This document shows, in pieces, positions 1 to 64,000 of a stretch of 64,000 nt of DNA. Origin of the DNA: Promethearchaeia archaeon. GTDB taxonomy: Archaea > Asgardarchaeota > Lokiarchaeia > Sigyniarchaeales > SOKP01. How positions within the stretch are numbered: position 1 is the stretch's first letter; each line of letters opens with the position of its first letter. Made by a program: the position numbers and the translations under genes. The notes beneath the pieces were generated by a model. It made no database searches. It worked only from the letters and a program-made list of their open reading frames with translations, and was not told where the DNA came from. The stretch spans positions 15,130 through 79,129 of the forward strand of contig JAHQWK010000029.1 of NCBI GenBank assembly GCA_029856145.1, in the 5' to 3' direction.

Positions 1-1403
1 GGAGAGCGAATAAACCAGATATCTTTCATAGTAATACCGCGTTTACCCTTAGCTTGCTCCCAAAATTCTCTAGTAGTAATTTCACTAACTTCTAACCGGT
101 TCATAATATCCGATAATGTGTTATCTAATGTATCAACAATTCCCTTTCCAAAAATATCTTTTATATTCCCAAATGATTCAAAAATGCCTCCAGAAAGACC
201 ATCAATTCTTTCTTCTGCTAATTTTACGGCTTTATTGAAATTTTCTGAAAGCCCTGCAAATATTCTATCTTTATCTTCACCCGATTTTGAAGCAATTGAA
301 TCTATGTTTTTAACAGCATCCTGAAGTGAATCTTTTAATTTTGAAATAACCTCTGTATTCAACCCTTGAGTTACTTTTTTTAATTCATCTGCAAAGACAG
401 TTTGACTTACACTTAATTGTACATTTAAATTATCAGTTATATCTTTTAAGCGAGAAGCAATAACTTTATCAATAACATCTCCTACCGCTTGTTGAATTAC
501 TCCTAAACGTAGTTTTTGCAAATTGTCTGTAATCGTATTTTTGATATCACCAAACTGATTTCTAAGATCATCAACTTGATTTTTAATTATTTGAGATGTT
601 TTAACATTAAGATTTTCAAATTGATTTGATAAAGAACCCAGTTGATCATCAGTAAGAGTTTGTGAAATATCTCCAAGTTGAGATATGTCTTCTGAAATTG
701 TTCTAATCTGATCAATTGCGGAAATTGTATCATTAAATTCTTTCTTTTGAGTTTGAATTTGAGAAAGCATTTTTTCTTTTAATCCAGTCATTGCTTCACT
801 CGAATCTTTTAATCTTTCCATTCCTTCCGCTTCTGATTCAAGTTTAGTAAAAGATACGTCTAATTGTCTTGGGATTTTTGATTTAATATCTGAAATATAC
901 TTATAGAATTTTTGCAATTGTGCAACTAAAGCAGCATAAGGAGGTAAAGCTTGATAATGAGGTGTTGCTCCGACAATCTCTTTAAATAAGCCTTTTTCTA
1001 CAAACTTTTCGGCGATTTTTTTTAAATCTTCTTTAGGTTTCCCGATTAAAATCGACATTTCACCAATAGATACTGCCTCTCTACCTGTAGTTCGAAAATA
1101 GAGATCAATTTCCTCATCTGTTAAATCAATTTCACTTAATACTTGTTTTGTCAACTCTTTCGAATAAGAGACATCTTCGGTTTTTTCTATCATATCCTTT
1201 ATTTCAAAATTCTCAACCTCTAAATATTGGTTTAAAAAGACAATTAATTTATGAGGCGGTTCCCCGTGAACATCTTCTTTTCTAATTGGAAACTTTTTGA
1301 TTTCTTTATATTCATCAACTGAAATTGGAAATTTAATCTCTTTTAAACATATTTTACATGTAATTGGAACCTCAACTACATCATTATCTTTAAATAGATA
1401 CAT
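1..1403 (-). CDS. Zn-binding N-terminal domain + TrmB-like winged HTH + long coiled coil + start of TrmB-type effector domain (runs off window start)
   Basis: Absent from the ORF track because it is open at the window edge. Read manually from ATG at 1403 without a stop: MYLFKDNDVVEVPITCKICLKEIKFP...VHGEPPHKLIVFLN, then LSEIDLTDEEIDLYFRTTGREAVSIGEMS...FVEKGLFKEIVGATPHYQALPP (TrmB-HTH pattern), a long helical region, then KDIWFIRS. Confidence 0.75.
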   Translation of the reverse strand, partial: MYLFKDNDVVEVPITCKICLKEIKFPISVDEYKEIKKFPIRKEDVHGEPPHKLIVFLNQYLEVENFEIKDMIEKTEDVSYSKELTKQVLSEIDLTDEEIDLYFRTTGREAVSIGEMSILIGKPKEDLKKIAEKFVEKGLFKEIVGATPHYQALPPYAALVAQLQKFYKYISDIKSKIPRQLDVSFTKLESEAEGMERLKDSSEAMTGLKEKMLSQIQTQKKEFNDTISAIDQIRTISEDISQLGDISQTLTDDQLGSLSNQFENLNVKTSQIIKNQVDDLRNQFGDIKNTITDNLQKLRLGVIQQAVGDVIDKVIASRLKDITDNLNVQLSVSQTVFADELKKVTQGLNTEVISKLKDSLQDAVKNIDSIASKSGEDKDRIFAGLSENFNKAVKLAEERIDGLSGGIFESFGNIKDIFGKGIVDTLDNTLSDIMNRLEVSEITTREFWEQAKGKRGITMKDIWFIRS

Positions 1404-1436
1404 TTTTTCTAATCATCTCTTTTTAGTTTTTAAACC

Positions 1437-2690
1437 TCAAAATTTTACTTTTTCAGGATATGTTATTTCTAACAAGCTAAGAGCTTTCTTCGCAATTTCA
1501 TAAGTTATTGCTCCATCAGAATCTTGATTCTTATAGGCTGCTCTAATTTTAGGAAGCATAAATTCAGGAAATACTATCAAAGGTTTTATATCAGTTAATA
1601 GACATATCCATTTTCTGTCATTGTCATCTATAATCTCTGCAATAATATTAAGTTTCTTCAAATCATCTAACAAAATCTCAGTTACAGCAAATTCAGAAAA
1701 GATTTTTGGAATTTTATCTAACGGATAATGATTATGCCTCATTAAAATAAAGAAATCATAGATATCGGGGGATAGGAGGATTGATGCTAGCTTTTTGGTA
1801 TCTTCAAGTGCTTCGGTATATGGATCATATTTTGCAAAGAAATCAACTACGTTTTGCTTATATGTTGGTAATAATTCATTTTTAGTTTCTTTAAAATGGT
1901 TTAATAGATTTTCGTTAGGAATCCGAGCAATCATTATATCCTTAACAAGGAATAAATATTCGCCCTGGTGTGTAATTTCACCTGTCTTTCTATTTTTCTC
2001 TCCTTTTATCCAATCTCTGCGAATAATATTTAGTTCTAAAAACGGTTGAAGTAGAATATCAACATTTATAGTAGAAGTCATTTTTTCTAATATGCTTTTC
2101 ATATCTTTTTTTGAAATAGGAGCCTCTCTTAAAATTTCTAAGATCTTTAAGCGTTCATTACTATTATAGATCAAAGCTGCTTTCTGAAGTTTATCTAAAT
2201 TAGATAACCTATCGACCTGGAAAATAGTGAATTTGACTTCATTTTTTAGTCTTATATTGATATTTTCAATTAAAGAGAGTTGTTTAGAATTTCTAGCCCG
2301 TGTTAATTTATCAAAGATAACATCTAATCGATTACCCATTTCTTTAATTAGATCATCAAAAATCTCAATTTCATCATCTAATTCGAATATGGAGATTGCT
2401 AGATACTGGGTTCCATCAGCAACTTGTTTGAAATATGATACTACTTGATAAGGAGTTTCTTTTAATCTTCCCTGATAAAAGTTACTATAACTATATTTGA
2501 CTCCAAAAAGTCCTGTAGTATGCTGATAAAAAATCGCGAAAATATCATTTTGAACTAATAATTCTGAAAAATCTTCTTCATCAAATTTATCTTCCCGGAA
2601 TATTAATTGAATTGGTTCAAATTCAGGTTCTATTTCGCCCGTTTCTTTTTGATTAATTTTGAACTGAAATGTCAAAATACCTTGGATCAA
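1437..2690 (-). CDS. Hypothetical protein with putative N-terminal longin/uDENN-like domain and C-terminal winged-helix region
   Basis: 417 aa ORF. N-terminus GILTFQF...IFYQH...VVSYF...ISIFELDDE resembles the 56150-57028 product; LKILEILREAPISKKDM...LLQPFLELNIIRR is wHTH-like. Confidence 0.55.
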   Translation of the reverse strand: MIQGILTFQFKINQKETGEIEPEFEPIQLIFREDKFDEEDFSELLVQNDIFAIFYQHTTGLFGVKYSYSNFYQGRLKETPYQVVSYFKQVADGTQYLAISIFELDDEIEIFDDLIKEMGNRLDVIFDKLTRARNSKQLSLIENINIRLKNEVKFTIFQVDRLSNLDKLQKAALIYNSNERLKILEILREAPISKKDMKSILEKMTSTINVDILLQPFLELNIIRRDWIKGEKNRKTGEITHQGEYLFLVKDIMIARIPNENLLNHFKETKNELLPTYKQNVVDFFAKYDPYTEALEDTKKLASILLSPDIYDFFILMRHNHYPLDKIPKIFSEFAVTEILLDDLKKLNIIAEIIDDNDRKWICLLTDIKPLIVFPEFMLPKIRAAYKNQDSDGAITYEIAKKALSLLEITYPEKVKF

Positions 2691-2907
2691 CTATATCACT
2701 TTAAAAAGTAGATAAATAAGTTTTTTAATTAAAATTATATAATTATTTCTTAAGTATTATTTATTATTATTATTTAATTAAACTTTATTCAATTTGATTA
2801 ATTATCTATATTAAGTATATCAAAACTGTTGGTGGTAAGTTTCTATTAAAAAACTAAAAAAACTAAGACAAAAAAAATATTATTTTCTTTTATTTATATT
2901 AACTTGT

Positions 2908-4542
2908 TTGTTTTTAAGCGTTTTTATATCTAGCTTTAATTCAAGTAATCCATTTAAACAAGAATTAAGTCCTAAAAATATTCAAACCTCATCAGTGCAA
3001 TCCTTCAGTAGACAATGGCTTGCTAATAGGGATTTTGAGGACATTTCTTCATGGATATCTATCAAGGATGGTGATATATCAGACGTTGATGCGTTTATAA
3101 GTCAAGGTTGGGGTAATTATCTAATCCATGGTGATTCAGATGAGATAAGAATTGATGAGCCTCTTAATAATATCAATTGGCAAGATTATAACAATCCAAA
3201 ATTCCCAATATCTCCCGATACTAATGGTAGTTCTTCAGCAGGATTATATATTACTCATCAATGGGATGAAAGTGATGATCAAACTCGAAATACACCGAGT
3301 ATTCATTGGAAAAGAACCATACGAATGGGTTTTAACATGTCAGATTATATTATTACGGATGCCTCTCTTGATGTAATTTTTAATGCTACAGTCACTGCTG
3401 TAGGATCAAATCCATTACAACCACATATAGGTGGAATTGAACGTCCTGGTGATTATACAGAAGGTCAATTTCCAAATCCACCAAATAATGAAACACAGCT
3501 TGCTATAGGTGATTTTGCTACTTTTTATGTACTTATTTCTGATGTAGAAAATAATAATGTTTTTCAAATTGCAGTAAATAAAACAACTGATCTTGGACAA
3601 GATACTCCAGAAGTAACAAATTATACAGATACAGCTCTCGATGAGGTTCCAAAAAATATTTTAATTTCTTATTTAAACTCAGTTTTGGAATATGATAACT
3701 TTAATTTTACAATTACTTTAGGCATAGATGTTTATTGCGAAGACAACGAATATAACGTGGATATAGACACTTGGGACATGTTAATCATGAGATCATTTAA
3801 TTTAACCTTTACATATAAAAAGAAAATAGACCAATTTACATCAATTTCATGGCAACAAACAGGAGACCAAATTACAGGAGAGACTATCCAAGTAACAGGT
3901 GCTCAGTTGAATTTTGACTTTAAAATTGATAATTCATGGCCCTCTAGCTTATCTCCTAATTCAGAAATTCGTGTGTTAATAAATAACAAACAAATAATCG
4001 AAACTATAAAATTAAGTAGAGCCACAGATTCTAGTCAAGAAGCTTACCCAGGTCGAATTGATGTAACATCATTTATATCCAAAGATATAGATATTACTCT
4101 TTCGATTCAAGTCTACTTAGCAGATGAGTTTGGGTTATCTAAGAATATTACAATTTCTATTGATAACGTTTATTTTCGAATTTATTGGAATTTATATACA
4201 GATGATATATTTTCAGAGCCACTTTTTTTCCGGGTGTTACTTATCGCTGCCAGTATTGCGGGTTTAAGCATCGGAGGATATCTGGTTGCATATCAGAGAG
4301 TTTTAAAATATTCAAAACCAGTAAGAAAAGTAAGAAAATATAGAAGAACTTTAGTAAGGAAGAAAGATCCATTAGTAAATATTATAAATAGAAAAGATGC
4401 TTTTAAGAAAAAGTATAAAAAAGAACTACATAAAACATCTTCCTTTTTAAGAGGAAAACCAACAGAAGAAACTAAAACATTAGTTCAACCAAAACAACCA
4501 ATAGAAACAAAAAAATTACCTGAAGGTAATAAAAATTTATAG
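2908..4542 (+). CDS. Single-pass membrane-anchored surface protein, paralog 1 (true start probably ATT at 2845)
   Basis: Hydrophobic N-terminus, many N-x-S/T sequons, C-terminal TM (VLLIAASIAGLSIGGYLVAY) and basic tail; collinear similarity to 4607-6322. Confidence 0.75.
   Translation: MFLSVFISSFNSSNPFKQELSPKNIQTSSVQSFSRQWLANRDFEDISSWISIKDGDISDVDAFISQGWGNYLIHGDSDEIRIDEPLNNINWQDYNNPKFPISPDTNGSSSAGLYITHQWDESDDQTRNTPSIHWKRTIRMGFNMSDYIITDASLDVIFNATVTAVGSNPLQPHIGGIERPGDYTEGQFPNPPNNETQLAIGDFATFYVLISDVENNNVFQIAVNKTTDLGQDTPEVTNYTDTALDEVPKNILISYLNSVLEYDNFNFTITLGIDVYCEDNEYNVDIDTWDMLIMRSFNLTFTYKKKIDQFTSISWQQTGDQITGETIQVTGAQLNFDFKIDNSWPSSLSPNSEIRVLINNKQIIETIKLSRATDSSQEAYPGRIDVTSFISKDIDITLSIQVYLADEFGLSKNITISIDNVYFRIYWNLYTDDIFSEPLFFRVLLIAASIAGLSIGGYLVAYQRVLKYSKPVRKVRKYRRTLVRKKDPLVNIINRKDAFKKKYKKELHKTSSFLRGKPTEETKTLVQPKQPIETKKLPEGNKNL
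3355..3392 (+). repeat. 38-bp exact direct repeat, copy 1 (copy 2 at 5081-5118)
   Basis: acggatgcctctcttgatgtaatttttaatgctacagt occurs in both paralogous genes. Confidence 0.9.
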
Positions 4543-4606
4543 AAAATAGTGGAGGTAAAATATAATTTTATATCAAAAAATTAAAATTGAGAAATTACTC
4601 ATTGTA

Positions 4607-6322
4607 GTGTTAATCTTTCTAATTCCATTATTTTCTCATATGATTTTTACAAATACGGTCATTGATAATTCTAAAATTAATTTAGAAACGGAAAACCTCA
4701 AGAATTCAAGGGTGGAATATCATCTGAATAAATCTTGGATTAAAAATCCTACATTTGATGGAACTGGACACCCTTGGGAATCAAGAATAGAAGGTGATTA
4801 TAGGGATGTCATGGGAAATATAGCTCTAGGTCAAGCAAATTATAAAATATTCGGTGATTCTAGAGAATTAAAGATTGATGATCCTTTAAATGATACAGAT
4901 TGGGAACTATTTAGAAATCCAGATTTACCTATCTTACCAAATGGATTGAAGAACATTACTGAGAGTGGGTGTGTAGTTTCACATTCATGGGATGAAAATG
5001 TAAATCAAACTCATAATAGACCGAGTGCTCAATGGAAAAGAACTATAAATGTGCCTGTCGATATAAGAGACTATATAATAACGGATGCCTCTCTTGATGT
5101 AATTTTTAATGCTACAGTAACAGTTTCTCCGTGGAATAACGGTGGAATAGACAGAGAGGGAGATCTAGGGTTAGATGATTATTCTACAGGTGATTACACA
5201 GAATTTTATGTTCTTCTTTCAGATGTGGAAGAAACTTTTCCATCAGTCAGAGTAGCTTATAATCATACAGGCGACCTTGGACTAGATGGTACTTCAGGTA
5301 TTTACCCTGATACTCCTATGGAAATAGTTCCTAAAAACGTTTTAATAAGCATTTTATCATCGGTTTTGCAAACAACTGGTTTTAATTTTACGATTACTCT
5401 TGGTATAGATATTTACTGTGAAGACAATGAATTGGGAGTAGATATAGATACCTGGAATTCTTTAATAATTAGGTCCTTTAATTTAACTTTCTCTTACGAG
5501 AAAAAAATTGATCAACTTACGTCATTATCATGGGAACAAGTAGGTAATGCAATAACAGGAACCAATGTTCAAGTTACAAATGCAAATCTTACATTTACAT
5601 ATAAGATTGATAGGCCATGGCCAGAGATATCTTCACCAAATTCCGAAATTAAAGTTCTACTCAATAATAATTCAATGGCAGAAACAATTAAATTAAGTAC
5701 AGCTAACAGTTCGTTCCAGATAGCAAAAGAGGGAGGATATGACGTTACATCCCTCATTTTAAAAGATACGAATATCACCCTAGCAATCCAAGTTTATATG
5801 GCAGATGAGTTCGGTTTAGATCATAATATTACGATTTCCATAGATGATGCTTATTTAACAATTTCATATGTTGAGATTTTTCCCGAATTTTTTTCTGAGC
5901 CATGGGTATTTGCAGCATTATTAGTTTTCGCTAGCATAGCTACAGCAGGTATTGGAGGGTATTTTATTGCATATCAAAGAGTTTTGAAGTATCCTAGACC
6001 CGTTAGAAAAGTGATGAAATATAGAAGAACTTTGAACAGAAGTAATGAGCCAGATGTCGCTATTATGCCTCGAAATGTAGCATTTAATATAGCATATAAC
6101 CATGAATTAACTGCGACTTCTAAATCGTTAAAAATAAAACCAAGTGAGATAAAAAAACCGATCATTACAGAAAAAGAGGCTATTGAAAAACCATCAGATA
6201 AAATTTTAGATAAGAAAATAGAATCTGAAGAATTAATCACCAAATCCCTGGAAAAAAAAGAAGAACTTGATGAGTTAGTTAAAGATTCTATAGGAGACGC
6301 ATCAGAGACAGATAAATCCTAA
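4607..6322 (+). CDS. Single-pass membrane-anchored surface protein, paralog 2 (true start probably ATA/ATT at 4562/4565)
   Basis: Shares DYIITDASLDVIFNATVT, FNFTITLGIDxYCEDNE and AYQRVLKYxxPVRKV with the upstream gene; C-terminal TM. Confidence 0.75.
   Translation: MLIFLIPLFSHMIFTNTVIDNSKINLETENLKNSRVEYHLNKSWIKNPTFDGTGHPWESRIEGDYRDVMGNIALGQANYKIFGDSRELKIDDPLNDTDWELFRNPDLPILPNGLKNITESGCVVSHSWDENVNQTHNRPSAQWKRTINVPVDIRDYIITDASLDVIFNATVTVSPWNNGGIDREGDLGLDDYSTGDYTEFYVLLSDVEETFPSVRVAYNHTGDLGLDGTSGIYPDTPMEIVPKNVLISILSSVLQTTGFNFTITLGIDIYCEDNELGVDIDTWNSLIIRSFNLTFSYEKKIDQLTSLSWEQVGNAITGTNVQVTNANLTFTYKIDRPWPEISSPNSEIKVLLNNNSMAETIKLSTANSSFQIAKEGGYDVTSLILKDTNITLAIQVYMADEFGLDHNITISIDDAYLTISYVEIFPEFFSEPWVFAALLVFASIATAGIGGYFIAYQRVLKYPRPVRKVMKYRRTLNRSNEPDVAIMPRNVAFNIAYNHELTATSKSLKIKPSEIKKPIITEKEAIEKPSDKILDKKIESEELITKSLEKKEELDELVKDSIGDASETDKS
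5081..5118 (+). repeat. 38-bp exact direct repeat, copy 2
   Basis: Identical to 3355-3392. Confidence 0.9.
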
Positions 6323-6334
6323 TATAAATTACTC

Positions 6335-6883
6335 TTATCTTTTTAAACAAGCCATTATTGCAGCATCATGGTAATTCCCATGAAAATTTAAATATTCTTT
6401 TAATACACCTTCTTCATTAAAACCACATTTTTCAAAAAGAGTAATAGACTTCTCATTTTCTATTGCAATGTAAGCTTCAAGTCTATTTAATTTTAGATGA
6501 TTATATCCTATGTTTTTAATCAAGTTTAGAGATATTTCTGCTAACCCTTTACTCCAAAAAGAAGGAACTAACCAAATACCAATCTGAGCTCGACGATGCT
6601 GCCAGTTAATATTCCAAAGACTAATCGAGCCAATTTTCACTTTATTAACTTCAAGAAACTCAATTATATAATTAAATTGAATATTATTATCCCAATATTT
6701 TAAATAACCTTTAATTAATCTTTTCGAGTGTTCTAATGTCTTTAATGGGCCCAAAGATAAATAGGTTATCAAATCCCTGTTATTTAGGCTTTTAAATACA
6801 AATTCTACATCATCTTTAGAAATTTTCCTAAGGAAAAGATTTCCATCATTAATTTCTTCCACAATTTCAGAGTTTCTTATCAT
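6335..6883 (-). CDS. GNAT acetyltransferase, RimJ/RimL family
   Basis: IGSISLWNINWQHRRAQIGIWL, FWSKGLA, NEKSITLFEKCGF.EEGVLKE. Confidence 0.9.
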   Translation of the reverse strand: MIRNSEIVEEINDGNLFLRKISKDDVEFVFKSLNNRDLITYLSLGPLKTLEHSKRLIKGYLKYWDNNIQFNYIIEFLEVNKVKIGSISLWNINWQHRRAQIGIWLVPSFWSKGLAEISLNLIKNIGYNHLKLNRLEAYIAIENEKSITLFEKCGFNEEGVLKEYLNFHGNYHDAAIMACLKR

Positions 6884-6988
6884 AATTTAGATTTTAATAT
6901 TATTATCTCATATAATAAAAAAAATATTTATATATTTTTAAAAAAAAAGATTAAAAAATGAATATGAAAAAAAGGAATATATTAATTT

Positions 6989-7819
6989 TTATATCCCACC
7001 AGTGAAATTTGGTTTTCTTTTTTCTAAAAAGGCTTTGATACCTTCACTAACGTCTTTAGATCCACTATTTACACCGAATCCTAACATTTCGAATTGACTA
7101 CCTACTTGAATGGGTACTTGAGTCCCAAATTTTACTGCTTTCTTAATTACTAATAAGCTAGTTGTAGGTGCATGTCCTAACCATGAAGCCTTTTCATGAA
7201 TAAGGTTTTCAAATTCTTCACCATCATCACATAGATAACTTACATGACCCCATTCATACATTTTATCTGCGGGTATTCTTTCTCCAAAATAAATCATATT
7301 TAATGCTCGGTTCACTCCAATACGTCTTGCCATTCTTTGAGTGCCTCCATTTCCAGGAAAAATTCCTCTATTTATTTCAGGAAATGCGAAAAATGATCTT
7401 TTAGTAGCAATTAAAATATCACAGACAAGAGTTAATTCACATCCTCCTCCAAAAGCATAACCATCTATTGCACCGATTACTGGTTTTGGAAATTGTTCAA
7501 TTAAACTATAATATCTATGTTTTTGTTGCATAGCTATGGTCCAGTGAACAGGAATATTAAATTTTAATCCTTTCCCCATAGGAGAAGATAAATCTGCACC
7601 AGCAGAAAACGCAGGTTTCTTAGTAACATTTTTAGTTCCTCGAAGAACTATACATCTAACACTGCTTTCAGTTTCGAATTGTTCCATCGCTTCATAAATT
7701 TCTCTTAATGTTTGCGTCGTAAGTGCATTTAATTTATTAGGCCTATTAATTGAAATTACTGCATAATTACCTTCTTCATTTCTCTCTACCATTACATGTT
7801 CAAATTTCTTTTCTGACAT
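6989..7819 (-). CDS. Enoyl-CoA hydratase/isomerase (crotonase)
   Basis: NRPNKLNAL, AFSAGADL, GYAFGGGCEL, FAFPEINRGIFPGNGGTQR. Confidence 0.93.
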   Translation of the reverse strand: MSEKKFEHVMVERNEEGNYAVISINRPNKLNALTTQTLREIYEAMEQFETESSVRCIVLRGTKNVTKKPAFSAGADLSSPMGKGLKFNIPVHWTIAMQQKHRYYSLIEQFPKPVIGAIDGYAFGGGCELTLVCDILIATKRSFFAFPEINRGIFPGNGGTQRMARRIGVNRALNMIYFGERIPADKMYEWGHVSYLCDDGEEFENLIHEKASWLGHAPTTSLLVIKKAVKFGTQVPIQVGSQFEMLGFGVNSGSKDVSEGIKAFLEKRKPNFTGGI

Positions 7820-7997
7820 TTAATCTAACCTCTATTATTTGGTTTAAACAATCTTTAATATGTAGATTTAAATTTAATTAGTATTATTTTTATTAAAATT
7901 AAAAATTTTCAATTTGAAATTCCTTAATATCCTTTTCCTCAAAAAAACTAAATAAAAAATAATAAAGAATAAAAAAAAAAAAGTAAATTCTGTTAGA

Positions 7998-9173
7998 TTA
8001 CTTTCTCATTTTAACAAATTCGCCAGATTTCATAAGTGCACAAGGTTTTAAGTATTCTTTTCCGGTCTCAACTACAAGTTTTTCTAGTAACGCCGACCAT
8101 TCAGTATAATTTCTTTTACCTGCTCCAAATGGACCAGGTGTATTCATTCCAGCCATATTTGCATCATCAATTATTTTAAAACCACTCGCAACACCTTCTT
8201 CTAAAAGACGACAACCTTCGTTTAATGAAATAGCAAACAAAGCATTTATATCAAATAATCCTGCCTTGGTAGACATATCTGGTTGGGGTCTGCCTTTACT
8301 CCAATCATAGAATCCTTGACCAGTTTTTCTACCTAAAGTACCTTTCTCATACATTTCAGTAAGTACTTTTCCCGGTTTAAAGTCTGGATGTAATAGTTCA
8401 GCATTATAATTCATTCCATGTACAAGAGTATCAATACCAACATAATCCATTAACACACCTGGAGGCATAGCTGCGAGCTTACCCACATCGGCATCTATTT
8501 GATTCCATGGAATTCCTTTCTCTGCTGCTTGATCAAGAACCCAACTTATATAGATATTTCCTGGAGCGTTTAATCTATTTACAATAAAGCCAGGTCTATC
8601 CTTTAATACCGGAGCAATGAATCTTTTACCCCTCAAGACAGGAAGCGATTTAGCGACATCCATTGCGGCATTAAATGTATCCTCTGAAGTATCTGCTCCT
8701 TTAATTACTTCAATGCATGCCATTAAAGGAACTGGATTGAAGAAATGCATTCCACATACTCTCTCTGGAGCACCACTATCTTTACCGATTTCAGTTATGC
8801 TCATAAAGGAAGTATTAGAAGCAAAAATGATATGGGGGGGTCCGTTATCCATAATAGTCTTACATACTTCTTTCTTTGGAGCCATTTTTTCTACTATTGC
8901 CTCTATGACCATATCAGCATCTTTTACAGCAGAAGCTAAATCAGTTGATTTTTTACATCTTGCCATAACCTCCACGGTAGTAACACCTTCACCTAATTTA
9001 CCCTTTTCCTCAGATTTTTTAACACCTGTTTCTATGCCTGAATAAGCTTTATTAACGAGTTCATCCTTGATATCAACTAATGTGACATTGTAGCCTGCCA
9101 TTAAAGCTACTTGAGCAATTCCTTCACCCATAAGGCCTACACCTAAAGTTACAATATTTTTAATATCAGCCAT
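7998..9173 (-). CDS. 3-hydroxyacyl-CoA dehydrogenase
   Basis: GVGLMGEGIA Rossmann motif, IEAIVE, ASNTS, GMHFFNP, PGFIVNR, LGRKTGQGFY. Confidence 0.93.
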   Translation of the reverse strand: MADIKNIVTLGVGLMGEGIAQVALMAGYNVTLVDIKDELVNKAYSGIETGVKKSEEKGKLGEGVTTVEVMARCKKSTDLASAVKDADMVIEAIVEKMAPKKEVCKTIMDNGPPHIIFASNTSFMSITEIGKDSGAPERVCGMHFFNPVPLMACIEVIKGADTSEDTFNAAMDVAKSLPVLRGKRFIAPVLKDRPGFIVNRLNAPGNIYISWVLDQAAEKGIPWNQIDADVGKLAAMPPGVLMDYVGIDTLVHGMNYNAELLHPDFKPGKVLTEMYEKGTLGRKTGQGFYDWSKGRPQPDMSTKAGLFDINALFAISLNEGCRLLEEGVASGFKIIDDANMAGMNTPGPFGAGKRNYTEWSALLEKLVVETGKEYLKPCALMKSGEFVKMRK

Positions 9174-9221
9174 TTTTTTAATTTCAACCTCTTAAAATTA
9201 AATTTAAAATTGAATTTAGTA

Positions 9222-9237
9222 ATGTTAAATTTAACAT
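9222..9237. promoter_or_regulatory. Perfect 16-bp palindrome, candidate operator of the HADH/crotonase genes
   Basis: ATGTTAAATTTAACAT, about 50 bp upstream of the 9173 start codon. Confidence 0.45.
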
Positions 9238-9281
9238 CAATTATATTTTTTTTTTAAAGATATTGAGAATATAAAATAAAT

Positions 9282-9809
9282 TTATTTATAAAAAATTAAT
9301 TCTTCAACACATACGTCTTTCTCAACATCATTTTCAAGAAAGTTGATCTCAACTTTTTTTATTTTGTTCCCTAATAATTTCTGAAATGCGGTTTCAAAGT
9401 ATCCCTTATTAGTTCTACAAAAATATTTTCCGTAATTTAATTTTTCGCGATGGCTGATTGGTGTACGTAAAAAGCAGTGATTTTCAATAACAATTCTAAC
9501 TTTTTCATCATATTGTTCAATGTCTCTTACTTGGAGTGAATAAAATTCTTTTAATTCTTCCATCAAAATTACTAAAGCTTCCATTATTTCAAATTCTTCC
9601 TTACCATATTCCCTTTTAATTCTTTCCGCAATCGTAGTCCCAGGAAACACCCCTATTTGATAAAGAATGGAAAGTAAACTATTACGGCCAAAAACATCAT
9701 AAACTTTATAAACTAACGATTCGCTAATTACTTCAAATCCTTTAATTGAATTGATATTTTTAATTGGATTTTGTATTCTCTCATTTATTTCTTCTATATA
9801 TTCTTCCAC
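9282..9809 (-). CDS. V4R (4VR)-like domain protein
   Basis: LYQIG...AERI helix, then IVIENHCF...YFCRTNKGYFETAF...VCVEELIF with three Cys as in V4R. Confidence 0.6.
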   Translation of the reverse strand: MEEYIEEINERIQNPIKNINSIKGFEVISESLVYKVYDVFGRNSLLSILYQIGVFPGTTIAERIKREYGKEEFEIMEALVILMEELKEFYSLQVRDIEQYDEKVRIVIENHCFLRTPISHREKLNYGKYFCRTNKGYFETAFQKLLGNKIKKVEINFLENDVEKDVCVEELIFYK

Positions 9810-9899
9810 TATAAAATACCCCTAATTTCAAAGAGTAAGTCTAAAAACTAATAAATTCTTATTAAATAATTATCGCTGTTGATCTATTTAAAAATTTCT

Positions 9900-10394
9900 T
9901 TAGATTTTTGACTCTAAGGACTCATTTATTTTAATTATTTTTCTCACCACTTTCTCAACCTGAACATCAATAACGGTAAGAACTTTTCTATAAGTTTCAT
10001 TAGATGTATAATATGGATCGATAATATTAATATTGTGAGATTCTCCGTTAAATTCCTTTAGTGTAAATATTTTTTTTTTAATCTCTCGAACATTTATAAA
10101 GGTATTTTTAATATCCTTTGAATGCTTGTTTTCCATTGTAAGAACTAAATCCTGCTTTTCTAATAATCTACGATTTACTATCTTTGGAATAAAATCTGAA
10201 TGTTTAACGCCTTTTTCATTTAAATATTTTTGAGATTCTGGCTGTATATAGTTAAAAGCATTAAAAAATCCACAAGAGTCGAATTCCAAATCTGCATCAA
10301 GTTTTTCAGCATAATAACGAGCTAAATATTCTGCTGCTGGAGATCTTGCAGTATTTCCTAGACATACAAAGAGAACTCGCCTAATTTTATTCAT
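9900..10394 (-). CDS. Low-molecular-weight protein phosphatase (LMW-PTP fold)
   Basis: VLFVCLGNTARSPAAE P-loop, DLVLTME, IIDPYY. Confidence 0.9.
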   Translation of the reverse strand: MNKIRRVLFVCLGNTARSPAAEYLARYYAEKLDADLEFDSCGFFNAFNYIQPESQKYLNEKGVKHSDFIPKIVNRRLLEKQDLVLTMENKHSKDIKNTFINVREIKKKIFTLKEFNGESHNINIIDPYYTSNETYRKVLTVIDVQVEKVVRKIIKINESLESKI

Positions 10395-10423
10395 GTTTTT
10401 GTGATTTTTTTTCTTGATATTTC

Positions 10424-10957
10424 TTACAAATTAACTTCTAATTTATTATGTTCAATAATCTTTTCAACAGTTTTTAATACACCCTCCTCAATTTTTTCGA
10501 GAATTTTATTATACTCTTCTTGAGGTAAATAAAAGGGATCTTCTATTTCTAAATTTTTTTTTTCTCCTGCAAATTCCAATAGTAAGAATACTTTTTCATC
10601 TAGATCTTTAAGATTTTTAAACTTTCTTTTCAATTTATCAATATGATGTTTTTGTTCGAATCCTAAAACAAGATCTTGCTTTTCTAATAATTGAAAATCT
10701 ATTCTTTTTGTTTTAAAATCATGAATATCAATACCTTTAGACTTTAAATAATTTGCAGTTCCGGGTTGAGCAGTTTCATAGTAATGATAAATCCCAGCTG
10801 AATCGAATTCTACATTCTTCAACTCTTCTTTAAATTTTGTTTCTTTCAGCCAGTTTGCAAATGCTTCTGCAAACGGACTTCTGCAGGTATTTCCTGCACA
10901 ATAAAAAAGGACTTTCTTTATCTTAGACATTTTTAATTCTTCTTGTTCCTTATTCAA
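10424..10957 (-). CDS. Low-molecular-weight protein phosphatase, YwlE-like P-loop
   Basis: VLFYCAGNTCRSPFAE, DSAG, IEDPFY. Confidence 0.9.
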   Translation of the reverse strand: MNKEQEELKMSKIKKVLFYCAGNTCRSPFAEAFANWLKETKFKEELKNVEFDSAGIYHYYETAQPGTANYLKSKGIDIHDFKTKRIDFQLLEKQDLVLGFEQKHHIDKLKRKFKNLKDLDEKVFLLLEFAGEKKNLEIEDPFYLPQEEYNKILEKIEEGVLKTVEKIIEHNKLEVNL

Positions 10958-11063
10958 TAGAAATATTTTCTGTTAAAAAAAAATTTTGATCAACTTCAAA
11001 AGGAAAAAAAAATATAGAACAAAACAGAAGACTAAAAGATTCTAGAATATTAAGGAATTTAGT

Positions 11064-13475
11064 ATGGCAGATGAAATATATTTCAAGGAATATACAGAAG
11101 ATATTGAATCATTATTTACACCAAAAAGAAATTACACTTTTTTAGTTGGGGCAGGAATCTCCATGGATCCCCCTTCAAATATGCCTTCTGCCCAACAAAT
11201 TGTAAAGGGCTTATTAGAGTTATGTGCTCCCGTAGAAGAAATTGAGAATCTACTTTCACTAGAAATGTTGAGATTTGAATTAGTAGTAGAGAAAATTCAA
11301 GACGTTTTTGATGGAGAACTAAAGTTTTTAGATTATCTTGAATATATAACCGAGCCAAATCTTATTCATCTATTTTTAAGTAATGCTATTACTCGGGGGA
11401 ACTATGTTGTTACCACTAATTTCGATTATTTAATTGAACGTGCATTATTAAGAGTTTTAGATAAGGATTGGCATCAAGATATAACACCCGTTATATCTAA
11501 AGAGGATTATATCATTTATCAAGACCCTAAAACTCTTATAGCATCGGATAAATATCCGCTTTATAAGATTCATGGCTCAAAACGTAATATTATTACTAAT
11601 AGAGACACAAGAAAATCCCTTATAACAACAATTAGCGCATTAGGAAAAGATCGCGCAGAAGGGGAGACGTTCGCGATTGAACCTTATAAGAAATCTGCTA
11701 TTTTCAATTTAATGAATAACCGGACATTGGTTATTATGGGATATTCCGGGAGTGATGATTTTGATATTGGCCCTGCACTAAGAGAAATGCCTTTCCTCAA
11801 TCGCCTTGTTTGGATTGAGCATTCGCAAGAATCTCAAACTAAAATCATTAATATCAGTAAGAAGGAGAAATTAGCAACTCAAGAGATTTCTTATCATTTA
11901 GGCCAATTATTAGAAGAAATTTGTTCTAGAAGTGATTTTGAAGTAATATTAATTAAAACAAATACAATTAATTTTATTCAAAAAAAACTATGGAATATTT
12001 TTTTACCTTATCTTCCTCTAAATGAAATCAATTTATTTGATTCAGAAAAAGAAATTCCCAATTTCTCCGAATGGATTAAACCTATATATAAAGAAAATTC
12101 AATAATTCAAAAATATAAATTTGCATCCCAATTATTCTATCATTTGAAAGACATTAATGCTACGAAACGATGTTCTGAGAAAGGAGTTTTAAATGCTGAA
12201 GAAATTAATGATTTAGCGTCACAATCATATTTTATTAATATGTTAGGAATGATTGATCAAATCAAAGGAAATTATAAAAAAGCATTACAATATTATGAAA
12301 AGGCATTACAAATTGATGAGTCATTAAATGATATTGCTGGAAAAGCTACGGATTTAAATAAGATTGGATCAATCCATTTAACTTTAGGTGAATTTGATAA
12401 AGCACTTGAACGATATAATCAAGCATTAGAAATTGTGGAGAGAATGGAAGATTTATCAAGTCAAATCTCTTGTAAAAATAATATAGGAAGGGTATACGAA
12501 GTAAAAAATGAATTTGAATTGGCTTTAAAATATTATAGTGAAGGTTTAAAAATTACTGAGAAAGTTGGTGATCTTAACAGAAAAGCAGCGCTTCTAAATA
12601 ATATTGGAATGATTTATAAGGCCAAAAATGAATTCAAAAAATCAATCGAATATTACAATGAAGCTTATCATATTTCCGATCTTTTAGGAGATCTTTATGG
12701 AAAAATAATTCTTTTAAATAATATAGGAAGGAATTATGATGAATTTAAAGATTATGATAGAGCTCTAGAGAAGTATCATGAATCAATAAAGATTGCAGAA
12801 CAATTAGGAGATCTTTCTAAAATAGCAGGTTGTCTTAATAACATAGGTTCTATTTATTTGGCTCAAGGAAAACAAAACTTAGCATTAGAAAAGTATCAAG
12901 AAGCACTGAATCTCGAAGAAAGAGTGGGGGATCCATTATTGAAGATAATTTATCTTAATAATATAGGGATGATTTATAACAATCAAGCAAATTATATTCT
13001 TGCTAAAGAAAAATTCACTGAAGCTTTAAATATTGCCAGCGAGATAGGAGATTTATCAAAAAAGGGATTATTATTAGCTAAAATTGCAACTATAGAAATG
13101 AATTACGAGAGTTATTCAAATGCTCTTGAAAAATATGAAGAAGCAGTCTTACTCTTTGAAAGAAAAGGAGAGTTGTCTAATAAAGCCGCCAGCCTTAGTA
13201 ATATTGGAAAAATCTATGAAATTCAAAAAAATTTCTACGAAGCCTTGAGAAGATATGAAGAAACTCTTGAAATAGATCAAAATTTAGAAGATCCAATGGG
13301 AATTGCAAGTGATTTCTATAATATTGGAAGGAATTATAAAATGCAAGGTGAGTATAGAAAAGCATTAGAAAATTATGAAGAGAGCTTAAATATATTTACA
13401 CAGCATGGACAAAAGCAGTATATTGAAGTAATCAAATCTTATATTGACGAAATTAATAGAATAATTAGAAAATAA
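11064..13475 (+). CDS. SIR2-like domain + TPR-repeat protein
   Basis: FLVGAGIS, VTTNFD, KIHGS, VIMGYSGSDDFDI, then roughly ten 40-aa repeats of the LNNIGxxY...AL..Y..AL.I type. Confidence 0.88.
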   Translation: MADEIYFKEYTEDIESLFTPKRNYTFLVGAGISMDPPSNMPSAQQIVKGLLELCAPVEEIENLLSLEMLRFELVVEKIQDVFDGELKFLDYLEYITEPNLIHLFLSNAITRGNYVVTTNFDYLIERALLRVLDKDWHQDITPVISKEDYIIYQDPKTLIASDKYPLYKIHGSKRNIITNRDTRKSLITTISALGKDRAEGETFAIEPYKKSAIFNLMNNRTLVIMGYSGSDDFDIGPALREMPFLNRLVWIEHSQESQTKIINISKKEKLATQEISYHLGQLLEEICSRSDFEVILIKTNTINFIQKKLWNIFLPYLPLNEINLFDSEKEIPNFSEWIKPIYKENSIIQKYKFASQLFYHLKDINATKRCSEKGVLNAEEINDLASQSYFINMLGMIDQIKGNYKKALQYYEKALQIDESLNDIAGKATDLNKIGSIHLTLGEFDKALERYNQALEIVERMEDLSSQISCKNNIGRVYEVKNEFELALKYYSEGLKITEKVGDLNRKAALLNNIGMIYKAKNEFKKSIEYYNEAYHISDLLGDLYGKIILLNNIGRNYDEFKDYDRALEKYHESIKIAEQLGDLSKIAGCLNNIGSIYLAQGKQNLALEKYQEALNLEERVGDPLLKIIYLNNIGMIYNNQANYILAKEKFTEALNIASEIGDLSKKGLLLAKIATIEMNYESYSNALEKYEEAVLLFERKGELSNKAASLSNIGKIYEIQKNFYEALRRYEETLEIDQNLEDPMGIASDFYNIGRNYKMQGEYRKALENYEESLNIFTQHGQKQYIEVIKSYIDEINRIIRK

Positions 13476-13582
13476 AGTCTAAAAAAGGATTTTCTTAATT
13501 TCATTGTAATAAAATTTTAATTTAATTAATTGTATTTTAAAATAGATTTTAATTATTTTTAGGAGATTTTTAAGAATTTCCA

Positions 13583-15154
13583 TTGAAATTTAAAACAGAT
13601 TTTTTAATTATTGGAAGTGGGATTTCTGGGCTTTCGCTTGCATTATATCTATCGAAATTAGTGCCAAAAGTAAAATTATTATTAATAACAAAAGAATCTT
13701 TACACGAAAGTAGTACTTACCATGCTCAAGGGGGAATTGCATGTGTATGGAATAATAACGATAGTTTTGAAAAACATGTTCAAGATACTTTAATTGCTGG
13801 AGATGGATTATGTAATGAAACTGTTGTAAGAAACATAATAAATAAAGCACCCGACAGAATTAATGATCTAATAGATTTAGGAATAAATTTTACACGAAAT
13901 GAAAATGGGGAATACGATTTAGGAAAAGAGGGGGGTCACTCAGAAAGAAGAATTCTTCATGTGAATGACCAGACTGGCCAAAGTGTAGAGCAAATACTTA
14001 TAGAACATGTAAAAAAATTAAATAATATTGAAATCAGAGAAAACTGGTGTGCAGTTAATCTCTATGTCAAAAATTTAAAATGCCACGGAGCATATATTTT
14101 AGAGCAAGACTCAGAGGAGATCCACAACATTGCAGCAAAAGCCACTATTTTAGCTACTGGTGGAGCAGGAAAGATTTATTTATATACCACAAATCCTGAT
14201 ATAATCTCGGGAGATGGTATTGCAATGGCTTATAGAGCAGGTGCTATGATATCAAATCTGGAATTCTATCAATTTCATCCCACATGTTTATATCATCCGT
14301 ACGCAAAATCATTCTTAATTACTGAAGCTATGCGAGGAGAAGGAGCAATTTTGAAAGATATTAGAGGGAATGAATTTATGGAAAATTATCATCCTCAAAA
14401 AGATTTAGCACCACGTGATATTGTTTCAAGAGCTATTGATGCAGAATTAAAGAAATCTGGTGACGATTATGTTTACTTAGATATTGCATCCTATAGAGAT
14501 TCCACTTTTATTAAGGATCACTATCCTGGTATATATGAAAAATGCTTAGAATTTAATATCGACATTACAAAAGAACTAATTCCAATAGTCCCCGCTGCTC
14601 ATTATTGTTGCGGTGGTGTAGTGGCAGGTATTGATGGTTCAACAGAAATAAAAAATCTATTTGTTATTGGAGAAGCTGCATGTACAGGTTTTCATGGAAG
14701 CAACAGATTAGCTTCTAACTCATTACTTGAAGGTTTAGTTAGTGCCTATGAGTGTGCAAGTTATTTTTCAAAACACATTTCTGAGTTAAAAATTAAGGAT
14801 TTTCCTGAATGGGAGCCTGGAAATGCGGTTCCCTCTTCAGAAGCTGTAGTTATAACGCAGAATTGGGATGAAATCCGTACGTTGATGCAAAATTTTGTAG
14901 GAATTGTAAGATCAGATATGCGATTAAAAAGAGCTCTTAAAAGAATGAATATTTTTTCAGAAGAAATTGATTACTACTATTGGAATTATAAAGTTGAAAA
15001 AAATTTAGTAGAATTAAGAAATTTGTCAATGGTTGCAGAGCTCTTAATTAGGTGCGCATTATCTCGAAAAGAAAGTAGAGGTACTCATTTTAATCAAAAT
15101 CATCCTCATAAATTAGAATTAGCAAGAAATTCCTATATTAAAAGACCTTGGTAA
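13583..15154 (+). CDS. nadB: L-aspartate oxidase
   Basis: IIGSGISGL, AQGGIA, EGGHSERRILH, QFHPT, LITEAMRGEG, LAPRDIV, PAAHY..GG, HGSNRLASNSLLEG, ESRGTH. Confidence 0.95.
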   Translation: MKFKTDFLIIGSGISGLSLALYLSKLVPKVKLLLITKESLHESSTYHAQGGIACVWNNNDSFEKHVQDTLIAGDGLCNETVVRNIINKAPDRINDLIDLGINFTRNENGEYDLGKEGGHSERRILHVNDQTGQSVEQILIEHVKKLNNIEIRENWCAVNLYVKNLKCHGAYILEQDSEEIHNIAAKATILATGGAGKIYLYTTNPDIISGDGIAMAYRAGAMISNLEFYQFHPTCLYHPYAKSFLITEAMRGEGAILKDIRGNEFMENYHPQKDLAPRDIVSRAIDAELKKSGDDYVYLDIASYRDSTFIKDHYPGIYEKCLEFNIDITKELIPIVPAAHYCCGGVVAGIDGSTEIKNLFVIGEAACTGFHGSNRLASNSLLEGLVSAYECASYFSKHISELKIKDFPEWEPGNAVPSSEAVVITQNWDEIRTLMQNFVGIVRSDMRLKRALKRMNIFSEEIDYYYWNYKVEKNLVELRNLSMVAELLIRCALSRKESRGTHFNQNHPHKLELARNSYIKRPW

Positions 15155-15205
15155 GAATGAGGTGCTTTTTGTTCCTATAATTTTAAATGGTTACTCTCAT
15201 TAATA

Positions 15206-16489
15206 TTGATAAGTCCTAATCTATCAAGCATTATGAATGTCTATCGCCCTTTTAAGAATAAACTTGAAAATCTTTCAGAAGATCAGCAATTTGGAGTAAT
15301 AATTTCATTTGAAGATCTCTCAAATCGAGAAAAATTCAAAAAAAAATATAACCAATTAAAAATTTTAGGTAAAACTGATTTTATTCCTTCAATTTTGGTT
15401 AATTTAGATAAAGAACAAATTAATAATTACGAAAAAGAAGAATTAATAAAAAATATTGAAGAAAATCAAAATCTTTACCCCGCAATGTTAGATGTAATTG
15501 AAATTTTAGAACTAGACGAGTATAAGAACTCTGAAATCTCATATTCAGGAAAAAATATAAAGGTTGGAATCGTTGATAATGGAATAAATAGAAAATTATC
15601 GGCAATTTCTAATATTTCTCTGAAAAAATATACGATGTATGAAAAAGAAAAAATTGTAAAAGAGAAAGACGGAAAAAGTGAGATCACCCATGCAACAATA
15701 ATGGCAAGTATAATTAGCAATAGATTTGAGAGTAGTGATAGAAAATATATCGGAATTGCTCCAAATGTTAGTATTTTTGATTTTGATATTTCAAATTCTA
15801 CTCAAGAATACTCTTTTTATCATATTTTAAATGTTTTTGATAAAATTGACAAGGAAAAAATTAATCTTGATATTCTTTTCATTTCTTTAACTACAAAAAA
15901 CTCATCTGATGGTAAAGATCTTTTATCCTTAGCTTGTGATTTATTAGCAGAGAAAGAAATTATAGTAATTTGTCCTGCAGGAAATTATGGCCCAAATCCC
16001 TATACCGTAGGAAGCCCGGGTGCTGCTAAAAAAGTTATAACAATTGGTGCTCTTACTAAAGACCTTGACGTAGCAAATTTTAGTGGAAGAGGTCCCACTC
16101 TTGACGAGAGAACAAAACCAGATTTATGTTTCCCTGGTTCTAATATTATAGTGCCGATAACTAATAATTTGAGGCTAAAAGTTTCAGGTAGTAGTGTTTC
16201 TGCAGCAATATGTGTAGGAATAATTGCATTAGTTAAAGAATATGATCCAAGTATTTCTTATGATGGTCTAATGGATATGTTAAATGACTCAAGTGTAGAT
16301 TTACAGTATAAGAAGAACGCTCAAGGTTTAGGAACGGTTAAAGTATCGCATCTGTTTACTAAACTGGATTTGTTTCATGAAAAATTAGTACCTTATAATT
16401 ATTTAATAAAGAAATCTTTAAAAATATCTATTGAATTTTTAATTTTACTTATAATATTATTTTATTTTTTCTATTTTTTTAGAATATAA
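15206..16489 (+). CDS. S8 (subtilisin-like) serine peptidase with C-terminal hydrophobic anchor
   Basis: VGIVDNG (Asp), THATIMA (His), PAGNYG (oxyanion Asn), FSGRGPT.D.RTKPD, SGSSVSA (Ser); ends FLILLIILFYFFYFFRI. Confidence 0.85.
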   Translation: MISPNLSSIMNVYRPFKNKLENLSEDQQFGVIISFEDLSNREKFKKKYNQLKILGKTDFIPSILVNLDKEQINNYEKEELIKNIEENQNLYPAMLDVIEILELDEYKNSEISYSGKNIKVGIVDNGINRKLSAISNISLKKYTMYEKEKIVKEKDGKSEITHATIMASIISNRFESSDRKYIGIAPNVSIFDFDISNSTQEYSFYHILNVFDKIDKEKINLDILFISLTTKNSSDGKDLLSLACDLLAEKEIIVICPAGNYGPNPYTVGSPGAAKKVITIGALTKDLDVANFSGRGPTLDERTKPDLCFPGSNIIVPITNNLRLKVSGSSVSAAICVGIIALVKEYDPSISYDGLMDMLNDSSVDLQYKKNAQGLGTVKVSHLFTKLDLFHEKLVPYNYLIKKSLKISIEFLILLIILFYFFYFFRI

Positions 16490-16509
16490 TCAGTCTTATT
16501 CAAATTTTT

Positions 16510-18012
16510 ATGGTATTTGCTTTGAGAAATTACGATGTTATTCTCATTCATCCACCTCGATTGTTAGAATCAAATAAAGATAAAAATTCCAAATTCATTC
16601 GAGGTTCTTATATTTTTATTCCAATGGGTGTTTTTGCTATTGCAGATTACCTTGAAAAAGAAGGTTTTGGAGTTAAAATAATAAATTTTCCATTAGAGCA
16701 ATACTTAAATCACGAATGGTCATTGACAGGCTTTCTTAAAAATATAAATTTTAAGATATGTGGAATAGATTTACACTGGCTCCATAATGCGCATGGTGCT
16801 ATAGAAGTTGTTAAAATAGTAAAAGAAGTAAATCCTAACAGTAAAGTGATTTTTGGAGGTTATAGTGCTTCATATTACCATGATCAACTTCTAAAATATT
16901 ATAAAGAAATTGATGGAGTAATCAGAGGAGAAGGTGAAGTTCCTCTTTTAAGATATGCTCAAATGATTCAAAAAAATCAACGTCTTGATTCTGTACCAAA
17001 TTTATCTTATCGAAATTCTTCTAAACAAATAAAAATTAATCCCATTACCTATACAGCAAAGAATTTAGATGATTTAGTCTTTACAAATGTATCTCTTCTA
17101 AAAAATGCGGAACAATATTTAAATCATAGTAGAAGGCTTATGGGTATCGCATATAATCTTTCTATTGGAAGAGGTTGCCCATTTAATTGTCCTTTTTGTG
17201 GAGGAGGTCAGAGAGCTCAACAATATTTAACAGGTAGAAATAACGTTATCTTCAGAAGTCCAGAAAAAGTAATAGAAGATATGAGTATCATACTTGATAA
17301 TTATAAAGTTCCGAGTTTCTTCTTTGGACATGGTACATATTCTGCAAGTTTAAAATATTGGAAAAATTTATTTGCGTTAATTCAAAAAGAAAAATTTGAT
17401 ATTGGGGGAGATTTAGAGATATGGAGGTTACCTTTTCCTAAAGAAATGTGGAGAATATTTCATAAGACATTTCATCGTAAATATTCATCAATTAGCGTTT
17501 CTCCCCGAACATTATCTCCCAAGGTTCAAGATAGAATAGCTAAAATTTGTGATCCGACCTTTAAATTTCCTATAAACCAAATTAATGATCTAATAAAGAA
17601 TGCAAATTTATATCAACGGACATTAAGAATTTGGTTAACAGCGGGTTATCCATTCCAAACACGTTCAGATATATTAAAAGATTTTATTTATGCAATGAAA
17701 TGTCTTTTTAAATATGGAAAATCTAATTTCAAACCTATATCAATATATAATGAACCTTTTTATATTTTCCCCGGATCTCCAGCTCATAGATTTCCTGATA
17801 AATTTGGGATAACTTTAAAAGATAATTCTTTTCTACAAGTTGCTGAAGCTTTTAAAAACAGTAAAATCTCTTTTTTATATAATGTAGTAAATTATGATAC
17901 AGAACATTTATCGGGAACATCTATTCGCAGTATGAATAAACTTTTTTTTTTAAGTACTTTTCTTATGTTTTTTACAATAGGATCCAACATTTCTGAGGTT
18001 AGAAATGAATAA
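16510..18012 (+). CDS. Cobalamin-binding-domain radical SAM protein
   Basis: ILIHPP...PMGV..IA, VIFGGYSAS, IRGEGE, GRGCPFNCPFC (CxxxCxxC). Confidence 0.88.
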   Translation: MVFALRNYDVILIHPPRLLESNKDKNSKFIRGSYIFIPMGVFAIADYLEKEGFGVKIINFPLEQYLNHEWSLTGFLKNINFKICGIDLHWLHNAHGAIEVVKIVKEVNPNSKVIFGGYSASYYHDQLLKYYKEIDGVIRGEGEVPLLRYAQMIQKNQRLDSVPNLSYRNSSKQIKINPITYTAKNLDDLVFTNVSLLKNAEQYLNHSRRLMGIAYNLSIGRGCPFNCPFCGGGQRAQQYLTGRNNVIFRSPEKVIEDMSIILDNYKVPSFFFGHGTYSASLKYWKNLFALIQKEKFDIGGDLEIWRLPFPKEMWRIFHKTFHRKYSSISVSPRTLSPKVQDRIAKICDPTFKFPINQINDLIKNANLYQRTLRIWLTAGYPFQTRSDILKDFIYAMKCLFKYGKSNFKPISIYNEPFYIFPGSPAHRFPDKFGITLKDNSFLQVAEAFKNSKISFLYNVVNYDTEHLSGTSIRSMNKLFFLSTFLMFFTIGSNISEVRNE

Positions 18013-18259
18013 GGAAAAAATAAAAAAATTATAATAATTTCTTATTTTCTTCATTTGATTTTTTAGATCTATTTTCCGGAGAGTGTTTTAGTATCTGAGG
18101 GATTGCCTTATACATAGTTACATTAAGTAAGTTCTTTTCCTAATTCAATTCGTAATTTTTAAATATAAGTTAAATTTATTTTTAAAATTGAAAATTATTA
18201 GTTTAATAACTAGGATATGAAATATTTAATACTGAAGTTATTAATTCTTAAATTGTAGT

Positions 18260-19000
18260 ATGACTCAAAATGAACTACTTCATGTAATAATAGATAATAG
18301 AGAACAGAAGTTAAAGACATTATTAGATAAAAAAAGTGATATAATAACCTACGAATCAAAACAATTAGATATTGCAGATGTTGTCATTTCGAGTGAGGTC
18401 GCTATAGAAAGAAAAGAAGGATTTGATTTTGTTTCCTCAATAATGGATAATAGATTATTTGAGCAATTACTCCGTTTGAAAGACACGTATGAATATCCAA
18501 TTTTGATTTTAGAAGGATTAAATAATGAAGTATTTGAGAATACCGGTATGAATATCTCATCAATTTATGGAGCGCTTTCTTTTATTTCATATAAATTGGG
18601 AATTTCGGTGATTCCCACCAGAAATTTAGAAGATACAGCAATAGTAATTGAAAGAATTGCTTATAGAGAACAAGTAAAAGATAGCGCACTAATTTTTTCA
18701 AGAAAAGCTCCCAAAAATTTGTCTAAAAGAGAGAGAAGGTCTTTTATTATAGAAGGATTAGTTGATATTGGTCCTAAAAAAGCAAAAGCATTAATTGATA
18801 AATTTAAAAATCCATATCAAGTTTTCAAAGCAATAAAACGAACAGAAATTCTATATACAAAAACAGGAAATCCCAAAGGTATTAGAGGCCCTCTAGCAGA
18901 TCTTACTGGATTTGGTTGGAAATTTGTGGAAAAAAATCAAAGACTTCTTTTTGGGAAAAAGAAAAAAAGCCCTCAAAAGCGAATTAATGATGAATATTAA
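18260..19000 (+). CDS. xpf: XPF/ERCC4 structure-specific endonuclease, short form with HhH
   Basis: IIDNRE, ADVVI, IERKEGFDF (ERKxxxD), RLFEQ, LILEG, DIGPKKAKALI. Confidence 0.85.
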   Translation: MTQNELLHVIIDNREQKLKTLLDKKSDIITYESKQLDIADVVISSEVAIERKEGFDFVSSIMDNRLFEQLLRLKDTYEYPILILEGLNNEVFENTGMNISSIYGALSFISYKLGISVIPTRNLEDTAIVIERIAYREQVKDSALIFSRKAPKNLSKRERRSFIIEGLVDIGPKKAKALIDKFKNPYQVFKAIKRTEILYTKTGNPKGIRGPLADLTGFGWKFVEKNQRLLFGKKKKSPQKRINDEY

Positions 19001-19133
19001 CTTCTAATAAGATAAAACCAATACGCCTTTTAAATTCTTAATTATTTTTTTTAAAAATTAATTCATTTAAGTTTGCATATAATAGTTTTATATACAATTA
19101 GAACGTCTTTTTAATATAACAAAGGTGAATATA

Positions 19134-20687
19134 ATGACTGAAGAAAAGAAATATGGACTTATTGTAATTGGCGGAGGAATGACAGGTCTAAGTACAGCTC
19201 TTACGTGGGCATTAAATCACGATACTAAAAAAGATCCAGTTCTTCTAATAGAAAAAGAACCAAAAACTGGAGGTTACGTTACTTCTTATGAACGCGAAGG
19301 TTTTTTATTTGATACATGTCAAATGATTCCAAATATTTCTGATATCTTAGATTATCTTGGAATAGAGATTGAATTAAAGAAATTTAAGGGCTATTATATG
19401 CGGATTTTCATTGTAGATCCTAAAACTGGTGAAAAAAAAGTACTAGAATTACCCTCTGGTGTTGAGACTTTTAAAAAGCAATTAATGGAACAATATCCTA
19501 ATAATGCGAAACAAATCGAGGATTTTTTAGATTATTCTCGTGCTATGTATTTAGAACTTTATAACTTGAAAGTAGAACCCACCGTTTCTGAAATTTTTAA
19601 AACACTACGTAAATGTCCTAAGATTGTGAAAAATTCCTCTAAAACGTTCAAAGAATATTTTGAAAAATTCGAAATAACAGAACAGGAAGTAAAAGAAATT
19701 TTCAATGTATTCGCAGAGTTTAGTGCTCTTCCCTCAGAAGAAGTCTCAGCGATCGTACCAATTTCCGCAATGAATTCTTTATTAGATGGTGCTTTTCGTC
19801 CTACGAAAGGATTTATTGAGTTTACTAAAAAAATTGAGGATAGATTTAAAAGTTTGGGAGGAGATTTGCTTTTGAACACAAAAGTAGATAAAATACTAGT
19901 AGAAGAAGGTAAGGTACAAGGAATAAAATTAAAGAATGGAAATGAAATCTATTCTGATTATGTAGTTACTACTTGTGATCCTAAAGTAGCAATGATTGAT
20001 ATGGTAGGATTAGATATAATTCGAGAACTCAATAAAAAATATGCAAAAAAAGTAGAAGAGGTAAAGATGTCTTGTTCTTCAATGAATTTAAGTATTGGAG
20101 TAGATGACGACATAGATCTTGAAGCTTTAGGATTGGATTGTGGATACAATGTCATAACTACAGGAGGAGATTCATATGATAGATTATTTGATGCTTATGA
20201 AAAAGGCGAAATTGGATTTAATAATAATAGATTCCATTTAGGAGTAATATGTCCTTCATTGACAACTGGAGGAAAACCAAATTTGACTGTTAGAATTACA
20301 CCTGTACCTTTAGGAAATTGGTTGGAATTGCGTGAAAAAGACACTGAAGAATACAAAAAAGAAAAACTTAGATGGGCAGAATTTTTTATAGATAAAGTCG
20401 AGAAATATTTAATTCCAGATTTGAGGAAGCACATTAAAGTATTAGATATTTCTACACCCGCCACATACGCTCGATATTCAGGTTCACCCACAGGTTCAGT
20501 TTACGATATGGCCCCCTATACAAATAATTTCGGAAGAACAAGACTAAAAATGAGGACTCCTATAGAAGGTTTATTTCAACCTAAATTCGTTCATGGAGTT
20601 TTTGGATGCTTGCTTGCTGGTATACAGGTTAACGATATGATTTTAGATGGAAAAATTATGAACGGTTACGCTCGTTATAAGCCCTAA
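19134..20687 (+). CDS. Phytoene desaturase-family FAD oxidoreductase
   Basis: VIGGGMTGL, EK..KTGGY..SYEREGFLFD, STPATYARY.GSPTGSVY; ATG at 19134 follows an AGGTGA SD. Confidence 0.82.
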   Translation: MTEEKKYGLIVIGGGMTGLSTALTWALNHDTKKDPVLLIEKEPKTGGYVTSYEREGFLFDTCQMIPNISDILDYLGIEIELKKFKGYYMRIFIVDPKTGEKKVLELPSGVETFKKQLMEQYPNNAKQIEDFLDYSRAMYLELYNLKVEPTVSEIFKTLRKCPKIVKNSSKTFKEYFEKFEITEQEVKEIFNVFAEFSALPSEEVSAIVPISAMNSLLDGAFRPTKGFIEFTKKIEDRFKSLGGDLLLNTKVDKILVEEGKVQGIKLKNGNEIYSDYVVTTCDPKVAMIDMVGLDIIRELNKKYAKKVEEVKMSCSSMNLSIGVDDDIDLEALGLDCGYNVITTGGDSYDRLFDAYEKGEIGFNNNRFHLGVICPSLTTGGKPNLTVRITPVPLGNWLELREKDTEEYKKEKLRWAEFFIDKVEKYLIPDLRKHIKVLDISTPATYARYSGSPTGSVYDMAPYTNNFGRTRLKMRTPIEGLFQPKFVHGVFGCLLAGIQVNDMILDGKIMNGYARYKP

Positions 20688-20785
20688 TTCTTTTATTTTA
20701 TTAATATTCTATTTTTTTTTACCTCTTTGAAAAAGAGACTCTAATCTAAAAGCTTTTACCTTAAGAAAATTTTGAAATCTTATAT

Positions 20786-21553
20786 ATGATCATATATCTC
20801 TCATTAATCGCAATATTTTTCTCAAGTATGGTTTATGGAATTATTGGATTTGGTGATGCCTTAATTTTAATACCTATTATAACGCCAATAATAGGAATTA
20901 GAAATGCTGTAATATTAGTAAACATTTGGGGAACTTTTCCTGCTTTACTCAATTTTATTAAATATCGAAAACTCTTAGATAAGGGTTATTTTTTCCGATT
21001 TCTATCATTGGGTATTCCTGCAACAATTCTAGGAACTTTTCTAATTATAAATATACGAGTCGAATGGATAGAGTTAATATTGGGATGTTTTATCTTTTTA
21101 TATTCTTCTTTAAAACTCATTAACTATTTTAAGAATCCTGATACTATTGAAATAAAAAATCAATTAAATACAACGCATCCACTTATTTTTCTTGGTGGTT
21201 TCTCGTATGGGTTGTTAACTGGATTAATTAGCGCAGCAGGACCAATAAATGTCGCATTATTAGAAAAAACTGGACATTATCGAGAAAGTTTTATTGAAAA
21301 TTTTGCTGCTATTGGAACTGTGTTGGCTATTTCAAGAATCCCGTTTTATTTTACCGAAAATATTTTTCCTTACGAGCTATTTTTAGTTTTTCTACTAGCA
21401 TTCCCTATTATATTCCTTGGAACTAAACTAGGTCATAAAATTACCCCTAAAATACCAGTTAAAAAATTTCAAATTATTATATTCTTCTTTCTCTTAGGAA
21501 TTAGTTTAAAATCGATTATTACCTCTAGCATCATCTTACTTAGTTTATATTAA
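20786..21553 (+). CDS. Sulfite exporter TauE/SafE family membrane protein
   Basis: Two GxxGxG-type repeats (GIIGFGDAL, GLLTGLISAAGP), about 8 hydrophobic segments. Confidence 0.85.
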   Translation: MIIYLSLIAIFFSSMVYGIIGFGDALILIPIITPIIGIRNAVILVNIWGTFPALLNFIKYRKLLDKGYFFRFLSLGIPATILGTFLIINIRVEWIELILGCFIFLYSSLKLINYFKNPDTIEIKNQLNTTHPLIFLGGFSYGLLTGLISAAGPINVALLEKTGHYRESFIENFAAIGTVLAISRIPFYFTENIFPYELFLVFLLAFPIIFLGTKLGHKITPKIPVKKFQIIIFFFLLGISLKSIITSSIILLSLY

Positions 21554-21633
21554 TTAAAAAAGTGTAGAAATTTGGGGACATTTAACTTGCATTTTACATA
21601 ATATTAAAAATTAATTTTACTAAAAAATTCAAT

Positions 21634-22161
21634 ATGAAATCTAAAAATAGAGATAATATTATTCTCATTTACTTCTTAATTTCTCTTATTTCAATCGTAT
21701 TTGCATTCTATTATATCAGTCAATACTATGGGCCGCTATTTAGAGATCCAATCTATGTATTAGTAAACTTAATCGGATCACTTTTTATTGTAGTAATAAT
21801 TGAATTTGTTGTTATATATGGATTTCTAAGATCACTTGATTTAAATAATAAAGATTTATTTCTTTCTGTTTTAATAGTTAATCTTGCAATATTTCTTCCC
21901 ATTCAAATAGTTGCTTATCTTTTCTTGGCATTCTATATTATTTTTTATCCTTTCTATATATTGGCAATCTTTATTATAGGCCTTTGCTTGGAATGGTTAT
22001 TATATCGTTTTGAATTTCAAAAACTCTTAGAAAAAAAATCATTAAACAAGGAAATATCCCCCAAAAAAATAATATTGATATCAGTATTAGCTAATTTGGC
22101 TTCTGGGGTTCTTACTAATATTTATCCTGGTCTTATCCTATTAATAGCATTTGCTAAATAG
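21634..22161 (+). CDS. Hypothetical multi-pass membrane protein
   Basis: 175 aa, about 5 hydrophobic segments, repeated SVL.N L motif. Confidence 0.65.
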   Translation: MKSKNRDNIILIYFLISLISIVFAFYYISQYYGPLFRDPIYVLVNLIGSLFIVVIIEFVVIYGFLRSLDLNNKDLFLSVLIVNLAIFLPIQIVAYLFLAFYIIFYPFYILAIFIIGLCLEWLLYRFEFQKLLEKKSLNKEISPKKIILISVLANLASGVLTNIYPGLILLIAFAK

Positions 22162-22261
22162 CCGGGATTATATCCTTAATTTACAGTACAATTTCTTTAT
22201 TAAAAGAATTGGATTTGAATATAAAGAAAAAAGAAAATAAGAATATAAATTTTTAATTTAA

Positions 22262-23521
22262 TTATAGAAGTCCTGTATACCTCTGAATTTGATGTTGAAT
22301 TAAAAGAAGTTGTATATTTCTTGCACCACCAATTACTTCTTCAATTTTACTTACATCAACTAATTCATCTACGGGAGTATTGTCGGTAACGCTAACACCT
22401 CCCATATGCTGCTGCACTTCATAGCAAACTTCGTGTGCAAGTTTAGCTAAATAATATTTACCTTGAGAAGAAATTGACGCAACCCATTTTTCTGCCTCTT
22501 TAGAAGGTTTTTCTGTAAATAAAATTCTCTCATCGAATACTGTTGCGGCTTGAAGAGCTAAAGCAGTTGCGGCATTAGTTTTTGTTAATAAATCCGCTAA
22601 TCCATATCCAACCCCTTGATATCTGATTACAGGTTTTCCAAATTGTTTCCTTAAATTGGTATAAATAATACCATAAATTAATCCCGCCCAGCAAATTCCT
22701 ACACCACTGCCCATTATAGAAAGCCTTTCGGGAACTAAACCTTCAAAAAGTCTTTTATATCCAAGTCCATCATCTGCAAGTACATATTCATGAGGTACTA
22801 AGACGTTATCTAGTATTGTATGTGCAATCTGCACTCTTGGCACAGAGTTAATTTTTAACCGTTCAGTTCTTACACCAAATTCACGAGCTATAATAGCTTG
22901 CACCATAGTGTCTCTTGGATTTCCTTCATCATAAACCCCATAACATGCAAAATAGTCAGCAACAGCTCCATTAGTTGTATAAACTTTCTCTCCGTTAAAT
23001 ATTACGCCATCATCCGTTTTTGTACATTTAGTCGTTAAATTTACAGCATCAGAACCTCTTTCAGGCTCAGTAATGCCTATACAACCAATTTTTTGTCCTG
23101 ATAAAAGCTCATCTTGCACTTTTGAGGGTATATCAGATTTTCCTCCATGTTCATAATAATGAAAAGTAGGATTTCCACATAATATCCCAGTTGCCAATCG
23201 TGCAAGTTCTAATTGAGGGTCTAACAACGAGAGATGAGTGCCTAATAATATTTCTTTTTTCATCCCATATGGTTTAAAGTCTTTCCAGGGATTAATTCTT
23301 TGAATATATCCACGTTTTCCAAGTTCGGGAAGTAAACCATATACATCCTTTGATTTATCAATATTTGGGTGTAAATCTAAGCTGAATTCTTGAAGTTCTT
23401 GACAATACTCTCGTTCCTCTTCATTTAACATTGGAAAAACGTTATCATTAAAGATTTTGAAGACATTTTCCAATGACATCTTTTCAAGAATATTATCATC
23501 TATAATTTTCTCTTGGAACAT
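22262..23521 (-). CDS. Acyl-CoA dehydrogenase
   Basis: GCIGITEPERGSDA, NGEKVYTTNG, RKQFGKPV..YQGV, QHMGG, EVIGGARNIQ. Confidence 0.9.
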   Translation of the reverse strand: MFQEKIIDDNILEKMSLENVFKIFNDNVFPMLNEEEREYCQELQEFSLDLHPNIDKSKDVYGLLPELGKRGYIQRINPWKDFKPYGMKKEILLGTHLSLLDPQLELARLATGILCGNPTFHYYEHGGKSDIPSKVQDELLSGQKIGCIGITEPERGSDAVNLTTKCTKTDDGVIFNGEKVYTTNGAVADYFACYGVYDEGNPRDTMVQAIIAREFGVRTERLKINSVPRVQIAHTILDNVLVPHEYVLADDGLGYKRLFEGLVPERLSIMGSGVGICWAGLIYGIIYTNLRKQFGKPVIRYQGVGYGLADLLTKTNAATALALQAATVFDERILFTEKPSKEAEKWVASISSQGKYYLAKLAHEVCYEVQQHMGGVSVTDNTPVDELVDVSKIEEVIGGARNIQLLLIQHQIQRYTGLL

Positions 23522-23635
23522 TTTTTCGTCAATTTAATTTGTAATTTTAATAATTTGAAAGTATTTATATTAATTAATCTAAATTTTTTATTACAATTAA
23601 ATTTTTGAATTTAAAATGGAGTTAGAAAGAATTCT

Positions 23636-25408
23636 TTAGTAATTATTATAAATATAATTATCTCTCACATAATTTTGAACCCTTTTAATTTCAGCTAAAT
23701 GAGTTTTAACTTTACCAAATATATAAAAGCGAACATCAGGTCCAGTACCGCTAGGTCGGAAATATAAAGTCGAATTTTCACTTTTTAATTGATAAATATC
23801 AATCATGTTATTGTTATCTGATAATGCATGGACTTTATAGTCTTTTTCGTTAATACTGATGGTTTTTCCATCATTTTTTTCAAAGTTTTTCATAATTCTG
23901 ATTTTCTCTTCATCTACAGCAGGAATTGTACGATTGATACCTTTAATAGTCCAATCAATTGATTCAGAAATGATATAACCTCTACATATAAGTTCTGTTA
24001 TTAACACTAAGGCAGGGACGGGGTACTTATCTGCTATAATTGTAAAATCAGTGGAAAAATTATATTCTTTGGTTTCATTATTCTTATAAACGTCCAAAAC
24101 ATTTAGGGTATGGCCCCCACTCTCTTCCCAATACACCATTAAATAGGATTCCTTCTCTATTTGTTGATTTTCCATTAATTTTATTATCTGTTGTTTAAGT
24201 GGTGTTGGTTTATTAATTTTAATTAGGGTTCCATTCTCATCTTCAAAATAAAGTATTGCAGTATCAATTTTTGATTGCTCTACTTCGACTCCGAGAAGAA
24301 AATACATAATCACCCCCAGATGTTTATATCCAACCCCCGTTAAAATGTTAATAAAACTTGTCTTATCTCCTCGTAAATCACTAGGGATTGTCCTTACATT
24401 TATGATTTTTTTATTAAATTCCTTTGCTAAAATATTATGCATAGCTGTGTAAATCTCATTTGGAATATACGTATAATATTTTCCATTCTGTTTAACATAT
24501 AAAACAATTCTATCTCTATCAGCATCTAAAAGCAAAGCAATATTTGAATTAGCTTGTTCCATTATTTTTTGCAGTTTTTCCTCTTGTACATTTTTAAGAG
24601 GGTTAGGAGGATTGAGTTCCTCATCGATAACTGTGACATTGGCACCATAGTGCTTAAATAGATTTACAATACCTCTAGCCTTACCTAAATAAGGCCAAAT
24701 TACTATATTCATATCTCTTATACTCTTAATTTCTATGACTTTTGATACCAAATTGATTACGTAATCATTGTTTTTTTGCTCAGCATCGAGGCTAATGGGT
24801 GTGAAGTCTGATTTTAATTGAATTTCATTCACATCAAGAGCTTTTTTCGAGATATCCTTAAATAAATCGCCTGACATTGGGATAGGGTAATTTATATATA
24901 GTTTTATACCGTTCCAAGATAAATCATTGTGACTAGCAGTTAAAACTAAAATTAAGTTTATGTCTTTGTATAATGCGACTGATGCCGCTCCATAGGGAGC
25001 AGAAATCTTTGATTCTCCGGGATTGTCTTTTTGATAATGAATCTTAAATCCATCATAAGCAAAAATTTCAGAACAAAACTGGAGCAAAAGATCCTTAGTT
25101 GGTCTGTTATCTGTAAAAATTAGTAAATTTAAATTTTGATTTCCCTTCATTTCTTTAAATTTTAAGCTAATCGCTTTAAACATCCTAAGGAATAGAAAGA
25201 ACTTTCTCTTGGTCAGAACATATGATTCTTCATCTTCCTGTTTTTGAACTTCAAGAATTTGAATTCGTAACCCTGATGTAGGAGCAACAATAGGATTAAT
25301 AATATTTTTTTCTTCTTCAGTTAGTTCTGGTAACTTTATAATCTTTATTCCTTCTTCTGATTGGTCTAATTTAATATCTTCGATTTCAAAATTAAACAAA
25401 AATTTCAC
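23636..25408 (-). CDS. Phosphohexomutase (PGM/PMM family)
   Basis: TSGLR, LTASHN (phospho-Ser), DADRDR metal loop, WEESGG, FRPSGTGP. Confidence 0.88.
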   Translation of the reverse strand: MKFLFNFEIEDIKLDQSEEGIKIIKLPELTEEEKNIINPIVAPTSGLRIQILEVQKQEDEESYVLTKRKFFLFLRMFKAISLKFKEMKGNQNLNLLIFTDNRPTKDLLLQFCSEIFAYDGFKIHYQKDNPGESKISAPYGAASVALYKDINLILVLTASHNDLSWNGIKLYINYPIPMSGDLFKDISKKALDVNEIQLKSDFTPISLDAEQKNNDYVINLVSKVIEIKSIRDMNIVIWPYLGKARGIVNLFKHYGANVTVIDEELNPPNPLKNVQEEKLQKIMEQANSNIALLLDADRDRIVLYVKQNGKYYTYIPNEIYTAMHNILAKEFNKKIINVRTIPSDLRGDKTSFINILTGVGYKHLGVIMYFLLGVEVEQSKIDTAILYFEDENGTLIKINKPTPLKQQIIKLMENQQIEKESYLMVYWEESGGHTLNVLDVYKNNETKEYNFSTDFTIIADKYPVPALVLITELICRGYIISESIDWTIKGINRTIPAVDEEKIRIMKNFEKNDGKTISINEKDYKVHALSDNNNMIDIYQLKSENSTLYFRPSGTGPDVRFYIFGKVKTHLAEIKRVQNYVRDNYIYNNY

Positions 25409-25446
25409 CCTAAATTGATTTAAATTACATTATATTTAATTGAATC

Positions 25447-26325
25447 TTAAGAAATTTCTTTTATTGCTTCTTTCAAGATTGCTAATATCTTTTCTCGGTA
25501 AATAGGTTCGATTGCAATCATTCCATGAGTTTTTATGACACGGCTTTCGCTAGATAGAATTTTTTGGCAGAATTCTGGAGTTAACCTATTTGTTAAATCT
25601 TGTTTATTTGCTATACCAATTACTAGTTTATCCTGATAAAATTTATCTAATACTTCATGAATTATCTCTTTTGAGTTGTTAATATTCTCAAATGTAGAAT
25701 CTGTAATAAGAAGAGTTATGTCCGTTCCTTGTAAAAGACTTTTCCATAGGGATCTGAATTGAGCTTGTCCCGCAAAGTCCCATAGAGTTATGGATCTCTC
25801 AAATTCATCACCCTCATAAGAAGCAATATCAGCAGTGATTGTTGGAACATATTCAAGATCTACATCCTTTCCACAGATCAACTTTGTTAGAGTAGTTTTT
25901 CCAACACCACCAAATCCTATAATGGATACTTTAATTGCTCCTAAAATGATATCATCTAACTCTGTTTCAAATTCAGTAAAGATACTTCGATTTCCTGCCC
26001 AGCTCCCATCCTCTAAAATCTTCCTATATTTCTCGAGAAATCTGGTTCTAATACTTAATATTTTAGAATTTACACTAACATCATCATCTTCTAAATCAGT
26101 GCAAACTACGATGATAATCATATCTATTATCGTATAAAAATATTTGAAATCCTCTGTTTGTGTGCTTTTAATATCACTTTGACTAATTTCTTTCATAAAT
26201 CCCGAAAAAGCACTTAAGAAACCAGCTAATAAATCTCTATCTACTTCAGAAGTTCCATAGTTCCTGAATAACAATGACTTACCGTCTTTCGTAAGACAAT
26301 TAACGTACTGGATCAACTTTTCCAC
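25447..26325 (-). CDS. Longin-domain + small GTPase fusion
   Basis: N-terminal DGKSLLFRNY...LLAGFLSAF...longin pattern; GFGGVGKT, YVPT, WDFAGQ, NKQD. Confidence 0.85.
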   Translation of the reverse strand: MEKLIQYVNCLTKDGKSLLFRNYGTSEVDRDLLAGFLSAFSGFMKEISQSDIKSTQTEDFKYFYTIIDMIIIVVCTDLEDDDVSVNSKILSIRTRFLEKYRKILEDGSWAGNRSIFTEFETELDDIILGAIKVSIIGFGGVGKTTLTKLICGKDVDLEYVPTITADIASYEGDEFERSITLWDFAGQAQFRSLWKSLLQGTDITLLITDSTFENINNSKEIIHEVLDKFYQDKLVIGIANKQDLTNRLTPEFCQKILSSESRVIKTHGMIAIEPIYREKILAILKEAIKEIS

Positions 26326-26460
26326 TTAAGAAGTTTTTTATAATAGCACAATATTAATTAAATAATAAATTTCGATAAAAAATAAATTTTGTAAAAGTTC
26401 TTACTTTCTAACAATTAAAAACTTTTTTTATTAAAATAACTTTAAAAAAAAAGTATAAAA

Positions 26461-27114
26461 TTATGAATTATTGATCTTTAAGATTTTCTTTCTCTTATAA
26501 ATCATAGTAACGGCTATAATTCCTACTACTAATATTGATATTGTTGTGGATAAGGTATAACCTGGAATTTCAGGACCAGGACTTGTCATTACAAAATTCT
26601 CCATAACGTTATAAGTTCCAGATTCACTAAATTCTGAGCTGGTGAAATCATATTCAAAGATTATTTCTAGATCAAGAGGGAATAAATCGTTCGTTATAAG
26701 AAATGAATGAATACTATAATTATAAAGTAAATCTCCGAATTGGATTAAACTTGTACTATCAACTCCAACACCAGAGTGGTTATTCCAAGTTCCATCATAA
26801 GAGAAACTAGCATTAAAAGTTAATGTAGCTGTCAACATTGTGACAAATAGTGAATTCAAGGTGATAACAAAAACATCTGATACTAATTCCGAATGAGTAT
26901 CGTCAAGTTTTACGAACATAGCTCCAAAGACTATGCTATAATTAAGCGTTGTCGTATCATAAACGAAAGTAAATGACTTAATCTCTTCAAAAATTTTTTG
27001 CGAAGCATTTTCATATTCACTACGATACGCACCTAAAACAGTAGTAGGACCACTTCCCAGTAAAAGGACGGAAAAAACTAATAACACCAAACTACCTTTA
27101 CTTATTTTTTTCAT
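26461..27114 (-). CDS. Secreted/surface protein with C-terminal IPGY-TM-basic anchor
   Basis: Signal peptide MKKISKGSLVLLVF..., C-terminus PEIPGYTLSTTISILVVGIIAVTMIYKRKK. Confidence 0.7.
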   Translation of the reverse strand: MKKISKGSLVLLVFSVLLLGSGPTTVLGAYRSEYENASQKIFEEIKSFTFVYDTTTLNYSIVFGAMFVKLDDTHSELVSDVFVITLNSLFVTMLTATLTFNASFSYDGTWNNHSGVGVDSTSLIQFGDLLYNYSIHSFLITNDLFPLDLEIIFEYDFTSSEFSESGTYNVMENFVMTSPGPEIPGYTLSTTISILVVGIIAVTMIYKRKKILKINNS

Positions 27115-27220
27115 TAAAAATCGCTATTTTTAATTGGTAGTTAATAAGTATGATACCATAACTCTTAAGCATGTTTGACATTAATGTTAAAGAAACATTT
27201 TCATAATTATATTATATCCT

Positions 27221-27318
27221 TTGGCTGCATCTAAAGATTTAAAGTCAACAACTATCTTACTCTTCGCTTGGAAGGTGGGGAAACTATAATTTATGTGAAA
27301 AATAACTATAATTTATAG
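27221..27318 (+). pseudogene. Frameshifted remnant of an N-terminal domain that I recall from lokiarchaeal (often LRR) proteins
   Basis: TTG start MAASKD, then after a 1-nt shift FKVNNYLTLRLEGGETIIYVKNNYNL-stop. Confidence 0.4.
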
Positions 27319-27364
27319 GTATGACAAAATAGTAAGTTAGGAGTGAGATGAGCCTTTTTTCTTT

Positions 27365-27523
27365 ATGAAATGTATTAGAATGAAGCAAAACGGTTTATGG
27401 GAACGCCCTTCGTTAAAAGAAGGGATAACTATTAAAGTTGGATTAGAAGAATTGAGTAATATTTTATCTGTATTAAAGCTTAGAAAAGATTCTTATAAAC
27501 ATTCCTATATTAAATCATCTTGA
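27365..27523 (+). pseudogene. Short ORF, probably an internal fragment of a conserved lokiarchaeal hypothetical protein
   Basis: MKCIRMKQNGLWERPSLKEGITIKVGLEELSNILSVLK..., 52 aa, protein-like; in-frame stops upstream. Confidence 0.35.
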
Positions 27524-27685
27524 AGATGTATTTTATTAAAATATTACTGAAATCAAGTTAATTTTTTTTACTTCAGAAGTTTTTTATACGAGCATTATAT
27601 TAATAAAATAATAATTTTATATGCAAATTAACTCTGTCTTTTTAACGTTTATCTCTTCAAATGCATATCAATAAGAGGAAAATTA

Positions 27686-28285
27686 ATGGTAGATAAAAAT
27701 AATTTAGAAAAAGAAGATACCGTTAAATTTATCAAAGAAGCTAATGAAAAAATTGATAAATTCGCATCGATCCTCGAGAAGTTTGGACTAGATATTATTA
27801 CTAAGATGGGTCAAACAAACCTAAAAATTAATGTATTAACTGATAAAATCAATGAGTTAAGTAAAGCAACACTCGATATAAAATCATTAGTACCTCAATT
27901 AAATAATGTAATTGAAAACCAAAAGATCCTTGAAGCGGAGCTTGACTTAATTAGATCTTTAATCCAAAGATCAGAGATTTCATTATCCTCGAAACATATG
28001 GAAAGCGAAGAAATTGCACGAGATACATCCGTAACTGATAAAAAACAATTAATTATAGATCAATTCAACGATCTCAAAAATGAGGTTGATGAACTTAACG
28101 ATCCAGAATTAGTGGTTGAACGACTTGATAATATCAAGGAAGACATATTTATCTTCAAAGGAGGCCATAGGATTCTCTATGAGATTTCACAATTTGTAAA
28201 AAAATTGAATGGATTAGAGACCATTCCAGATGATATAAAAGAATCTGTAAAAGAGAAAATTGTTTTTTGGATAAATAAACTTTAA
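27686..28285 (+). CDS. Hypothetical coiled-coil protein
   Basis: 199 aa, GAGG SD, heptad pattern in N-terminal half, helical C-terminal domain. Confidence 0.7.
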   Translation: MVDKNNLEKEDTVKFIKEANEKIDKFASILEKFGLDIITKMGQTNLKINVLTDKINELSKATLDIKSLVPQLNNVIENQKILEAELDLIRSLIQRSEISLSSKHMESEEIARDTSVTDKKQLIIDQFNDLKNEVDELNDPELVVERLDNIKEDIFIFKGGHRILYEISQFVKKLNGLETIPDDIKESVKEKIVFWINKL

Positions 28286-28619
28286 TCCCACCTAAGATAT
28301 TTACTCTTTTTCTAATCCCGTCAAAATCTTCTCTTATTTATATTAATATTTTTAATTCTATGAAAGTAATTTTAGAGAGAATTAAGGAGAAGGTGTATTA
28401 AAAGAAAAATATGTGAAATCAATGAGATATTATCTTCTCTCTATTCGCTTAGTTTAATTGAGGTAAATAGTGATCAAAGTGGTTAATAGAAATTGTAATA
28501 ATATCTATTTAAATCTCAAGATTTTTTGGAATGAAAGCATTTGCATCAAAAATTAAAACTCATAAAAGAAAGGATTTTAAAAAATAATTATTGAAAAAGT
28601 GAACCTGAAAAAAATATCC

Positions 28620-29201
28620 TTATTTTTCTTCTAGTTTTGAACGCAAAGTAAGTTCAGCAATTTTTTGAAATATAAGATGGGCTTTTTCCCCTGTTAACGC
28701 TGAAGTTTCAAAAAAAGGCGCAGCTATTTTTTCACTTAAATGTTCAGCCATGGGTAATATAATCTTTCTTTCGTCTTTAAGGTCAATTTTATTACCAATT
28801 AAAATACGGGGAATTCCTGAAAGGCCGTATTTCACTGAAGTCTGCCACCAATTGTTTATATTTGAAAATGAACTTGAGCGTGTTATATCATAAACTAACA
28901 TCATCCCATCAGCACCGTTAAAATAGGGCCGATGTAACATGTAGAATTGCGGTTGTCCTGCTATATCCCAAATCATGAGATTTACTGTGGTGTCCTTGCC
29001 CATATCATCCTTAATTGTGACTGGTTCCTTTGTAATATTGACACCCACGGTTGGAATATATTCATAATCAAATTTTTCACCACAGAAATTCGTCAAAAGG
29101 CTTGTTTTACCAACAGCAGGATCTCCAATTACTATTATTTTGAAGATCATCTCAGTTTTTCCTTGAAACACTATTTTTCCTTTTTCTTTATCATCTGTCA
29201 T
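28620..29201 (-). CDS. Rab-like small GTPase
   Basis: GDPAVGKT, YIPTVGV, IWDIAGQ, GNKID, ETSA; no C-terminal Cys prenylation motif. Confidence 0.93.
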   Translation of the reverse strand: MTDDKEKGKIVFQGKTEMIFKIIVIGDPAVGKTSLLTNFCGEKFDYEYIPTVGVNITKEPVTIKDDMGKDTTVNLMIWDIAGQPQFYMLHRPYFNGADGMMLVYDITRSSSFSNINNWWQTSVKYGLSGIPRILIGNKIDLKDERKIILPMAEHLSEKIAAPFFETSALTGEKAHLIFQKIAELTLRSKLEEK

Positions 29202-29282
29202 GATTTTGGTAAAGTATCTTTTTGAAATTTTTAAGTTTTTAATTAATTAATTAATGAAATTCCAATATAAAAATTTTAATTA

Positions 29283-29825
29283 TTATTCTTGAAGTTGTAT
29301 TCGTTTTTTTATTTCAAATTTCGAAGTTTTGCTTTTCTCGCGAGAGATAAAAAATATTTCATTTAAGAGAAAATGAATTTCATTCCAATTGTCCTGTAAA
29401 TTCTTCATTATGTTTAGAAGGTTATTTTTCCCTTGAATTTGACCGACGCTCAAATGCGGTCTAAATCCATGTTTATATTTATTTACATCATTACAATCGG
29501 GGATAATTTCTATAATTATAGCTTGTAAATTGTTAACCAATTCAACAGGTTCTGGATTGAGCCACAATGTATATCTTTGTTTTCCATGGTTAAAATAATT
29601 AAACTGCTCTAAATGAATTTCAAAAGGTTTAATAGATTTGCACTTATTTGAAAAATCTTTTTCAAGTGTTGGATATTCATCTTCTGGTCTAAATGGATAC
29701 AATAAAGTAATATGGGGCATCCACCGATTAATTTGACGATCATATTTTTCACGAATTTCTTGGATTGGTGCCCATTTTTCTTCTGGTGGAATTATTACAA
29801 CCGCAGAAGTATAGACTTTACTCAT
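29283..29825 (-). CDS. 2H phosphoesterase (2'-5' RNA ligase family)
   Basis: Two HxT/S motifs: PHITL and PHLSV. Confidence 0.88.
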   Translation of the reverse strand: MSKVYTSAVVIIPPEEKWAPIQEIREKYDRQINRWMPHITLLYPFRPEDEYPTLEKDFSNKCKSIKPFEIHLEQFNYFNHGKQRYTLWLNPEPVELVNNLQAIIIEIIPDCNDVNKYKHGFRPHLSVGQIQGKNNLLNIMKNLQDNWNEIHFLLNEIFFISREKSKTSKFEIKKRIQLQE

Positions 29826-29893
29826 AATAATTCTTTTTATAATTTCAAATTAAAAGATTTTTATTTTAGAAAATTTTACTTCTAATTTGAAAC

Positions 29894-30400
29894 ATGAAGA
29901 TAAAAAATAGGCATTTCGTTCGAAAATCCGAATTAAATCCCATAAAAGACGAAATCTTAAAACAGTACGATCAAAAGTTTATCGATCAAATATTTCCTAA
30001 AAAAAGTAATGTTGAAGTTATTGAAACAGAAGCAGGAGATACTTTATTTGCAGTTAATAATGTATTAAAGCTATGGAGATCGAAAGATGGATATATTCCA
30101 GTCCTAACCTTATTAATAAACAACCAGGTAGATTTGAAAACTATTGTAGTGGACTTCGGAGCAGTCCGTTACGTTACTAATGGTGCTGATATAATGCGAC
30201 CAGGAATAACTAAGATAGATTCTTCCATTATAAAAGGAGATATCGTGAGAATCATAGAAGAAACAAAAAGTAGAGCTTTAGCCGTTGGCAAAGCCATGTT
30301 TGATGCTCCTGAGATGGAAGCAAAAAGTTCTGGAAAAGTTGTAAAGAATCTTCATACAATTCAAGATTCTGTGTGGGAATTTGAAAAGCAGTTTAAATAA
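29894..30400 (+). CDS. PUA-domain RNA-binding protein (DUF1947+PUA, MCTS1/Tma20-like)
   Basis: IVVDFGAVRYVTNGADIMRPGI, ALAVGKA, GKVVKNLHTIQD. Confidence 0.88.
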   Translation: MKIKNRHFVRKSELNPIKDEILKQYDQKFIDQIFPKKSNVEVIETEAGDTLFAVNNVLKLWRSKDGYIPVLTLLINNQVDLKTIVVDFGAVRYVTNGADIMRPGITKIDSSIIKGDIVRIIEETKSRALAVGKAMFDAPEMEAKSSGKVVKNLHTIQDSVWEFEKQFK

Positions 30401-30692
30401 ATTCTGCTTTCAAAATTGATCCAAGTAGAGTTTTTTCTGATTCTGCTAATTCATTAATGGGATGGCTTTCTATTTCATAAGAATCCAATAGTGCACCACA
30501 TTCTTTAAAGTTGTACAAGTTAATTATTATTTTTAGGCCTTCTTCTACAATTTTTTTATCATCAAGCTCACTTGAAGCGTACATTAACTTTATTATTGAA
30601 TGAGATTTCCATAAATCATTCCCATAAAGTCTATTGCTTACACATAGAAAATCATCAAAAATTTCCCCAAAAAACTCTACTTCTGAGATCAA
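30393..30692 (-). CDS. Hypothetical protein
   Basis: 99 aa, GAGGTGG SD-like motif upstream of TTG, convergent 8-bp overlap with the PUA gene. Confidence 0.55.
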   Translation of the reverse strand: MISEVEFFGEIFDDFLCVSNRLYGNDLWKSHSIIKLMYASSELDDKKIVEEGLKIIINLYNFKECGALLDSYEIESHPINELAESEKTLLGSILKAEFI

Positions 30693-31138
30693 TTTAGCCT
30701 ATACCACCTCAACCCTTACGTGCTGAAAAATACACATTTCTCCCTTGCAATTGCAATTACAAGTATGTATTTATCCATTAATATATCCAATCCTTTCAGA
30801 GGTTTTTCGTTATGATAATACTAACATTTTAGATTTACCTATATATGTACGAAATAAATCACTTTTTCATATATTTATTTTCGAAATCATTAATTTTTAC
30901 ATTTTTTCTTTTCAATTTTGTTTATTTTGTTTAACTTTTTTGTATGTTAGTTTTCACATCTGAAATTATAAGAATGATTTAATAAATAAACAATTAAAAC
31001 TCTAATAATATCCACATATCTATGTTAGAGAAAAAAATTGGATTTTGATTGTCTAAATATGTTTCTTCTTTTTCAATTTATAGTAATTAAAAATAACAAT
31101 TATTATAATCGTACATGGAAGATAAAATATTTTTTTTA

Positions 31139-32068
31139 TTATTCAATCTCGTAAGATATCGCTGTTAGTGATTCTACTTCATAAAAACCAAATTTTTTAT
31201 AGAGATTTAGTGCTTTTTCATTATTAGCTTCAACACCTAATTCGATTATTTTACATCCCTTATCGATTAATGATTGAATTCCTAATCCTAAAAGATAACT
31301 CCCAATACCCTTATGATGATAACTATGAAGAACACCTAATGTATAAATGATTCCTACATGCTTTAACTCAGGATTGATATTAAGAAAGCAAATTCCTACA
31401 GGATTATTGAATTCTAGTGCAAACCAATATTCAACATCATATCCTTTCCAACCCGCATTGTGTATTGATTTGAATTCTTCTTCTCTAAAAGGTATGAAAT
31501 CAAAATGTTCACTAAATGCATCATTAAGAATTTTTACATAATTAGTAAAATCCGTTAATTTCTGATATTTTTGAAAATCAAATCCCGGTGTAACATTAAT
31601 TTTAGGAATTGAGTTAAAATTATCCATCCGCATCCAATAATCAAAGTGTATTGGCTCTAATCCCATTTCATTAAATTTGATTTGTAGTGGCGATTCTTTT
31701 AGAATATATTTACTTATAGCAAATCGGATTTTAGGAACATATTGTTTATTTGCAAGCTCTAAAATCGATTTAAATAATTGTACATAAAATTTCGACTTAA
31801 AATATAGTGGTAATACCTTAAACTCCAACCACCAAGAGTCCCGTTTAGTGGATTTAAAAAGTAATGCAAAACCTATTATATCTCCTTTATTATCTTCTGC
31901 AATCAAGCAATCTCGAGATAAAACAGTTTGGTCTCCCTGCACTGCGAGAGCGCTATCGAGTTCTTCTTCACTTATTGTCCAAACAGGATTTATATCCTTT
32001 ACTATTCTATCCCATACTTCAATTAATCTCGTTTTATCGGTATTTACATTGAATGACCTGATTTTCAT
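31139..32068 (-). CDS. Tandem-domain GNAT acetyltransferase (MshD-like architecture), paralog A
   Basis: LGVLHSYHHKGIGSYLL, LGVEANNEKALNLYKKFGF; AGGAGGTGA SD. Confidence 0.88.
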   Translation of the reverse strand: MKIRSFNVNTDKTRLIEVWDRIVKDINPVWTISEEELDSALAVQGDQTVLSRDCLIAEDNKGDIIGFALLFKSTKRDSWWLEFKVLPLYFKSKFYVQLFKSILELANKQYVPKIRFAISKYILKESPLQIKFNEMGLEPIHFDYWMRMDNFNSIPKINVTPGFDFQKYQKLTDFTNYVKILNDAFSEHFDFIPFREEEFKSIHNAGWKGYDVEYWFALEFNNPVGICFLNINPELKHVGIIYTLGVLHSYHHKGIGSYLLGLGIQSLIDKGCKIIELGVEANNEKALNLYKKFGFYEVESLTAISYEIE

Positions 32069-32086
32069 GTAATTTCACCTCCTATC

Positions 32087-32114
32087 ATTATTGAATAGGG
32101 TTTTATTCAATAAT
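32087..32114. promoter_or_regulatory. Inverted repeat with 11-bp perfect arms upstream of GNAT paralog A
   Basis: ATTATTGAATA-GGGTTT-TATTCAATAAT, immediately 5' of the SD of the minus-strand gene. Confidence 0.5.
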
Positions 32115-32263
32115 CTAAATAAAGTAAGTTATAATGCTTAATAATCGTGCTCTACATTTGAATTATTATTTTTCAATGATTGGTAATTTATTTTTTCTTT
32201 AATAAATTCGAAATATTTTAAATTAGAATTTTAAAAGAAAAAAATCAGATTTTATTGTGTTAT

Positions 32264-32998
32264 TTATCTATTTTTTTTTTTTAATTTATAGTGATTATAG
32301 GCAACAATTATTATGATCGTACATGGAATAAAGATTAAATAGTAATTTCCAAAAGGGATTTGATTTGTTTGTGGAATATTACCATATTTTATGTGATATC
32401 CAATTGAACCTTCTGAACTTACTTTATATTCAGTTAAAGTACCATTATCGTTAAAATTGAATGTGAAATCAATATTGGAGGTAATATTTTGCATAGTTAA
32501 AGTATTTCCATTGATATAATAATCATAAAACACCAATAAAGAAGTTTGGTTCAAATAATCTCCAATCCAGGTCAGATTTAATGGAGTTGGTATAAAAAAT
32601 AACATTCCAAAAAGTACAATATGCCAATCAGTATAAAAGCCTGTGAATAAATCCCGTGTGGTATCATTGAAAAACATCGCACTTCCATTGAACACTACAT
32701 CCCATTGAGGATTTATGTCATACGTACTATAAACCTCTATCGAATAATTAAGTATTGTTCCAGTGTAACTGGAAGCGTCCTCAGTCCATGTTCCATTATA
32801 AATCTCTTCGATAATTACTCTAAATTTTGAGCCTTGACTTAATCCTATAGCAAGATTACCGACCAAAACGGTCCATATGTGTTCTTCTCCTTCTTCAACG
32901 CCATAACTATAATTCATACCTAATGTATTGGTTGTGGATGAAATTGAAATAAAAATAATACTCAAAATAACTACTAATGTTTTTTTAACAGATTTCAA
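32264..32998 (-). CDS. Secreted/surface protein with C-terminal IPFG-TM-basic anchor
   Basis: Signal peptide, many N-x-S/T sequons, C-terminus QIPFGNYYLIFIPCTIIIIVAY...KKKNR. Confidence 0.72.
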   Translation of the reverse strand: MKSVKKTLVVILSIIFISISSTTNTLGMNYSYGVEEGEEHIWTVLVGNLAIGLSQGSKFRVIIEEIYNGTWTEDASSYTGTILNYSIEVYSTYDINPQWDVVFNGSAMFFNDTTRDLFTGFYTDWHIVLFGMLFFIPTPLNLTWIGDYLNQTSLLVFYDYYINGNTLTMQNITSNIDFTFNFNDNGTLTEYKVSSEGSIGYHIKYGNIPQTNQIPFGNYYLIFIPCTIIIIVAYNHYKLKKKNR

Positions 32999-33136
32999 AT
33001 TGTTTTCCTAGTTGCTAATTAATTTAGGATTTAAAGTAAATTTTAAGTTAGTAAAGGTTTTTCGCTTTTTAAATATACCTAAGGTTTCCATTTTAGGAGG
33101 TTTAAAAACACCTGGAATTTATGAGAGTAGTATTAC

Positions 33137-34066
33137 TTATTTAATCGTATATGTAATGAAAGTGCGTGATTCCACTCGATTAAAACCATACTTTCTATAG
33201 AGAGCTAATGCTTTTTCGTTTTTTGCTTCTACTCCTAATTCAATTGTAGAACATCCCTTTTCAATCAAAGATTGGATCCCGTGTCCCAACAAGGAACTGC
33301 CAATTCCACGTTGATGATATGCATGTAGCACTCCCAAAGTGGTAATTGTTCCAATATGCTTTAACTCTGGATTAATTGTCGAAGAACAAATCCCCACTAA
33401 TTTGTCATCATCAAAAGCAAACCAGTGCTCTAGATCATAATCTTTCCAAATACCTTCTAAAACTGTCTTGAATTCTTCTTCAGTAAGGGGTCTATAATCA
33501 AAATGCTTACTAAATGCATCATTACGAACTGTAATATAACTGTTTAAATCATTTACCACTTCTTGTTTTTGTAAAGTTATATTGATTGGAGTTAATAATT
33601 GTGGTTGTGAGCTTACGTCATCTAAACGCATCCAAAAACCATAATTTACTGGTTCAAGTCCCATTTTTTTTATCTTATTGTGCAGTGGTGTGTCTATAAA
33701 TGTGTATTTAGTTGTCACATAGCGGAGTTCTGGAGCATTTTGTTCTTTTGCTAAAATTAGGGTCGAATTAAATAATTCTACCATTAGTTCCGATTTAAAG
33801 AATTCAGGCAACATATTAAGTTCAAGATACCAAAAATCGCGTTTGGAAGATTTAAAAAGCCCTGCATAACCAATTATGTCTCCTTTGTTAATTTCTGCTA
33901 CTAAATAATCACGTGAAAGAATAGTTTGATCACCATCTACTTTCATATCTGAATCAAAGACTTCCTCATTCACTATCCATATTGGATTGATATCCTTATA
34001 GACTTCATTTAATACCGCTATAATTCTCAATTTATCTGTCTCTTCATTGAACGGTCTGATTTTTAT
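33137..34066 (-). CDS. Tandem-domain GNAT acetyltransferase, paralog B (ATA start at 34066)
   Basis: Collinear with paralog A; the frame extends upstream of the track start as (I/M)KIRPFNEETDKLRI, matching MKIRSFNVNTDKTRL; AGGTGA SD. Confidence 0.88.
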   Translation of the reverse strand: MKIRPFNEETDKLRIIAVLNEVYKDINPIWIVNEEVFDSDMKVDGDQTILSRDYLVAEINKGDIIGYAGLFKSSKRDFWYLELNMLPEFFKSELMVELFNSTLILAKEQNAPELRYVTTKYTFIDTPLHNKIKKMGLEPVNYGFWMRLDDVSSQPQLLTPINITLQKQEVVNDLNSYITVRNDAFSKHFDYRPLTEEEFKTVLEGIWKDYDLEHWFAFDDDKLVGICSSTINPELKHIGTITTLGVLHAYHQRGIGSSLLGHGIQSLIEKGCSTIELGVEAKNEKALALYRKYGFNRVESRTFITYTIK

Positions 34067-34179
34067 GATATTTCACCTAAAATTAAAAGATAAAGTTACA
34101 TAAGTCACAAAATTATTAAGATTTAGCTCTTTCACGTTAGTTTGATATATTTTATATTTGAGGTTAAGTTAAAGATATT

Positions 34180-34971
34180 ATGAGCGATCAAGATTTCATT
34201 CTATATGAAGCGAAAGGGCGTATAGCAACAATAACTATCAATAGACCAGACAAAGCAAATTCGTGTAATATTTCGATGTTAAAAGCGATATATCAGAATC
34301 TAATCAGCGCAGATAAAGACGAGAAGGTTAAATGTATTATCATTAAAAGTACCGGGCAGAGGTTCTTTTCTGCTGGATACGATCTTAAAGACATACAAGG
34401 ATCTCCCGAAAAAGCGGCGGGAATCACAGAATGGGGCAGAAAAGTTAACGAGAAAATGATTCTTATGAAAAAAATAATTATTACTCAGGTTCAAGGTATT
34501 GCTATTGGGCTAGGTTTTATGATTATATTGGGCTCTGATTTGAAGGTGTTTGCCAATAGACCTAAAGATAAATTATACTTAAGATTGCCAGAACTTGAAA
34601 TTTCGGCATTTCCTCAAACTGGAGCAACTCTTTTACCGTTATTAGCGTTTGGATTGACTTATGCAAAGAATTTGCTATTTACAACAGATAAAATTGGTTT
34701 AGATGAGTTAAGGAATATTAACTTTCCAACTCGTATCTTTCCACTTGAGGAGCTTGAAACTGAAACTTTCAATTTTGCTAAGCAGATAGTAAAATATCAA
34801 AAGGAATTTAGTTTCTTCACAAAAACTATGCTAAGGATTATGAATAAAGCCTATATTAAATCATGCATGGATATGGAAGATGAATGTGGGAAAGCAGCTT
34901 ATGATACTAAGAAAATGAATATGGAAGAATTAGATGATTTCATAAAGGGATTAAGTGAGAAATATCCCTAA
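34180..34971 (+). CDS. Enoyl-CoA hydratase/isomerase family protein (divergent)
   Basis: TITINRPDKANS, FFSAGYDL, GIAIGLG, LPELEI. Confidence 0.85.
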   Translation: MSDQDFILYEAKGRIATITINRPDKANSCNISMLKAIYQNLISADKDEKVKCIIIKSTGQRFFSAGYDLKDIQGSPEKAAGITEWGRKVNEKMILMKKIIITQVQGIAIGLGFMIILGSDLKVFANRPKDKLYLRLPELEISAFPQTGATLLPLLAFGLTYAKNLLFTTDKIGLDELRNINFPTRIFPLEELETETFNFAKQIVKYQKEFSFFTKTMLRIMNKAYIKSCMDMEDECGKAAYDTKKMNMEELDDFIKGLSEKYP

Positions 34972-35003
34972 TTTTAAATGGTAATTTTAATAATTTTTTT
35001 AAT

Positions 35004-35858
35004 TTATTTTGTTTTGGTTATCCATTCGATTAATCTACTATCGAACAATTTTTGTTCTTCGAACATTGGCCAATGCCCACTTTTTCCGAAAAGAAAATAT
35101 GTTAAATCTGGAATCTCATCTATTAGATTCTCCCAAAGAATGTATGGTGCTGCGTAATCATATCGACCCATAACAAGAAACATAGGAATTGTAATATTTA
35201 AGATTTTTTGTGTGATATCCTTCCCTCTAATAATTTCAGAATAGAAATAATCAAAAAATTCCATATTAAGTTCGAGTCCTTCCCAGATCCAGGAACAATC
35301 ATAGGTTTGATCATACCAATAAAAAGGAGAATTGGCTATATATTGTTGAGCAAGAGCCTTTGTAGGAGAAACCATATTTAAGAATTCTTCTGTAAGGGGT
35401 TCATTATTCTTTTTCTGAATCATTTTTCTCTCTTCTGATGCATCAGATTCCCAGAATTCTGAACCTTTTTTTAAATTTGTCTCAGTCATATTTGGTGAAG
35501 CAGAACCAATCATAATAATATGAGATGTGTGTTCTGGATATTTATAAGCATATTCAAGAGCAACAATACCAAAAACAGAATGGCCTAATACAGCAATTTT
35601 TTCAAAACCTAAAAAAATACGTACTCCGTCAAGATCTTTTACTATTGAATCCATTGATATTTCATTTACATCTATAGGAACAGAAGGGACAAATATTTTG
35701 AAGTCCACGAAAATAAATTTAATATATTTCTTAATTTCTTTAGAGAAAACAGGGGGATAAAAATTTGAAAGCATTCCAATAACTAGACATGGAACTCCAT
35801 CCCCTTCAATGATATATTTGAGTTTAGTTTTATCAACGGTAATATGGCCAGAAGTCAT
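35004..35858 (-). CDS. Alpha/beta hydrolase
   Basis: VLGHSVFG nucleophile elbow, GRYD, SGHWPMFEE. Confidence 0.87.
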   Translation of the reverse strand: MTSGHITVDKTKLKYIIEGDGVPCLVIGMLSNFYPPVFSKEIKKYIKFIFVDFKIFVPSVPIDVNEISMDSIVKDLDGVRIFLGFEKIAVLGHSVFGIVALEYAYKYPEHTSHIIMIGSASPNMTETNLKKGSEFWESDASEERKMIQKKNNEPLTEEFLNMVSPTKALAQQYIANSPFYWYDQTYDCSWIWEGLELNMEFFDYFYSEIIRGKDITQKILNITIPMFLVMGRYDYAAPYILWENLIDEIPDLTYFLFGKSGHWPMFEEQKLFDSRLIEWITKTK

Positions 35859-36228
35859 ATAAAATCACTAAACTACCTTTAGATGATAATATATATAAAA
35901 TTTTGTTTTTTCACATCCTTATCGCTAAATTTTCCAATTGAAATTTTCTAGAAACAACCCCAAGTAAATTTTTTTTAGTAAATAGTTCTGGGTTTTTTAC
36001 TTAGTGATTTAAAAGGTCTATTGGTAACTATAATTCTTGTGTAGTATAGAATTAAACTCTTATAATATATGCGTGATATGTTCCTTGCATATTACACGAT
36101 ATAATATAATTGATTTGAATTATATATTACTAGGATTATATGTCGATGGTCATAATGAGCATATTAATAAACATATCTCGATGACTCATCATAATTAAAC
36201 AAAAAAGGTTGTGTGTGGTAGAGTGAGT

Positions 36229-36522
36229 ATGTATCGATCATATTTATTAAAAAATAATTTTTGGGCAAAAAAAGGAAATGAGAAATATTCTGAGGCGGAA
36301 AAAGTGTTTATTAAGCATGATACAGAAGTAGGGGGAATTTATGCAATTCTTCAAAACGATAGGAAGGGAGTCAAAATTATGGTTGAAGGAAAGGACTATT
36401 TTTTTAATAACTTTGATAAGCTTGATTCCTTTCTAACACGACTTCAGCAGCGAAAAGATGATTTCATGAAAATTCTCAGAAGAAAGGATATTTCACAGAA
36501 ATTAAGGATGTTAGATATTTAA
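36229..36522 (+). CDS. Hypothetical protein
   Basis: About 97 aa from ATG 36229 (track uses GTG 36211); no recognised motif. Confidence 0.55.
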   Translation: MYRSYLLKNNFWAKKGNEKYSEAEKVFIKHDTEVGGIYAILQNDRKGVKIMVEGKDYFFNNFDKLDSFLTRLQQRKDDFMKILRRKDISQKLRMLDI

Positions 36523-36637
36523 GTTTTCTAATATCAAATTTTTATACTTTTTAAAGAAATGGAAGTACCATAAATTTAATTTTGGTTGATTTTTAATTTA
36601 ATCTGGTTAGTAATTTATTTTTGTATAACAAATTTTT

Positions 36638-38248
36638 CTAATTTTTATAAATTGGCTGAAGTCCCGTTTGAAAATGTCTTAATCGCAATTCTGCACCTCG
36701 AGAGACCTTTACTTTAGGAATTTTATCTTTATTATTATAGATTTCTGTTATTGCTGCTACTGCGTAATCAATATGAGAAGCACTATACACATTTCGTGGC
36801 ATTGCAAAGCGTACTAAATTCAATACACCTTTCCTTTGTTCCGGTGTTTTCTTATCCCACTCAAATGCGAAAGGACCTAATTCAACAGCTCGTATACCAT
36901 AATGTTTTAGAAGTTCAATTGTAAATCCAACGCCTCCAAAATCATCGATCTTCATATCTGTTCCCTCAAAAAATTTGTTCATATTGAGGTATACAGCATG
37001 ACCACCTGCGGGAAGAATAACAGGAATACCATTTTGACCAAGTTTTCTTGCGAATTCCCTAACTTGATTTTTTCTTTCATTCAAATAAGTTTCTTTTACT
37101 ACTTCATAAAGGCCTGCAGCTAAAGCCATTATGTCTCTGCCACTCATTCCTCCATAAGAATCATTTCCAAATGTTAAAATCTGTTTTTCTTTTAATTTGA
37201 TTCCAATATCTTCATTGATAGAAAATTTTTTGTGAAATAAACCTTTATCTTTAAAGAAAAACCCGCCTCCCATATTAGCTAATCCGTCTTTTTTGAAACT
37301 TATTGTAAAGCCATCAACATAAGAAAACATTTCTTGTACAATAATGGGGATTGAGCGATCTTTATACCCATCTTCAAATTCTTTTATAAAGTTTGCATTC
37401 TCACTAAAGCGACAAGCATCAAAGAAAAGAGGTAAATTATACTTTTTGGCAATTTTATGAACTTCTTTTATATTATTCATTGATACTGGTTGACCTGCGG
37501 CAGTATTATTTGTAATTGTAACATAAATTAATGGTATCGCCTCCACACCCTTTTCTTGAATCAGATTTTCAAGTGCTCTTAGATCCATATTACCTTTAAA
37601 TGGATTTCTTTTGTCCATTTCGTCATAAGGAAAATCATCCATTAAATTACCTGAAAACAAATTCACTGCTTTGATACCATTGGCGACGATATTTGCCTCT
37701 GTTGTATCGAAATGTCCGTTATTTGGAATATAATATATTATATCTTTATTTTGTTTTAAGATAGGTGCGATAGTTGAGAAAAGTAAATGCTCAGCACATC
37801 GACCTTGTGGAACAATGAAAGCATTTGGTCGGGTTAATTGATGAATCCCTCCATTTACAAATCCTCCTTCATAGGTAGTAATGTAAAGTTCGTCCATAAG
37901 TTTTTTTACATTTGTTTCCCCAGAAAGAATTAAATTAATTGATCTTTTCGGATTATTACCTCGTTCGAAAGTGTCTCTTATCGCTTCTAAAAGGACATAA
38001 TATCCCTTATTGCGGGCATAGGACTCATCCCCATGAAATAGAGCAGCCCATTGAAAATCCGTCATTGTTCCAGATCCAGAATCTGACAAAAAATCTACAA
38101 ATATTAAATCTGCTGGAAAAGAGAACATACTATATTCAGTTTTCTTAAGTGCATATTCTCGTTGTTCTTTTGTAACTTTTTTTATTGTTCTAACTATTAG
38201 CGGCTTATTAGCTGGAACTGCTACACCTAATTCATCTTGCGATTTCAA
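36638..38248 (-). CDS. tnaA: Tryptophanase (tryptophan indole-lyase) with internal insertion
   Basis: DFLSDSG, GDESYA, QGR, HFDTT, TITNN..GQPVS, SFKKDG (PLP Lys), YGGMSGRD, GGHAV, LRHF; the Asp in FDTT and His in LRHF favour Trp over Tyr specificity. Confidence 0.85.
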   Translation of the reverse strand: MKSQDELGVAVPANKPLIVRTIKKVTKEQREYALKKTEYSMFSFPADLIFVDFLSDSGSGTMTDFQWAALFHGDESYARNKGYYVLLEAIRDTFERGNNPKRSINLILSGETNVKKLMDELYITTYEGGFVNGGIHQLTRPNAFIVPQGRCAEHLLFSTIAPILKQNKDIIYYIPNNGHFDTTEANIVANGIKAVNLFSGNLMDDFPYDEMDKRNPFKGNMDLRALENLIQEKGVEAIPLIYVTITNNTAAGQPVSMNNIKEVHKIAKKYNLPLFFDACRFSENANFIKEFEDGYKDRSIPIIVQEMFSYVDGFTISFKKDGLANMGGGFFFKDKGLFHKKFSINEDIGIKLKEKQILTFGNDSYGGMSGRDIMALAAGLYEVVKETYLNERKNQVREFARKLGQNGIPVILPAGGHAVYLNMNKFFEGTDMKIDDFGGVGFTIELLKHYGIRAVELGPFAFEWDKKTPEQRKGVLNLVRFAMPRNVYSASHIDYAVAAITEIYNNKDKIPKVKVSRGAELRLRHFQTGLQPIYKN

Positions 38249-38533
38249 TACCTTTAACCTATAATTTAAAATTAGTATTTTTATTTTGAGTTTTTCAGCT
38301 TAACTTGATTTATAATAATAAATCATTAAAAAATGATTTGTAAACTTTCACGATTACAGCTAATTAAAGATTATTATGGATATGATTCGCTTTTGTTATT
38401 ATAAGAATTTAATTTTTAAATAGTAGTATTTATATTATTAATATTGTTAATTTGCTAGTAAAGTTGTTAAAAAACTTCGCTTTTTATGGAGTAAAAGATA
38501 ATTAGAAGAATCTGGTGTAATCTTTGATGTTAA

Positions 38534-40912
38534 ATGAAGGTGAACAAAAACTTGAATGAACGAATTAGTAAATTACGAACACAAAGTCGTGAGGCAGTTC
38601 CTTATCTTTCGTTAGAACGTGCTCTATTACTAACAGAATTTTATAAAACTGGTGCGGCTCATAAGTTTTCTGCTCCAATTGCCAGAGCTAAAGTATTTAA
38701 ATATATATTGGAAAATAAAAAGATCTGCATTAATGAAGGCGAGTTAATTGTTGGTGAACGTGGTCCAGAACCAAAAGCAACACCCACTTATCCAGAAGTA
38801 TGTTGCCATAGTTTAAAAGATTTAGACATTCTTAATTCACGTGATAAAATTTCATTTAAAGTATCTGAAGATACAAAACAAAAAGCAAAAGATATTATCA
38901 TTCCATTTTGGAAAGGACGATCTATTCGCGATAAAATCTTCTCTCAAGTTGATAATGAGTGGATCGATGTTTATGAGGCGGGAATTTTCACAGAATTTAT
39001 GGAACAGAGGGCACCTGGCCATACTGTAGCGGGAAAGAATATATGGAAAAAAGGATTTTTAGATTTCAAACAAGAAATAAAAGAAAGTATTGATGGCTTA
39101 GATTTTTACAATGATCCTGATACATATAATAAAAGAGAACAACTAAGAGCAATGGATATTGCCGCAGATGCAATAATTAATTTTGCCAATCGTTATGCTA
39201 AAGAAGCTAATCGACTGGCAACCATTGAATCAAACCCAATTAGAAGAAGAGAGTTAGAGAAAATATCAGAAATATGTTCTTATATCCCCGCACGAGCACC
39301 TAGAACTTTTTGGGAGGCACTCCAACATTATTGGTTTATTCATTTAGCTGTCATAACTGAATACAATACTTGGGATTCTTTCAATCCAGGACGCTTAGAT
39401 CAACACCTTTATCCATTCTACAAAAATGATATTGCAAATGGGATAATAACAATGGATGATGCTTTCGAATTACTTCAAGCGTTTTGGGTGAAATTTAATA
39501 ATCAACCAGCTCCTCCCAAGGTTGGTGTTACAGCAGAGGAAAGCAATACTTATACTGATTTTTGTAATATAAATATTGGAGGATTGAAAGAAGACGGTTC
39601 TGATGGAGTTAATGAGATGTCTTACATTCTCCTAGACGTAATTGAAGAAATGCGGATATTACAACCAAGTAGTAATGTTCAAATTAGTAAAAAGACCCCA
39701 GATAAGTTCTTAAAACGAGCTCTTGAAATTGTGAAAACCGGTTTTGGCCAACCTTCCGTTTTTAATACTGATGCCATCATTCAAGAATTAACAAGGCAAG
39801 GAAAATCTATAATAGATGCACGCAATGCGGGAGCAAGTGGGTGTGTTGAGGCAGGCGCATTTGGGAAAGAAGCCTACATTCTCACAGGATATTTTAACTT
39901 AGTAAAAATTCTGGAAGTTACACTTCATAACGGTTTTGATTCTCTAACTAAAAAACAGATTGGATTGAAGACTGGTAATCCTACGATTTTTGAAACTTTT
40001 GATGATTTCTTTGAAGCTTATACTGAACAAGTTAAGCATTTTGTAGATATTAAAATTAAGGGAAATCAAATAATCGAACGTATTTGGGCAAAAAATCCAG
40101 CACCGTTCTTGTCAATACTGATCGATGATTGTATTAAGAATGGGAAGGATTATAATGATGGTGGCGCAAAATATAACACTTCTTATATACAAATTGTAGG
40201 AATGGGCAGTATTACAGATTGCTTGACATCTTTAAAGTATAATGTTTTTGATAAAAAAATCATATCTATAGAAGAATTGATAAAAAGCTTAGAGAATAAT
40301 TTTAGTGGATACGAGGATATTCACCAGAAATTACTCTATAAAACTCCTAAATATGGGAATGATGACGATTATGCAGATTCAATAACCGCTCAAGTTTTTG
40401 AAATTGTTTATGATGCAATTGATAACCGTCCTAATACTAAAGGTGGTGTACATCGTATTAATCTACTTCCTACAACAGCCCACATTTACTTTGGTCAAGT
40501 AACTGGAGCTACTCCAGATGGGCGTAAAGCATATGCACCTTTATCAGAGGGCATATCTCCCGTTCAAGGAATGGATATTAATGGTCCAACTGCGGTTATA
40601 AAATCTGCTGGAAAAATTGATCATTTAAGAACTGGAGGAACCTTATTGAATCAAAAATTTACACCCCATTTTCTCTCAGATCAAAATAGAATTAATAAAT
40701 TAGCTCACTTAATTAGAGCATATTTTGAAATGAATGGCCATCATATTCAATTTAATGTCGTCTCAGCAGATACTTTACGGGCTGCACAAAAAAATCCAGA
40801 AAAATACAGAAACTTGATTGTGCGAGTAGCGGGGTATAGTGACTATTTTGTGAATTTAGAGTTAGTTTTACAGGATGAGATTATTAAAAGAACTGAACAT
40901 ACTGTAATTTAA
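38534..40912 (+). CDS. hypD: Glycyl radical enzyme, trans-4-hydroxy-L-proline dehydratase
   Basis: PTYPEVCCH, FTEFMEQRAPGHTV, ESNTYTDF, SGCVE (Cys loop), RVAGYS (Gly loop), matching my recollection of clostridial HypD. Confidence 0.85.
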   Translation: MKVNKNLNERISKLRTQSREAVPYLSLERALLLTEFYKTGAAHKFSAPIARAKVFKYILENKKICINEGELIVGERGPEPKATPTYPEVCCHSLKDLDILNSRDKISFKVSEDTKQKAKDIIIPFWKGRSIRDKIFSQVDNEWIDVYEAGIFTEFMEQRAPGHTVAGKNIWKKGFLDFKQEIKESIDGLDFYNDPDTYNKREQLRAMDIAADAIINFANRYAKEANRLATIESNPIRRRELEKISEICSYIPARAPRTFWEALQHYWFIHLAVITEYNTWDSFNPGRLDQHLYPFYKNDIANGIITMDDAFELLQAFWVKFNNQPAPPKVGVTAEESNTYTDFCNINIGGLKEDGSDGVNEMSYILLDVIEEMRILQPSSNVQISKKTPDKFLKRALEIVKTGFGQPSVFNTDAIIQELTRQGKSIIDARNAGASGCVEAGAFGKEAYILTGYFNLVKILEVTLHNGFDSLTKKQIGLKTGNPTIFETFDDFFEAYTEQVKHFVDIKIKGNQIIERIWAKNPAPFLSILIDDCIKNGKDYNDGGAKYNTSYIQIVGMGSITDCLTSLKYNVFDKKIISIEELIKSLENNFSGYEDIHQKLLYKTPKYGNDDDYADSITAQVFEIVYDAIDNRPNTKGGVHRINLLPTTAHIYFGQVTGATPDGRKAYAPLSEGISPVQGMDINGPTAVIKSAGKIDHLRTGGTLLNQKFTPHFLSDQNRINKLAHLIRAYFEMNGHHIQFNVVSADTLRAAQKNPEKYRNLIVRVAGYSDYFVNLELVLQDEIIKRTEHTVI

Positions 40913-41000
40913 TACCGTTTTTCTATTTATTCTCAATAATTTGGAAAACGTTGAAAGTTATAATTTTATAGTTTAAGGATTTTTTCTCTTATTATAAACA

Positions 41001-41021
41001 TATGTACTTATTCAGTACATA
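41001..41021. promoter_or_regulatory. Operator-like palindrome 1, TATGTAC-N7-GTACATA
   Basis: tatgtac ttattca gtacata, directly upstream of TATA-like TTTATAAA (41024-41031). Confidence 0.75.
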
Positions 41022-41051
41022 AATTTATAAATGAATATTTCTTTAATTAAT

Positions 41052-41074
41052 ATATGTACATGATCGGTACATAT
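41052..41074. promoter_or_regulatory. Operator-like palindrome 2, ATATGTAC-N7-GTACATAT
   Basis: atatgtac atgatcg gtacatat; same arms and spacer length as site 1, offset by 52 bp. Confidence 0.75.
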
Positions 41075-41112
41075 TATATAATTTTAAAATAAAAAGTGAG
41101 GAGAGAAAGAAA

Positions 41113-41877
41113 ATGAGTAAAGTAGAATTTAAAGATGTTTTCAAAATTTTAGTCCTTGGAGCACCTGGAGTCGGTAAATCCACATTAATTGAAAAATATT
41201 CTGAGAAACTTTTTCAAAAAGATGTAGCACCAATTGTTGGTGTAAATTTTTTTCTTAAACAGGTAACCATTAATGGAAATGATTATAGACTTCAGTTCTG
41301 GGACTTTTTTAATGAAGAAAAATTCGGATCACTTCATACATTATATTATAAAGGTGCCTCAGCTATTTTTTATGTGTTCGATTTATCTAAACCTGAAACA
41401 TTTGATTATCATCAAAAATGCCTCAACAAAGTGTGGAATGAGGGTAAACTAAGTAAATGCCCTGTACTTTTAATTGGGAATAAACTTGATTTAGTTGAGA
41501 ATGAGAAAGATATTGATAGGAAAAAATATCATGAATTTGTTAGAAAAGAAGGTTTATTAGGATATATAGAGACTTCAATAAAAGATATCGATAGTATAAA
41601 GAAAGAAGTTCTAAATATTATTCAAAGCACTTTAAAAAAGAGTTATCAAGTTAAGTTTTTAGTAAATAGCAAAGAATTGGAGGATATTAAAAGATTTGCA
41701 AAGTTTTCTCGTCAAAAGCAATCTGAGTTTATTCGTACAGCAATATGGGAAAAAATAAGGTCAATGGATCCTCTTTCAATGACTAAGAGTTTAAAGAAGG
41801 AAAAAATAGAAGAAAAAAATTTAAGATTAAACGAATTGAAAAGAATTCGAGAATTATTAGAAAGGTTAGAAAGCTAA
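41113..41877 (+). CDS. Rab-like small GTPase fused to C-terminal ribbon-helix-helix (CopG/MetJ/Arc-type) domain
   Basis: GAPGVGKS, WDFFNEE, GNKLD, IETS; then SYQVKFLVNSKELEDIKRFAKFSRQKQSEFIRTAIWEKI (RHH pattern) and a short leucine-rich helix. Confidence 0.8.
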   Translation: MSKVEFKDVFKILVLGAPGVGKSTLIEKYSEKLFQKDVAPIVGVNFFLKQVTINGNDYRLQFWDFFNEEKFGSLHTLYYKGASAIFYVFDLSKPETFDYHQKCLNKVWNEGKLSKCPVLLIGNKLDLVENEKDIDRKKYHEFVRKEGLLGYIETSIKDIDSIKKEVLNIIQSTLKKSYQVKFLVNSKELEDIKRFAKFSRQKQSEFIRTAIWEKIRSMDPLSMTKSLKKEKIEEKNLRLNELKRIRELLERLES

Positions 41878-42037
41878 GAATTTTAGTAAGGCGAATAAAT
41901 AGTATTTAACTTTAAAGCATTTTTCTTTTTTTTTATAGCTATTTCTATTTAATAAGATATAAATTCAAGAAGTCTATTATGGAAATGTAAATTTGGAGAT
42001 ATAATTCGATATTGTTAATAAAAAAATAGAAAAGTAC

Positions 42038-43102
42038 ATGAACTTCGATTCAAAATTTAATAAAGGCAACCTTATTGATAACATTCCAGTTGATGAAAAT
42101 TCCTATAGGGCATTAATTCAATTGTTAAAGAAAAAAACAGGGTTAAATTTTGAATATTATAATAAATCATTCATAGAAAAGCGTATAAAATCACGTATGA
42201 TAAGAATCCCGTGTAAAACACTTAGTCAGTATTACGAATATATATCATCAAACAGTGCAGAAATTAAAAAATTCACTGAAGGGTTTACAGTAAATTACAC
42301 TTTCTTTTTTCGCGATTATGATGTTTTTGAAACATTTCAAGATTTATTTATTCAAGGTTTATATGTAAACAGAAAGGATATAAAGAGTAATATAAGACCA
42401 GATCCTGCTAAGTTGGCTAAATTTCATACGAAAACTAATGCGGTTAAAAATTTGCATAAAATTAGATCTTTAACTGAAAAACCTGCAAGATATTACATAG
42501 ATATCTTTATTTTCCTCAATCAACTCTCTTATTATCGAAAAATGAAACGCCCAAAAAGTACAAATAATTGTATTAATATTTGGTCATGTCCTTGTGCAAC
42601 AGGAGAAGAACCTTATTCTATAGGTATGATTCTTGATAATCTTGAAACCCAAGTTCCACGTTTTCCTGATTATAAAATCGTAGCATCTGATATAGCTCCT
42701 GAAGCAATTGAAAAAGCTAATATTGGTGTTTACACGGACGATTCAATGAAAGAAATTTCAGACTATTACGATAATAAATATTTTACTAAACAAAAAACTC
42801 ATTTTGGACATACTAATATCATAAAAGAAAGGATAAAAAATAAAATTGAATTTGTAGTAGAAGATGTTACAAAAGGTCACCAAATGCCCTATAAGTATGA
42901 TATTATTTTCTGTAGGTATCTATTGATTTATTTTAACCGAGAAAATAGACATAAATTTCTAAAAATTTTAGAAAATCAATTAAATGAAAATGGAATTTTA
43001 ATTTTAGGAAAAACTGAAACCTTATTTAATTCATGGGGGAGTTTACAATTAATCGATACAAATAATCGAATATATATCAAATCTCATTCTAAAATCAATT
43101 AG
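42038..43102 (+). CDS. cheR: CheR-type SAM-dependent protein-glutamate methyltransferase with insertion
   Basis: TGLNF..Y, TVNYTFFFRD, IWSCPCATGEEPYSI, ASDI, YDIIFCRYLLIYF, LILGKTETL. Confidence 0.9.
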   Translation: MNFDSKFNKGNLIDNIPVDENSYRALIQLLKKKTGLNFEYYNKSFIEKRIKSRMIRIPCKTLSQYYEYISSNSAEIKKFTEGFTVNYTFFFRDYDVFETFQDLFIQGLYVNRKDIKSNIRPDPAKLAKFHTKTNAVKNLHKIRSLTEKPARYYIDIFIFLNQLSYYRKMKRPKSTNNCINIWSCPCATGEEPYSIGMILDNLETQVPRFPDYKIVASDIAPEAIEKANIGVYTDDSMKEISDYYDNKYFTKQKTHFGHTNIIKERIKNKIEFVVEDVTKGHQMPYKYDIIFCRYLLIYFNRENRHKFLKILENQLNENGILILGKTETLFNSWGSLQLIDTNNRIYIKSHSKIN

Positions 43103-43120
43103 TAAATTTTAAAAATTTTC

Positions 43121-43888
43121 TTAAAAAATATAGGGAATTAGGGCCTTTCGATTATTGGGATAGTCTGGAAATGTTCTACTATACCATAAATGATTAGAAT
43201 GAGCTCTTGGTGCTAAGTTTGCAAATGTCCACACAGCAAACACAAGCCCCGGAAGGGACCATGTCATTATTGCCCATCCAGTCCATTCTGTTATTTCCCC
43301 AAAATAACTAGGACTACTCACATATTTAAACATCCCACCATGTGGGATTTTATATTCAATTTCCCCAGGTTTTCTTAAATTACGGATAATGTAATCTGAA
43401 TGGAGATTAATAATAAAACCAACTAAGAATATTATAATTCCCGCTATAAAAAGAGGGTTTAATAACCAAGTTATAGGATATGAAGGTGAAAAACTATAAA
43501 TCCATCTTGCTTGCAAATATGTATTAACTCCATTAAACGTAATCCCCATCAAAATAATTATTATAGGCATAGGTAGTTTTCCACGGATTAACAATGGAAA
43601 TATAAATGTACGCTGACAGTAATGCAACATCCATATAGCCATAAAAATCAGTGGAACAATCTCTAGTCTTCGATCTCCAATGAGATAATAAATAAAATAA
43701 ATAATAACAGTAGGCACTTCCATTAAAAACCAACCAAGTTTAGTATTAATGGCGGGACCCCATTTCTTACTAATATGTTGTCCATATCCCGCAGGTATCC
43801 GAAATAAAATTATAAAAATTAATATTGAAGATAAACTAAAAGTTATCATCAAAAGATTATATATCAAAAATTCATCCATATTATCCAC
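43121..43888 (-). CDS. 3-oxo-5-alpha-steroid 4-dehydrogenase (SRD5A-like) membrane reductase
   Basis: AGYG, GWFLMEVP, HY..R.FIFP, NLHSDYI.RNLRKPGE..YKIPHGGMFKYVSSPSYFGE, NLAPRA...HLWY, RKALIPYIF. Confidence 0.9.
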   Translation of the reverse strand: MDNMDEFLIYNLLMITFSLSSILIFIILFRIPAGYGQHISKKWGPAINTKLGWFLMEVPTVIIYFIYYLIGDRRLEIVPLIFMAIWMLHYCQRTFIFPLLIRGKLPMPIIIILMGITFNGVNTYLQARWIYSFSPSYPITWLLNPLFIAGIIIFLVGFIINLHSDYIIRNLRKPGEIEYKIPHGGMFKYVSSPSYFGEITEWTGWAIMTWSLPGLVFAVWTFANLAPRAHSNHLWYSRTFPDYPNNRKALIPYIF

Positions 43889-44176
43889 TTTATATTATAT
43901 TGTCAAACTTTAATAATATATCCCCAAAATACAAATCTAAATTATTTCTAAGTTTTTAACTTATCCATTCTATGTTTATTTAAATTTCAAGTTAGATTAT
44001 TAAAAGGTACTCAAATAATACTTTGATAGTATTACTTATTTACGTCACAGGGCAAAAAATAATAATTTACACACTTCTTATGTGCGAAATTATTCAAGGA
44101 TATGGTGCTATAAAACAACTACTTTCTTGAATAGTTTATACGAAAAATTTTTAACACCTCCACCTTTTTAAACAGT

Positions 44177-44911
44177 ATGAGTAGAGATAAGCAATTAATA
44201 GAATTACTTCAAACGGGTTCACTCCGTGCTATAATATTTGATTTTGATGGAACTTTACTTGATATAAGAGAAATAATTGAAAAATCAATTGAAGAAATTT
44301 TAGGAGAAAAAAAATTAGATATTGATATGGAAACAACAATACAAGAAATTGGAGCTTTATTAGAAACTATTCAAGGATATCCTCTACCTAAGGTTTTACT
44401 GGAATCTTATGAAATATTTAATCATATAACAGCACTTGAAGGACTAACTTACTTTAAGAAGTTACAAATTGCGGTAAAGATTTTTGCTAAATATCTTGAA
44501 TATGCAAAAGAAGCCCTATTTTTCCCTGCTGTGAAATCCTTATTAAAAAAACTAGGTAAATCGTCTGACCTCTTTATTGTTTCTCATAATAAAACAAACA
44601 CAATAATGGATCATTTAGAAAAAGTAGGGTTTGAGAAAGTATTTAAAGGTGTTTATGGAAGCGATAAAATACCTGTTCAAAAGCCAGATCCATTGTCACT
44701 TCAACCAACTTTAGAAAACTATGAAAAACGTCGTAGAGATGAATTTTTAATGATAGGTGATATGCCCTCAGACATTACTGCCGGTCGAGAAGCTGGTTTT
44801 TGGACTATAGGAGTAACAAGCGGAGTAAGTAAGCATGAGATTTTAACAGAATATAACCCTGACCTCTTAATTGAGTCTTTAGATGATTTATTAAAGATAG
44901 TAGAAAATTAA
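44177..44911 (+). CDS. HAD-family phosphatase (Gph-like)
   Basis: IIFDFDGTLLD, IVS, KPDP, MIGD...DI.AG..AG. Confidence 0.9.
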   Translation: MSRDKQLIELLQTGSLRAIIFDFDGTLLDIREIIEKSIEEILGEKKLDIDMETTIQEIGALLETIQGYPLPKVLLESYEIFNHITALEGLTYFKKLQIAVKIFAKYLEYAKEALFFPAVKSLLKKLGKSSDLFIVSHNKTNTIMDHLEKVGFEKVFKGVYGSDKIPVQKPDPLSLQPTLENYEKRRRDEFLMIGDMPSDITAGREAGFWTIGVTSGVSKHEILTEYNPDLLIESLDDLLKIVEN

Positions 44912-45146
44912 TGCTCTTTCTAAGTCGTTTATTTAAAATTAATCTCAAGTGGCTTTTTTTGGTGGTTTTTAATTATTTCTAATTTAATTCTCAACAATCT
45001 CTCAATTTAAAACCCTAAGATAATCATACTTTTTCGCGTATGACTCAGATCATTAATTTTTTAAATAAACAAGTCTTTAAGTAAAATTAATTCAGCTGAG
45101 AATAAAGACTTATTATTAAATTTTAAAGCTTTTCTTAATAAAAAAA

Positions 45147-46814
45147 GTGAGAAATATGGAATTGGAAAAAAAAGGATACCAAATCGCAGAAGAAATGGAA
45201 CGTAGAAAATCCACTGAAGATAAAATGCAAGAGGAACTAAAATACGAGAAGGAACATCAAGATTGGACATATAAAATTCTGAAATATAATCCAATTGACC
45301 CACTCAATGACTTATATCGATATATCATCAAACGATTAGAGCTGAAACCAATCGAGGGACGGCTTCAATGGTGGATGGCTTATATTTACATCAAATGGGC
45401 TGCCCGAACGTTCTGGAACTTCAAAGCAGAATATCCTAAAGGAAACATGTTCCCAGAGTGGGGTCCGGGCATCTTAGTCGGTAATCATGAAAGCCATTTG
45501 GACCCGTTCTTTTATGGAGCTGCGTGCCACAGGCGTATCCGGTACATGAGCAAATTGGATAATTTCAAAACACCCATTGTGAAAACTCTTTTTAATAATC
45601 TTGGTGCTTTTAAAATTGACCGAGAAAATCCAGAACGAGGATGGGAAAAGGCAAAAGAAATTATTAGAGGTGGAGAGTGGGTAGGGATATTTGCTGAAGC
45701 TACAAGGTCTAAGGATGGAGAGCTAGGTGAATTTAAAACTGGAGCTGTTCGGCTTGCTATTGAGATGGATGTTCCAATAGTTCCTATGGCTGTGATTGGT
45801 TCTAAAAATGCATTACCTAAAGGTAATCTAGTAATGAAACCAACTCAAGTAAAAGTACGAGTTGCTAATCCAATTTATTATCATGATTATGATATCAATA
45901 CAATATCATATGAAGATATTCGTAGATTAACTGATGAATTGCGGAATACAGTATGGGAATTACGAGAGGGACTTTATGGAAGGAAAGAAGATGAGGAACT
46001 TTCCATAGGTTCCCCTGAAGAAGTTGAGAAAGCCCCCAAATTTAATTTCATGAGATATTTGAAAGATCAAGCAAAAGGGGTTATCCGGTTCATAGATGAT
46101 TCTTGGTACGCTCTTTTAAGGAGTTTAGAAGAATTTGGAGTTCGAGAGCAATTTCAAAGACCGGTACAATGTTTCTCAGGAGATTTAGTTTGTGAGTGGT
46201 CTAACCTCATGATGCCGTATAGGGTAATCGATTTTGAGAAATATATCCCTGCGGAAGGTGCTGCGCTTATATGTCCAAGTCATAATTCAGAATGGGATGT
46301 GCTTATTCTAGCAGCAAGCATGATTCATCATCCACCAAGACGTGTAATGTATCAAATGGCAAAGCAATCATTATTTAAAATTCCACTTGTTAATTCGTGG
46401 GTAAGAAATCATCATGCCTTTCCATTAAAACGAGGAGAACATGATGTAGACGCTTATAATTATGGAAAGACACTTCTCGAAGCCGGTGAAGTTGTTTGTA
46501 CGTATCCAGAAGGAACGACTAATCTTGGAGGGGGTCATCTTTTAGAGGGGCATACTGGGCCCATACGGTTAGCAATAGAAACACAAGTACCTATAATCCC
46601 TATTGGGATTACTGGAACCGAGGAAACTTACCCAAAACACGCAAAAATGTTAAAGTTTTACAAAGGTCAAATTTTAAAAGCTGGTCCACCATTTATGGAA
46701 CATCAAAAATACTGGGGTAAACCAATGCCAGATTATGATGAGCTTAAAAGATTAACAACAAATATGATGGATCAAATCAGAGATTTATTGTATTATGACA
46801 CTCCCGATATATGA
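45147..46814 (+). CDS. Acyltransferase with two tandem PlsC-like (LPLAT) domains
   Basis: Domain 1: NHESHLD, GAFKIDR, IFAEATRS, IVPM. Domain 2: SHNSEWD, AFPLKRG, YPEGT, IIPIGI. Confidence 0.88.
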   Translation: MRNMELEKKGYQIAEEMERRKSTEDKMQEELKYEKEHQDWTYKILKYNPIDPLNDLYRYIIKRLELKPIEGRLQWWMAYIYIKWAARTFWNFKAEYPKGNMFPEWGPGILVGNHESHLDPFFYGAACHRRIRYMSKLDNFKTPIVKTLFNNLGAFKIDRENPERGWEKAKEIIRGGEWVGIFAEATRSKDGELGEFKTGAVRLAIEMDVPIVPMAVIGSKNALPKGNLVMKPTQVKVRVANPIYYHDYDINTISYEDIRRLTDELRNTVWELREGLYGRKEDEELSIGSPEEVEKAPKFNFMRYLKDQAKGVIRFIDDSWYALLRSLEEFGVREQFQRPVQCFSGDLVCEWSNLMMPYRVIDFEKYIPAEGAALICPSHNSEWDVLILAASMIHHPPRRVMYQMAKQSLFKIPLVNSWVRNHHAFPLKRGEHDVDAYNYGKTLLEAGEVVCTYPEGTTNLGGGHLLEGHTGPIRLAIETQVPIIPIGITGTEETYPKHAKMLKFYKGQILKAGPPFMEHQKYWGKPMPDYDELKRLTTNMMDQIRDLLYYDTPDI

Positions 46815-47092
46815 ATTTCTAGTCGAGGTCAATTATTCCAAATTTATCTATTTCTTTAATCCAAAAGGCAAGACATAACTATCCTAATCTAAATTCCCTT
46901 CTTGATTATGAAGACAGTGCTTCAAAGAAAAATTCTTTTTGTATTTTATTAAATCACAATCTTGTACTTTAGATTATTTAATTTATACTTAGAATAAATT
47001 TCAAATTAAAATTAAAATAAAAAAAAATTTTAACTAAGCTGTATTAACAAATATGATACTCCTAATGTATGAGTTATTGGGGAATTAAATAA

Positions 47093-48148
47093 ATGGAAAC
47101 AAGTGATTACTCAACCAAGAAAAAAAAAGTTGGAATTCCACGAGCCCTTCATTTTTATCGATATTTTCCTTTTTGGAAAAAATTACTTGAAGAATTAGAT
47201 GTTGAACTCATTTTAAGTCCTCCAACTAATAAAAAAATAGTTGAGGAAGGTGTAACCCATGGATTTGGAGAACTCTGTATCCCTGTAAAGATCTATTATG
47301 GTCAAGTATTAAAGTTAGTACAGGACCATCCAGATTTAGACTATATTTTTGTTCCGAGATATGTAGCAGAGGTAAAAGAGGCATATTTCTGTCCTAAATT
47401 TATATCGCTGCCTGATATTATTAAAATTTTACCAGAAGTGCCAAAAATATTAAACTTCGAAGTAAATGTAAAGGAGTTTCCAATTGCGACTTCAGCAATC
47501 GAGCTTGGAAAAGAATTAGGGAGAACTCAAAATCAATCTTTAAATGCGTATAGAGAAGCTCAAAAATATTTTGATGAATATCATAAATTCTTGAGAGAAG
47601 GAGCCCCTGTCAATCATGCTTTAAGATTAGTAGAAAGAAATAGACCTTTCACATTACCTAAGAAAAAACATAAGGGAGATCTCAAATTTCTACTTCTTGG
47701 GCATGGTTATAATATTTTTGACACTTTTATTAATTTGGATTTCCAGAAAAAATTACATGATCAAGGTGTTGAGGTTCTAACAATAGAAAACTTGCCTGAA
47801 TCTATTTTTAAAGTGCCAGTAATTATAAATAAACGTTTGAGGAACTACTGGAGACACGAGGAGGAGATATTGGCTGCAATCCGTTATTTTTTGACAAAGG
47901 GTCGTGATGAGATCGATGGGGTTATTTTTCTTATAAGTTTCGCGTGTGGTCCAGATAGTCTTATCTCAGAACTAATCATGCGAGATATGAAAGTTGTAGG
48001 TTTACCTTTCTTGGAGATTACAATGGATGAACATTCGGGAGAGGCGGGAATGATTACGCGTATCGAGGCTTTTGTTGAAATGGCGCGTCGTAAGAAAAAG
48101 AAATTAGAATTGGACTCAAAAAAGACTAGTGCTGTTAAAACATTATGA
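47093..48148 (+). CDS. Acyl-CoA dehydratase activase-related protein (DUF2229-like)
   Basis: KVGIPRAL, LSPPTNK, CIPVK..YG, CPKF..LPD, SFACGPDS, DEHSGEAG..TRIEAF. Confidence 0.85.
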   Translation: METSDYSTKKKKVGIPRALHFYRYFPFWKKLLEELDVELILSPPTNKKIVEEGVTHGFGELCIPVKIYYGQVLKLVQDHPDLDYIFVPRYVAEVKEAYFCPKFISLPDIIKILPEVPKILNFEVNVKEFPIATSAIELGKELGRTQNQSLNAYREAQKYFDEYHKFLREGAPVNHALRLVERNRPFTLPKKKHKGDLKFLLLGHGYNIFDTFINLDFQKKLHDQGVEVLTIENLPESIFKVPVIINKRLRNYWRHEEEILAAIRYFLTKGRDEIDGVIFLISFACGPDSLISELIMRDMKVVGLPFLEITMDEHSGEAGMITRIEAFVEMARRKKKKLELDSKKTSAVKTL

Positions 48149-48460
48149 ATGAACGTTCGTTCAATTTCTTCTCATTCTTTATAACAAGGTAAAAAGAGCT
48201 GTATTTCTTTTTTATTAAAATTAAACAGATTTTTTAATAATCAATATTACTTAAAAATCTTTCGCTGATAAAAAAATTTTATTTATTTAAATAGACATTG
48301 ATAATTAAAGATTTAATGAGCTTAATGTAATAATATCAGTAATCTTATTTTTCGTTGTAAAATGTTTAAATATATAATTATAATTTTATTTTCTTATTTA
48401 TTTAAATCGATGACTATCTAAGTAAAGTGAAGATTAATGATATGGCAAAGCTGATGAATT

Positions 48461-51418
48461 ATGGCAAATAAGAGTCTTTCTAGAATTGAAAAACGCGAAA
48501 TCCAATATTTCGAAGGGTTAGAGATTGGAGCCGTTTCTGTAAAATGGGTTCGTAGAACGCAAAACGGAGAGATATTAAATGAAGTTGTGCGACATGAGGG
48601 TTCTCCAAGAGAAAAGATAAAGAAAATATTTGATCGTTATAATGTTGATATTAATTCAAATATCGTAATAACTGGTCAGGCTACAAGCTTTTTTCTTAAT
48701 TTACCATATATTTCAGAAGTAGAATGTTTAGAAAAGGCATTATCCTTCTATAATCTGAAGCCTGACATTCTGCTCTCACTTGGGGGAGAAACTTTTAGTG
48801 TTTATCCAATGAAGAATGGAATTATTAAAAACATTATATCAACTTCAAAATGTGCTGCTGGTACGGGTGAATTCATTGTCCAACAACTTCAAAGGATGGG
48901 ATTATCTATTGAGGAGGGCATTGAAGCTAGCTCAAAAGGGGATTTTACACAATTAGCGACTAGATGCTCTGTTCACTGTAAATCCGATGCTACTCATAAA
49001 CTCAATAAGGGTGAATGTAAGCCCGAAGATATCGTAAAGACTCTAATCTACGATTTAGCGAGAAAAGTTAGTGAAATGATAGATGCAGCTCAGTGGCCTA
49101 CAAGCTTAATCGTGATTTCAGGAGGAGTTGCGTTAAATAAAGTCTTCATTGAGAATTTATCGAGTTTTCTTCAAAATTCAGAAATCAAAGTATTGCCTGA
49201 AAGTCCCTATCTTGAAGTATTTGGAGCATCTTTATTTGCATCTGAGTTATCAGAATCCTTTATTCAATATGATAATTTATATAAATCATCAAAAGTGGAG
49301 TTTGAGACGTATGATTCACTTAGGAAAGCAGAGAATCTTCTGGATTACCGTGTTAATGCAGACAATAAAATAGAAATAAAAGCAGGACAAAAATATATAC
49401 TTGGTATTGATGCGGGTTCAACTACTACTAAAGCTGTATTATTTAACATTTTAGATGATTCAATAGGGGCAAGTGTTTATTTAAGAACTTTAGGGAATCC
49501 TATTTTAGCTACTAAGAAATGTATCACTGAACTTATAGAGCAAGTAGGTGATAATTCTATAAAATCAATTCAATGCGGAGTAACAGGTTCTGCTAGAGAA
49601 ATGGTTTCAGTTTATTTAGACAATTGTCGAAGTTTTAATGAGATATTAACACATGCCAGAGCCGCAACTGAAGAAGTCCCAAATGTAGATACTGTATTCG
49701 AAATTGGTGGTCAGGATTCCAAATTTATTTCATTTTTAAAAGGTGTTCCGATTGATTACGCGATGAATGAGGGATGTTCTGCGGGAACTGGTAGCTTTCT
49801 TGAAGAGTCTGCATCAGTGGATATGGGGATACTAGTAGAGAAAATCAGTGATATAGCAATAAAAAGTGAGCATCCGATAGCATTTGGTGAACGATGTGCC
49901 GCTTTTATCAATACTGATTTAAGAAATTCGCTTCAACAAGGAGCCAATCCTGACGATGTAGTTGCTGGTTTAGTTTATTCAATTGCAGATAATTATATTT
50001 CACGTATTGTGGGACCACGCCAAATAGGAGAAAATCTTCTTTTTCTAGGGGGTGTCGCTCTTAATAAATCAGTTGCATTAGCTATAGCAGCTCGTTCACA
50101 ACGAAAAGTCATAGTCCCCGCACATCCTGAACTTATGGGAGCAGTGGGTACAGCTCTTATGACACGAGATCTTTTAGAAAATAATATAATATCTGAAGAA
50201 AATTATAAGCTTAAGAATCTAATGAAAGGGGAAATACAAATTAAAAATACTTTCAGGTGTAAAGCATGTGAAAACAATTGTGAGATACAGAACATTTCAA
50301 TAAGAGGAAAGGTTTATCCTTTTGGGGGTTTATGCTCAAAATATAGACTTATACGCCAAAAGAACACAAAAATAAAAGAAGGTCAAGATCTTATAGAATT
50401 AAGAAATAATCTGATATTTAATGAATTTGGAGCTCGTTCCTTAAAGAATCCTCGTGGGACGATAGGTATACCTATGGCTTTAACTTCTCATATCCTATTC
50501 CCTTTATACACAAAATTCATCAACGAGCTTGGATATGATGTAGTATTATCAAATCCTTCAAAAATTGGTAATACTAAAACAAAGGCACCAATATGTTATC
50601 CTTGTGAATTGGTGCATGGAGCAGTAAATGACCTTATTAATCGCAATGTTGATTATATATTCTTACCTCATGTAATTGAAATGGAAATTCCAGATGGCCA
50701 TATTCATGGATATACATGTCCTTCTACGACAACGATTCCTGATATCATTCGCGCAGCTTTTGAGGATGTAAGTGAAAAGATATTGTCACCTCATATCGGC
50801 CTTTCTGAAGCACTTATTGAAACAACTTTAAAGGAGTTTGGCAGAATTGCTTGTTTATTAGGATTAGAAAATAAAGTGGGTATTAATGCAGGGTTTGTAG
50901 CTTTATCTCATTATAAAATGTTTAGAGAAATTTACTATCAATTTGGGAAAAAAAAATTAAAGGATCTATTAAAAAAACCATCGGTAATTATTGCAGGAAG
51001 ACCGTATGTTGTATATCCTCCAGATATTAATATAGCACTCCCTCGGAAGATTGCTAGTAGAGGATATAATGCAATTCCTTCTGATTTATTACCAATTTTA
51101 AATAATGATGCAACTCATACAAGAAATGTATGGGATTTTACTCAAGAGATCAACAATGCTGTAGGATATGTAAAAAAATATCCCAACTTATACATTTGTT
51201 TTGTTTCTTGTTTTTCTTGCGGTCCTGATGGCACTATGTATCATTATTTTCGGCAACAACTTGAAGGACACACTTTTTGTTATCTTGAAATAGATTCTCA
51301 TACAGCCCACGCGGGTTTTGAAACAAGAGTAGGTGCGTTTCTTGATATTATTGAAGAACGCCATCAAAAAAAGGATAAAAATATTAAAAATTTATTAAAT
51401 CAAAGTATTGCAGTCTAA
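48461..51418 (+). CDS. Fused acyl-CoA dehydratase activase (two BcrAD/BadFG ASKHA domains + DUF2229-like domain)
   Basis: GLEIGAVSVK, KCAAGTG, RCSVHC, GIDAGSTTTK, IGGQDSK, MNEGCSAGTGSFLEE, C..C.N.C, FSCGPD. Confidence 0.9.
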   Translation: MANKSLSRIEKREIQYFEGLEIGAVSVKWVRRTQNGEILNEVVRHEGSPREKIKKIFDRYNVDINSNIVITGQATSFFLNLPYISEVECLEKALSFYNLKPDILLSLGGETFSVYPMKNGIIKNIISTSKCAAGTGEFIVQQLQRMGLSIEEGIEASSKGDFTQLATRCSVHCKSDATHKLNKGECKPEDIVKTLIYDLARKVSEMIDAAQWPTSLIVISGGVALNKVFIENLSSFLQNSEIKVLPESPYLEVFGASLFASELSESFIQYDNLYKSSKVEFETYDSLRKAENLLDYRVNADNKIEIKAGQKYILGIDAGSTTTKAVLFNILDDSIGASVYLRTLGNPILATKKCITELIEQVGDNSIKSIQCGVTGSAREMVSVYLDNCRSFNEILTHARAATEEVPNVDTVFEIGGQDSKFISFLKGVPIDYAMNEGCSAGTGSFLEESASVDMGILVEKISDIAIKSEHPIAFGERCAAFINTDLRNSLQQGANPDDVVAGLVYSIADNYISRIVGPRQIGENLLFLGGVALNKSVALAIAARSQRKVIVPAHPELMGAVGTALMTRDLLENNIISEENYKLKNLMKGEIQIKNTFRCKACENNCEIQNISIRGKVYPFGGLCSKYRLIRQKNTKIKEGQDLIELRNNLIFNEFGARSLKNPRGTIGIPMALTSHILFPLYTKFINELGYDVVLSNPSKIGNTKTKAPICYPCELVHGAVNDLINRNVDYIFLPHVIEMEIPDGHIHGYTCPSTTTIPDIIRAAFEDVSEKILSPHIGLSEALIETTLKEFGRIACLLGLENKVGINAGFVALSHYKMFREIYYQFGKKKLKDLLKKPSVIIAGRPYVVYPPDINIALPRKIASRGYNAIPSDLLPILNNDATHTRNVWDFTQEINNAVGYVKKYPNLYICFVSCFSCGPDGTMYHYFRQQLEGHTFCYLEIDSHTAHAGFETRVGAFLDIIEERHQKKDKNIKNLLNQSIAV

Positions 51419-51420
51419 AG

Positions 51421-52821
51421 ATGTCTAAAATAGAACATTCCAAAGATTTAAAAGTATATCAAGTGAATAAAGTCAAACAAGCTCGATTTTCAGAAAATTA
51501 TAAATACATTATTGACAGTGATGGCCAGAATATTGAATTTGACGATCCCAGAATCGTATATGTTGACCCAGAACCTCGTAATCAATACGGAAGGCGCCTT
51601 GTTAAAAATTTATTCAAGAAATATAATCGTAACATTAGAATCAGTAAAGAAACCGATGCATCTGTTTTACAATATGCTAAAAAAATATGTTCTGGAAGAG
51701 AATGTCTTGCTAGTGTTGCTATAGCAGGGGCAGTTTTAAAGGATATTAATGAATATAGAGATGAAAATGAGATCACAATTTATCGAACCCCCATAGATAA
51801 CCATGGTCCTTGCCAGAATGGGGCATGGCCAGTTCTTTGGGAGACATTTGCAAAGAGGTTAAATGTTAAAAATGCAATTTTTTGTGTTTTCCCTAAATAT
51901 ACTAATAATTATTTAGGGTTGAATCGGGATTTATTAGCCTGGGAGAATATTTATTTTGTCATAGGGCAATATATTATCGAAGCAAGAAACGCATTGCATT
52001 GTGTTGCTGTAAGAAAAAGCATTGCTTTAGAATTGTTTGAAGATATAACTAGTGAATTTATCGATAATTTAAAAGAGGGAAAGAAAACATTAAACACTGG
52101 CTTAATAAAATGGGCAAAAGAGGTTGCTAGAATACCCGTTAAAGCTAAAATTGAAGAAACTCCAAAAGTTCTAATCTTTGGGGGGTTGAATTTAATGTTC
52201 GATCATTATCCAATAGAAGATTTTTTTCTTGAAAAGTGTATTATTCCGAAAGTTGTCGATATAGTTGAATCTATGAGTCTAATTTTAGCTGAAAGTACAA
52301 TAAGATATGGATTTAAAAAAGGATTTATCACGCCTAAAGAGCAATTTAATAAACATTTACTTGATTTTCCTGATTCAGATGAGAATGATCAAAGAGAAGC
52401 TCGTCGAGCAAAGAGAAATAATAACGCTTTACAATTTTTAAATTCACAGTGTAAAATTATAAGAAAATTAATGGGAAAATCTGGATTATTATTTGATCCA
52501 TTTATAGATTTTATTGATCTCTTTGAAGAAGGAAATAAATTTGTTTCTTCAAATAGTCTTAGTGAAACTCCGGTAATAACTGGCAGGTTTTTACATTCAA
52601 TTAAGGAAGGAATTTATGATGGTCTAATAAATTTAGGTACATTTAATTGCCAGCCTGCAATGAACTCACAAGCAATTATTCGCCCCTTAGCTAACAAGAG
52701 TGATATTCCTTATGCTGCTATTGATTGTGAAGGCCCATGGATCTCAACAAATCAACGTAGACTTCTTGAAACTATTGCTATTCAAGCAAAGAGAGTCCGT
52801 AAAAAGAAGAATGAACTATGA
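51421..52821 (+). CDS. 2-hydroxyacyl-CoA dehydratase-related subunit
   Basis: CSGRECL, GPCQNG, GLINLGTFNCQP, RLLET; 2 bp downstream of the activase gene. Confidence 0.75.
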   Translation: MSKIEHSKDLKVYQVNKVKQARFSENYKYIIDSDGQNIEFDDPRIVYVDPEPRNQYGRRLVKNLFKKYNRNIRISKETDASVLQYAKKICSGRECLASVAIAGAVLKDINEYRDENEITIYRTPIDNHGPCQNGAWPVLWETFAKRLNVKNAIFCVFPKYTNNYLGLNRDLLAWENIYFVIGQYIIEARNALHCVAVRKSIALELFEDITSEFIDNLKEGKKTLNTGLIKWAKEVARIPVKAKIEETPKVLIFGGLNLMFDHYPIEDFFLEKCIIPKVVDIVESMSLILAESTIRYGFKKGFITPKEQFNKHLLDFPDSDENDQREARRAKRNNNALQFLNSQCKIIRKLMGKSGLLFDPFIDFIDLFEEGNKFVSSNSLSETPVITGRFLHSIKEGIYDGLINLGTFNCQPAMNSQAIIRPLANKSDIPYAAIDCEGPWISTNQRRLLETIAIQAKRVRKKKNEL

Positions 52822-52892
52822 ACTTAAAGAACTTAAAAATTAATACAAACTTAAAAATAAACTTTAACTAACCTTTCTCTTAATTTTTCCTT

Positions 52893-53363
52893 TCAACCAG
52901 AGCCGATTTTATTTGTATTTATGCCATCAAATTCATTAACATACGGTTTTATATCCAATATGGGTGTTTTATCTAAGAGATCGACATTTTGTACATGTAT
53001 CTTATTTTCTTCTATTTTTAGAATTTCTAAAATTGAAAGACCTAAAGGATTGGGACGGAACGGTGTTCGAATAGCAAACACACCTCTTGATTCATTATCT
53101 AAAAAAGGTTTTGATTGAAGTGGGACTGGAAGTTTTACCATATCAAAGAAATATAAGCAATAGAGATGAGAAAAACCGGATAGTTCTTTTAAACCAGCTT
53201 TGTATTCGGAAAAAATTTCAATAGTGCCATTTGTATTAGACAATGATGATTGAGTCGGAATACCTTTAAGAGATTTGAATGGCGTGTGAATAATACCTAT
53301 TGGTTTAAAACAGATTTCTTTTGGAAATTTTCTCTCCTTAAAATCAACTATTTCTCGATTTAT
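52893..53363 (-). CDS. tsaA: tRNA t6A37 N6-methyltransferase TrmO/TsaA, possibly degraded (non-canonical start, late frameshift)
   Basis: FKPIGIIHTPF upstream of the track start; GFSHL, GVFA.R.P.RPNPLGLS, DLLDKTPILDIKPY. Confidence 0.85.
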   Translation of the reverse strand: MNREIVDFKERKFPKEICFKPIGIIHTPFKSLKGIPTQSSLSNTNGTIEIFSEYKAGLKELSGFSHLYCLYFFDMVKLPVPLQSKPFLDNESRGVFAIRTPFRPNPLGLSILEILKIEENKIHVQNVDLLDKTPILDIKPYVNEFDGINTNKIGSG

Positions 53364-53413
53364 GATTTCCTTATTAATAAAAAGAATTTGAAAGAAGATA
53401 AGATTTTTTTATT

Positions 53414-54901
53414 TTAATCTAGTTTTTTTAGAAGATTTAGAAGAAAATTCCAAGTTCTTTCCACTGATTTGATTTCTAATCTTTCATCTGGAGAATGAAG
53501 TCCTTTAGCATTAGCACCAAAAGCGATAGCTTCAATCCCTGGAATTCGATCTATTAAAAGAGTAGCTTCTAACCCTCCATGAATTATTTTTATACCTACT
53601 TCTTCTTTAAATAATTCTTTATAGGCATCTTGAGCGATTTTTAAAAGTTCAGATTTAAAATTTGGTTCCCAAGGAGGATAGCTCCCGCGGAACTTGTTTT
53701 CCATCTCTAGACCTGAAAGTTGTAATAATATTAGAACCTGCTCATAAGTATCATTATTAAAGTATTTACTTAAGCTTCGATGGAGCCATCTAAGTTTAAT
53801 ATGATCTTCTTTCGTCCTAATTTTGCCTAAATTTGTTGAAGTAAACATCAAATCTTTAAATTTAGGATGAAAAGTAATAGGACCATTAGGAAATATATAT
53901 AAAAGATCTAGAAGTTTATTTTGAACATTTTTAGATATTGATTCATTATTCGTAAAATCATCAAGTTTTTCTATTCTTATATTCATGTCTTCTTCAAGTC
54001 CATTAAATTGCTTTTTAATCTCGTTGAAAATCTCAAGAATATACGATTTCATTTCTTCAAACTGGTTTTGCGTAATAAAATATGTGGAATTTGCCTCTCT
54101 AGGAATAGCATTTGCTGCACCACCTCCATGTATAGAATTAATATGAATAATATATTTCTTATTTAATTTCCATAGAATTTGAGACAAAATACTGACTGCA
54201 TGTGCTTGACCCTCATTACATCTTCCAGAATGTCCTCCAACTAGCCCAAAAATGGAAAGCTTAGTTGGTAGAAGTTTTAGTTCATCTAAATCTATAAATA
54301 TAGTTTCTTTTTTGATTCTAGTATGAAAACCTATCCCTCCTGCACAGCCAATTGTAATTGATTTTTCACCAGAATCAAGATTTATTAAATATTTACCTTT
54401 TGTAAGGTTTGGATCAATGTTTTTTGCTCCACCCATATCATATTCTTCACGGACAGTGAATAATAGATCTAATCCAAGTGAATCGAACTTTAACTTATTC
54501 TCGTGAATTTTTTTCATTAGAGTCAATAAATAACATATTCCTACGCCATTATCCGCTCCTAACGTTGTTTTTTCTGCTGTGACCCATTTCTTGTTATCAA
54601 TTTCTATGATTTTTAGTTTTAGAGGATCTTTTGAAAAATCGTGGATAATGTCTTCATTTTTTTCACAAACCATATCCATATGACATTGCAAAACGCATTT
54701 TAATTTCTGATTCATTGCTGGAATTTTAACGACAATATTACCTATTTCATCAATTTGAGATATGAATCCGAATTTTGCTGCTTCTACTTTTATAAAATCT
54801 CTAATTTTATCTTCATGCCTTGATTCCCTAGGAATTTTGGAGATTTGATTAAAATAATCCCAAAACTCAGTAGGGTGTCCCAAATCTTCTAAGTTCAACA
54901 T
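53414..54901 (-). CDS. pepD: M20C aminoacyl-histidine dipeptidase
   Basis: IPRES..E, LQCHMDMVCEKN, TTLGADNG, INLDS, GGHSG, NAIPRE, IHGGLE, HSPDE. Confidence 0.9.
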   Translation of the reverse strand: MLNLEDLGHPTEFWDYFNQISKIPRESRHEDKIRDFIKVEAAKFGFISQIDEIGNIVVKIPAMNQKLKCVLQCHMDMVCEKNEDIIHDFSKDPLKLKIIEIDNKKWVTAEKTTLGADNGVGICYLLTLMKKIHENKLKFDSLGLDLLFTVREEYDMGGAKNIDPNLTKGKYLINLDSGEKSITIGCAGGIGFHTRIKKETIFIDLDELKLLPTKLSIFGLVGGHSGRCNEGQAHAVSILSQILWKLNKKYIIHINSIHGGGAANAIPREANSTYFITQNQFEEMKSYILEIFNEIKKQFNGLEEDMNIRIEKLDDFTNNESISKNVQNKLLDLLYIFPNGPITFHPKFKDLMFTSTNLGKIRTKEDHIKLRWLHRSLSKYFNNDTYEQVLILLQLSGLEMENKFRGSYPPWEPNFKSELLKIAQDAYKELFKEEVGIKIIHGGLEATLLIDRIPGIEAIAFGANAKGLHSPDERLEIKSVERTWNFLLNLLKKLD

Positions 54902-55014
54902 TAATATCGCCGTAAAGTATAAAATTTAATATTTGATTAAAATAAATTGTAAAATATCACTAAATATAATTAAACTTTCACATATTTAAAAATAAATTTC
55001 AAAGGATTTTGATT

Positions 55015-55290
55015 ATGCCACAAGTTGGTTATCGAATTGTTGGAACAATAAAAGAAATAAAAGGGCATTGTCATGCAGGTCATAATGTAGGAGATAAAAT
55101 AGAGTTAGATGGACATGACTCAGGAGGATTATGTGGATTCTTTTATCATGACATTTTTCCTTATGTTATCATGCTTCAATTTGGGGGTTCTTTACCTGAT
55201 TCTTGGGGTGAAGATCCGGATATTGTAGAATGGGAATGTCCTGATAGAACTAATGCTGTGAAAATTGAATTAAAACGAATTAGAGATTAA
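55015..55290 (+). CDS. Small Cys-containing protein, TIGR04076-like
   Basis: KGHCHAGHNVGD, GLCG..YH..FPY...LQFGG, ECPD..N.VK.EL.R. Confidence 0.75.
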   Translation: MPQVGYRIVGTIKEIKGHCHAGHNVGDKIELDGHDSGGLCGFFYHDIFPYVIMLQFGGSLPDSWGEDPDIVEWECPDRTNAVKIELKRIRD

Positions 55291-55484
55291 ATGTGGAATC
55301 ATTAATATCTTTACGGTTTAATGGATGATTAAAACTTCTCCATATTTGTTGGAAAATGAATGATACAAACTTTTAGCATTTATTTCTATTTTTCTATGAA
55401 AAGGATTATATAAATATGAATTAATTAATATCAATTATAATAAAAAAAATATAAATATCTCCTCTAAATTAAAAAATTATATAA

Positions 55485-56153
55485 ATGAATGATATAATAA
55501 GTAGTAATCATACCCAAAGTCAAGAAGATTTATTTAAAAAGATATTAATAGTATGTCCTGAGTGTAAAAAACAAAAAATATTAAATATTCCTTCAAAAAT
55601 AATAGAACAAAGTCAACACATCACTACAATTAGCATTCCTACTGGATTAGTCTGCGCACACCACTTTCAAGCATTTGTTGATAAGAATTGTGCATTAAGA
55701 GGATATCAGTTAGGAGATTTTGAATTTTCAAAAATAGAATATATTGAAAGCATTGATGTTGAAAATACACAAGAAAGGGATGAGGATATCAGTGAATTTA
55801 CTTCACTACCATTATTTCAAGAGATACTTACTCTTTTAAGAAAAAGTGTAGATGATAGAGAAATATTAGGGTGTGCAATATTTACTTCTAACGGAAAAGT
55901 TATTTATTCATCGATTCCACATAACACCTTACTTAATACAATTAAAGAATTTGAGGTAAGAAACGAGAAAAAGCTTCATAGTATAACAAAAATGTTGCTT
56001 GAATTAAGAAATCAACAAAAGGTTTGTTCAGAATACATTAAAATTCTCGATAAAGAATTTATTTTAGTTATACTGTTTTCAGAAATCGTAAACTTTGCAA
56101 TTGGGAGTATGTATCTAAAAAAAATTGTAAATAAAATGATAAAATTAACTTAA
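55485..56153 (+). CDS. Zn-binding domain + roadblock/profilin-like domain protein
   Basis: CPECK...VCAHHFQAFVDKN..LRGY; C-terminal EILGCAIFTSNGKVIYSS...FILVILFS...AIG.MYLKKIV. Confidence 0.7.
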   Translation: MNDIISSNHTQSQEDLFKKILIVCPECKKQKILNIPSKIIEQSQHITTISIPTGLVCAHHFQAFVDKNCALRGYQLGDFEFSKIEYIESIDVENTQERDEDISEFTSLPLFQEILTLLRKSVDDREILGCAIFTSNGKVIYSSIPHNTLLNTIKEFEVRNEKKLHSITKMLLELRNQQKVCSEYIKILDKEFILVILFSEIVNFAIGSMYLKKIVNKMIKLT

Positions 56154-57028
56154 TTTTTTAAATCAGAAGAAAGATATACTTCTCCTTTACTTAAATATGA
56201 AATTAAATCTGTAAATTCTTGACTATAATTTTCTGAGTTTTGAAGATATCTTAAGACCGATTCATTTTTATTAACATATTTTTTGGATAATTTGGTTGTG
56301 TATGGAACTATTCGAACAATAGAAGGGAATAGGAATAAAGTTAAAATTTCTAATGAGTAATAAAAAAATCTTTCTAAATAAGGATTAATTGTTGAAATAA
56401 TCTTTTCAAAATTTTGATTTGATTTATTTGTTTTAAATGTCAGATATATATTATTTAATTTTTCTACCTTTAATTTACTATAGTAGTATTGAGTTATACT
56501 CTGCTTCTCTAAAATTTTTTGATAAATCTCCTTAAGTTCAGTATTCATAATATTTTCATCACCTAATCTGAGAAAACATGATCTATATTCAGAGTCTCCA
56601 GTCATAATAAGAATTTCTGGAATATCTTCTACTTCCACTGTTTTTAATATTTTTAATAATTCGAGATAGCTTAGAAGTCGGGAATCAAAAATCTCTTCCA
56701 TTGATTTATCATCTTGATTATTTGAGGTATATTCTAAATTCCGTAATAAGAATAGATCTAAGTTTTTAAATTCCTCATTTTCCTCAAAGATTATGCCTAA
56801 TATTCCCTCTTTTTGAGTTCTTCTATCTAGACTTCCAGTATAACACGAAACGCTTTTATAGTGATCAAATTTGATTTCAATTAGATGAGATGATTCAAAG
56901 CTTGCATGTGACATATATAATTTCGATATAAATTCTTGGGGTAATGTAATTGGACTTGTAAAATAAGAACACTTAATTTCCGGACCCCTTATTTCATTGT
57001 GAATTAAAAAAAATATACCTCTTGGCAT
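56150..57028 (-). CDS. Putative longin/uDENN-like domain protein
   Basis: N-terminus GIFFLIHNEIRGPEIKCSYF resembles the hydrophobic-strand-GP start of uDENN/NPRL2-type longins; 14 bp downstream of the Rag-like gene. Confidence 0.55.
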   Translation of the reverse strand: MPRGIFFLIHNEIRGPEIKCSYFTSPITLPQEFISKLYMSHASFESSHLIEIKFDHYKSVSCYTGSLDRRTQKEGILGIIFEENEEFKNLDLFLLRNLEYTSNNQDDKSMEEIFDSRLLSYLELLKILKTVEVEDIPEILIMTGDSEYRSCFLRLGDENIMNTELKEIYQKILEKQSITQYYYSKLKVEKLNNIYLTFKTNKSNQNFEKIISTINPYLERFFYYSLEILTLFLFPSIVRIVPYTTKLSKKYVNKNESVLRYLQNSENYSQEFTDLISYLSKGEVYLSSDLKN

Positions 57029-57042
57029 TATATCCTTACCTC

Positions 57043-58242
57043 TTATTCAACCCATAATTTTCTAAGTTGTTGAGTAACTTCTTGGCCTACGCTTTCTATT
57101 TCCTTTACTAAATTGTTATTCAAAGCCTCTGGTGATAAAATAATTATAAGTATTAAATCTTGATTTACATCAGTTATTAATAAGCTATTTGATTCAGTTT
57201 TTAATTTAAACTCCTTGAATTTTTCAAATTCCATATTCTTTGTTACTTTATCAATAGTAACAATTAATAAAGAAATCATCCCGATAATAACGTCTTCTTC
57301 CATTACATCAATCGTAGATCCACATGCGAGTCCGGAGCTTCTTTCAATTACTAATGAATCTTTGACTCCATGTTGATTTTTTAATTGGTTTAAGATTGAA
57401 TTAATAAATGTACTTTTAGGAGAGAGTTCTCGAATTATATCACTCCACGCTTTAAATAGGGATTCATCAAATATCGATGTTAAGTTATAAAAGATATCAT
57501 ACGATATATTTTTAGAAAGAACATTTTTTATATGTGAAACAACTGAATCTTTGTCATGAATAAGATCTGATTTATGCAAGAAAACATTTAGTTTTGCATT
57601 CGGATTGTGTGAAAGGATTTGATCAACAGCCCATTCAAATTCAATCCTGGAATTCTCAAATCGATCATAATCGGTTATATCAATTACATATAGTAATATT
57701 GAAGCTTTTCTAAAGATATTATCTCTTAAAGGCCCATGATATTCATCAAGGTATTGCTGTTGACCTCCTAGATCCCAAATAACTGGTTTTGACATGGAAC
57801 CAATTTCATAGTCTTTATAGGAAATTCCTTTGGTGGCTGCTTGATGTACTAATTCCCAAGGCTTTTTTCCTTCAAAAACACGTTCATAGATACAAGTTTT
57901 TCCAGCATTCGCGAGCCCCATTAATACAATTTTTTTCATATTGTTTGTTGGAGTTGCCTGAAATTCTTCAAGCATTTCAGAGACGGTACTTTCAACAAAG
58001 GATATATCAGCTCCAGGACTCAAATCTTTTAATTCTTCTTTAACAATTAATTCTAGCCTATTACGAGGAATAGTCAAATTTTTAATTTCAAAAAATTTTT
58101 GTATGTTTTCTATAATTTCTTCTTCTGTTAGTTTTGACTTCTCAAAAATTATCTGATTTCTATACCACATTTTTAGATTAAGTTTATCGTCACTCGTACT
58201 CATAATCCCTATATGATATAATGTACCTGGAATTTTCTTCAT
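57043..58242 (-). CDS. Gtr1/RagA-like GTPase with C-terminal roadblock domain and N-terminal extension
   Basis: KIVLMGLANAGKT, ATKG, WDLGGQ, FLHKSDL, TSIFDESLFKAWSDII, LVIERSSGL. Confidence 0.88.
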   Translation of the reverse strand: MKKIPGTLYHIGIMSTSDDKLNLKMWYRNQIIFEKSKLTEEEIIENIQKFFEIKNLTIPRNRLELIVKEELKDLSPGADISFVESTVSEMLEEFQATPTNNMKKIVLMGLANAGKTCIYERVFEGKKPWELVHQAATKGISYKDYEIGSMSKPVIWDLGGQQQYLDEYHGPLRDNIFRKASILLYVIDITDYDRFENSRIEFEWAVDQILSHNPNAKLNVFLHKSDLIHDKDSVVSHIKNVLSKNISYDIFYNLTSIFDESLFKAWSDIIRELSPKSTFINSILNQLKNQHGVKDSLVIERSSGLACGSTIDVMEEDVIIGMISLLIVTIDKVTKNMEFEKFKEFKLKTESNSLLITDVNQDLILIIILSPEALNNNLVKEIESVGQEVTQQLRKLWVE

Positions 58243-58245
58243 GAT

Positions 58246-61224
58246 TTATTTCCTCTTTTTTTGTTTAATTTTGCTGAATTTAATTACTTTAATTTTTTCT
58301 TTAAATTTGTCTATATTATAGTTTTCTTCTACTCTGCCTAATTGAAGTAGAATGTGAGAAATTTCTTCACAATTTTCATAAAGTTTTACTGCTTCTTTAA
58401 ATAGATTTTGATCGAAATAATATTTAGCTTGTTCTTCCAATTTATTTCGTTTATCCTCTAAATCAGAGATCTTTAGATTTCTATCTTCCACTATTTGAAT
58501 TAACTCATGTTGGTACATTTTCGATGTGTCAACATCTTTTAAATTTTTAATGATTTTAATTAAATCAATATATATTTCCATTACCCTTAAGAAATTATTG
58601 CTACTTTTTTCATATTCCAAATTTTCTAATTTGATTTCGTGTTCTTTGCTCAATCTTTTAATTTCTGCGACTAAATTTGTATAATATGCTGCTTCATCCT
58701 TTTTTCCTATCTTTATAAGATGTTGTTCTGCAAGTTCAAATTGCTTTTGAGCTTCTATATAAGCACCTTCATCAAATAATTCTTCTCCTAATAACTTAAT
58801 TTCATCTAATTGTTTTTCTAAATCAGGTTTTTCAATTAATTCTTCTTTATCTGTTGGCTCCTCGTAAACATTTTCTTTATATTTATCCTTTTCAGACACA
58901 TATTTTGAACTAGCAGAGATTTTGTTGATATGAGTAAGTATCATTTTCAATGGTATCTTCTTTCTAGGAGGATGTATTTTATTGAGAATTCTTTTTCTTA
59001 ATATAACAATTACAGCGACTGAGCCAATTACGCTACCTAATATGTAGGGTAATAAGTCCAAAACTGTAAGTCCATTTCCTCCACCGTTTATCGATAGAAT
59101 ATTAAAAGATCCCATTGTGTAATTGCTTTTTAATCCCGCTCCATCAATTTGAAGTAAAAAATAATAATATGTGCCAGGAGCAAAACTTTCAGTTAATTCT
59201 AAATAACTGCTGATAGAGCCTGTATAGGTAATATTAATGTTGTACATAAATCCTGGGGTTTCATCTGGATCAGATTCATTATCAATAATGAAACTATAGG
59301 ATGAAATACCAGAAAGATCATAACCATCTTCCCAATCAAAAACTAAAGTACTATATGTTCCATTAGTTGGCGCACTAACTATTATAGGGGAATTTGGCGG
59401 TGTAGTATCAACCACATTAATTGAATCACTAACTGAATTCCAAATTCCACAATTATCTTCAATGTGTATTGTATATACATAATTTCCCGTATTAGATGGA
59501 GTCCATGAATCATATTGCCAAATATCACCCAAAATATTTGTCATAGAGTCATTAGTACCCTCAAATTCAATTTTGACTTGTCTAATTCCAGATAAATCAG
59601 TTGCATTAATCGATATAATTTCTGTATCTCCCAATTCTAATGTATTTGAACTTTCAGTTAAGTTTGAGTAAATTGGAGGATCAATATTAAATTTCACCTC
59701 TTGACTAATATTACAAAAAGTTTCAGGATCGTTTTGATTATGATATGAGGTGTTAAATGATTCGGGTATTCTCAAAGTATCTGAAATACGGAGTTCATCG
59801 ATGATTCCGTCAAAATAATCCGTTAACGTCCTCCCTAATTCCAGATTAGTAATATTTATCCCTTCTGTATTAGTTATTACTATATATTGCCAATTTGTAG
59901 ATACCGAAGACTGTTTATTTCCATCTATATAGATAGTTGTTGTATCAGGAAAATTTGTAGTTAATAATTGCCCCTCAACAATTTCAATCCGTGATATACC
60001 GTTTAAATCGGCGATTCTCATAAAATCATAATTATAATAAACCTTAACATATATACAATCAACAGCTAATGTACCAGAGGCATGAGAACTACGTCGTATT
60101 CTTACTCGAAAATTATTGTTATTAAGTTCATCTGATGTCCAGGTGTGCCCCCAATCGTTTGCAGGACCTCCAAATGTCTCATTATTATCACCTGAAACAT
60201 CCCATGGTTTGGACTCTGAGGTGGTATAAGTATTTCCACCGTCCCAAGAAAGTGCAACTAAGCCCTCCGTAGGAGAGGAATATGATGCTTCAATCTCTAG
60301 TTCTATTCCATTAATAGTAGCTCCATTTGGTACATTCAAGGAAAAATTATACCAATCTTGATAAGTATTTTGAGATCCTATTGAATAAGAATCGTTACTT
60401 TCAAAGGCATATTTAGGATTACTCCATTGATCATGGTCATCTCCAGTTGCAGATGGTCTTTTCCAACTCGTTTCAACTGAACCACCACTACCAAGATTAC
60501 TTGGTTTCATCCAAAACTCAATTGTTTTTATCTCCGGTCCTACGTTGCCTATGGCAATAAATTCATTAACTCCTTCAAAATAATTCGAGCTACCAATTTT
60601 TCCATCAAGATTTGAAACCCCCCCGTATTCGGTTCCATCTTTTTGATTGGATGTAGAATCTAGAGCGTCAACTTCAGTCATATGCCAGATTCCTTTATAA
60701 TTATCATCCCATACTTCTGTTGGATTTTCTTGGGAAGATAAATAGGGATTACCGTAATACATTGTAATATTAGTATAGTCAGAAACACGTAATAAAGGAA
60801 TTTGTACCCATGCTATAAGTTGAGCATGAGTTCCATTACCAACTTGATCGAAAAGCTCTATTTCGTGATTTAACCAAGCAGTATCATTAGCAAAGGCAAT
60901 ATCATTACCACTAGATTGAACTTTGGTATGTAAATCTGCGTCATAAATTGAGAAAAGTACTGGAAAATTAGTATAATTACTTGATCCAATGACTTTTGAA
61001 TGGTTAAGAGTAATTATTTTATAGTATTTGAAATTGTATTTACCCGTTGGACCGTTTGTAGATAAATGAATCCCCTTAAATTCATCTAGATTTTGTTCAA
61101 GGTCATAATCCTTTTCAGAATTAAAGCTATTAAAATCATTTAAATTAAATGAAATAAAAAATATTAAACTTAAATTTGTGAGAATTAATAATAAAATTAA
61201 TGAAGTTCTTTTATTCCTTTCCAT
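58246..61224 (-). CDS. Single-pass surface receptor-like protein (DUF2341 + LamG-like + Ig/FN3-like, TM, cytoplasmic helical repeats)
   Basis: Signal anchor; NFPVL...DIAF...WVQIP...MYYGN (DUF2341); GIWHM...FDGIIDELRISD (LamG); VDTTPP, WEDGYDLSGISSY; TM LLPYILGSVIGSVAVIVIL; TPR-like hairpins in the tail. Confidence 0.8.
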   Translation of the reverse strand: MERNKRTSLILLLILTNLSLIFFISFNLNDFNSFNSEKDYDLEQNLDEFKGIHLSTNGPTGKYNFKYYKIITLNHSKVIGSSNYTNFPVLFSIYDADLHTKVQSSGNDIAFANDTAWLNHEIELFDQVGNGTHAQLIAWVQIPLLRVSDYTNITMYYGNPYLSSQENPTEVWDDNYKGIWHMTEVDALDSTSNQKDGTEYGGVSNLDGKIGSSNYFEGVNEFIAIGNVGPEIKTIEFWMKPSNLGSGGSVETSWKRPSATGDDHDQWSNPKYAFESNDSYSIGSQNTYQDWYNFSLNVPNGATINGIELEIEASYSSPTEGLVALSWDGGNTYTTSESKPWDVSGDNNETFGGPANDWGHTWTSDELNNNNFRVRIRRSSHASGTLAVDCIYVKVYYNYDFMRIADLNGISRIEIVEGQLLTTNFPDTTTIYIDGNKQSSVSTNWQYIVITNTEGINITNLELGRTLTDYFDGIIDELRISDTLRIPESFNTSYHNQNDPETFCNISQEVKFNIDPPIYSNLTESSNTLELGDTEIISINATDLSGIRQVKIEFEGTNDSMTNILGDIWQYDSWTPSNTGNYVYTIHIEDNCGIWNSVSDSINVVDTTPPNSPIIVSAPTNGTYSTLVFDWEDGYDLSGISSYSFIIDNESDPDETPGFMYNINITYTGSISSYLELTESFAPGTYYYFLLQIDGAGLKSNYTMGSFNILSINGGGNGLTVLDLLPYILGSVIGSVAVIVILRKRILNKIHPPRKKIPLKMILTHINKISASSKYVSEKDKYKENVYEEPTDKEELIEKPDLEKQLDEIKLLGEELFDEGAYIEAQKQFELAEQHLIKIGKKDEAAYYTNLVAEIKRLSKEHEIKLENLEYEKSSNNFLRVMEIYIDLIKIIKNLKDVDTSKMYQHELIQIVEDRNLKISDLEDKRNKLEEQAKYYFDQNLFKEAVKLYENCEEISHILLQLGRVEENYNIDKFKEKIKVIKFSKIKQKKRK

Positions 61225-61456
61225 AACCCAAATAGTCTCCTAAAAAAATTTTAGCAATCTCTTATACAAAGATATTTAGCATATCTTCTATATTAAGAAA
61301 AGTAATATATTAGTATATGGTATGATAATATTAATTTAGTTATTTAAATATGACATAAACAAGTATCCCTATAGAAATTATAAATAACAATTAATGACCA
61401 ATAGGTTGTTATACTTGTTATAGAATTAGATTTTCAAATAGAGAGAAACATATAAA

Positions 61457-62695
61457 TTAGCCTTTATCAGTCTCAAATTTCTTCACTTCTTCAAACATTT
61501 GCTTTTCCCACATAAAAGTATCTTTCTCTTCTTTGAATTTTAGTTTTTCCGTTTCAAATTTCTGTTTTTCCTTCTCAAAAGCATATTTCTCTTGTCTAAT
61601 TTTATGTTTTCTTTCTTTGATGTTCTTTCTTTCTAATTGAAATAACACTTTTATTTCGTCTAATTTTAATTTGTCCTGATTAAATGCATCAATTTTCTTC
61701 TTGAAATTCGACTCTTTTTCTTCGAGTTCTGATCTGGTTTTGCTTTCAGTTTTGTCAATTTCTGGTTTTACTTTCTCTTTGGTTAGGTTATCGTCTCTGT
61801 CTCTTTCCTTTTTTTTCACTTCTTCAAGCATTTGCTTTTCCCAATTAAATGCTTCTTTTTCTTCTTGAAATTTTTGTACTTTGAGCTCAAATTCTCTCTT
61901 TTCTTCTTCAAATTTTTGCTTCTCTTCCTTCATTCTATCAATTTCTAAAGTTCTAATTCTCTCTTTATGAGTAATTCCATTATTTTTTGCGTTATCATCT
62001 TTTTCAATATGTCCAATAAAGTCCAAATCTCCAAGTTCTTCAGGAACTTTCTCCTTTAACGCAGTTTTATTCAATTTACTTTTTATTAAATTAATGAAAT
62101 TTTCTTCAGTTTTTATTGTCTTAATTAAATTAGCTTCTTTAGCTAAATCTATTATTATTTCTGCAATTTGAATTGCTTCATCAAACTTCTTTTGTGCATA
62201 ATATTCATGCCTCTTTTTTTTTAATTCGGCTATGTGTGTATCAATGGATTGTTTAGGACTAATTTCTGCTTGGATCTGGTCAATAAACCTCTTTTCTTCG
62301 TTTATTATAAGATTCATACCATTAGTTTTCGCAATATCAATGATCTTTTTAGCAACTTCAATTGCTTCAACCTTTTCTCCACTTTCTAAGTAATTTTGTT
62401 TAAACTCCTTTAATTCTTCAATTCTTTTTTTAACTTCACTAATCGCAATTTCTTTCTGTCTAGTTTTCTTTTCGTCTTCTGTTGGTTGACTTTTGATCAA
62501 TCCCCTTCTTATTTTTTCTTCAGTTATCCTAGTTTTTGCCTTGCTAATGTTATCCAGTTTATCTAACATTGAAAGAATACTTTTTTTTTCCGTGTCTTGT
62601 TGAATTTCAACATGCCCTTCAGCTTCTGGGACATTAGATCTTTTCTTCTTTTCCTTCTTATCCTTTTTTTTTGCTTTCTTTAAGTCAGGACTCAC
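61457..62695 (-). CDS. Charged coiled-coil protein with two helical-hairpin repeats and Phe-heptad repeats
   Basis: EAIEVAKKIIDIAK and EAIQIAEIIIDLAK repeats; F(N/M)WEKQM(L/F)EEVKK occurs twice. Confidence 0.7.
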   Translation of the reverse strand: MSPDLKKAKKKDKKEKKKRSNVPEAEGHVEIQQDTEKKSILSMLDKLDNISKAKTRITEEKIRRGLIKSQPTEDEKKTRQKEIAISEVKKRIEELKEFKQNYLESGEKVEAIEVAKKIIDIAKTNGMNLIINEEKRFIDQIQAEISPKQSIDTHIAELKKKRHEYYAQKKFDEAIQIAEIIIDLAKEANLIKTIKTEENFINLIKSKLNKTALKEKVPEELGDLDFIGHIEKDDNAKNNGITHKERIRTLEIDRMKEEKQKFEEEKREFELKVQKFQEEKEAFNWEKQMLEEVKKKERDRDDNLTKEKVKPEIDKTESKTRSELEEKESNFKKKIDAFNQDKLKLDEIKVLFQLERKNIKERKHKIRQEKYAFEKEKQKFETEKLKFKEEKDTFMWEKQMFEEVKKFETDKG

Positions 62696-62906
62696 GTGTT
62701 ACCATCATTCCATATATTCTGTGATTTGAGTTTTCATGTAGATTTTTATATCTAGAGGAACAATTTGAATAAAAAATTTTGTTAACCAAAAATGCAATTA
62801 ATATCAAGGTTCAATTATTCTCTTTCAGTAAAGAAAAAAAAAATAAATAGGAAAATATAATTATTTTAATTTAAAGTCAATTTATTCATAAAATCGATGT
62901 GGTACA

Positions 62907-63257
62907 ATGAGGAAAATTGAAAAGAAATTTTTATTTTTAGGACTAGGTTTAACAATAATTATTATTTCTGGAGTCTTTATCATTTTAAGTGCTTTTCAAA
63001 TAAATTATCAACAGACAATTATAGAAGAGCAAAAACAAATCATGGATGAAAATAGACAATGGGCAGAAAAAATTACATTCTGGGAAGTTACAGGTGGATT
63101 AGGAGAGGATATTATTGAAGGTGAAAAAATTTACTATGATGCGCTTGCAAAATACTCAACAGCAGTACAAGTACAAACTTTAACAATACTATTCATTATT
63201 ATGTTAAGCATAATGATTATCACTACAGTAGGAAGCTTAATAATTAAATTAACTTAG
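62907..63257 (+). CDS. Small two-TM membrane protein
   Basis: 116 aa, hydrophobic segments at both ends. Confidence 0.65.
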   Translation: MRKIEKKFLFLGLGLTIIIISGVFIILSAFQINYQQTIIEEQKQIMDENRQWAEKITFWEVTGGLGEDIIEGEKIYYDALAKYSTAVQVQTLTILFIIMLSIMIITTVGSLIIKLT

Positions 63258-63438
63258 ATTTTATTAATTAAAACTGAGATTTTTAATAAGAGAATTCATA
63301 CTCTTGATAATTTGTTTATAATGGGTAATTTTTTATTGTTTGCTTTGTTATTTAAACAAAAGTTTATTTAAGCAAATGTAAAATAATACCTTTAAAAATA
63401 ACTAATAGAATCGAGCAGAGTAAGGAGATCTGCAACAT

Positions 63439-63675
63439 ATGATATTATCCTTCCCGAACATGGGACCAAACTATGTAGCATTTAAAACATTATTCGAGCA
63501 GCGTGATATAGAAGTTGTGGTTCCTGATCCAACCAATCGTGAAGCAATTAAGATTGGTGTTAAATATAGTCCAGAGTTTGTCTGTTTTCCATTTAAAGCT
63601 ACTTTGGGTGATTTTGTGAGTGCCATAAAAAAAGGAGCGGATACCTTAGTTATGGCTATTGATTGTGGACAATAA
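63439..63675 (+). pseudogene. Truncated N-terminus of a 2-hydroxyacyl-CoA dehydratase/activase-related protein
   Basis: SFPNMG, VVVP.PTN..AI..G.KYSPEFVCFPFK.TLGD; stops at CGQ, where a GxCR-type motif is expected; AGGAG SD. Confidence 0.7.
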
Positions 63676-63694
63676 TCCCAACCCTGTGTTTGAC

Positions 63695-64000
63695 ATGAGC
63701 GAAGAAAAACTAGCAATACATATAAGAAAAGTAGAAGCGATCTCTGAAATGGTTAGAAATGCGTACGATAACGCGAAGCCGGGGGAATATTTCTCTCTAA
63801 AAAAGGCGAGCGTTTCCCACATGGCTCCACAGCCGGATAACCCGATCTATAGTGATAAGCCGATAGACGTGAAGTCACTTACAGACATTATTGAGATAAA
63901 CACGGATACAAGGACGTGTATTGCAGAAGCAGGGATTACTTTTGTTAGGCTTGCAAGAGAAACCTTAAAGTATGGGCTTGTACCACAATGTGTTTCCGAG
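63695..64000 (+). CDS. FAD-binding oxidoreductase (FAD_binding_4, Delta24-sterol-reductase-like), partial
   Basis: Open to the window end: MSEEKLAIHIRKVE...SVSH..P...IDVKSLTDIIEINTDTRTCIAEAGITFVRLARETLKYGLVPQCVSE. Confidence 0.65.
   Translation, partial: MSEEKLAIHIRKVEAISEMVRNAYDNAKPGEYFSLKKASVSHMAPQPDNPIYSDKPIDVKSLTDIIEINTDTRTCIAEAGITFVRLARETLKYGLVPQCVSE

Follow-up and report, generated by a model that had tools for sequence, protein, structure and literature searches.

The 64-kb window, by which we mean the whole stretch of DNA that we analysed, contains three closely spaced minus-strand genes that converge on a fourth gene on the plus strand. The minus-strand series runs from a single-pass receptor gene (58246-61224; 992 aa) through a Rag/Gtr1-family GTPase gene (57043-58242; 399 aa) to a longin gene (56150-57028; 292 aa), with gaps of 3 bp (58243-58245) and 14 bp (57029-57042) between them. 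The plus-strand gene (55485-56153; 222 aa) encodes a zinc-roadblock protein, and the palindromic TTAA at 56150-56153 supplies the stop codons of both convergent genes. The list of open reading frames agrees exactly with the frames, the two gaps and the convergent stop overlap that the first-pass annotation had described.

A Shine-Dalgarno-like GAGG lies just 5' of both internal genes (Rag GTPase and longin). The 232 bp 5' of the receptor gene (61225-61456, minus strand) are AT-rich and include a GGAG 12 nt ahead of the receptor ATG; inspection of the sequence suggests that this is likely the promoter region of the three-gene unit. The receptor, GTPase and longin genes are most likely co-transcribed. 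A scan for sigma-70 promoters and terminators stayed at or below the level of shuffled sequence, and such a scan is not meaningful for an archaeon.

Beyond the AT-rich region, 232 bp upstream of the receptor, lies a minus-strand gene for a coiled-coil/helical protein (61457-62695; 412 aa, GTG start), which the first-pass annotation had listed as preceding the three genes. Because its homologue occurs at only two of 42 species loci (L042 and L043), and because of its distance from the receptor gene, it is a neighbour that falls outside the module. On the other side of the locus, a small open reading frame (55009-55290) was considered as a possible detached N-terminal part of longer zinc-roadblock forms and was rejected as such. 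Two sequencing runs labelled metatranscriptomic, but flagged as probably DNA, contained short identical contigs inside the receptor and GTPase genes; one of these (58001-58280) spans the junction of the two genes, and contigs of this kind cannot show a transcript.

Domain architecture of the four products

The GTPase (57043-58242, minus strand) begins with an N-terminal domain (residues 1-100), followed by the G domain (about 101-275) and, at the C-terminus, a roadblock domain (about 283-399). It matches Pfam Gtr1_RagA (PF04670) with an E-value of 7.8e-42 and 143.7 bits against a cut-off of 22, and its best relatives in the PDB are Gtr1 and RagA (E 2e-25 to 4e-21, aligned over residues 103-378). 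The roadblock portion matches Robl_LC7 over residues 283-368 with 22.6 bits, just under the cut-off of 23. The motifs GLxNAGKT, T137, WDLGGQ, HKxD and TSI are invariant in 28 orthologues, so that G1-G5 are intact. The protein thus combines a Gtr1/RagA-type G domain with a C-terminal roadblock domain (CRD), the architecture that defines the Rag/Gtr family and that had been proposed for it from the open reading frame. Its N-terminal 100 residues have no Pfam or PDB match, and a feature search of the ESM Atlas with them returned unnamed clusters or nothing. The module contains one Rag gene only, and at the gene level there is no second subunit for an obligate Rag heterodimer. The other Rag-like genes of this genome are outside the locus, with no more than 36% identity to the module GTPase.

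The longin protein (56150-57028, minus strand) comprises a longin domain (residues 1-129), a roadblock-like domain (133-222) and C-terminal helices. The AlphaFold2 model (pLDDT 89, pTM 0.88) has a secondary structure that fits the longin order beta-beta-alpha-beta-beta-beta-alpha. It aligns with a Loki longin (8yqg) at Z 11.4, with chain B of the GATOR1 entry 8fw5 at Z 10.7, and with Npr2/3, Lst4, FNIP2, FLCN and SMCR8 entries at Z 8.7-9.8, while its second domain resembles roadblock and third-longin domains (Z 7.3-8.4). The top full-length Foldseek matches are GATOR1 chains (E 1e-5). In the ESM Atlas the nearest named shapes are eukaryotic NPRL2 proteins (PF06218), ahead of DENND11, with TM-scores of just 0.41-0.44. 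Of the provisional label longin/uDENN, the longin part is upheld and the uDENN part is the weaker shape match.

The longin fold is common, and at the sequence level the protein lies outside the NPR2 and Folliculin families. It has no Pfam or NCBIfam match at E≤1 and no PDB profile match, and an exhaustive profile search of 1.84 billion representatives returned just 35 longin clusters of its own family and no named family. This family was found only in Promethearchaeota. A search of the genome with PF06218 (NPR2) gave no match, and neither did control genomes, which makes that result uninformative. No second longin paralog was found in the genome. Eukaryotic GAP longins act as heterodimers with a second longin, so the single longin counts against assigning a GAP function here.

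Two motifs point in the other direction. Gly15-Pro16 (codons at 56981-56986, minus strand), at the start of longin strand beta2 (residues 15-23 in the model), is invariant in 26 aligned sequences and present at all 42 species loci. A GP motif placed where the beta1-beta2 loop ends or beta2 starts is reported to be specific to the GAP longins FLCN, NPRL2, SMCR8 and C9orf72 and to one class of Asgard longins, and to be absent from non-GAP longins (PMC12290439). Arg69 (codon at 56822-56824, minus strand), likewise invariant in the 26-sequence alignment and present at all 42 loci, occupies the longin beta4-beta5 loop and is a candidate arginine finger. Longin topology, rather than a superposition, puts this loop and the beta1-beta2 loop at one end of the sheet. 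From this loop position and the fold topology, Arg69 is the putative equivalent of NPRL2 R78 or FLCN R164. Prediction of a complex between the GTPase and the longin protein scored 0.00, a value that weighs neither for nor against binding.

The product of the convergent gene (55485-56153, plus strand) has a beta-rich Cys/His domain (residues 17-88), in which C24, C27, C57 and H59 are invariant in the family, and a roadblock domain (109-222). The model contains the roadblock fold alpha-beta-beta-alpha-beta-beta-beta-alpha, and residues 109-222 align with MP1-p14 (LAMTOR) at Z 12.8 (rmsd 2.3 over 106 residues), with the S. pombe Lam subunit 8fw5_G at Z 11.6 and with MglB at Z 10.9-11.0; an MK-D1 roadblock protein was also matched. 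The gene had been annotated as a Zn-roadblock gene from its sequence, and the model pairs a zinc domain with a LAMTOR-like roadblock. The zinc-roadblock protein carries neither a lipidation motif nor, outside the roadblock core, a predicted transmembrane helix. An ESM Atlas feature search with it yielded unnamed clusters or nothing, and profile-profile comparison of the zinc-roadblock and longin alignments, both shallow, with the GTPase alignment found nothing.

The receptor (58246-61224, minus strand) has an N-terminal hydrophobic anchor (residues 8-26) and a single further transmembrane helix (residues 724-742; 58999-59055), with a hydropathy of 2.45 over 19 residues. Its ectodomain (residues 27-723; 59056-61146), which contains a DUF2341 match (E 6e-5), differs in length and domain make-up among species. 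Receptors at the equivalent position range from about 800 to 2131 aa, and the ectodomains of orthologues carry either Laminin_G_3 and Big_7 or FG-GAP (Pfam; LamG/ConA-like lectin, Ig-like and FG-GAP domains). The cytoplasmic tail of 250 aa (residues 743-992; 58249-58998) is conserved. It begins with a basic juxtamembrane motif (PPRKKIPLK..SH) and continues with TPR/MIT-like helical hairpins; weak TPR_2 matches were found in 18 of 27 tail members and MIT matches in four. The tail matches the C-terminus of 34 receptor ORFs at module loci with 32-63% identity, and its profile also matches the FG-GAP receptor of locus L079 (E 8e-20). The ectodomain has been swapped (LamG/Ig versus FG-GAP) while the tail was kept. 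Both the surface protein with cytoplasmic helical repeats and the lectin-like extracellular part that were foreseen in the first-pass annotation are recovered, the latter as lectin-type ectodomains in the receptor family.

Conservation of gene order and co-variation of motifs

Gene order is kept across 42 species loci, the check that had been suggested for the proposed cluster. Counting only testable loci in each case, the Rag gene is directly upstream of the longin gene in 36 of 36 (one further locus has no Rag), the receptor is directly upstream of Rag in 31 of 32, and the roadblock gene is convergent at 34 of 40. The zinc-roadblock gene is the least constant member and is missing at five of 40 loci that keep Rag or longin. 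Intergenic gaps are mostly -4 to 22 nt, and overlapping or near-abutting frames are the rule. This recurrence of gene order in 42 loci is far beyond chance. The exceptions include a Rag-longin-roadblock set without a receptor (L058) and a longin gene with GP and Arg that follows a tail gene without Rag (L078).

Rag and longin genes co-occur in the same 12 of 24 genomes of the genus. The module is accessory, since half of the genus genomes searched are without it. Distant GTPase homologues in other Loki families (G032, G038 and others; 27-31% identity) have no recognisable receptor-tail, longin or zinc-roadblock neighbours.

Gene order could in principle persist through recent common descent alone, among products that do not cooperate, as most loci come from one genus, half of whose genomes lack the module; but this is very improbable, because the order holds down to amino-acid identities of 34% (longin) and 49% (Rag), and in another family, where one genome (G035) has three separate Rag-longin pairs in the same order, so that the pairs duplicate as units, because presence and absence coincide (12/12), because closely packed frames prevail, and because the flanking M20 peptidase and TrmO genes are not kept beyond close relatives.

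The conserved motifs of the longin protein vary together with the GTPase gene. Four divergent longin paralog clusters have lost Pro16 and Arg69 together, and all four directly follow a tail-domain gene and have no Rag gene. Four other divergent clusters keep GP and Arg, and all of these follow a Rag gene. In the tree, the four clusters without GP and Arg do not group into a single clade, and its well-supported branches require no fewer than two independent events. Although this co-variation rests on four clusters, the loss of GP and Arg tracks the loss of Rag, which suggests that the longin domain acts on the G domain.

Proposed signalling module and its relation to known systems

Based on fold, motif, gene order and co-inheritance, we propose, with a probability of roughly 60%, that the locus encodes a conserved, lineage-specific signalling module of Promethearchaeia, Asgard archaea of the Loki type, composed of a receptor, a Rag GTPase and an NPRL2-like longin protein, with a zinc-roadblock protein encoded convergently. 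We found no description of such a module in the searchable literature. The TPR-like tail of the receptor would tether GTPase and longin protein to the membrane, and so stand in for the lipidated LAMTOR1/Ego1 anchor of eukaryotes. The longin protein would act directly on the G domain, most likely as a GTPase-activating protein in which Gly15-Pro16 and Arg69 take the parts that the GP motif and the arginine finger play in NPRL2 and FLCN. The zinc-roadblock protein could pair with the roadblock C-terminus of the GTPase, as in Ragulator/Ego, or act as an MglB-like co-regulator. A ligand at the variable lectin/Ig/FG-GAP ectodomain may then shift the GTP/GDP state of the GTPase.

The longin protein could instead promote nucleotide exchange, or be a scaffold with no catalytic role, its longin and roadblock-like domains working in the manner of the multi-longin Rab GEFs (Mon1-Ccz1, Fuzzy-Inturned, TRAPP, DENN). 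Exchange is the commoner role among longin proteins (PMC12290439), Foldseek matches include Mon1-Ccz1 and Fuzzy-Inturned/CPLANE chains (E 2e-4 to 1e-3), DENND11/Avl9 shapes come after NPRL2 in the Atlas search, and the roadblock and third-longin affinities of the second domain fit such an assembly. However, GATOR1 chains outrank the GEFs in the fold searches, and a motif reported absent from non-GAP longins (PMC12290439) is invariant here together with Arg69. We consider an exchange or scaffold role unlikely.

Comparable odds attach to a signal that runs from the inside outwards: the GTPase and its partners would govern how their own giant adhesin-like surface protein is exported, placed or clustered, for example on protrusions, instead of relaying a signal from it. 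The ectodomains are of adhesion type (LamG, Ig, FG-GAP) and freely swapped, and Asgard Rab/Rag-like GTPases have been proposed to specify membrane areas or protrusions (Tran et al., PMC10933270). The conserved unit, however, contains no secretion or sorting component. Sequence alone does not tell which way the signal runs.

Less probable still is an arrangement in which GAP activity belongs to the zinc-roadblock protein, in analogy to MglB acting on MglA, and the longin protein serves as an adaptor between GTPase and receptor tail. The similarity of the roadblock domain to MglB agrees with this, and longin paralogs still adjoin tail genes where Rag is gone, as expected of a tail-binding protein. 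Against it, the presumed GAP would be the least constant member of the module, and the joint loss of GP, Arg and Rag points to a longin function on the G domain.

Within the signalling module that we favour, a bolder version is possible but doubtful: an adhesion/lectin receptor would directly set the nucleotide state of Rag via an NPRL2-like GAP with an arginine finger, docked on the tail, and a roadblock partner resembling Ragulator. The Rag/longin-GAP/roadblock circuit would then have begun as an outside-in surface device before lysosomes and TOR, and the paralogs without GP and Arg would be the counterpart of the non-catalytic NPRL3/FNIP.

Eukaryotic Rag GTPases are anchored by roadblock proteins (Ragulator) and regulated by longin/DENN proteins (NPRL2/3, FLCN). 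The module shares with the Rag/Gtr, GATOR1 (NPRL2-NPRL3-DEPDC5)/FLCN-FNIP and Ragulator/EGO systems a Rag G domain fused to a roadblock, a GP-motif longin with a conserved loop arginine, a separate LAMTOR-like roadblock and, as proposed, a membrane anchor, and is thus a matched candidate forerunner of this machinery. In contrast to the eukaryotic system, it has a single GTPase gene where eukaryotes have an A/C heterodimer pair and a single longin protein where they have a longin heterodimer, and it lacks DEPDC5 and a TOR kinase; its GTPase has an extra 100-aa N-terminal domain, its longin has no sequence-level homology to NPRL2 or FLCN, and the proposed anchor is a plasma-membrane receptor tail rather than lipidated LAMTOR1 on the lysosome. 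If the wiring proposed above is true, the module would show what Rag/GATOR/Ragulator logic did before eukaryotic organelles.

Bacterial MglA-MglB switches and the actinobacterial conservon (CvnA-D) likewise encode a prokaryotic small GTPase together with a roadblock regulator. The conservon also encodes a membrane sensor protein and has long been likened to receptor-G-protein coupling. Its GTPase is of the MglA/CvnD type, whereas that of the module is of the Rag type and is accompanied by a longin protein and a single-pass adhesin-like receptor. The histidine-kinase and DUF742 domains that mark a conservon were sought in the module products and are absent.

Small GTPases, longins and roadblock proteins number in the dozens in Asgard genomes. 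Because the genes are usually unlinked, it has been impossible to read off which regulator pairs with which GTPase, and in MK-D1 the GTPase genes are generally outside operons with roadblock or longin genes (Tran et al., PMC10933270), unlike the GTPase family described here. The solved Loki proteins (PDB 8yl2 LokiRagO, 9m28 LokiRagM, 8yqg/8yqk; Tran et al., PMC10933270) share the GTPase-roadblock architecture and folds, but the Rag-like GTPases among them are distant paralogs of the module GTPase (E 4e-12 and 5e-11). An Asgard operon in which a Rab-like GTPase is joined to a LAMTOR1-like roadblock and a DENN protein (preprint by Liu et al., 10.1101/2020.10.19.343400) has in common a GTPase linked to roadblock and longin/DENN-type regulators. 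Its GTPase is stated not to be of the Rag family (10.1101/2020.10.19.343400) and it has no receptor gene, whereas the module has a Rag/Gtr1-type GTPase and an NPRL2-like longin rather than DENN.

The GP-motif Asgard longins ('Folliculin/SMCR8 longin domain-containing'), proposed to be GAP-like, share the longin fold, the GP motif and the arginine, and are reported mainly from Heimdallarchaeia, as single proteins (PMC12290439). The module longin differs from them in belonging to a Loki family undetected by Pfam and in its operon with a Rag GTPase. The 2025 survey left open whether GP-motif longins act on Arf-like or Rag-like GTPases (PMC12290439). For one family, genomic linkage answers this question, as the GP/Arg longin and a Rag-type GTPase form one-to-one pairs and the longin gives up these residues where the GTPase is gone. 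Candidate partners at the membrane and of the roadblock type come with the module, and its four products, small and either soluble or single-pass, lend themselves to expression and assay.

Gene order of the module

All gene coordinates of the first-pass annotation were reproduced in the ORF list of the window. Genes encoding a receptor (58246-61224), a Rag-type GTPase (57043-58242) and a longin protein (56150-57028) lie on the minus strand with gaps of 3 bp and 14 bp, and the latter two have a GAGG-type ribosome-binding motif immediately 5' of the ATG. A common TTAA carries the stop codon of the longin gene and the end of a zinc-roadblock gene on the plus strand (55485-56153), the convergent overlap already claimed for this pair. 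The region is AT-rich (25-36% G+C) and belongs to a 3.55 Mb assembly of 32 contigs that is 97% complete; an M20-family peptidase gene and a TrmO fragment, housekeeping genes with no relation to the module, flank it. The four-gene feature in the window is real. In contigs from two sediment metagenome runs, the putative promoter region 5' of the receptor gene differs by single bases at 61320 (G>A) and 61330 (A>G), which is probably strain variation.

Neighbours of longin homologues were counted by script over the ORFs of 42 loci from different species representatives. The Rag gene is directly upstream of the longin gene on the same strand at all 36 loci with enough flank, the receptor gene is upstream of Rag at 31 of 32, and the zinc-roadblock gene is convergent at 34 of 40 and on the same strand at one more. 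The gene order for which the first-pass annotation had proposed a synteny check is thus kept, with identities to the proteins of the window as low as 34% for longin, 49% for Rag and 37% for roadblock. Spacing is -62 to 22 nt from Rag to longin, mostly -4 to 75 nt from receptor to Rag, and -22 to +2 nt between the convergent ends at most loci. Receptors range from about 800 to 2131 residues with ectodomains that differ in length and domain type, and the cytoplasmic tail stays C-terminal (32-63% identity). Because the ectodomain varies while tail and gene order stay, the conserved core is tail, Rag and longin, with the roadblock gene a frequent fourth member. There are two exceptions: at L078 a tail ORF abuts the longin gene and no Rag is present, and L058 has Rag, longin and roadblock genes without a receptor. 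Within the genus the module is accessory: the longin gene was found in 12 of 24 genomes, and the Rag orthologue in the same 12. In G035, a genome of another family, adjacent Rag and longin genes occur as three separate pairs.

The gene at 61457-62695 (minus strand, GTG start), which had been listed ahead of the cluster, does not belong to it, recurring beside the module only in the close relatives L042 and L043. Its Lys/Glu-rich coiled-coil product, without a family match, has a segment of ~25 residues (EEK..F.WEKQM.EEVKK) present twice. One contig with the archaeal module (L072, DATKTP010000069.1) is labelled as a bacterial MAG, Candidatus Deferrimicrobium, probably through a binning error, and several MAGs of the same genus (DZ/H3/QM records among L046-L074) are labelled Odin-, Hod-, Hermod- or Thorarchaeota at NCBI.

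Proteins of the module

The GTPase matches Pfam Gtr1/RagA with 143.7 bits and Robl_LC7 at its C-terminus. Among solved structures, yeast Gtr1 and human RagA are closest, in alignments that span both G and roadblock domains, followed by RagC and Gtr2. The P-loop, switch-I Thr, WDLGGQ, HKxD and TSI do not vary among 28 orthologues, so that by sequence the protein is a working GTPase. Residues 1-100 form an additional conserved domain with invariant M-x-K-I-P-G and P-x-N-R, for which we found no family or solved-chain match.

Searches of Pfam, NCBIfam and PDB sequences gave no match for the longin protein. Its family is narrow, with 186 proteins, all unnamed, in a set of 5.8 billion; an exhaustive profile search returned only 35 representative clusters, and all named records are from Promethearchaeota-type MAGs. 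In the AlphaFold2 model (26 homologues; pLDDT 89, pTM 0.88), residues 1-129 form a longin domain and residues 133-222 a second alpha/beta domain, with helices at the C-terminus. This confident model bears out the longin fold proposed earlier: in a Foldseek-independent structure search, a solved longin domain from Loki scores Z 11.4. The same search gave 10.7 for chain B of a GATOR1 entry, which by order and length (362 residues) is most likely NPRL2, the entries being given by title only, and 8.7-9.8 for Npr2/3, Lst4, FNIP2, FLCN and SMCR8 entries. The second domain matches roadblock domains (Z about 8). In Foldseek the top full-length matches are GATOR1 chains (E 1e-5), with Mon1-Ccz1 and Fuzzy-Inturned next. 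Of the named shapes in the ESM Atlas, eukaryotic NPRL2 comes closest (PF06218; TM 0.41-0.44, below 0.5), followed by DENND11/Avl9.

The zinc-roadblock model is less confident (pLDDT 71.5). A roadblock domain is nevertheless clear at residues 109-222, where Z is 12.8 for MP1-p14 (LAMTOR; 106 residues at rmsd 2.3), 11.6 for a Lam subunit of fission yeast and 11 for an MK-D1 roadblock and MglB; residues 17-88 are beta-rich, with C24, C27, C57 and H59 invariant. Most orthologues (about 330-352 aa, e.g. L030 and L031) start with a coiled coil, about 125 residues long, that the 222-aa form in this genome and in its nearest relatives lacks. Beside this gene lies a 93-aa ORF (55009-55290, plus strand) without a family match, present in the closest relatives only (76-86% identity); comparison ruled out that it is a split-off piece of the longer forms.

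The receptor has an N-terminal anchor and an ectodomain with DUF2341, and a single TM helix (724-742) connects this to a tail of 250 residues. Orthologues encode DUF2341, Laminin_G_3 (ConA-like lectin) and Ig-like domains, and that of the most distant genome has seven FG-GAP repeats; the tail profile matches this receptor too (E 8e-20). The tail is helical, with a conserved basic juxtamembrane motif and weak matches to TPR in 18 of 27 members and to MIT in 4.

The GP motif, Arg69 and the Rag gene

A GP motif opens the second longin strand in FLCN, NPRL2, SMCR8 and C9orf72, beside the catalytic arginine; FNIP2, NPRL3 and non-GAP longins lack it. Some Asgard longins, grouped as one class, also have it, and which GTPases these serve was posed as a question (2025 survey, PMC12290439). 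In the longin protein, both G15-P16 at the start of strand beta2 and Arg69, a residue of the beta4-beta5 loop, are invariant. By longin topology, this loop and the beta1-beta2 loop would lie at the same end of the sheet. The arginine fingers of NPRL2 and FLCN are located in the corresponding loop. For Npr2, an Arg-Asn pair is confirmed (PMC12999518). Fold and motif are what suggest a kinship to NPRL2 and FLCN.

Pro16 and Arg69 are both lost in four divergent longin clusters (P0130, P0131, P0134 and P0145), each of which directly follows a receptor-tail-domain gene with no Rag gene, and both are kept in four equally divergent ones (P0136, P0139, P0140 and P0141), each of which follows a Rag gene. 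The losers do not form one clade in a maximum-likelihood tree; four changes are needed, at least two of them forced by well-supported branches. With n=4, this ties GP and Arg to the presence of the GTPase. Because longin paralogs remain beside tail genes where Rag is absent, the pattern suggests that the longin protein binds both tail and GTPase. The GP/Arg-less paralogs, which directly follow tail-domain genes at L087, L089, L091 and L092 with no GTPase gene, might be non-catalytic partner subunits, by analogy with NPRL3 or FNIP; no second longin is encoded in the module itself. At L092, soluble tail-domain proteins (279 and 301 aa) are encoded on either side of the longin gene.

Proposed mechanism and known systems

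Folds, motifs and kept gene order support the first-pass reading of the cluster as a possible membrane-coupled Rag signalling module. We propose, with a probability of about 0.6, that the receptor tail would dock the Rag-type GTPase and the longin protein as its GAP, with the zinc-roadblock protein as partner of the C-terminal roadblock domain of the GTPase. Direct coupling between receptor and GTPase is, by itself, less likely than not. A role of the longin protein as a GEF or scaffold is unlikely, and so, as to direction, is an inside-out signal controlling the receptor as an adhesin. Still less probable is that the zinc-roadblock protein is an MglB-like GAP. That the genes have no functional link at all can hardly be maintained.

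In function, the module is analogous to the conservon and to the MglA-MglB switch of bacteria, to neither of which it is related. Earlier reports of NPRL2-like longins concern MAGs of Thor and, in a few cases, of Loki. Rag-like GTPases, longins and roadblock proteins have been described from Asgard archaea, some of them with solved structures (PMC10933270; PDB 8yl2, 9m28, 8yqg), and the GTPases of MK-D1 are generally outside operons with roadblock or longin genes (Tran et al., PMC10933270). Unlike the module described here, the conserved roadblock/Rab-like GTPase/DENN operon has a GTPase stated not to be Rag-type (10.1101/2020.10.19.343400). No description of a receptor/Rag/NPRL2-like operon was found in the searchable literature, subscription papers aside.

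The N-terminal domain of the GTPase (57943-58242, minus strand) is also seen in other Loki families (L082-L086), where homologues of 24-28% identity keep the M-x-K-I-P-G start and P-x-N-R and have no receptor, longin or roadblock neighbours. In the 3.55 Mb genome of the window itself, the Rag-like GTPase has matches at 19 places (E<=0.001). Several of these are open frames of 300-500 aa (26-29% identity), and the genome therefore encodes a large set of paralogous GTPases.
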